Source of the DNA: Promethearchaeota archaeon
Lineage (GTDB): Archaea; Asgardarchaeota; Hermodarchaeia; Hermodarchaeales; Hermodarchaeaceae
NCBI GenBank assembly: GCA_048939625.1
Contig: JBHLPH010000012.1
Location: 33,086-62,356, forward strand
Reading direction: 5' to 3'
DNA: 29,271 nucleotides
Shown: positions 1-29,271 of the stretch, one piece after another
Position numbering within the stretch: position 1 is the stretch's first letter
How the letters are laid out: each line of letters begins with the position of its first letter
Translations under genes and position numbers: made by a program
The notes under the pieces: generated by a model
Seen by the model: only the letters and a program-made list of their open reading frames with translations
Database searches by the model: none
What the model was told of the DNA's origin: nothing

Positions 1-1
1 T

Positions 2-418
2 TGGTTTCCAGTGCCATTACTAGCCTGGATAATCAATCCGACTCCATGGATTGGGATTATCCTCAGCATCGTCGTCTTTGTTGTTCCCATCCCTATCTGG
101 TGGAAAGGGATGAGGGATTCAGGTTCCGAATGCTATGAACCATCGAAGCAATCGCAGATGTTTGGAGGTATTTATAACCACATTCGTCACCCGCAAACAC
201 TCGGTGAAATTAGCTGGTTCATTGCCATTCCACTTTTTGTTAACTCCTTATTCCTGCTAATTGTAAGTCTTGTTTTTTTCCTCTTTTATATCCCAATTAT
301 GATTCATGTGGAAGAACAGGACCTGATTCGCCGGTTTGGTGATGCGTATCGAAAATATCAAAAACGTACGGGTGCCCTCTTCCCTAAATTAGGAAAATCC
401 AACAAACAAGAGTATTGA
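2..418 (+). CDS. Isoprenylcysteine carboxyl methyltransferase (ICMT/PEMT/STE14)-family membrane methyltransferase, 5'-truncated by window edge
   Basis: GIYNHIRHPQ motif and C-terminal EEQDLIRRFGDAYRKYQKRTGALFP. The frame is open from base 2 (WFPVP...) and aligns to the middle of the downstream paralogue (WFPIP...), so the true start lies outside the window. Confidence 0.85.
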   Translation, partial: WFPVPLLAWIINPTPWIGIILSIVVFVVPIPIWWKGMRDSGSECYEPSKQSQMFGGIYNHIRHPQTLGEISWFIAIPLFVNSLFLLIVSLVFFLFYIPIMIHVEEQDLIRRFGDAYRKYQKRTGALFPKLGKSNKQEY

Positions 419-1032
419 GCAAAAAAATGTCTATAATATCCTGGATGAATTTTCTGATTTTGAACCTTGTAACCGTATTGTGTTGGTGGCTTTATATTCG
501 AAGCGTCCAGCCATACACTCGCGCACAACGCTTTGGGGAATCAGCCTGGAAGACAGCCAAACGCGACCGTGCCCTTTCAGGTATCTTGATGAGTATTCTA
601 ACAGTAAACATGATTCTTTGGTTGTGGTTTCCAATTCCTGAGCTAGCATGGGTTGTTCACCCCAATTGGCTGATTAGCATTCTTATTGGAATCATCCTTG
701 CCATCATTTTCACTCCCATTTGGATTAAAGGTATCAAAGATGCGGGCAGAGAAACCATGGAACCGTCTCCCTCAACAGAATTGTACGGAGGAATTTATAA
801 TCACATTCGACATCCACAAGCTGTAGGAGAGATGCCCTGGTTTGTGATAATTCCCCTTTTTCTAAACTCCCTCTTTCTTGTGATTTGGGCAACCGTTATG
901 ATTCTAATTGTCAGTCCTGCCATCATCTATTTTGAGGAAAAAGATTTGATTACACGTTTTGGTGATAAATATCGAGAGTACCAACAAAGGACCGGTGCTA
1001 TATTTCCTAAACTCCGAAAGCGGAAAAAATAG
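415..1032 (+). CDS. ICMT/PEMT-family membrane methyltransferase (tandem paralogue)
   Basis: Multiple TM segments, GIYNHIRHPQ, EEKDLITRFGDKYREYQQRTGAIFP. TTG start overlaps the upstream stop (TTGA); alternative ATG at 427. Confidence 0.85.
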   Translation: MSKKMSIISWMNFLILNLVTVLCWWLYIRSVQPYTRAQRFGESAWKTAKRDRALSGILMSILTVNMILWLWFPIPELAWVVHPNWLISILIGIILAIIFTPIWIKGIKDAGRETMEPSPSTELYGGIYNHIRHPQAVGEMPWFVIIPLFLNSLFLVIWATVMILIVSPAIIYFEEKDLITRFGDKYREYQQRTGAIFPKLRKRKK

Positions 1033-1084
1033 CATATTCTTCAATCACCCAAACCTTTTCGTAGCATTTACTCTCATTGGTAGC

Positions 1085-2287
1085 ATGGTGGCTAGCTTGA
1101 GGGCTATAGTAAATGCAACTATTTGGTGTCCAATACAAGGTTTAATCAAGAATGGTTCCCTTCTTTTTGATCGAGGGAAAATTGTTGATGTAGGACAATC
1201 CATCAAGATTCCGAGTAAGACCAAAACGATTGATGTTGAGGGACAGTATGTTGTTCCAGGATTCATTGAAGCCCATGCCCATCATGGACTCTTTGACGGA
1301 ACTATCGGACCCATGGGTCAGGACGGCAACGAGATGACTGACCCCATTACTCCTGAGATGCGAGGAAAGGATGGTTTCCACCCCTTCGAATACTCGTTGA
1401 AAGAAATTATCAAGGGAGGAGTCACAACAGTAAATACAGGACCTGGGTCTGGGAATGTCATCTCTGGAGAGGCTTTTGTCTTCAAACCTTTACCTGAGGC
1501 AGTTGTCGAAGACATGATAATCTTATCGCCCTCAGGATTAAAGGTTGCACTCGGTGAAAATCCCAAACGGATACATGGTCTCGAAAACAAACGAATGCCA
1601 ATGACCCGAATGGGTATTGCTGCATTACTCCGCAGAACCTTCACAAACGGTCAAAACTACCTAGACGAATGGAAAGCCTTCGGTGCTAAAGCCAAGGATG
1701 CAAAGGAAAAAGGCGAAGTTATTCCCAAAGCCCCGAAACGTGATCTGGGTCTTGAAACTATCGCCAAAGTCCTGAAACGCGAAATACCCCTACATGCACA
1801 CGCTCATCGAGCCGATGATATTGCCACAATCATACGGATAGCTGAAGAGTTCAATCTCCGACTAGTCCTCATACACTGTACGGAAGGTCATAAAATCACA
1901 AAGTTACTTGCCAAAAGACAATACCCAGCCGTCATTGGACCGACTATCCTTTGGACCGGAAAACCAGAAGTCAAGGAAAAGGGATTCAAAACCGCAGTGA
2001 TCTTGAATGAAGCTGGCGTCAGAGTTTCCTTACAAACTGACTCATTGACTCCGATGCTCTATTTCCCCCTACTGCCAATGTACTGTGTGCGAGAGGGTAT
2101 GAGCCGAGAAGATGCTTTAACATGTGTCACCATAAATCCTGCTGAGATTCTTGGTCTACAGGATCGAATTGGTTCCTTTGAACCTGGAAAAGATGCTGAT
2201 ATTGTGGTATGGTCTGGTCATCCCTTCGACTTCTACAGTGAAGTTACAGAAGTTTATATCAATGGAAAGAAGATTCCTATCGAATAG
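1085..2287 (+). CDS. Metal-dependent amidohydrolase (imidazolonepropionase-like family)
   Basis: PGFIEAHAH metal motif, KVALGENPK, HAHRADDI, HCTEG, TINPAEILG...IGSFEPGKDADIVVW. Start moved from 959 to ATG 1085 to remove overlap with the upstream gene. Confidence 0.9.
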   Translation: MVASLRAIVNATIWCPIQGLIKNGSLLFDRGKIVDVGQSIKIPSKTKTIDVEGQYVVPGFIEAHAHHGLFDGTIGPMGQDGNEMTDPITPEMRGKDGFHPFEYSLKEIIKGGVTTVNTGPGSGNVISGEAFVFKPLPEAVVEDMIILSPSGLKVALGENPKRIHGLENKRMPMTRMGIAALLRRTFTNGQNYLDEWKAFGAKAKDAKEKGEVIPKAPKRDLGLETIAKVLKREIPLHAHAHRADDIATIIRIAEEFNLRLVLIHCTEGHKITKLLAKRQYPAVIGPTILWTGKPEVKEKGFKTAVILNEAGVRVSLQTDSLTPMLYFPLLPMYCVREGMSREDALTCVTINPAEILGLQDRIGSFEPGKDADIVVWSGHPFDFYSEVTEVYINGKKIPIE

Positions 2288-2456
2288 CTACCCATGTCCC
2301 CGAAAAATGTGGGGAGAGGTTGAGTAGCCAATCTTGATACCAGTTGTCTTAATTAGTGCTCTTAACACTGTTACCTGAAACCTTGCTGAAGCATCAAAAC
2401 TTAAAGGCGATACTACCACTATTTGCCTACTATTTCACCTTCTAAATGCGCGCAGA

Positions 2457-4832
2457 GTGAAGGTTGATTTTGCATTGACAGAACAAAAACGAGCTCGAAT
2501 TAAAGCCGATAAACTCGACACCGGATTCGGGTCTTTCCGGAATGTTGAAGTGACCATCGGCAAAGTTGTCGACGAAGACTGGGACGAACCCATGGGACCT
2601 ACACCCATGCCAGGAGTCACCACGCTTCGCGACTGGGACCACAAGCTCCTCACACGCTACGAACCCTCGTACATGCCAGCATGCCAATTGTGCTGCCTTT
2701 GTACGTTCGGGAAATGCGACTTGACTGGTGGAAAACGTGGAGCCTGTGGTTTAGATATTAAAGCGCAGTCAGCACGAATTGTGTTAGCTGCTTGCAATAT
2801 CGGGTGTGCGGCACACTTGGCGCATTCTCGACATCTTGTTGATCACTTAATCCACGAGTTTGGTCCACGGTACCCATTGACACAAGGAGAAGGAGTAGAT
2901 ATTGAAGCCCCTGTCTCTCGGTTAGTGACTGGCATTCGACCAAGGACGCTTGAGGATGCCTCCGCGATTCTTGATTATTGTGAAACACAATTGACTCATA
3001 CCCTCTCGGCAGTGCATACTGGACAGGAAGGTAGTTGGATAGATTTTGAATCCAAGGCCTTTCACGCAGGAATGGTTGATCAAGTAGGAATGGAAATAGC
3101 TGATTTGGTCCAGATTTCAACGATGGGGTTCCCTCAATCCGATCCTGAAGCACCCTTAGTTGAAGCAGGGATAGCGTCAATGGACCAGTCAAAAGCCAAC
3201 ATTCTTTGCATTGGACATAATGTGGTCCCTGCAGCTGCCATTACTGACTACGCTATGGAACATAATCTTCAAGACAAAGTCGAGGTCAGTGGAATTTGTT
3301 GCACTGCATGGGATATAACACGCCATGATGCAAAGGCTAAAATTGTCGGTCCAATTTCCTGGCAGCTCCGCTTCGTTCGAAGTGGAATAGCTGACGTCGT
3401 TGTTGTTGATGAACAATGTATTCGTACTGATATTGCCCTACACGCCCAGAAAGTGAATGCTCCAGTGATTGCCACTTGCGATAAATCCTGTATGGGCTTA
3501 CCAGACCGTACGAAAGATAATGTCGATGACATTGTTGCTGACCTTGTATCATTCAAAGTGCCTGGAGTGTTTATTGGTGACCACCACAAAGTTGGTGAAG
3601 TAGTAGTAAAAACTGCTCTTGCAGTGAAACCAAAACGCAAAGGAAAAAGCTCAATACCGAGTAAAAAGAAAATCCAAGAACTCGCTCAAGCCTGCCGGCA
3701 ATGTTCAGAATGTCGACGAGCATGTCCGAATGACCAACCAGTGATGGACGCCGTGCTTGCCGCACAAGAAGGCAATTTTGGTCCCTTGGCTGATGTCTAT
3801 GACGAATGCATCGGTTGCGCCCGTTGTGAATCTGCTTGTCCAAACGACTACGAACTTCACAGCTGGATGGTTTCCGCCGCTAAAGATCGATGGATGAGTG
3901 AAAGCTACCGAGTCCGAACAGGTCGTGGCGCTATCAAAGATACTGAAATCCGAGCTGTTGGACAACCCGTCGTTTTCGGAGAAATCCCCGGTGTTATCGC
4001 GCATGTAGGATGCGCCAATTACCCCGATGGGGGCCGTGCGATCCATGATATGTGTGAAGAATTTGCTCAACGTCGCTTCATCATTGTATTATCAGGATGC
4101 GCAGCCATGACTGTTGGGACAATTAAAGACGACGAAGGTAAAAGCATCTATGAACGTCGCCCCGGCACCTTTGACGCCGGTGGTGTAGTAAACGTTGGAT
4201 CCTGTGTATCAAATCCTCACATCGCAGGTGCCGCCATTAAAATTGCTAGCATCTTCGCCAAACGTAACCTACGCGGAAACTACGAAGAAATCGCTGACTA
4301 CATACATAACCGAGTGGGAGCCGTCGGGATCTCATGGGGCGCTATGTCACAAAAAGCCGCCTCAATCGCTTCTGGATTCTGGAGACTAGGAGTTCCAGTC
4401 ATTGTCGGTCCACACGGTGCAAAATATCGTCGAATGCTATTAGGTCGCGCTGATCGGGCAAAGGACTGGATGGTATACGATGCCAGAACAGGGAACGAAG
4501 TTCAAATCGCACCAGGTCCTGAACACCTCTTCTATGCCGTAGAAAACATGGAGGAATGCATGGTCCTCACTGCCAAACTAGCCATCCGACCTAATGACAC
4601 ATCAAAAGGTCGCGCAATCAAACTAAGCCACTACATCGATTTACATGAGAGATACAAGGGCTACTTCCCTGATGACGTTCACACGTATATTAGGCGAGAA
4701 ACAGACATACCTATCACCCTCAAAGACAAGATTCACGCTCAGATGAAAGAGAACAAGTGGAAAGAAAGACCCATCCCAGACCCAACGCTTTTGAAACGCA
4801 TGGTGTTCGGGAGCAAGGGAGGTGGCGATTAG
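2457..4832 (+). CDS. cdhA: CO dehydrogenase/acetyl-CoA synthase (ACDS) alpha subunit, archaeal CdhA type
   Basis: GPTPMPGVTTLRDWD, CQLCCLCTFGKC...CG (B/D clusters), C-cluster ligand motifs (IGHN, ICCT, DEQC, VGC, SGC, GSC), extra ferredoxin motifs CRQCSECRRAC and CIGCARCESAC, C-terminal PDPT. Confidence 0.97.
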   Translation: MKVDFALTEQKRARIKADKLDTGFGSFRNVEVTIGKVVDEDWDEPMGPTPMPGVTTLRDWDHKLLTRYEPSYMPACQLCCLCTFGKCDLTGGKRGACGLDIKAQSARIVLAACNIGCAAHLAHSRHLVDHLIHEFGPRYPLTQGEGVDIEAPVSRLVTGIRPRTLEDASAILDYCETQLTHTLSAVHTGQEGSWIDFESKAFHAGMVDQVGMEIADLVQISTMGFPQSDPEAPLVEAGIASMDQSKANILCIGHNVVPAAAITDYAMEHNLQDKVEVSGICCTAWDITRHDAKAKIVGPISWQLRFVRSGIADVVVVDEQCIRTDIALHAQKVNAPVIATCDKSCMGLPDRTKDNVDDIVADLVSFKVPGVFIGDHHKVGEVVVKTALAVKPKRKGKSSIPSKKKIQELAQACRQCSECRRACPNDQPVMDAVLAAQEGNFGPLADVYDECIGCARCESACPNDYELHSWMVSAAKDRWMSESYRVRTGRGAIKDTEIRAVGQPVVFGEIPGVIAHVGCANYPDGGRAIHDMCEEFAQRRFIIVLSGCAAMTVGTIKDDEGKSIYERRPGTFDAGGVVNVGSCVSNPHIAGAAIKIASIFAKRNLRGNYEEIADYIHNRVGAVGISWGAMSQKAASIASGFWRLGVPVIVGPHGAKYRRMLLGRADRAKDWMVYDARTGNEVQIAPGPEHLFYAVENMEECMVLTAKLAIRPNDTSKGRAIKLSHYIDLHERYKGYFPDDVHTYIRRETDIPITLKDKIHAQMKENKWKERPIPDPTLLKRMVFGSKGGGD

Positions 4833-5379
4833 AATGATGCGAGCTGAACCCTGGCAAACTGCTGAAGTCTGCGGACCAACGAAAGCCCAAGAGCTCAAAA
4901 AACCTGTAGTTGTGGGAGCGCTCCTCAAGAAAGCAAAGCACCCACTCCTAATTGTCGGTGCAAACGCTCTCACAGAGCAGACAGGGAAAAAATCTATGAT
5001 TGACTATTTCATCGAACTTTCCACAGCTGGAAAAATACCAATCGTTGCCACCTCAAACACTATCAAAGCCTTTAAAGAGAAAGGTTTTGACAACGTCTAC
5101 TCACACGGGGTAATGGAAATCGCTGGAAAACTGCAAGATCCCGACTGGATGGTTGCTCCGAAGAAAGGACCCCATGACCTTGTCATGACCTTCGGATATC
5201 CCTACTACATGGAATGGCTCATGTTGTCTGCACTCATTAACTTCGCCCCACAAATCAAGACCGTCACACTCGGTCGCTATTTTCAACCTCACGCAACGTG
5301 GAGCTTTCCAAATCTGAAGAAACAAAAATGGAATGATGCCCTCAAAGATATCCTAACAACTGTAGGAGGTACTAAGTAA
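4822..5379 (+). CDS. cdhB: ACDS epsilon subunit
   Basis: AEPWQTAEVCGP, KKAKHPLLIVG, LQDPDW, YFQPHATWSFPNL. Lies between cdhA and cdhC. True start is probably ATG 4834 or 4837. Confidence 0.92.
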   Translation: MAIRMMRAEPWQTAEVCGPTKAQELKKPVVVGALLKKAKHPLLIVGANALTEQTGKKSMIDYFIELSTAGKIPIVATSNTIKAFKEKGFDNVYSHGVMEIAGKLQDPDWMVAPKKGPHDLVMTFGYPYYMEWLMLSALINFAPQIKTVTLGRYFQPHATWSFPNLKKQKWNDALKDILTTVGGTK

Positions 5380-6810
5380 ATGTCATTTGAAGACTTACCA
5401 GTAGCCGTTGGTGTCGTCTTCGAAGGCGAACGCATTCGAAAAGGTGACATGCAAGTTGAACTTGGTGGACCTAAAATCGAAAAGAAATTCGAGTTGGTTG
5501 TCACCAGAAAGATGAACGAGATCGAAGATGGTAAACTTGAAATCATTGGTCCTGACCTAAAAGACCTCAAAGAAGGTGAATCTCATCCTCTCGGTATCCT
5601 CATCGAAGTTGCCGGGAAAGAAGTTGAAGAAGATTTAGAAGGTGTCCTTGAACGTCACGTTCACGAATATACTAATTTCATCGAAGGTGTTATGCACCTC
5701 AACCAGCGTTACGACATCTGGATTCGAATCAGCAAGAAATCTTTCCAAAAGGGACTCAACACCTTCAAGCTCATGGGTCAAGTCTATGAACGCCTTTATA
5801 AAAGCGAACTTCCCATCATCGAAAAAATCCAAGTCACCTTCATCACCGACGCTGACAAAATCGCGGAACACTACGATAAAGCGATTACTCGCTATGACGA
5901 ACGTGATGCACGTGCGCGTGGACTAAAAGATGAAGACGTTGATGTCTTTTATGGTTGCACCCTCTGCCAGAGCTTTGCTCCGACCCATTGCTGCACAATT
6001 ACTGCACAACGTTATGCAAATTGTGGAGCAATCAGCTGGTTTGATGGACGCGCTGCAGCACGAGTGGACCCGAAGGGCCCCTTATTTGCAATCGAAAAAG
6101 GAAAAACCATTGATGAATATAAGGGACAATATGAGGGAGTAAATCAAGCATACAAAGAAAAAACGCTTGGTGCAGTAACCGATGTCTGTTTATACAGTGC
6201 ATTCGAAAAACCACACACTAGTTGTGGCTGTTTCGAAGCCATTGCCTTTGTTATCCCAGAAGTCGATGGCCTCGGACTTGTCCACCGGGATTATAAAGGA
6301 AGTGCCGTGAATGGTCTACCATTCTCAACAATGGCAGATTCCACAGCTGGTGGACGTCAGATTCCCGGTTTTCATGGCGTCTCCATTGAATACATGCGCT
6401 CTCCAAAATTCCTACAGGTTGATGGTGGTTGGGAACGAATTGTGTGGTTGCCCAAAGCCATAAAGGATCGGGTCTATGACTTCATGCCCGAGAATTTACG
6501 GGACATAATCCCAACCGAAAATGATGTATCAAGTGTTGAAGAATTGAAAGCCTATCTTAAGGACCACAATCATCCCGTTGTTGAACGCTGGGTTGATGTA
6601 GGTGGTGCTGCTCGATTGGAAGAAGAGGAACGCCACGAAGAAATTACACCAACAGCTCAACAGACTCAACCCTTTATGATGCCTGGTCAAATGATGACGA
6701 CGGTTCCTGCAACTGGCGGGAGCCCTGGTTTCCAAATCATCTTTAAGAACGCAAAGATTTACGCCGAGAAAGTCATCATAAAACGCCTGGATCAAAAAGA
6801 AAAGAAATAG
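5380..6810 (+). CDS. cdhC: ACDS beta subunit (acetyl-CoA synthase)
   Basis: FEGERIRKGDM, MHLNQR, A-cluster ligands FYGCTLCQSFAPTH and PHTSCGCFE, GGWERIVWLP. SD GGAGGT upstream. Confidence 0.97.
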   Translation: MSFEDLPVAVGVVFEGERIRKGDMQVELGGPKIEKKFELVVTRKMNEIEDGKLEIIGPDLKDLKEGESHPLGILIEVAGKEVEEDLEGVLERHVHEYTNFIEGVMHLNQRYDIWIRISKKSFQKGLNTFKLMGQVYERLYKSELPIIEKIQVTFITDADKIAEHYDKAITRYDERDARARGLKDEDVDVFYGCTLCQSFAPTHCCTITAQRYANCGAISWFDGRAAARVDPKGPLFAIEKGKTIDEYKGQYEGVNQAYKEKTLGAVTDVCLYSAFEKPHTSCGCFEAIAFVIPEVDGLGLVHRDYKGSAVNGLPFSTMADSTAGGRQIPGFHGVSIEYMRSPKFLQVDGGWERIVWLPKAIKDRVYDFMPENLRDIIPTENDVSSVEELKAYLKDHNHPVVERWVDVGGAARLEEEERHEEITPTAQQTQPFMMPGQMMTTVPATGGSPGFQIIFKNAKIYAEKVIIKRLDQKEKK

Positions 6811-6825
6811 ACGAGGCGATGCATA

Positions 6826-8178
6826 ATGTCGCCTAAGAAGAAGAAAGAAAAATCTGAACTAACCTTCACAACAGACGATCCTGAATTGGGTATTCTTGGA
6901 CCATTGGAAGCCATTTTTGGAAAGTTTGCTGAGCTTGAATTAGAAGATATGACTATTGATGTTGACGAACTCGAAGTCATAGTTCCTCCCGGAGGCGGAG
7001 CGGGGATGTCAGGCCAAGCGCGACAATTTCTCGCTCAAAACGCCTTTGCTGTCCAGCAATTTGCCCAGCAAATGCTTTCCGCCTTGGGGATTCAAACGCA
7101 ATTTCAACAGGGTCAATCAGCAGTGCCCGTACCGGGTATTCCCTCACCGGCCCGTCCATCAAAACTACTAAAAGCCCGGTTTAAAGCTCCACTGACTGAA
7201 TATACTGGAGAGATTCGTGAAATAACCTTGGGAGCTACAAAGGCTCAAGGCGGTTCACGAAGCAAAACAATTACTGTGGGAGGACATACTGCACCGGCCT
7301 GGAATCTATTCCAAGCCCCACCCAAACATTCTCCTGTAGTTGCTGCAGACGTCTTTGATATGCGTATTAAGCTCGCAAAGGCTGTTCGAATGCATTATGA
7401 TGATGTAATGGATGATCCTGTCGACTGGGCACGACTGGTAATTGACAAATTCGGTGCAGATTTCATCACCTACCACATGATCAGCACTGATCCGCTCATC
7501 AAAGATACTAGTGCTAAAGAAGCAATGAAAGGCTTTGAAAATATACTACAAAACGTAAAGGTTCCTATCATTGTTGGTGGATCAGGTGACCCCGTCAAGG
7601 ATGCAGAAATATTATCAAAGGCTGCAGAGGTTGCTGAGGGCGAACGGGTTCTTCTTGCTTCCGCAACCGTTGATATGTGGGAACCCGTAGCCAAAGCTGC
7701 CAAAGCACATAATCAACTGGTGCTCTCTTGGACTAGTATTGACATTAATCAACAAAAAGAACTCAATAGACGCCTCCTTGACTATATCTCTACAGACCAA
7801 ATCATAATCGATCCTACTACTGCCGCACTTGGTTATGGCGCTGAATATAGCTTTACCATTATGGAACGTATGCGGTTGGCAGGATTATTAGGTGATTCAG
7901 AGTTGCAGTTTCCTCTTAGTAGTGGAACCACCAATGCTTGGGCTGCGCGGGAAGCATGGATGAAGAAACCTGAACTGGGACCACGAGAGCTACGTGGACC
8001 TATCTGGGAAAGCACCACGGCCTTAATGTTCCTGCTAGCTGGTGTGGATGTCTTCATGATGATGCATCCTGCAGCAATTAAGACGGTTCATGATCTCATC
8101 GCTTGGTTGGGTACACGAATTGATCGAAAGCGCGACGATTTCGTCGACTGGACGCGACTAGCCCTACCACCTAATTAA
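6826..8178 (+). CDS. cdhD: ACDS delta subunit (corrinoid Fe-S protein small subunit)
   Basis: GEIREITLGATKAQGGSR, IIVGGSGDPVKD, EGERVLLASA, DINQQKELNR, IDPTTAALGYG, TNAWAAREAW, RGPIWE, MMMHP. Confidence 0.95.
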   Translation: MSPKKKKEKSELTFTTDDPELGILGPLEAIFGKFAELELEDMTIDVDELEVIVPPGGGAGMSGQARQFLAQNAFAVQQFAQQMLSALGIQTQFQQGQSAVPVPGIPSPARPSKLLKARFKAPLTEYTGEIREITLGATKAQGGSRSKTITVGGHTAPAWNLFQAPPKHSPVVAADVFDMRIKLAKAVRMHYDDVMDDPVDWARLVIDKFGADFITYHMISTDPLIKDTSAKEAMKGFENILQNVKVPIIVGGSGDPVKDAEILSKAAEVAEGERVLLASATVDMWEPVAKAAKAHNQLVLSWTSIDINQQKELNRRLLDYISTDQIIIDPTTAALGYGAEYSFTIMERMRLAGLLGDSELQFPLSSGTTNAWAAREAWMKKPELGPRELRGPIWESTTALMFLLAGVDVFMMMHPAAIKTVHDLIAWLGTRIDRKRDDFVDWTRLALPPN

Positions 8179-8202
8179 AAAAAATAACCAGCGTTTTCTG
8201 GT
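8177..8202 (-). terminator. Probable terminator between convergent cdhD and trxB
   Basis: ACCAG-N6-CTGGT hairpin (8187-8202) followed on the minus strand by a T8 run (A-run 8177-8184). Confidence 0.5.
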
Positions 8203-8216
8203 AAGCATCTAAATTA

Positions 8217-9137
8217 CTACTTCTTGGTGAATCGGTAAGCTTGTATTCCAGCCATAGCGCCTTCACCTGCAGCTGTGATAACTTGCATACCACCACAAGT
8301 ACAATCACCAGCGGCGTATATGCCATCAATATTAGTCGCTTGTCGCCGATCTACCATGATACAACCACGTTTATCGACTTTAACACCCGCTTTTTTCACA
8401 AGGGTTGTAAGGGGAACTCCACCCAGCGATACAAATACTCCATCAATTTTCAGTTCGTTTTCAGATTCATCTTCGAAGCCGCGATACTGGAGCCCTGTGA
8501 CAACCTGGTCACCTTTAATTTTTAGGAGTTGACCGGAAACAAGAGTAATGTTGGATTTTTTTTCAGCTTCTTCTATGAATTTCTGTTCCGCTGTTATGTC
8601 AGTTGTATGCGTAATCAAGAAGACTTCTTGTGCAAAATCAGCCATAAAGAAGGCATCTTCGAAGGCTTCGCTCCCAGAGCCAATCACGGCAACCCGTAAG
8701 CCCCGGTAGAGGGGACCATCGCACACAGGGCAGTAACTAACACCCAGACCCAGAAAATCTGTTTCACCCGGAATTCGGAGCTTTTTACTATGTGTTCCCA
8801 TGGCAAGAATCAATACATCTCCGTGGTAAGTGCCTTCGCGAGTAACGATTTTCTTTTGTTTTCCCTTAAGCTGAATATCAATGACCTCATTGCTGAATTT
8901 GAGCGTCGCTTGATATTTCTTAGCTTGTTTTACCATTAACCCTACAAGATCCGTTCCTTTGATGCCATCGGGAAATCCAGGGTAATTCCAGACATTTGGA
9001 GCTTTGGCGGTTCTACCACCATACATCCCGCCCTCGAGTAGCAAAGTTTTCTTCCCCATTCTCGCTGTATAGATAGCAGCAGATAACCCAGCAGGCCCAC
9101 CACCAATAATGATAATGTCATATGTTTCGTTGTTCAA
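8217..9137 (-). CDS. trxB: Thioredoxin reductase (low-Mr FAD-dependent disulfide oxidoreductase)
   Basis: YDIIIIGGGPAGLSAA, NYPGF, GVSYCPVCDG redox CxxC, VAVIGSG, TNIDGIYAAGD. Start reassigned to TTG 9137 behind GAGGATGA. Confidence 0.9.
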   Translation of the reverse strand: MNNETYDIIIIGGGPAGLSAAIYTARMGKKTLLLEGGMYGGRTAKAPNVWNYPGFPDGIKGTDLVGLMVKQAKKYQATLKFSNEVIDIQLKGKQKKIVTREGTYHGDVLILAMGTHSKKLRIPGETDFLGLGVSYCPVCDGPLYRGLRVAVIGSGSEAFEDAFFMADFAQEVFLITHTTDITAEQKFIEEAEKKSNITLVSGQLLKIKGDQVVTGLQYRGFEDESENELKIDGVFVSLGGVPLTTLVKKAGVKVDKRGCIMVDRRQATNIDGIYAAGDCTCGGMQVITAAGEGAMAGIQAYRFTKK

Positions 9138-9165
9138 ATTATCATCCTCTTTTCGCTTTGAGTGC

Positions 9166-10374
9166 CTAATGGTTTTTAATTTCACTTCTTTGACAAGGAC
9201 AAATCCGGAACCCAACCTTTTTGTTAAACAAGATCACCATCAAGAAGCTATTTGAGAAAACAAGAATTGTGCTTAGCCTGTAATGAAAGTGTCCTAGGAG
9301 CTGAGTGAGGTCGACTTTCATTAGGTAAACATTATACTCGTTCCACAAACTCATGGTAAAGTAGACAATGCGTCCGTTATCTTCAACGAGGATAGGGTCG
9401 ATATTGGGAGCATAGAATCCAATATATTCAGGTCGGGAAATGATGGTGCGTGGTGGACTCCAAGGACCCCACGGTGATTGAGCTGTTCGTACATAGATTT
9501 TTTTGGCAACATCGTCAAGATTCAGCATCATATACTTTTCAAGATAAGTATTCCACATGATGCTAATTTCACCCGTTGGGGCCTCCAAGACTAGTTCAGC
9601 GTCATTATGGTTGTCGGTCCATAATGGTACTTCACTAGCCCCTTGCCCAGCGTAATATTGGTAACTGCTTTCATTTAGAATCTGGGTTTCCTGAACTCGG
9701 GCTAAGTAGCAGGAGTCATTCCGTCCACTCCCTGTGGTGAGAAAATAAAGATATCCACCGGAAGCTGGGGCTCCGCTTCCCCCTTTAATAATTCCCCATT
9801 CAATGAAGTGTGAATCCCCTGGCCACGACATATTATAGGCTTCAGTGAAGGTGTGTCCATCCAGTGTATAAGCGATACTGGCATTATTGCATATCCAATC
9901 GCCATGTTCTCCCCAACTAATAACTGACATCACGTAAACATACATGCAATCGTCCACCACGACTGCAGTGGTTGGGATAATCGTTGTCTCAACATCCTCA
10001 ATTTTTGCACTATGAATCAATTCCTTCGCCAAGTGTGTCGCTGAATCAGTGATCCATCCCGTCAGCACAATGCCGTCCGAAGGATCCGTATCATCAGTAT
10101 AAGCCATTGTATTGGATCGCCAATCCCACTTATCTGGCCCAAAGGTGTCCCCAAAAATGAAATGAAGACGGTCGTGAAAGACAATCATCAATCCAATGTC
10201 CGTACCAAAAACATTGACAACGGTTGTGTCATTTGTTGCCTCCTCCCCTGTGAGTTGACACACCATTTCATGTGGGAGTTGTAACCATTGGGGGAGATTA
10301 ATCAAAATGACTGCGATTCCGAGCGTTAATAGGAGAAGGACTAAAATCCCAGCCACAATCCATCGACGTTTCAT
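9166..10374 (-). CDS. Membrane-anchored DUF4185-family (beta-propeller glycoside hydrolase-like, GH183) protein
   Basis: N-terminal signal/TM helix; GTDIG and FIFGDTF motifs, IPT, GEISIMWN, RTAQSPWGPWS, FTMSLWNEYNVYLM typical of DUF4185. Confidence 0.75.
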   Translation of the reverse strand: MKRRWIVAGILVLLLLTLGIAVILINLPQWLQLPHEMVCQLTGEEATNDTTVVNVFGTDIGLMIVFHDRLHFIFGDTFGPDKWDWRSNTMAYTDDTDPSDGIVLTGWITDSATHLAKELIHSAKIEDVETTIIPTTAVVVDDCMYVYVMSVISWGEHGDWICNNASIAYTLDGHTFTEAYNMSWPGDSHFIEWGIIKGGSGAPASGGYLYFLTTGSGRNDSCYLARVQETQILNESSYQYYAGQGASEVPLWTDNHNDAELVLEAPTGEISIMWNTYLEKYMMLNLDDVAKKIYVRTAQSPWGPWSPPRTIISRPEYIGFYAPNIDPILVEDNGRIVYFTMSLWNEYNVYLMKVDLTQLLGHFHYRLSTILVFSNSFLMVILFNKKVGFRICPCQRSEIKNH

Positions 10375-10545
10375 CTTCTAAACTCCAAGAGTTATTCTGA
10401 AATAGAATTACCGCGATTCTGGCTTCAGTATTTTAATGCCTGATAGATTACCCTTTGACATACTAAATAGCTATGTTTATTGAGGCTTGTGCTATATCCT
10501 CTTTGTTTTTAAGGAGAAAAGGCTGAATGAGGACGAGGTATCCTT

Positions 10546-11136
10546 ATGGTAGAAGCTGGAAAAGAAGCCATCCCGATGTGGATGCGGCTAGTTGAAGTGA
10601 TTATTGGGATTTTGGCAATCATACTTGCCATAATCATCTTCCTTGCACCAACATATCTAACGGCACTCATCTTCGTTCTCGCCATGTGTACTGTCATTGC
10701 CATTCTTGGACTAGGATTAATCTACCGAGGAATTATCCAAAAGGAGCGAACAGGTGCCATGCGATTCCTGATGATTATTGGTGGGATAATTCTCATCATT
10801 TTGGGGATCTACCTTTATGTTGACTATACTCTCTTTGCGGCCTTGCTCCTTGTGTGGATTTTCGGCATTGCCTTAGCTATCGATGGAATCTTATCTATCG
10901 TTTACGCTTTTGGTTCCTTACGTCTAAAAAGTTGGCAACGTTGGGTTTTGATCCTCATCGGTATAATTGAAGCGATTCTAGCGCTCTTCGTTGTAGTTGT
11001 TCCCCTCTTGGGTATCGACGTATTCAACGTGTTAGTAGTTGTTGCCCTCATTATGGTCGGTATCGCCTACATCATTGCTGGACTAATGGGTGAGGTATAC
11101 ATCCCACAACCTCCCTCAGGAATGGGCAAGGAATAA
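10546..11136 (+). CDS. HdeD/DUF308-like integral membrane protein
   Basis: About six TM helices with repeated GILAIILAI / GIILIILGI / GIIEAILAL helix-P motifs. Confidence 0.7.
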   Translation: MVEAGKEAIPMWMRLVEVIIGILAIILAIIIFLAPTYLTALIFVLAMCTVIAILGLGLIYRGIIQKERTGAMRFLMIIGGIILIILGIYLYVDYTLFAALLLVWIFGIALAIDGILSIVYAFGSLRLKSWQRWVLILIGIIEAILALFVVVVPLLGIDVFNVLVVVALIMVGIAYIIAGLMGEVYIPQPPSGMGKE

Positions 11137-11339
11137 CCAATCCATTAAGTGACCCTTCAATGCATTTAAACTCTGAACACATTTCAGAGTAGCCAGAGAA
11201 TTCAAGTGCGTACACTAGTTGATGGTAGAACCTTAATCATAGACCCTACAATCGAAGCTGGATAAGAAAGAAGAGGAATTCTCGTTAATCCTACGAATTT
11301 AAAAGGTGAATCAAATAACAGCCGCGCAGGTGTTTCACA

Positions 11340-11903
11340 TTGGAATCTGAACAAAGTCCTATGTGGTTAAGAATCCTCAAAATTATATTCGGTATAATTG
11401 CGATTATCTTATCCTTCTGGTTGATCTTCATTCCTCCACTGGCTGGTTTCTTCTTTCTAGTGTTTCTATTTGCTACTGGGTTCCTCCTTGTCGGAATTAT
11501 CGCAATCATTCGAGGTATATTCAATCGACAGCTCCCAAGCTGGCTACGAATCATCAACATCATCTTAGGCATAATTATTCTCATTCTTGCCCCACTCCCC
11601 TGGCTTGAACCAAGCGGAATACTAGTAACTGCCGTTATGATCCTTTGGCTGATGTCCTTTGGACTCATTTTCTACGGATTAACAAGCCTAATGATGGGTA
11701 TTGCTGCGGGACAAGCGCCTGGATGGTATCGAGCAATCCTTGTCATCTTAGGTCCAATCCTCATGATCATTGGTTTCTATGTCATCGCATACCCAATTTG
11801 GGGTCTTGCCTTTACACTCTGGATGCTCTGTTTCGGACTCATCTTTGCAGGGTTTGAACTACTGATCTCGGGAGCCACCGGTCAAAACCCACGAGCGGCT
11901 TAA
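11340..11903 (+). CDS. HdeD/DUF308-like integral membrane protein (tandem paralogue)
   Basis: Three internal P-x-W-x-R repeats (PMWLR, PSWLR, PGWYR), each followed by a TM pair. Shares PMW.R with the upstream gene. TTG start. Confidence 0.7.
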   Translation: MESEQSPMWLRILKIIFGIIAIILSFWLIFIPPLAGFFFLVFLFATGFLLVGIIAIIRGIFNRQLPSWLRIINIILGIIILILAPLPWLEPSGILVTAVMILWLMSFGLIFYGLTSLMMGIAAGQAPGWYRAILVILGPILMIIGFYVIAYPIWGLAFTLWMLCFGLIFAGFELLISGATGQNPRAA

Positions 11904-11930
11904 TCGCTAAGGTAATAATCAATTAGTCGT

Positions 11931-11966
11931 GTGTCTTCCAATACGGAAGACACCCATTTCTTTTTT
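11931..11966 (+). terminator. Hairpin plus T-tract terminator
   Basis: Perfect 9-bp stem GTGTCTTCC-AATAC-GGAAGACAC followed by CCATTTCTTTTTT, between convergent genes. Confidence 0.7.
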
Positions 11967-12439
11967 CACAGATTCGACCATTTTGAGGCTAATTCATCAC
12001 GCCGTGGCTTATAGACTGAGTTGAAAAACCCAGTTTGGGAGAGAAGTGTCTCCTTCTCAAATGTGCCCACATACTCTAGCGCATCTTGCCAAGCCTGATC
12101 GAATGCAGTGCCAAATCTTGCTTCAATTTGGCGGGTGAACTCTTCTTCGGTCTGGATTTTACCACCGATTGTAAAGTAAAGTGGACCATCATTTTGGGGG
12201 GCTTTGAAGGCAACTTCACTTCCAAGATGATATGCTTCAGGCGTTTCAGTGATAGGTTTTTTCTTTATTTCAATTCGAGATCGTTTGACAGGTTTTTGAC
12301 CTTTGAACCCTCGCTTTGCAGCTGCATAGAAAATCGCACGATTTAAACCCCAGCTTTTTGCAGAAGGTATTCCCAAGCCAAGGATGTGTGCCCGTGCAGC
12401 CTGTAATAGCGCCATGACTTGAAATCGTCCTACGGCCAT
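11966..12439 (-). CDS. Conserved hypothetical protein (basic N-terminus)
   Basis: Protein-like ORF (GRFQVMALLQAARA...AKSWGLNRAIFYAAAKRG...FFNSVYKPRRDELASKW). ATG 12439 is preceded by SD GGTGAG; the ORF track start at 12493 is probably too long. Confidence 0.7.
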   Translation of the reverse strand: MAVGRFQVMALLQAARAHILGLGIPSAKSWGLNRAIFYAAAKRGFKGQKPVKRSRIEIKKKPITETPEAYHLGSEVAFKAPQNDGPLYFTIGGKIQTEEEFTRQIEARFGTAFDQAWQDALEYVGTFEKETLLSQTGFFNSVYKPRRDELASKWSNL

Positions 12440-12549
12440 AAACTCACCATAGGATGATTGGTGTTTTTTCCCCTTAGCTTTTCTCCTGACCAAATATTAG
12501 AGACAAAAAAACAAATACTTACCAACAGAGGTTGTGTAGTTAAGATATC

Positions 12550-12917
12550 GTGTTGGAGTCATTGATAATACCGCGTTACCGTGTCCTCTTTCATCTTGAT
12601 GAAGGCGGTACCCTTCGGTTAAAACTCACTCTGAGTAATATCCACAGCCTTCTCAACGATTTAGATGACAGAGAGCTTCTTGTCGAATGTGTAGTAAATG
12701 GAGTAGGAGTGAAACTGTTCCAGCGTTCAGCAGAAACGGAGCGAGAGACAATTGAAATCCTCACTGAGCGAGGTATTCAGTTTGTGCTTTGTGAAAACTC
12801 ACTAGTCCTTTTCGAATTATCCAAAAAAGATATGTCAAGTGCTGTTGGGTTTGTCTCCTCAGGGGGGGTGAATTGGTAAAGAAACAAGTTGAGGGATGGG
12901 TTTATCGCAAACCCTGA
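12550..12917 (+). pseudogene. DsrE/DsrF-like protein interrupted by a frameshift in a G7 tract
   Basis: RVLFHLDE...NIHSLL...VVNGVGV...FVLCENSL. The frame stops at 12879, but the shifted frame after G7 (12862-12868) reads GELVKKQVEGWVYRKP* (stop 12915-12917), the typical DsrE-like C-terminus. Confidence 0.8.
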
Positions 12918-12946
12918 AATCCCTTGCAGTGAATTTAAAAAACTAG

Positions 12947-13123
12947 TTAGTTCTTCAAGGATAATGGCTTTCCACAGCATTCGAAGGTACACGGAGCCGC
13001 ACAGCCACAAGTTCCTTCTTCTGTTTCACATTCCGTACATTCCGCAACGACTTGGAGTTCAAGGCCACAATCCTCACAAGTGAAGATTTGACCTTTTTTC
13101 ATTTCATGACAATGAGTACTCAT
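12947..13123 (-). CDS. Small Cys-rich metal-binding protein, desulforedoxin-like
   Basis: KKGQIFTCEDCG...CCGKPL (CxxC...CC pattern of desulforedoxin), 10 Cys in 58 aa. ATG 13123 with SD GGTGA. Confidence 0.75.
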   Translation of the reverse strand: MSTHCHEMKKGQIFTCEDCGLELQVVAECTECETEEGTCGCAAPCTFECCGKPLSLKN

Positions 13124-13225
13124 ACTTAAGTTCACCATGATTGGTTAGTTAGGGAGTGTGTCATGGTGAAGGTAAATAAATCTTTACTAGTTACGACACT
13201 CGAAAATATGCTTTTGGAAAAAGGT

Positions 13226-13435
13226 TCAGATAACCGCAGCTTTCTCAACCGTAGTTATCCATTGTCCTTTTTCATTGTATAACTTCGCACCCTTCCTTAA
13301 AAGTCCCTGAATTGGTTTTTGAGCACCACACCGCCGGCATACATCCATTACGCCTTCAATTGCACCCTCCGGTTCATTGTTAAGTCGCGCATACATTTGA
13401 ACGTAGTCATGCCGACCAAGAAGACATCGGGCCAT
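13226..13435 (-). CDS. Small putative Zn-finger protein (C-x4-H ... CxxC, DUF1660-like)
   Basis: MARCLLGRHDY...VCRRCG; SD-like GAGTGA upstream. Confidence 0.55.
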   Translation of the reverse strand: MARCLLGRHDYVQMYARLNNEPEGAIEGVMDVCRRCGAQKPIQGLLRKGAKLYNEKGQWITTVEKAAVI

Positions 13436-13492
13436 TAAATCACTCGCCTTTTGTGATAAGCCTTTATGATTACAGGAAATAACCTGAACCGC

Positions 13493-13512
13493 AGCCGGGG
13501 GGGAGATTTGAA
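13493..13512 (-). other. tRNA 3'-end fragment (possible att remnant)
   Basis: Minus strand TTCAAAT-CTCCC-CCCCGGC-T matches T-loop, 3' T-stem, 7-nt acceptor 3' strand and discriminator. No 5' T-stem or rest of a tRNA is present. Confidence 0.4.
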
Positions 13513-13607
13513 GGGATTAGAGGGTGTAGAGGATTGGGAAGTTATTCCTTAATATCACTTATTCTTCTTATGGATTCTTATCACTATCCCTTACGGTGAC
13601 CACGTAC

Positions 13608-14375
13608 CTATTTTGATGCGTATAACGCATCAACAGCTTTTATCGCCGCTTCTATTTCTTTAGAGATGGCTTCTACTAGCAAGGGATCTTGTTCGCCACT
13701 GGCTTCGGTTTCATCGGCTTGTTCACCTTTCTGATCTCTATGGAGATTTCCATCACATGCAAGAATTGATCCTGCCTGTAATCCCCGAGATTGGGCAAAG
13801 ACAAAAAGTAGAGAGGATTCCATTTCAACACATTGTACGTGAGCTCGAGTCCACCGTCCAAGGATATCGGTTTCACGATGATTATAATAGATGTCAGTAG
13901 ACCACACGATACCAGCATGAATTCGATTGGCAGGGAGAAGTCCCGAAATTCCGGTTAATAACGCTGAATAGATTTCTGGCGTAGCCACTGCAGGATATTC
14001 AATCGGGGTATAATTGGTACTTGTTAGTTCATCCCGAACAGCACCCGTGGCTACCACTACATCTCCAGTTTTTACTTCGGGATTGACACCCCCACAAGAC
14101 CCAATTCGAATGAAAGTTCTGGCCCCCAATTTTGCTAATTCTTCAGTAACAATATGTGTTGAAGGTGTACCCATCCCCGATGTGGCAACTGTCACTTCGA
14201 CACCCTTAGGGGTGAATGCCCGATAGGAGACTAATCCACGGTAATTTCCAATTTCTTCTGCTTCCGTCATTTTCGCAGCAATTTTTGGAATACGGTCTGG
14301 GTTTCCAGCGATAAAAACCACATTGGCTACATCGCCTTCACCAAGTCGTATGTGTGGTTGAATCCGTTTCTTCAA
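13608..14375 (-). CDS. Nucleoside phosphorylase (uridine/purine phosphorylase, NP-I family)
   Basis: QPHI, GNPDRI, SGMGTPS, EEL, FIRIGSCG, GAVRDE, CVEMESS. TTG start with SD GGTGA. Confidence 0.92.
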   Translation of the reverse strand: MKKRIQPHIRLGEGDVANVVFIAGNPDRIPKIAAKMTEAEEIGNYRGLVSYRAFTPKGVEVTVATSGMGTPSTHIVTEELAKLGARTFIRIGSCGGVNPEVKTGDVVVATGAVRDELTSTNYTPIEYPAVATPEIYSALLTGISGLLPANRIHAGIVWSTDIYYNHRETDILGRWTRAHVQCVEMESSLLFVFAQSRGLQAGSILACDGNLHRDQKGEQADETEASGEQDPLLVEAISKEIEAAIKAVDALYASK

Positions 14376-14456
14376 GAGGGAATCACCGCGTAATCATGGC
14401 AGTGATTTCCCTCATTAACCTTTGGAAAACTAAGCTAGTTTACAAATCCAGTCAAA

Positions 14457-14942
14457 CTAATGTATGTGCTTATGTGATACATCAGTTCCTCGGTGGACAT
14501 GAATAGCGACTACTTCCCCCTGCGCGCATTCAATTTTGTCTGAATATAACGAACAGGTTACTGTTACTTTACGATCTTTGATTTCTTTGACTTTTGCGCG
14601 AAGGGTGACCAGGCTATTGACAGGGGTTGGTTTGAGGTATTTGACAAAGAGTGAGCCCGTGACATAGTCTTTGGGGGGATCTGAATTCAATTCACGTCCC
14701 TCAGCTTTGTATGCAGCGGCATTTGCCGTATTTGTGGCATGACAATCAATGAGGGTGGCAATAATTCCACCACATAACACTCCAGGAAATGCCAAATGAT
14801 AGGATTTAGGTTGGAAGGTTGCGACGACCTCTTCACCGTCCCAATAACTTTTCAGCTGTAGCCCATTGGGATTGTTCCGTCCACATCCCCAGCAGACGGA
14901 GCCCCATTCAGGCCATTGGTCTTGGATCGCTTTCCGTGCCAT
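14457..14942 (-). CDS. PaaI/hot-dog fold thioesterase
   Basis: CWGCGRNNPNGLQL, GVLCGGIIATLIDCH, YVTGSLFVKYLKPTP. Start moved to ATG 14942 (SD GGTGA). Confidence 0.88.
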   Translation of the reverse strand: MARKAIQDQWPEWGSVCWGCGRNNPNGLQLKSYWDGEEVVATFQPKSYHLAFPGVLCGGIIATLIDCHATNTANAAAYKAEGRELNSDPPKDYVTGSLFVKYLKPTPVNSLVTLRAKVKEIKDRKVTVTCSLYSDKIECAQGEVVAIHVHRGTDVSHKHIH

Positions 14943-15001
14943 GTTGCTTTCACCATGGGAGACCGAATATACACCTAATATGCCTAAGAGTTGTCCGGTT
15001 G

Positions 15002-15826
15002 CTAGATTTGACAGGTCGGACACAGGTAACTTGTCGTATTGCCAATGCGGAGTTCTTTGATTATTGTTTTGCACGTTGGACAGGACTTGCCTGTTTTGTA
15101 GGCGATTTGGGGCCATCCGACGATTTTTCCCCACTGCCCGCGATTTCCCCAAAGATCTTGTTCTCCAGGTCCGGGTCCGTATCGAATCCCGTCTTGAAGC
15201 ACATGCTGAATTGCTCGATGTAAATTCTTCACTTCAATAGGTTTCAGTGAATTGGCCTTGCGATCAGGATGAAGGCGGGCATGCCATAGGATGTCTTGGA
15301 TGTATACATTTCCTATACCAGCGATGAAGTGTTGGTTAAGCAAGTAGCTTTTAATTCGCCCTCGTTTTCCTTCAAGCATTGAGACGAACTTCGTTTCTGT
15401 AAACTCGTCACTTAAGGGTTCGATTCCGAGAGTTCCGATCTGTGGGTGACTTTTCAATTCACTCGGTTTGAGAAGATGAATATTACCAAACCACCAGAAA
15501 TGCGCCCAAAGTTGACTGCCATCAGAAAATGAAAAAACCACACGCTCCCTGTTCGGATCAGGCACAAGTGGTGGCCATTGCAATCGCAACTCTCCTCCCA
15601 TTCCCAAGTTAAATGCCAGTGTCCATTCATTATCTAATATACTAAGTAGCCATTTCCCCCGTTGATGGAAGGAGTGGAAAATCCTTTCCTTCATATTCTT
15701 CTTGAATTTAGAAACCGACTGATACAACACCTTTGGTTGATTTACAGTGGTTTTAACAACCTGTTTGGAAGCAAGACCATCTGTCATGCTCTGAGCCAAC
15801 AAGACAATATCTGGTAATTCAGGCAC
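15002..15826 (-). CDS. mutM: Fpg/Nei-family DNA glycosylase/AP lyase
   Basis: N-terminal MPELPD, RGK, LGMGG, LGIEPL, H2TH IAGIGNVY, C-terminal CPTC...CPTCQ zinc finger. Confidence 0.88.
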   Translation of the reverse strand: MPELPDIVLLAQSMTDGLASKQVVKTTVNQPKVLYQSVSKFKKNMKERIFHSFHQRGKWLLSILDNEWTLAFNLGMGGELRLQWPPLVPDPNRERVVFSFSDGSQLWAHFWWFGNIHLLKPSELKSHPQIGTLGIEPLSDEFTETKFVSMLEGKRGRIKSYLLNQHFIAGIGNVYIQDILWHARLHPDRKANSLKPIEVKNLHRAIQHVLQDGIRYGPGPGEQDLWGNRGQWGKIVGWPQIAYKTGKSCPTCKTIIKELRIGNTTSYLCPTCQI

Positions 15827-15891
15827 CGTGTTCGCTTCCCTTCATAGCTTCTGATATTCTTTGATATATTTGGAATAAGAAAATAAGGATA

Positions 15892-15992
15892 ATTGGCGGG
15901 GGGCGGAGACTAGAAGAATCGCCAACAGCTGGGTGGCATATGTGATCCCGCCAATGCGACCATCCTTCCAAACTTCTCAAGCGCCTCCGCCC
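15892..15992 (-). ncRNA. Candidate small structured RNA (long hairpin with pseudoknot or alternative pairing), family unknown
   Basis: GC-rich island in an AT-rich intergenic region. 10-bp terminal stem 15983-15992/15901-15910; second helix 15956-15970/15911-15922 with G-U pairs on the minus strand; 9-bp 15947-15955/15892-15900 pairing. TATA-like hexamers upstream and a T-rich run downstream. Confidence 0.55.
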
Positions 15993-16079
15993 TTACGAGA
16001 AGCAACCAGAATATAACTCACGCGGTTTATACGGATTCCCATTACGGCATTTCCCCGAGTGGATAAATTCACTACTGAT

Positions 16080-16838
16080 TTAGAGTGTCTTCAGAAATGC
16101 TGAAATCGCTTGATTAACCTTGAAAGGTTGTTCCAGCATCACTAAATGGCCTGCCTGTTCAATGACGCATAACTCAGCATTAGGGATAGTATCAGCAAGG
16201 AATTGGGACCATTTTACAGGTGTCATTTGATCCTCCTGACCCACAATTACGAGCGTCGGAACCTCAATTGTCTGTACTTTCTCTCGTATATCAAATTGAT
16301 TACAGGCGACAAAATCAGCATATCCAACATCTGGGTCGCAAGACTGACATTCGGTTTTACTTAACTCTACTAACTTCGAATCAGCTCCCGGTGCAAAGGC
16401 AAGGTGTCCAATGGCTAAGTCAATTCCAGTTTTGAAATCAGTCTTCAAGCCTTGCAAGATTGCCGGTAAAACACCCAGTTTAGCACCTGTACCAATCAGA
16501 ATTAATCCCTGCAGCAACTCAGGGAAATCCAAAGCAAGTTGAAGGGTAATCGCTCCACCCAATGAGTGGCCAACCGGAACCACCCTTTCCATCCCTAATT
16601 CTTGGATGAATTGTGCCACAATGGTGGCAAAATATGGAACAGTGATTTCTCCCTCAAGAGGATCAGACCCACCATGCCCAGGTAAGTCCAGAAGGATTAA
16701 CCGCGCCTCATTAGCTAGAGAATACTGTTGATCCCAGAGCCGATGCCGATACAATGACCCATGAATCATCACTAAGGGAATCCCCTGACCCTTGTCATCG
16801 TAATAGATTCGCTTGCCCGATAAGGTGAGATACATCAT
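16080..16838 (-). CDS. Alpha/beta-fold hydrolase
   Basis: MIHGS oxyanion motif, DLPGHG, nucleophile GHSLGG, GQED and AGH catalytic Asp/His. Confidence 0.92.
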   Translation of the reverse strand: MMYLTLSGKRIYYDDKGQGIPLVMIHGSLYRHRLWDQQYSLANEARLILLDLPGHGGSDPLEGEITVPYFATIVAQFIQELGMERVVPVGHSLGGAITLQLALDFPELLQGLILIGTGAKLGVLPAILQGLKTDFKTGIDLAIGHLAFAPGADSKLVELSKTECQSCDPDVGYADFVACNQFDIREKVQTIEVPTLVIVGQEDQMTPVKWSQFLADTIPNAELCVIEQAGHLVMLEQPFKVNQAISAFLKTL

Positions 16839-17046
16839 GGAATCGTGGTGACTTTTATGACTGACTACTTAAATTCTACATTTTAAAACAAATGAAGGAA
16901 ACCACACCAAAATCTTAGGAGATAAGCACATCTGGAATTGACCTAAAAATGTCCTTTGGTTCTAGATTCGCCACTAACGATAAATCCTCTCCACAAACAA
17001 ATAGTTCTTGATGGGTCTAACAATCAGTCAATCTGTATTGATTGAA

Positions 17047-17871
17047 CTATCCTCCAGGGCCTTCATACCTGCGACGACCTTGGTTCCAGACAAATTGGGC
17101 GAGTAGCCATAGTATTACTAGCCATACAATACTGAGGATTGCTATTGGTAGTAACTGCTCAGGAAGATAGTATCCCTGGAGTATGATAGCAGGAACGTAG
17201 TAGCAGTATTGGAAAGGCAAGAGACTGAATGCTAGCTGTAGAGGGGGTGGAAAGAAACTGAGGGGGATGAGTCCGCCTCCGGCGATGATCATGAGGAGGC
17301 TGAGTAGGTTGCGAAGCCACCATTGCCGATTGATCCAGAAAGTCCCTAATGACATGGTGAAGACTAAGAGGAAGGCGACAAGATAGGCGTTGAGGAAAAA
17401 CGGGAGGAATAGCAAGAAATTGTATAGGGTAGGTATTGGAAGAGGAAGGAAGAACGTTGTAATGAGGTAGGTGAAGCCTCCGAATACGATGTAGAGGAGC
17501 GAGCGAGGCAGTTCACTGAAGAAGCGGAATCCAGCATAGTCGATGGGCTTGGAGAGATACGATACTAGGGGGCCACGATCGATGTCATTTTCAATTTCCA
17601 CACTAAGCCGCCACCGTGGGAGGGCTCGTGAAATGATGAGCGCAATGAAGAGATAGCTGAGGAGTTCTAGGTAGGTGAACCCGCCAATTACGAGTGTACC
17701 ATTTAGCAAAAATGCCTGCATATAGACAATCCAGTAGACTAAGCCTAATGCTATTATTTGAGCTGGAAAAAAGGCAAAATGGGTGAGAAAGTCTATGGTA
17801 TACTGACGGGTATTGCGGAAGGAAATGCGTGTGACTGCCAGATAACTTTCTAACCGGGTTCGTATTGCCAT
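17047..17871 (-). CDS. ABC-2 type exporter permease (DUF990/ABC2_membrane_6-like)
   Basis: Six TM segments, DIDRGPLVSYLSKP, GGLIPLSFFP, LPFQY...P, C-terminal GRRRYEGPGG. ATG 17871 with SD GGAGG. Confidence 0.85.
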   Translation of the reverse strand: MAIRTRLESYLAVTRISFRNTRQYTIDFLTHFAFFPAQIIALGLVYWIVYMQAFLLNGTLVIGGFTYLELLSYLFIALIISRALPRWRLSVEIENDIDRGPLVSYLSKPIDYAGFRFFSELPRSLLYIVFGGFTYLITTFFLPLPIPTLYNFLLFLPFFLNAYLVAFLLVFTMSLGTFWINRQWWLRNLLSLLMIIAGGGLIPLSFFPPPLQLAFSLLPFQYCYYVPAIILQGYYLPEQLLPIAILSIVWLVILWLLAQFVWNQGRRRYEGPGG

Positions 17872-17876
17872 CTGGG

Positions 17877-18707
17877 TTAGCCTCCGACAGGTTGGTATCT
17901 TTTGAGTCCACGACTCCAGGTGATTCGTAACACGACGAGCCAAAGAAGCACAAGAATTGTGGCTATGCCTAAATACATCAAAGCAGGGACTAATGGAATC
18001 ATAGATAACATGATCATGGTGGGGACCGTGGAGATGAAGATTACTGGGAAAACGAAGAGTAGGAAGTACTGGACACCTGCGGGCATCACATCAATGGGCA
18101 TTCGAGAGAAGTTGTATTCGAGCGCATCAGAGAGTTCTAATAGTCCTTCATTACGTCCTATCCAGAAGGCAAGACAACATAAACATGCCCAAAGTAAGTA
18201 CAAGGCTGCTTGACCTAAGAGTAACGTTAGTAATCCTAAGCCAATGCTAAAGGGTGTAATTACTAGCCCAAATGTTAATACGGATAATCCTAGCATCAGC
18301 CCTCCAACAACTAGTTGAACAAGTCCTCCCGCCCAAAAGGAGGTTGCGAGGATTTGGTAGAGTGATCCTGCCGGGCGTATCTGAAAGGTTTCGATGCCGA
18401 TTTCGGTTATGTACCAATGAATTTCCCAGATGCCCATCCAGAAGAATGCACCAAAGCCCCAGGCGACTTCGGTCATGCCGATGAGGAAGGTGAGTTCTCC
18501 TCGGCCCCAGATAGCCCAGCCAAAGCCAGTGAGGACAGGGATTTGATAGGTGATGACACCCCAGAACAGAATATACATGGCGAGATTTACTGCTGTGCTA
18601 AAGAAAGCTCCAAAAATTTGAAGTTTGTTCTCCGAAATTCGAAGGAAAGAGAGACGGACATAATCGGGAAGAAGGCGGAGTTGCCTGAGAACATTTTTAG
18701 ACGCCAT
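17877..18707 (-). CDS. ABC-2 type exporter permease (second subunit)
   Basis: Multi-TM, IRP motif, MPIDVMP, C-terminal RGLKRYQPVGG. Confidence 0.85.
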   Translation of the reverse strand: MASKNVLRQLRLLPDYVRLSFLRISENKLQIFGAFFSTAVNLAMYILFWGVITYQIPVLTGFGWAIWGRGELTFLIGMTEVAWGFGAFFWMGIWEIHWYITEIGIETFQIRPAGSLYQILATSFWAGGLVQLVVGGLMLGLSVLTFGLVITPFSIGLGLLTLLLGQAALYLLWACLCCLAFWIGRNEGLLELSDALEYNFSRMPIDVMPAGVQYFLLFVFPVIFISTVPTMIMLSMIPLVPALMYLGIATILVLLWLVVLRITWSRGLKRYQPVGG

Positions 18708-19757
18708 CTAGCTTGCCTCCGGTACCTGGTTTAATTGTCGGTTTTCATCTCCGAAAATGTCTCGGATGATGTCTTCGAGGTTTGGTTCGGTGACTTCGAT
18801 GTCATCGACTACAAGGAGGCTCATTGCGGTTTGTAAAAGATCTGTGACAGGAAGCTGGTCTTGATTAATTCGGCATGCAACCTGTCCATTGTTGACTTCG
18901 AGATTAATGACTCCGGGAAGGTCTTGGAGTTGGCGCTGCCAGCTCTTGCTGATCGCTTTTTTGTAAAGAATTCGGACTTTGCGTTCGTTACTCCATTGCC
19001 GCTTGAGTTGGTGTTTCGGTCCGTCGAACCTAATTTTGCCTCGACTGATAAGTATGATGCGGTCCGAGAGTTCCTCAACGTCTCGCATGCTGTGGCTACA
19101 GAGAAGAACGGTGACGTTCTCTTCTCGGTTGACCCGTCGAATGAAGTCACGGATCCGCTTTTTAGCCACGACGTCGAGTCCGACAGTGGGTTCGTCGAGG
19201 AAGATCACCGCCGGTTGGTGGAGTAACGCAGCGATGATTTCGCACCGCATCCGCTCGCCTAATGAAAGGCGTCGAGGAGCGTTATGCAGATGTTGCTCAA
19301 TATCCAGGATCTCCGTGAACTCCTTCAGACGTTCATCGAAGACTGGCTTCGGGATATCATACATCTTTTGGTAGAGTTTCAGGCTCTCTAAGACTGGCAC
19401 ATGGGTCCAGAGGAGTGTGCGTTGACCAAAGACCACGCCATAGCGCAAAGCGCAGGCAATGCGATTTTGGTAGGGGTTCATGCCGAAGAGCCGCACTTGA
19501 CCTGAGGTGGGGTGTAGGATCCCGCTGAGCAACTTCACCGTAGTGGATTTGCCTGCCCCGTTCGGTCCAAGGAGGGCTACGCATTCACCAGGGTGAATGT
19601 CAAAACTGACATTATCGAGTGCGCGGATGATCTGCTTTTCGCGTTTCAGGAAACCGACGAATCGTCGTGCCGCACCCTTACGCGGCCGATGGAGGGGTTT
19701 CTTGTACACCCGAACGACCTCTTTGATCTCTGCAATTGGTTCTTCATTTTGGAGCAT
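18708..19757 (-). CDS. ABC exporter ATP-binding subunit
   Basis: Walker A GPNGAGKST, VVFGQR, signature LSLGERMR, Walker B FLDEPTVGLD, CSH. ATG 19757 with SD AAAGGAGG. Confidence 0.93.
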   Translation of the reverse strand: MLQNEEPIAEIKEVVRVYKKPLHRPRKGAARRFVGFLKREKQIIRALDNVSFDIHPGECVALLGPNGAGKSTTVKLLSGILHPTSGQVRLFGMNPYQNRIACALRYGVVFGQRTLLWTHVPVLESLKLYQKMYDIPKPVFDERLKEFTEILDIEQHLHNAPRRLSLGERMRCEIIAALLHQPAVIFLDEPTVGLDVVAKKRIRDFIRRVNREENVTVLLCSHSMRDVEELSDRIILISRGKIRFDGPKHQLKRQWSNERKVRILYKKAISKSWQRQLQDLPGVINLEVNNGQVACRINQDQLPVTDLLQTAMSLLVVDDIEVTEPNLEDIIRDIFGDENRQLNQVPEAS

Positions 19758-19796
19758 GGCTAAGCCTCCTTTGATTTGAAGTGGGTATCCAAGCAA

Positions 19797-19812
19797 TGGT
19801 TTAAATATATTT
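19797..19812 (-). promoter_or_regulatory. TATA-like promoter of the ABC-2 operon
   Basis: Minus strand AAATATATTTAAA about 45 nt upstream of ATG 19757. Confidence 0.4.
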
Positions 19813-19926
19813 CTATAAGAAAAAACAAACAATTAACCTAATCTGAACTAGCCCTATCGCATTTGAACCCTGCGAAACTTTCCTTCTCAGACATTCTAAG
19901 ATCAATCCATATAACCGACTAACAAA

Positions 19927-19946
19927 AGATTCGCCAATCTCACTAT
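19927..19946. repeat. Direct repeat copy 1, imperfect palindrome AGATTCGCCAATCT-CACTAT
   Basis: 19/20 identical to 20624-20643. Confidence 0.8.
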
Positions 19947-20044
19947 CCACATGGCGACAAGGGCTAATTATCCAACTTATTCAATTCCACCGGATAAGCC
20001 TCACCGGCGGATTACCCAAGCTAGATTAAATATTTTTCTACTAA

Positions 20045-20473
20045 GCCCTCTGCCACGGATCAGGGGACTAAGAACCAAAAATGGAGGTAACGGACCTTCG
20101 AGGACACACTAAAAAATACAGTCCTGGACGGTTTACTTCATGTCGTAGCAGAGATGTACTTCCCTCCCCGCTACGGCGATAGGTGGCATTGAAGCGTTGC
20201 GAAGACCCGTTACCGAATGAGTCGTGAAGACTCTGTGTTGAGTGCACTCATTGTTCCTTTCACCAGTTAATGTCGGGTGAGCACAAGCATGATAGCTCGC
20301 CGCACTTCAGGACGTGCAACTGGAGCAGGGTTGCGTACACCCGCAACAGCACGTTCAGCGACTCCCATTTCTGCTAGTCGAGTTCGATTTCGGTTTGGGC
20401 CCATTTCCTGGATCCCTCCAATTGTGTTGTCAACCCGAAACCTTTGCAGGCCCCGAGTTGCGGGTGAGAGGGC
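20045..20473 (-). ncRNA. Candidate large (~429 nt) structured ncRNA, unknown family
   Basis: Ends pair (GCCCTCT/AGAGGGC). Nested helices include a 15-bp stem 20086-20100/20200-20214, an 11-bp stem 20144-20154/20165-20175 and an 8-bp stem 20386-20393/20435-20442. Most non-Watson-Crick positions are G-U on the minus strand. No credible CDS; AT-rich TATA-like sequence upstream. Confidence 0.65.
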
Positions 20474-20623
20474 GTTTTAATTAGTATAAAAGTCTTGCTA
20501 TTATAATAAATGATTGTTTATCCTTTTCTGGACTGCCCTTATCGCTTTGCACAACGCGATCATTCCCGCCTCGTCTAACCTTATGTCAGCCATTTCATCA
20601 ATCCAGATAATGATGGTGAAAAT

Positions 20624-20643
20624 AGATTCGCGAATCTCACTAT
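20624..20643. repeat. Direct repeat copy 2, perfect 14-bp palindrome AGATTCGCGAATCT-CACTAT
   Basis: 19/20 identical to 19927-19946. Confidence 0.8.
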
Positions 20644-20832
20644 TGACTCAACGAATATGCGAGTGTACCCTTTTTGAATAGAATCATTGAATACACCTCA
20701 GCACGGGATTGAAAACAGCGGATTAAAAATGTTACTGGCGGCTTTTTATCCCCTTGGATAAACCCTTCAATTTCTTAACATCATAGGGGGCGTCTAGTCA
20801 AAACTTTAATTCAACGAACCGGAGGTCGCATA

Positions 20833-20934
20833 ATGGGTGAATCCCGAGATAAAGATCACGAAAATTGGGTAGATGTGTTACCAGAGAAATCAAAGAAGAA
20901 AAAACCAAAGAAGAAGACCAGTAAACGATTATAA
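20833..20934 (+). CDS. Putative 33-aa Lys-rich small protein
   Basis: MGESRDKDHENWVDVLPEKSKKKKPKKKTSKRL*; SD GGAGGT at 20821-20826; TTTAAT at about 20805-20810. Too short for the ORF track. Confidence 0.5.
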   Translation: MGESRDKDHENWVDVLPEKSKKKKPKKKTSKRL

Positions 20935-20961
20935 TGGCTTTTATTTTCTGATGAGTAAAGG

Positions 20962-21747
20962 TCAGCGTGTTTCACGTCGTTGGCAGACACCGATATCTAG
21001 CTTACGATGAACGAGAAAGCCCAACCGTTCATAGATACGGATGGCTCCGAGGTTATCGGAGTCAACCATGAGTGTCACATGCTGAAATTTACTGAAGAGT
21101 TCACGAATAACAGCACAGAGAACGCTAGTTCCATAGCCACGATTCTGATATGCTGGGAGCGTGACAAGATTGCCAATTACAGCGACACCGGGACTAGCTT
21201 CATAGACCCCGATTGTTCCACAAATCGATACGAGTTTGTTGTGGTCACGGATTCCGTAAAAGGGACCAATGTCGAGTTGCGCTGGATTCCATGCCCCAGC
21301 AGTGGTTGTTGAGTAAAATCTGTCTACCTCAGTTAGGTCTTTGGGAGTCATGCGAATGGTTTCATGAAGTTTAGGCATTTGACAGCGCGATTCTTCAAGT
21401 ATCATCAAGAGAAAGGTGCCGTATGAAAGAAATTGGTAATAAGCGTTGGCAATTGGATGATGCTCCTGTGGGATAATCGCAAAAATTGTAGGATAAGGCA
21501 TATTGGCTATGAGTTTATCAACAACCGGAGGGTTGCCACGAGTAAAGAAACTGTACATCCCACGACCCCCAGTGTACACAATAAGACATCCGACAAGTGT
21601 TCCGTTTTCTCGAGCAATGAACCATTCACTCGAATCCCAGGCTAAGGTGAGATCATATAGGGGTAAACCATTGAGAGGAAGATCTTGGCGCAGGTAGTCT
21701 TCGATTTCTTTGATGGGGACAGTGAGTGGTTGCACTTTAATGGTCAC
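20962..21747 (-). CDS. GNAT-family N-acetyltransferase (C-terminal FR47-like domain)
   Basis: IGNLVTLPAYQNRGYGT acetyl-CoA motif, NLGAIRIYERLGF. Confidence 0.88.
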   Translation of the reverse strand: MTIKVQPLTVPIKEIEDYLRQDLPLNGLPLYDLTLAWDSSEWFIARENGTLVGCLIVYTGGRGMYSFFTRGNPPVVDKLIANMPYPTIFAIIPQEHHPIANAYYQFLSYGTFLLMILEESRCQMPKLHETIRMTPKDLTEVDRFYSTTTAGAWNPAQLDIGPFYGIRDHNKLVSICGTIGVYEASPGVAVIGNLVTLPAYQNRGYGTSVLCAVIRELFSKFQHVTLMVDSDNLGAIRIYERLGFLVHRKLDIGVCQRRETR

Positions 21748-21807
21748 AGATTGTCACACTCACTCCTTTTGCGTCAATTCATTTGGATACTTTGGAGGTG
21801 AACAGGG

Positions 21808-22464
21808 CTAGTTGACGGTGAATTCGCCGTCTTCTTCCATGATAGCGACTTGAATGTTTGAATTGGCTTCAATCTTATCTTTGAAGTCCGAAACAGGTTT
21901 CCCCCATGTATGCATTGGGATAACGGCTTTGGGATTTATGGCGAGAGCCGCATCGGCTCCATCATCTGTTTCCATCGTATATGTGCCACCAACTGGCAGT
22001 AGAGCAACGTCAATAGACCCAAGTTCTTTCATTTCTGAGATAAAATCAGTATCTCCGGCATGGTAGATGTGTTTACCTTCAACTGTGATGATGTAACCAA
22101 CACCCAATCCTTTGGGGTGATATGGGTTTCCTGGGGAGCGGAAGCGTGTTTCATTATATGCTTCAACCGCTCGTATCGTTACATCATCAATTACTTTTTC
22201 TTCTCCAGGTTTTAGAGCATACACGGTGCCACCAATTTTTTCATGGCAATTTTTGGGGGCAATAACTACTGTGTTATCTGTGCGAACTGTCTTGATTTTC
22301 TTTGGATCACAGTGATCAGTATGAATGTGTGTTGAGAGTATGATATCAGCGGGTTCTTTGGGTTTGGCGTATTCTTCAAGGTCGACGTAGATGATCTTCG
22401 TATCGGATTTGATTTGGAAGCTAGCATGAGCTAGATATTTTATGGTCACAGTCAATTGAACCAC
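21808..22464 (-). CDS. Metallo-beta-lactamase-fold hydrolase (UPF0173-like)
   Basis: YLAHASF, THIHTDH (HxHxDH), YHAGDT, LLPVGGTYTM, IPMH. Start may be a few codons downstream. Confidence 0.9.
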   Translation of the reverse strand: MVQLTVTIKYLAHASFQIKSDTKIIYVDLEEYAKPKEPADIILSTHIHTDHCDPKKIKTVRTDNTVVIAPKNCHEKIGGTVYALKPGEEKVIDDVTIRAVEAYNETRFRSPGNPYHPKGLGVGYIITVEGKHIYHAGDTDFISEMKELGSIDVALLPVGGTYTMETDDGADAALAINPKAVIPMHTWGKPVSDFKDKIEANSNIQVAIMEEDGEFTVN

Positions 22465-22641
22465 ACAGATTGTAGAGGGAAGCAGAGCTATTAAAATCCT
22501 GAGTAATTCACCTGATAAAGCTACTATGAGTGTACGACACCTAGTTAGTGGTATGCCTTTTTATGGAGTAAAATAATCCATACCAAGCCAACGAAGCTAA
22601 GTATCTGTTAAGCTTTGAATCGTATTGGAAGTTGTTCAGAA

Positions 22642-23208
22642 ATGCCTGAAGGTCCAGAAAAAGTAACGGTTCCCCTGAACCAATCAATTTACATGTTGCA
22701 TCCGTACAATGCAGCAATGGTTTCATCAAAAACCAAAGATGGTCAAAATAATGTCTTGACAATTGCCTGGATTATACCCACTAGTGTGAATCCTCCTCTC
22801 ATAGCGATGAGTATTCGAAAAGAACGATTCTCATACAAAATTATCCAAGAAACCGGTGAATTCGTGGTCAATATTCCAACCTTTGACATGGCAGAGAAGG
22901 TCATGCGCGCAGGACGAATCAGCGGAAAAGACATGGATAAGTTCGCTGAATTAGATCTTACTCCGCGAAAAGCGAAAATGGTGACAGCCCCTCTTATCGA
23001 GGAATGCGTTGCACACTTAGAATGTAAAGTGTGGAAAACCATTGAAACGGGAGATCATGATATTATCATTGGAGAAATTATGGCTGCTCATGTCATGGAA
23101 GGTTATTTCTCTAAAACCTGGGATATCACCAAATTCCGGCCGGCACAGCACACAGGAAAGCAGTTCTTTACAACCTGCAGTCTTGAATCCGTTGAAATTA
23201 AATTCTAA
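22642..23208 (+). CDS. Flavin reductase-like (flavoredoxin) protein
   Basis: NVLTIAW, SVNPP, GEFVVNIP, APLIEECVAHLECKV, GDHDIIIGEI. Start moved to ATG 22642. Confidence 0.9.
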   Translation: MPEGPEKVTVPLNQSIYMLHPYNAAMVSSKTKDGQNNVLTIAWIIPTSVNPPLIAMSIRKERFSYKIIQETGEFVVNIPTFDMAEKVMRAGRISGKDMDKFAELDLTPRKAKMVTAPLIEECVAHLECKVWKTIETGDHDIIIGEIMAAHVMEGYFSKTWDITKFRPAQHTGKQFFTTCSLESVEIKF

Positions 23209-23279
23209 CGCTCTCCATATACCAAAGCATTCCCACGCCTTTCAGATTATTGGGCCAACCAAAAACAACTCGTGATGAA

Positions 23280-23531
23280 ATGAACGAGAAGAAAGAACCG
23301 CACCCATTCAGCCGAAAATCCCGAGTGTATGCGAGCCTGATTTTCCTAATTGCTTTCGCCATCATCGCTGTGATTTGGATAATCATTTTTAGCTCTGCCT
23401 TGCAACCCTCTGAAAATCTCATCACATTACTCATTCTTTTTCTAGTCTTTGGTGGGCTTGCTGTTCTTCCATGGCTTCCCGTTTTCTTTCCTCGGGAACC
23501 TCAAGGCGGTGTCCCTTATGAAGACCTTTAG
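23280..23531 (+). CDS. Small two-TM membrane protein
   Basis: Two hydrophobic helices; ATG 23280 preferred over TTG 23250. Confidence 0.55.
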   Translation: MNEKKEPHPFSRKSRVYASLIFLIAFAIIAVIWIIIFSSALQPSENLITLLILFLVFGGLAVLPWLPVFFPREPQGGVPYEDL

Positions 23532-23570
23532 GTTATTTCAAAAATCAAAATAGCTCCATGCGCTCTAAAA

Positions 23571-24050
23571 CTAAGACTCGTGGGATTCTAATTTCGCTAA
23601 GTCTTTTTCCACTTCTTGGAGCGAGTCTTGTAGCGCATCCCTTACCTGAGTAAGAAAGGTTCTCCGCTCTTCCGGTTCGAGCTGTTCTAGGAGTAGGCGA
23701 GGCATCTGTTGAAATGGACGCATCGCTGCTGTGCTCATCATTTGGGAAATCATTCGAACCATTTGTGTGACTTGTTCTTTCAGGTAGGTCTTTCCTGCCT
23801 TAGTGATTGAGTAATTGGTGCGTTCTACTTCGCCTTTGAATTCTTTCTTACTGGAGATAAAGCGTTGTTCTTCGAGATCGCTTAAGGTGTTATAAAGTAG
23901 AGAATGCGAAGGAATCCAAGCCCCACTTGTTGATTCTTCGATTTGCTTCATAAGTTGATAGCCATGCATGGGTTCGTCGTTGAGTATTCGAAGTATTGAT
24001 ATGCGTAGGAGTACGCCCTTTGGTCGTTGGAAGAATGGCGGAAATGCCAT
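23571..24050 (-). CDS. PadR-family transcriptional regulator
   Basis: ILRILNDEPMHGYQLMKQI, LYNTLSDLEEQRFI, YSITKAG. Divergent from the ABC operon. Confidence 0.92.
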   Translation of the reverse strand: MAFPPFFQRPKGVLLRISILRILNDEPMHGYQLMKQIEESTSGAWIPSHSLLYNTLSDLEEQRFISSKKEFKGEVERTNYSITKAGKTYLKEQVTQMVRMISQMMSTAAMRPFQQMPRLLLEQLEPEERRTFLTQVRDALQDSLQEVEKDLAKLESHES

Positions 24051-24157
24051 ATGACCTAATGAATTACGAAAGCTTATATATGTTTGTTAATTTCATGTTT
24101 TTTAGAGTCATAAATTCCTTCCAGAGAGAACCCCACTCAACAGAATGGTGAAAAACC

Positions 24158-24931
24158 GTGACCCAAGCAGAACAACCCACCGAGGATACCCTAAGTGCCC
24201 TATTTGACTACCAATCCAGGACCTCAAAATACATCATAGAAGCCATCGACTTATGGAAAACCTATCAGATGGGCCCCGTTGAAGTCAATGCCGTTCGTGG
24301 AGTTAACCTCCAAGTACACCGTGGTGAATTCCTCGTTATCTTAGGGGTATCAGGTAGCGGCAAATCCACTCTCTTACACCTACTTGGGGCCCTCGACCAG
24401 CCCACTAGCGGAAAAGTCTACGTCGAAGGCTTGGATCTCTCCACGCTTGACCACAATAAACTCGCTGATGTAAGGCTACGTCGAGTAGGGTTTGTGTTTC
24501 AATTTTTCAACTTAATGCCTCAACTTACAGCTCAAGGAAATGTTGAACTACCTCTAAAATTCGCTGACATTCCCTCTGCAACAGCACATGAACGCGCGCG
24601 TGATCTTCTCACCCGGGTTGGTCTGGGTGAACGTCGTGATCATGTCCCTTCAGAATTAAGTGGTGGGGAACAACAACGCGTAGCTATTGCTAGGGCACTT
24701 GCGAATAACCCGCGAATTATCCTGGCAGATGAACCCACGGGAAATCTCGATACAAAAACAGGAGCCGAAATCATCACTCTGCTTCGGCAGTTGAATAAAA
24801 CCCAAGGACTCACCTTCATTGTGGTGGGACACGATACAAGGCTTACAACCGTTGCCGATCGGGTTATTGAAATGCGCGATGGGGAATTTGTTGCCGAACA
24901 TGCAGGTGGTGGACTGGAGGCGATTCAATGA
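24158..24931 (+). CDS. ABC transporter ATP-binding protein (LolD/MacB-type)
   Basis: GVSGSGKST, GFVFQFFNL, LSGGEQQRVAIARAL, ILADEPTGNLD. GTG start with SD GGTGA. Confidence 0.95.
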   Translation: MTQAEQPTEDTLSALFDYQSRTSKYIIEAIDLWKTYQMGPVEVNAVRGVNLQVHRGEFLVILGVSGSGKSTLLHLLGALDQPTSGKVYVEGLDLSTLDHNKLADVRLRRVGFVFQFFNLMPQLTAQGNVELPLKFADIPSATAHERARDLLTRVGLGERRDHVPSELSGGEQQRVAIARALANNPRIILADEPTGNLDTKTGAEIITLLRQLNKTQGLTFIVVGHDTRLTTVADRVIEMRDGEFVAEHAGGGLEAIQ

Positions 24932-26193
24932 AATTCCGCAATATTCTCGGATTATCGTTTACAAATATGAGGCGTCGAAAATCCCGAACTGCCCTTACTA
25001 CATTAGGCATTATTGTTGGTATTATGGCAGTGGTTTCAATTTCTGCTCTAAGTGGCGGTTTTGAAACCCAAATTAATGCACAGTTGATGCAAGGATTGGA
25101 CATGGACATTCTTACAGTATTACCAGGTGGTGGACTTCTGGGAGGGGGTGGACTAACAACATTCAACATCAATGATACGTATACAATCCAAAACATTACA
25201 GGAGTCGAGGCCACATTACCTTTTTCACAATCAGGGATCACTGTCTATAATGAAACAGGGGGAACATTAGCCACACGATTGGCTGGCATGAACTTTACCG
25301 ACTTGGAAGCAACGTATGGTCACCGAATTACGTTTTCTAGTGGTGATTATCCTGATGATAATGAATCAATCGTCATTGGGTATCTACAGGATCCTATTGC
25401 GCAGGCAGGAGATAATGTTACAATTGAAGTCCTAGTCCGCGTTGGTATTGGTTTTGCTTATCTTAACTATTCCTTTATCGTTGGTGGGGTTTTAGATGAA
25501 GTTGGATCAACCGGGATGCTTCCCTTTGATCGATCAGTATTCATGCCTTTTGATGCGTATCAAGCCATATTCAACACCGAAAATATCGATAGCATTTTAG
25601 TCCGAATTGGAGATCCCAACCAAGCAAATACGATTGCTGATGAAATCAGCGATGCCTTCCAGGACCAAGTTTATGTCCTTGTCCCTACTGCGATTATTGA
25701 TATGGTGTCAAATGTTTTTAACATCATGGAGGTCTTCTTACTGGCAATTGCCTCAATTGCTCTTCTTGTTGCAGGCATCTCGATTCTCAACATCATGCTC
25801 GTTTCTGTCATGGAGCGAACCCGCGAAATTGGAATTATGAAAGCACTCGGAGCTAAAGACCGAACTATACTCAGCCAATTCATATCGGAAGCCGTGTTAC
25901 TCGGAGTCATCGGAGGAGTCATTGGAATCGTCGTCGGATTCTTCCTCGCCTATGGAATGGGACTCATGCTACCAGCCTTATTTAGCGGAGGATTTGCTAC
26001 AGACTTTGGAGGCAATGGTGGCGGGTTCGGTGGGTTCGGTGGAAGCGGTACCTTCACACTGGTTCCTGTCCTGCCAATTGAAACTATTCTCATCGCGATG
26101 GGCTTCGCTATCCTCGTTAGCGTTGTCTTTGCACTCTACCCTGCCCGCAAAGCAGCTAAGCTAGATCCTGTCAAAGCGCTCCGCTATGAGTAG
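24928..26193 (+). CDS. MacB/FtsX-like ABC permease
   Basis: RTALTTLGIIVG, large extracytoplasmic loop, VSVMERTREIGIMKALGA, YPARKAAKLDPVKALRYE. ATGA overlap with the ATPase. Confidence 0.95.
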   Translation: MKFRNILGLSFTNMRRRKSRTALTTLGIIVGIMAVVSISALSGGFETQINAQLMQGLDMDILTVLPGGGLLGGGGLTTFNINDTYTIQNITGVEATLPFSQSGITVYNETGGTLATRLAGMNFTDLEATYGHRITFSSGDYPDDNESIVIGYLQDPIAQAGDNVTIEVLVRVGIGFAYLNYSFIVGGVLDEVGSTGMLPFDRSVFMPFDAYQAIFNTENIDSILVRIGDPNQANTIADEISDAFQDQVYVLVPTAIIDMVSNVFNIMEVFLLAIASIALLVAGISILNIMLVSVMERTREIGIMKALGAKDRTILSQFISEAVLLGVIGGVIGIVVGFFLAYGMGLMLPALFSGGFATDFGGNGGGFGGFGGSGTFTLVPVLPIETILIAMGFAILVSVVFALYPARKAAKLDPVKALRYE

Positions 26194-26353
26194 CTATTAA
26201 GAACCAATCTGCGCGCTACGAATGATGGCGAACGTGTTGATAGGATTAACCCATTCAACGTAAAACGTCTCTATTACCCACATTATAGTCACTTTATTAC
26301 CTACATATTGATTTAAATAGAAAAAGGCATCAGGACCTTCAAGGTTCAGCGAC

Positions 26354-27013
26354 GTGACGTCACAAAACAAGCTATCCCCAATAGTAACAGGGACACGCCG
26401 ACTCATCCTCGAATCCCTGCTACGAACCGACGTCAATGCTGTCACTCTTGCAGAAAATCTTGGAATCAACATCAGTGCGATTCGTGGTCATTTGGACGTA
26501 TTGGAACTCGCTGGACTCATCTTCTCAACCTATCAACACGCAACACGTGGGCGGCCCAAACGCCTCTACACCCTAACACCATTAGCTTACTCTCTGTTTC
26601 CAACACAAACGACATCGTTTCTTGAAGCCCTCTTCCAGGTTCTTGTTCGATCTTTGGATGCGAAAACGACCAACACGCTCATTCGTCAAGTAGTAACCCG
26701 AGTATGGCAGCAAATCCTCCCTGACACACCCACTGGAAATCTCCAAGATCGACTTATCAGAATCGTTGAAGCATTAGATCAGTTTGGATTCTATGTTTCC
26801 TTTGACCAGATAGGGCAACAACAAACCATTGTTATTCACAACAACGTGTTCCAGTCAGCATTAGCTGTCCTTCCTGATGCACTGGCAACCCAGTTTCATC
26901 AGGATTTTTGGAATCGTCTGAGTCAGCTGTTGGAAGGCATACGTGTTCGGGTCGATCCAGCTGAGGCGCGCCAGCATCGTTTTCGTGTTTTCATCGAGGA
27001 GAGACGGGAGTAA
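26354..27013 (+). CDS. Winged-HTH transcriptional regulator (ArsR-like, COG2345/SufR-like architecture)
   Basis: RRLILESL...LAENLGINISAIRGHLDVLELAGLI...RGRPKRLYTLT. Confidence 0.85.
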   Translation: MTSQNKLSPIVTGTRRLILESLLRTDVNAVTLAENLGINISAIRGHLDVLELAGLIFSTYQHATRGRPKRLYTLTPLAYSLFPTQTTSFLEALFQVLVRSLDAKTTNTLIRQVVTRVWQQILPDTPTGNLQDRLIRIVEALDQFGFYVSFDQIGQQQTIVIHNNVFQSALAVLPDALATQFHQDFWNRLSQLLEGIRVRVDPAEARQHRFRVFIEERRE

Positions 27014-27019
27014 TGAATC

Positions 27020-27388
27020 ATGTCAATAAGCAAAGTAAAGAAAAACGTCGGCAAAGACGAGAAAATTAGTGACCGCCTTCTTGAAATCGGGAAGGACTAT
27101 TTAGCGGGCCACACCTTGTCGGCTCTCACTCAACTGTCAACTGTTGGAACCCTTGAATTCTCCGATGCCTTCTACGTTCTCGATAAGCTGGGACCAACTC
27201 TCACTCGCCGTGAGCAACGCCTCCTCTTGGATTTACTCACTGAGGTTGTGGTTCTAAGTCAATGCGATGTTGGAATGGACAAGCATGTTCTTCGAGATTA
27301 CCTGAAAAAACGGATTCGAAATAGTGGGAACTTTGGGGAATTCATCTTTCAAATCATCCAACAGGTGAACGGACTTCATCACACCTAA
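27020..27388 (+). CDS. Hypothetical protein (predicted helical)
   Basis: 122-aa ORF 6 nt downstream of the regulator, SD-like GGGAG; no recognisable motif. Confidence 0.65.
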   Translation: MSISKVKKNVGKDEKISDRLLEIGKDYLAGHTLSALTQLSTVGTLEFSDAFYVLDKLGPTLTRREQRLLLDLLTEVVVLSQCDVGMDKHVLRDYLKKRIRNSGNFGEFIFQIIQQVNGLHHT

Positions 27389-27448
27389 TTACAAACCGAA
27401 AGATAACAAAGTTAATGTTTCTACTCATCATCCTAGCCTTGGAAGTCA

Positions 27449-28738
27449 ATGCAATACGAAAAAATTCAAGCCAAGACACTGTTATCCAAACTACATTATG
27501 GTGATACATGGTTTCACAGCCACCGCCACATGAACTCATATCGAGGTTGTGAACACGGGTGTGTGTACTGCGATGGAAACTGCCAGTATTATCGCATCGA
27601 CAATTTTTACACCCACATCCGAATAAAAGAAAATGCCCCACAAATTCTTCGCAAAGAACTAGAACGAGCGAAGTTACGATCTCAAAGTCGTGTTAAATCG
27701 GAAACATTGGTTCGATTCCTCAACGACAAAGATGCGTCGAAATTAATTGATCAGGGGCCACAAAAAATCATTGTAGGAATTTCGGGAGGGGTTTCAGATG
27801 CCTATCAGCAGGCTGAAGAGGAGTATCGTATCACGCGCCAGGTGCTGGAAACCCTCCACGATTTTCGTTTACCAGTTTTTATCTTGACAAAATCTGCTTC
27901 GGTTTTGGAGGATTTGGATTTGCTGAAGGAGATACATGAACAAGCCTTTGTGAATGTCTGTTTTAGCATCACATTGCATGATGAAGAGATGAAGACGATA
28001 TTTGAGCCCAAGTCCTCGGCAACCTGGGAAAGATTTGCAGCGCTAAAAGAGATTCGAAGGGCTGGATTATTTGGAGGCGTTTATGCCTATCCTTGCATAC
28101 CCACGATTGGCGATTCCATTGAGAACATGGAGGGACTAGCGAAAGATGCGAAGAAAGCTGAGGCAGAGTTTATCCTCTTTTCGGGGATGACCCTCAAGCC
28201 AGGACGCCAGAAAGCCTATTTCTTCAATGTCGTCCGACGACAGGTTCCCGAATCCTTTGATTTGCTGCAGCAGATATATGCAAATAATCACACTTATGGC
28301 TATCCAATCATGGACCTGCTGCCTGTTAATGTAATGATTCAAGGACGGCAAATCTGCAAGGAAGTGGGGATTTCAGATCGTTCTCTACGGCATAAAATAC
28401 CAGGTGAATCTCCCCTCAACATTAAGGTTCTCAATTCGCTACTTGATATTGTGTTTTACCAGTCAATGGTGTTGGGAAAGCACCGAGAGACTTGGCAACC
28501 GTATCTTCATGCGGCTATTCAAATCGAGAGAAGCAATAGCGAAATAGCCGACCTTATCCAACAAGGTGTCCTAGAAGAGCAGCTCGGGATACATTCTGCC
28601 ATCGCTGAGGAAATTCAAGAAATATTGTCCAAAGGAACAGGTCCGATTTTAGAGCAAACCAAAAAGGAACTCGACAATCTAGGGAAAACACGCTCATTGC
28701 GCAACAGAGAAAAGGACCACAAACGAGTGAAAAGTTGA
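27449..28738 (+). CDS. Radical SAM protein (SplB/Rv2578c-like) with C-terminal helix-hairpin-helix (Pol X 8-kDa-like) domain
   Basis: YRGCEHGCVYC (CxxxCxxC), DAYQQAEEEYRITR, ILTKS, SIT...FEP. C-terminus PYLHAAIQIE...LGIHSAIAEEIQEILSKG. Confidence 0.88.
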   Translation: MQYEKIQAKTLLSKLHYGDTWFHSHRHMNSYRGCEHGCVYCDGNCQYYRIDNFYTHIRIKENAPQILRKELERAKLRSQSRVKSETLVRFLNDKDASKLIDQGPQKIIVGISGGVSDAYQQAEEEYRITRQVLETLHDFRLPVFILTKSASVLEDLDLLKEIHEQAFVNVCFSITLHDEEMKTIFEPKSSATWERFAALKEIRRAGLFGGVYAYPCIPTIGDSIENMEGLAKDAKKAEAEFILFSGMTLKPGRQKAYFFNVVRRQVPESFDLLQQIYANNHTYGYPIMDLLPVNVMIQGRQICKEVGISDRSLRHKIPGESPLNIKVLNSLLDIVFYQSMVLGKHRETWQPYLHAAIQIERSNSEIADLIQQGVLEEQLGIHSAIAEEIQEILSKGTGPILEQTKKELDNLGKTRSLRNREKDHKRVKS

Positions 28739-29271
28739 GGCGAGAGATTATTCCGGAAGAATGCTGGTATTGTGGAAAGTCTGTTGAGCGTGACGAACAA
28801 GGTCAATGCCCGAATTGCCAATCCCAGCTCACACGATTCGATATGAAGCTTCGAATTGTGGATGAAGCCAAGGATTCTACGGATCCCTACAGAGTAGTGG
28901 TAAATTCTCTGGATCCAGTTAAACAGAAAGAAGCTGAAATGGCGACGCAATTTCACGCCTGGCTGAAAGATAAACAATTGCTTCCTGGTGGTTATACAAT
29001 CACCTCTCAAACTGCATTAATGGGCGATTTGTCTCGCCAAGAATTTGGACTCAAACTTTTAATCGTGGCCGATAAAGACCTCGACCTCACGAATCTCCTT
29101 GAACGATCACACTTTGAAATCAGCCCTTCTGATTACCGAGCAACCCTTGGATTCAGCCTCTCCTTTCGTGATTATGAGAATGCTGAAAACAGGGTTCGAG
29201 TTCTTGCTTGGAATATCCTTCCACCCCATATCCCTTATTTTCTCACTCATTATCGGGGAGCCCATGGAACC
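28735..29271 (+). CDS. Zn-ribbon plus degenerate Rab-like small GTPase domain protein, 3'-truncated by window edge
   Basis: Hand-translated; absent from the ORF track because there is no stop. TTG 28735 overlaps the radical SAM stop and the frame stays open for 179 codons: MRREIIPEECWYCGK...QCPNCQ...FGLKLLIVADKDLDLTNLLER...DYRATLGFSLSFRDY...VRVLAWNILP...THYRGAHG. Confidence 0.8.
   Translation, partial: MRREIIPEECWYCGKSVERDEQGQCPNCQSQLTRFDMKLRIVDEAKDSTDPYRVVVNSLDPVKQKEAEMATQFHAWLKDKQLLPGGYTITSQTALMGDLSRQEFGLKLLIVADKDLDLTNLLERSHFEISPSDYRATLGFSLSFRDYENAENRVRVLAWNILPPHIPYFLTHYRGAHGT

What the first reader, a model, noticed from the sequence alone, without database searches (positions are those of the whole stretch)
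20045..20473. Large (~429 nt) unannotated structured RNA candidate with a closed terminal stem and possible pseudoknot
Seen in sequence: a GC-richer block in a 1.2-kb gene-poor gap. Its ends pair (GCCCTCT 20045-20051 / AGAGGGC 20467-20473, extending inward through CAC/GTG and GGGG/CCCC). Mutually compatible helices include a 15-bp stem 20086-20100/20200-20214 enclosing a junction (20101-20105/20121-20125; 20135-20140/20190-20195; 11 bp 20144-20154/20165-20175). Others are 20216-20222/20246-20252; 20276-20282/20295-20301; 20312-20317/20349-20354 enclosing 20330-20335/20342-20347; 20359-20363/20376-20380; and 8 bp 20386-20393/20435-20442. A TGGAG in the loop of that last domain (20416-20420) can pair with CTCCA near the 3' end (20082-20086), giving a long-range pseudoknot. 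Most mismatches become G-U on the minus strand, although one helix favours plus. A minus-strand TTTATTATAA lies about 30 nt upstream. Inference: an independently transcribed RNA of ribozyme or RNP-scaffold size. I could not find the diagnostic motifs of RNase P, SRP, tmRNA or group I/II introns, so it may be a new class.
Basis: partly seen in the sequence, partly recalled or inferred. Interest (0 to 1): 0.85.

Follow-up and report, generated by a model that had tools for sequence, protein, structure and literature searches.

The report
Asgard microprotein gene with folded tail
The supposed 429-base non-coding RNA is really a tiny protein-coding gene (45 residues) followed by a conserved, folded 130-base RNA tail; both belong to an uncatalogued family found so far only in one group of Asgard archaea, and what they do is still unknown.

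Summary
All listed helices exist as complementary sequence, and the minus strand folds better than shuffles (z -3.2). But this is not one large ncRNA. The peptide belongs to a family without a Pfam match, with up to 7 copies per genome in 18/19 genomes of this Hermodarchaeota family and none in 381 other Asgard genomes; silent sites are saturated. Only the 3' domain and the 5' hairpin covary. Helices inside the ORF, the terminal stem and the pseudoknot are not supported by orthologues. No Rfam match; RNase P lies elsewhere. This copy sits between two duplicated control blocks of an ABC-2 exporter operon, is broken in two relatives and missing in most. Paralogous tails can pair with the start codons of a regulator family (suggestive only); this copy's tail has no target above chance. 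This scan already noted the family on other DNA.

The parts
20485..20499 (-). TATA box (TTTTATA, 20491-20485) with a purine-rich BRE-like stretch upstream; start of transcription inferred near 20461-20465
   Evidence: invariant in 5/5 orthologues; same box in the same register in the paralogous ABC control block; distance to the start site from general archaeal promoter knowledge
20431..20460 (-).
   Evidence: fold; 8 consensus pairs, 5 with changes on both sides, in 15 copies
20415..20419 (-).
   Evidence: TGGAGG invariant in 15/15 type A/A' copies; first base 15 nt before the ATG, inside the genome-wide GGAGG peak at -12 to -16
20267..20404 (-). 45-aa basic microprotein, family motif ERAxxG[C/A]xNP, usually ending [S/T]R[R/H]-stop; subfamily A'
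20210..20264 (-). second GGTGA + ATG and a 13-codon mini-ORF whose stop overlaps the base of the 3' domain; start site conserved, product poorly conserved
   Evidence: frame kept with a 6-nt indel in L140; early stop in L039; ATG lost in L034
20086..20214 (-). conserved three-helix 3' RNA domain: outer helix 20200-14/20086-100, hairpin 20165-75/20144-54, helix 20121-25/20101-05
   Evidence: covariation in 5 and 13 sequences, 0/500 shuffles reach the covariation score; fewer broken pairs than scattered substitutions give; a model built on A' finds type A tails it was not built from
20181..20194 (-). conserved C-rich strand, mostly unpaired in the consensus fold, that reads like an anti-Shine-Dalgarno plus anti-AUG; anti-AUG intact in 4/5 orthologues, changed in this genome
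   Evidence: alignment A11; no target above chance
20068..20085 (-). pyrimidine/U tract (U5 at 20081-20077), probable transcript end
   Evidence: follows the outer helix in the A', A, B and C copies; terminator role inferred
20480..20740 (.). duplicated ~260-nt control block, copy upstream of the peptide gene
19800..20045 (.). original ~250-nt control block upstream of the ABC-2 exporter operon (starts 19760, minus strand), 697 nt from its duplicate

Best explanation
A small mRNA of about 390 nt (about 20463 to 20075, minus strand) makes a 45-aa basic microprotein and ends in a folded ~130-nt domain. A copy of a Hermodarchaeota peptide-plus-RNA cassette came to lie behind a duplicate of the control block of the neighbouring ABC-2 exporter operon, so peptide and exporter should be induced by the same signal, probably a stress or toxic compound (inferred from the neighbours). 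The 3' domain most likely works in cis as a compact protein-bound 3' end that sets stability and turnover of the message; the peptide, rich in Lys/Arg and predicted to be helical, most likely binds RNA or the ribosome. Shown here: ORF, family, selection, covariation, duplication, losses. Inferred: transcription, translation, transcript ends, every statement on function. The architecture alone I put at about 0.92; the figure below is for architecture plus the cis role.
For: ORF, SD and family. Coding selection: type A pair L082/L031 has 20 third-position differences against 1+1 (pS 0.56, pN 0.02); window vs L140 pS 0.43, pN 0.21. ORF folds like shuffles. 3' domain covaries and starts about 60 nt after the last stop codon in types A, A', B and C. 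No stand-alone copy of the A' domain in 19 family and 151 phylum genomes. Duplicated control blocks flank the cassette; loci without it have a single block.
Against: A mere end cap does not explain the conserved unpaired C-rich strand, or the invariant interior motifs of types B and C. A type B domain survives without its own ORF in G002 and G004, and the A' fold is largely kept in G003, where the ORF is frameshifted (1 broken pair against 7.5 expected; the frameshifts may be recent): both hint that the RNA has a job of its own.
Confidence: 0.55

Rival explanations
1. Dual-function RNA: the same transcript, or a processed 3' piece, also base-pairs with the translation starts of other mRNAs. 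For types B and C the target would be the ten-member family of double-HTH AsnC-type regulators, whose genes begin NTG-GAY-xxx-xTx-GAY-AAR and often lie next door.
For: B and C interiors carry near-invariant UUGUC and GGUCCA motifs complementary to those starts; AUC 0.83 and 0.86 against other starts, reached by 0/100 and 1/100 shuffles; this family ranks first of 25 paralogue families for both; B domain kept without its ORF; archaeal precedent sRNA154 (PMC12612679).
Against: Found post hoc; B and C are related, not independent; in other genomes type A controls reach AUC 0.58-0.76 against 0.60-0.88 for B and C; GGUCC is paired inside B's own hairpin; the 13-nt best match is not kept in register in other genomes. 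This window's tail and type A show no enrichment (p 0.33, 0.29), and five A' seeds together do not beat column shuffles.
Confidence: 0.25
2. This particular copy is a decaying relic: the family is functional, but the A' duplicate is on its way out.
For: Three stops in G014, three 1-nt deletions in G003; absent from about a dozen orthologous loci; pN/pS about 0.5 against below 0.2 among close type A pairs; long branch; conserved Cys and anti-AUG changed here.
Against: ORF intact and identical in four other assemblies or runs, intact in L140 and L202; third positions still change most (18 vs 10/9-10; 25 vs 10/12); all three helices intact.
Confidence: 0.15
3. Type I toxin-antitoxin-like mRNA held silent by pairing of its 3' end with the ribosome-binding site.
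For: Multi-copy small ORFs with structured UTRs; consensus folding of A' pairs the AUG region with the 3' tract, with one compensated helix.
Against: Own tail pairs no better with own start region than with those of other copies (permutation p 0.43) or than shuffled tails (p 0.22); the peptide has only a ~7-residue apolar run and is basic; no antisense gene seen.
Confidence: 0.06
4. Leader peptide and attenuator controlling the downstream ABC exporter operon.
For: Same strand, upstream of the operon; conserved Arg before the stop recalls arrest peptides (from memory).
Against: The operon keeps its own control block and is found without the cassette in most relatives; genes downstream of paralogues vary in kind and direction; no run of sensing codons; CGA is the commonest Arg codon here.
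Confidence: 0.05
5. One reading: one 429-nt ribozyme or scaffold RNA with a closed terminal stem and a pseudoknot.
For: Whole-block z of -3.2; the 7-bp end stem is better than shuffles in this genome (p 0.012); a 5-bp version appears in the A' consensus.
Against: Coding selection; ORF helices not conserved; end stem not significant in three orthologues (p 0.16-0.38), and for two of them pairing with another copy's end is as good or better; arms probably outside the transcript.
Confidence: 0.03

Closest known systems
Dual-function RNAs, archaeal example sRNA154 of Methanosarcina mazei (PMC12612679)
   Same: One short transcript with a small ORF and a non-coding part that could pair with ribosome-binding sites.
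   Different: No sequence likeness tested or seen; no target shown for this copy; here an SD-led 45-aa ORF, a separate 130-nt folded domain and several paralogues per genome.
Small-protein-coding RNAs (spRNAs) of M. mazei (bioRxiv 10.1101/2025.10.28.685009)
   Same: Lineage-restricted small proteins on short archaeal transcripts, linked to stress.
   Different: Those come with cis-antisense RNAs and include a membrane peptide; this peptide looks soluble and basic, and no antisense partner was seen.
Type I toxin mRNAs such as AapA1 and hok (own knowledge)
   Same: Small ORF between structured UTRs, repeated copies.
   Different: No transmembrane helix; 5'-3' sequestration not supported.
Archaeal RNase P (RF00373) and SRP (RF01857) RNAs
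   Same: Similar size as first drawn.
   Different: No match; true RNase P on contig C62; canonical SRP in 4/5 relatives.

Membership tests
Small-protein gene | ORF with SD, kept in frame, under purifying selection | tested here: met
   (strong for the family, weaker for this copy)
Small-protein gene | translation shown | not testable with these tools
Dual-function RNA | a base-pairing region with a conserved target | tested here: inconclusive
   signal for paralogues B and C, weaker across genomes, none for this copy
Dual-function RNA | RNA part under selection apart from the ORF | tested here: inconclusive
   fold kept where the ORF is broken or lost, but ORF loss may be recent
RNase P RNA (RF00373) | covariance-model match with P4 core | tested here: not met
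   the genome's copy is at C62, 179.6 bits
Archaeal SRP RNA (RF01857) | covariance-model match | tested here: not met
   not found in G000 (88% complete), canonical in 4/5 relatives
Any Rfam family (ribozymes, riboswitches, tmRNA, introns, C/D and H/ACA guides) | match at gathering score or a meaningful E-value | tested here: not met
Type I toxin-antitoxin | hydrophobic membrane-spanning toxin | tested here: not met
   alignments A1 and A3: basic, apolar run of about 7 residues
Type I toxin-antitoxin | conserved 5'-3' pairing over the SD | tested here: not met
Type I toxin-antitoxin | antisense antitoxin RNA | not testable with these tools
   needs stranded reads
Leader-peptide attenuator | fixed downstream operon that depends on the leader's promoter | tested here: not met
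RiPP precursor | modifying enzymes kept beside the peptide gene | tested here: not met
   neighbours vary; the radical SAM gene 7 kb away scores best, below cut-off, with PA0069-type models
Known protein fold or family (Rho_N-like, HU arm, RMF considered from memory) | profile or structure match | tested here: inconclusive
   low-confidence model, pLDDT 65

The most novel reading that the evidence does not exclude
The family is an Asgard dual-function RNA system in which each transcript makes a basic microprotein and its folded tail silences a whole paralogous family of transcription regulators by pairing with the conserved codons at their start; the window holds a re-targeted copy wired to an exporter's promoter.
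Probability: 0.2. Interest if true: 0.7.

Novelty: new member of a known kind. Interest (0 to 1): 0.4.

Why it matters
I found no small-protein or small-RNA regulation described for Hermodarchaeota in the papers searched. An uncatalogued multi-copy peptide family, each gene coupled to a covarying RNA domain, is a concrete entry point. If the tails do target the start codons of a regulator family, it would be a family-wide antisense circuit in a eukaryote-related archaeon. The window's own copy is a peripheral, partly decaying member, and the scan has already noted the family elsewhere, which limits what this locus adds: subfamily A', promoter capture by duplication, and repeated loss.

Tried and rejected
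Rfam on the window and on 20 related loci: nothing meaningful. Pfam, NCBIfam, PHROGs, PDB sequence search, ESM Atlas: no family. AlphaFold model low in confidence, three short helices; best structural Z 4.1, uninformative. Complex prediction of peptide with regulator: no verdict, not evidence either way. Terminal stem, SD pseudoknot and start-region/tail pairing tested and not supported. An inner pseudoknot between the C-rich strand and the hairpin loop looked compensated in four sequences but is lost in L202. Rare-codon sensing rejected. tRNA genes gave no usable TATA calibration. The bacterial promoter/terminator scan is not suited to archaea. Likeness to cobalamin, TPP, HDV and SRP motifs was recalled from memory and not borne out by cmscan. 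The paper search on the exporter type gave nothing specific.

Full report
Observation. The 12 helices are present as written. The block folds better than shuffles on the minus strand (z -3.15) and only weakly on plus (z -1.68). No Rfam family matches the window, the gap or related loci. The genome's RNase P RNA is on another contig. SRP RNA was not found in this 88%-complete genome but is canonical in four of five relatives. Relatives' record titles place the genome in Hermodarchaeota.

What the block is. A DNA search of 101 genomes found clear homology only within the genus, centred on query positions 60-205. That stretch is a GGAGG site followed by an ATG at 20404 that opens a 45-aa ORF. A profile finds the peptide in 18 of 19 genomes of the family, 1-7 copies each and 6 in this genome, and in none of 381 other genomes of the phylum. 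The search of 1.84 billion representatives gave 24 hits, three of them repetitive junk. There is no Pfam, NCBIfam or PHROG family. Selection acts on the protein: two type A copies differ at 20 third positions but only 1+1 first and second positions.

What part is real RNA structure. Downstream, 20214-20086 forms three helices. In five orthologues 89% of cells pair and 9 of 35 pairs change on both sides; in 13 A and A' copies the outer helix is 94% paired with 7 of 13 pairs changing on both sides; no shuffle of 500 reaches either covariation score. A model built on the five A' tails also finds two type A tails it had not seen, and no stand-alone copy. Types A, B, C and D share the outer helix and the following pyrimidine tract; in A, A', B and C it starts about 60 nt after the last stop codon; several genus-2 copies have other, shorter tails.

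Terminal stem and pseudoknot. The 7-bp end stem beats shuffles here (p 0.012) but not in three orthologues, and for two of them pairing with another copy's end is as good or better; a 5-bp version does appear in the five-sequence consensus, so it is not excluded. The TATA box invariant in all five orthologues begins at 20491; by the usual archaeal spacing transcription starts near 20461-20465, past the 5' arm, and the U tract at 20081-20077 precedes the 3' arm (inference). The pseudoknot pairs the SD with the pyrimidine tract; over 14 copies the start region pairs no better with its own tail than with others or with shuffles.

History of this copy. The cassette lies between two paralogous ~260-nt blocks 697 nt apart. 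One such block stands upstream of the ABC-2 exporter operon in nearly all orthologous loci; two blocks occur only where the cassette is present: this genome, L140, L202, G003 and G014. The ORF has three stops in G014 and three single-base deletions in G003. L202, with only 72% ABC identity, carries the cassette while G001 at 90% lacks it, which fits an old insertion lost repeatedly by recombination between the repeats (inference; no rooted test was run). The intact or near-intact A' peptides group together with 99/96 support on a tree with few columns. pN/pS against L140 is about 0.5, so selection is relaxed.

Mechanism. Most likely the unit is a co-induced microprotein message whose folded tail works in cis (0.55). 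The test is post hoc, weakens across genomes and does not extend to this window's tail, whose conserved anti-SD-like strand finds no target above chance. The peptide's function is inferred only from its charge and predicted helices.

Comparison and verdict. It works most like archaeal small-protein RNAs and possibly like sRNA154 (PMC12612679; bioRxiv 10.1101/2025.10.28.685009), but membership of the dual-function class is not shown. It fails the tests for RNase P, SRP, type I toxin, attenuator and RiPP precursor. Peptide and RNA families are uncatalogued in the libraries and papers searched; this scan noted them before on other DNA. New member of a known kind; interest 0.4.

Noticed in passing
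window 20833-20934 (+): A 33-aa Lys-rich ORF with a GGAGG site, conserved in L176, L177 and L198; a second hidden gene in the 'gene-poor' gap.
   Followed up: partly
window 19800-20045 and 20480-20740: The duplicated ~260-nt block is conserved across Hermodarchaeota, C/U-rich on the plus strand, with a TATA-like box usable in either direction and one weak hairpin. It may be a long operator array or a divergent small RNA.
   Followed up: partly
L036 about 1950-2220 (-) and L050 about 340-500 (+): A type B 3' domain kept without its own peptide ORF or promoter motif in G002 and G004.
   Followed up: partly
L080 2684-3600 (G000 C3): Type C copies are followed by a conserved 27-aa ORF ending apolar-RR-stop and, about 700 nt on, a 48-aa ORF containing CRNPK and ending FQRR: more peptides with the same C-terminal signature.
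   Followed up: no
L077, L103, L076 downstream of the peptide stop: Tails of the second genus look like an H-type pseudoknot with compensatory changes followed by a hairpin and U tract (seen by eye).
   Followed up: no
L072, L080, L101, L071, L094 spacer and interior of type C tails: A purine-rich spacer segment and a C-rich interior segment change together, suggesting a long-range pseudoknot (seen by eye).
   Followed up: no
G000 C53:79568, 85882, 87083, 89658; C61; C9; C45; C81: Ten paralogous ~320-aa double-HTH AsnC-type regulators, half starting with GTG or TTG, often beside the peptide genes.
   Followed up: partly
G000 C10:11531, C58:21013, C67:32209: The promoter motif of type A/B/E peptide genes (CTCCCATCGA) occurs at three further places, possible members of the same regulon.
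   Followed up: no
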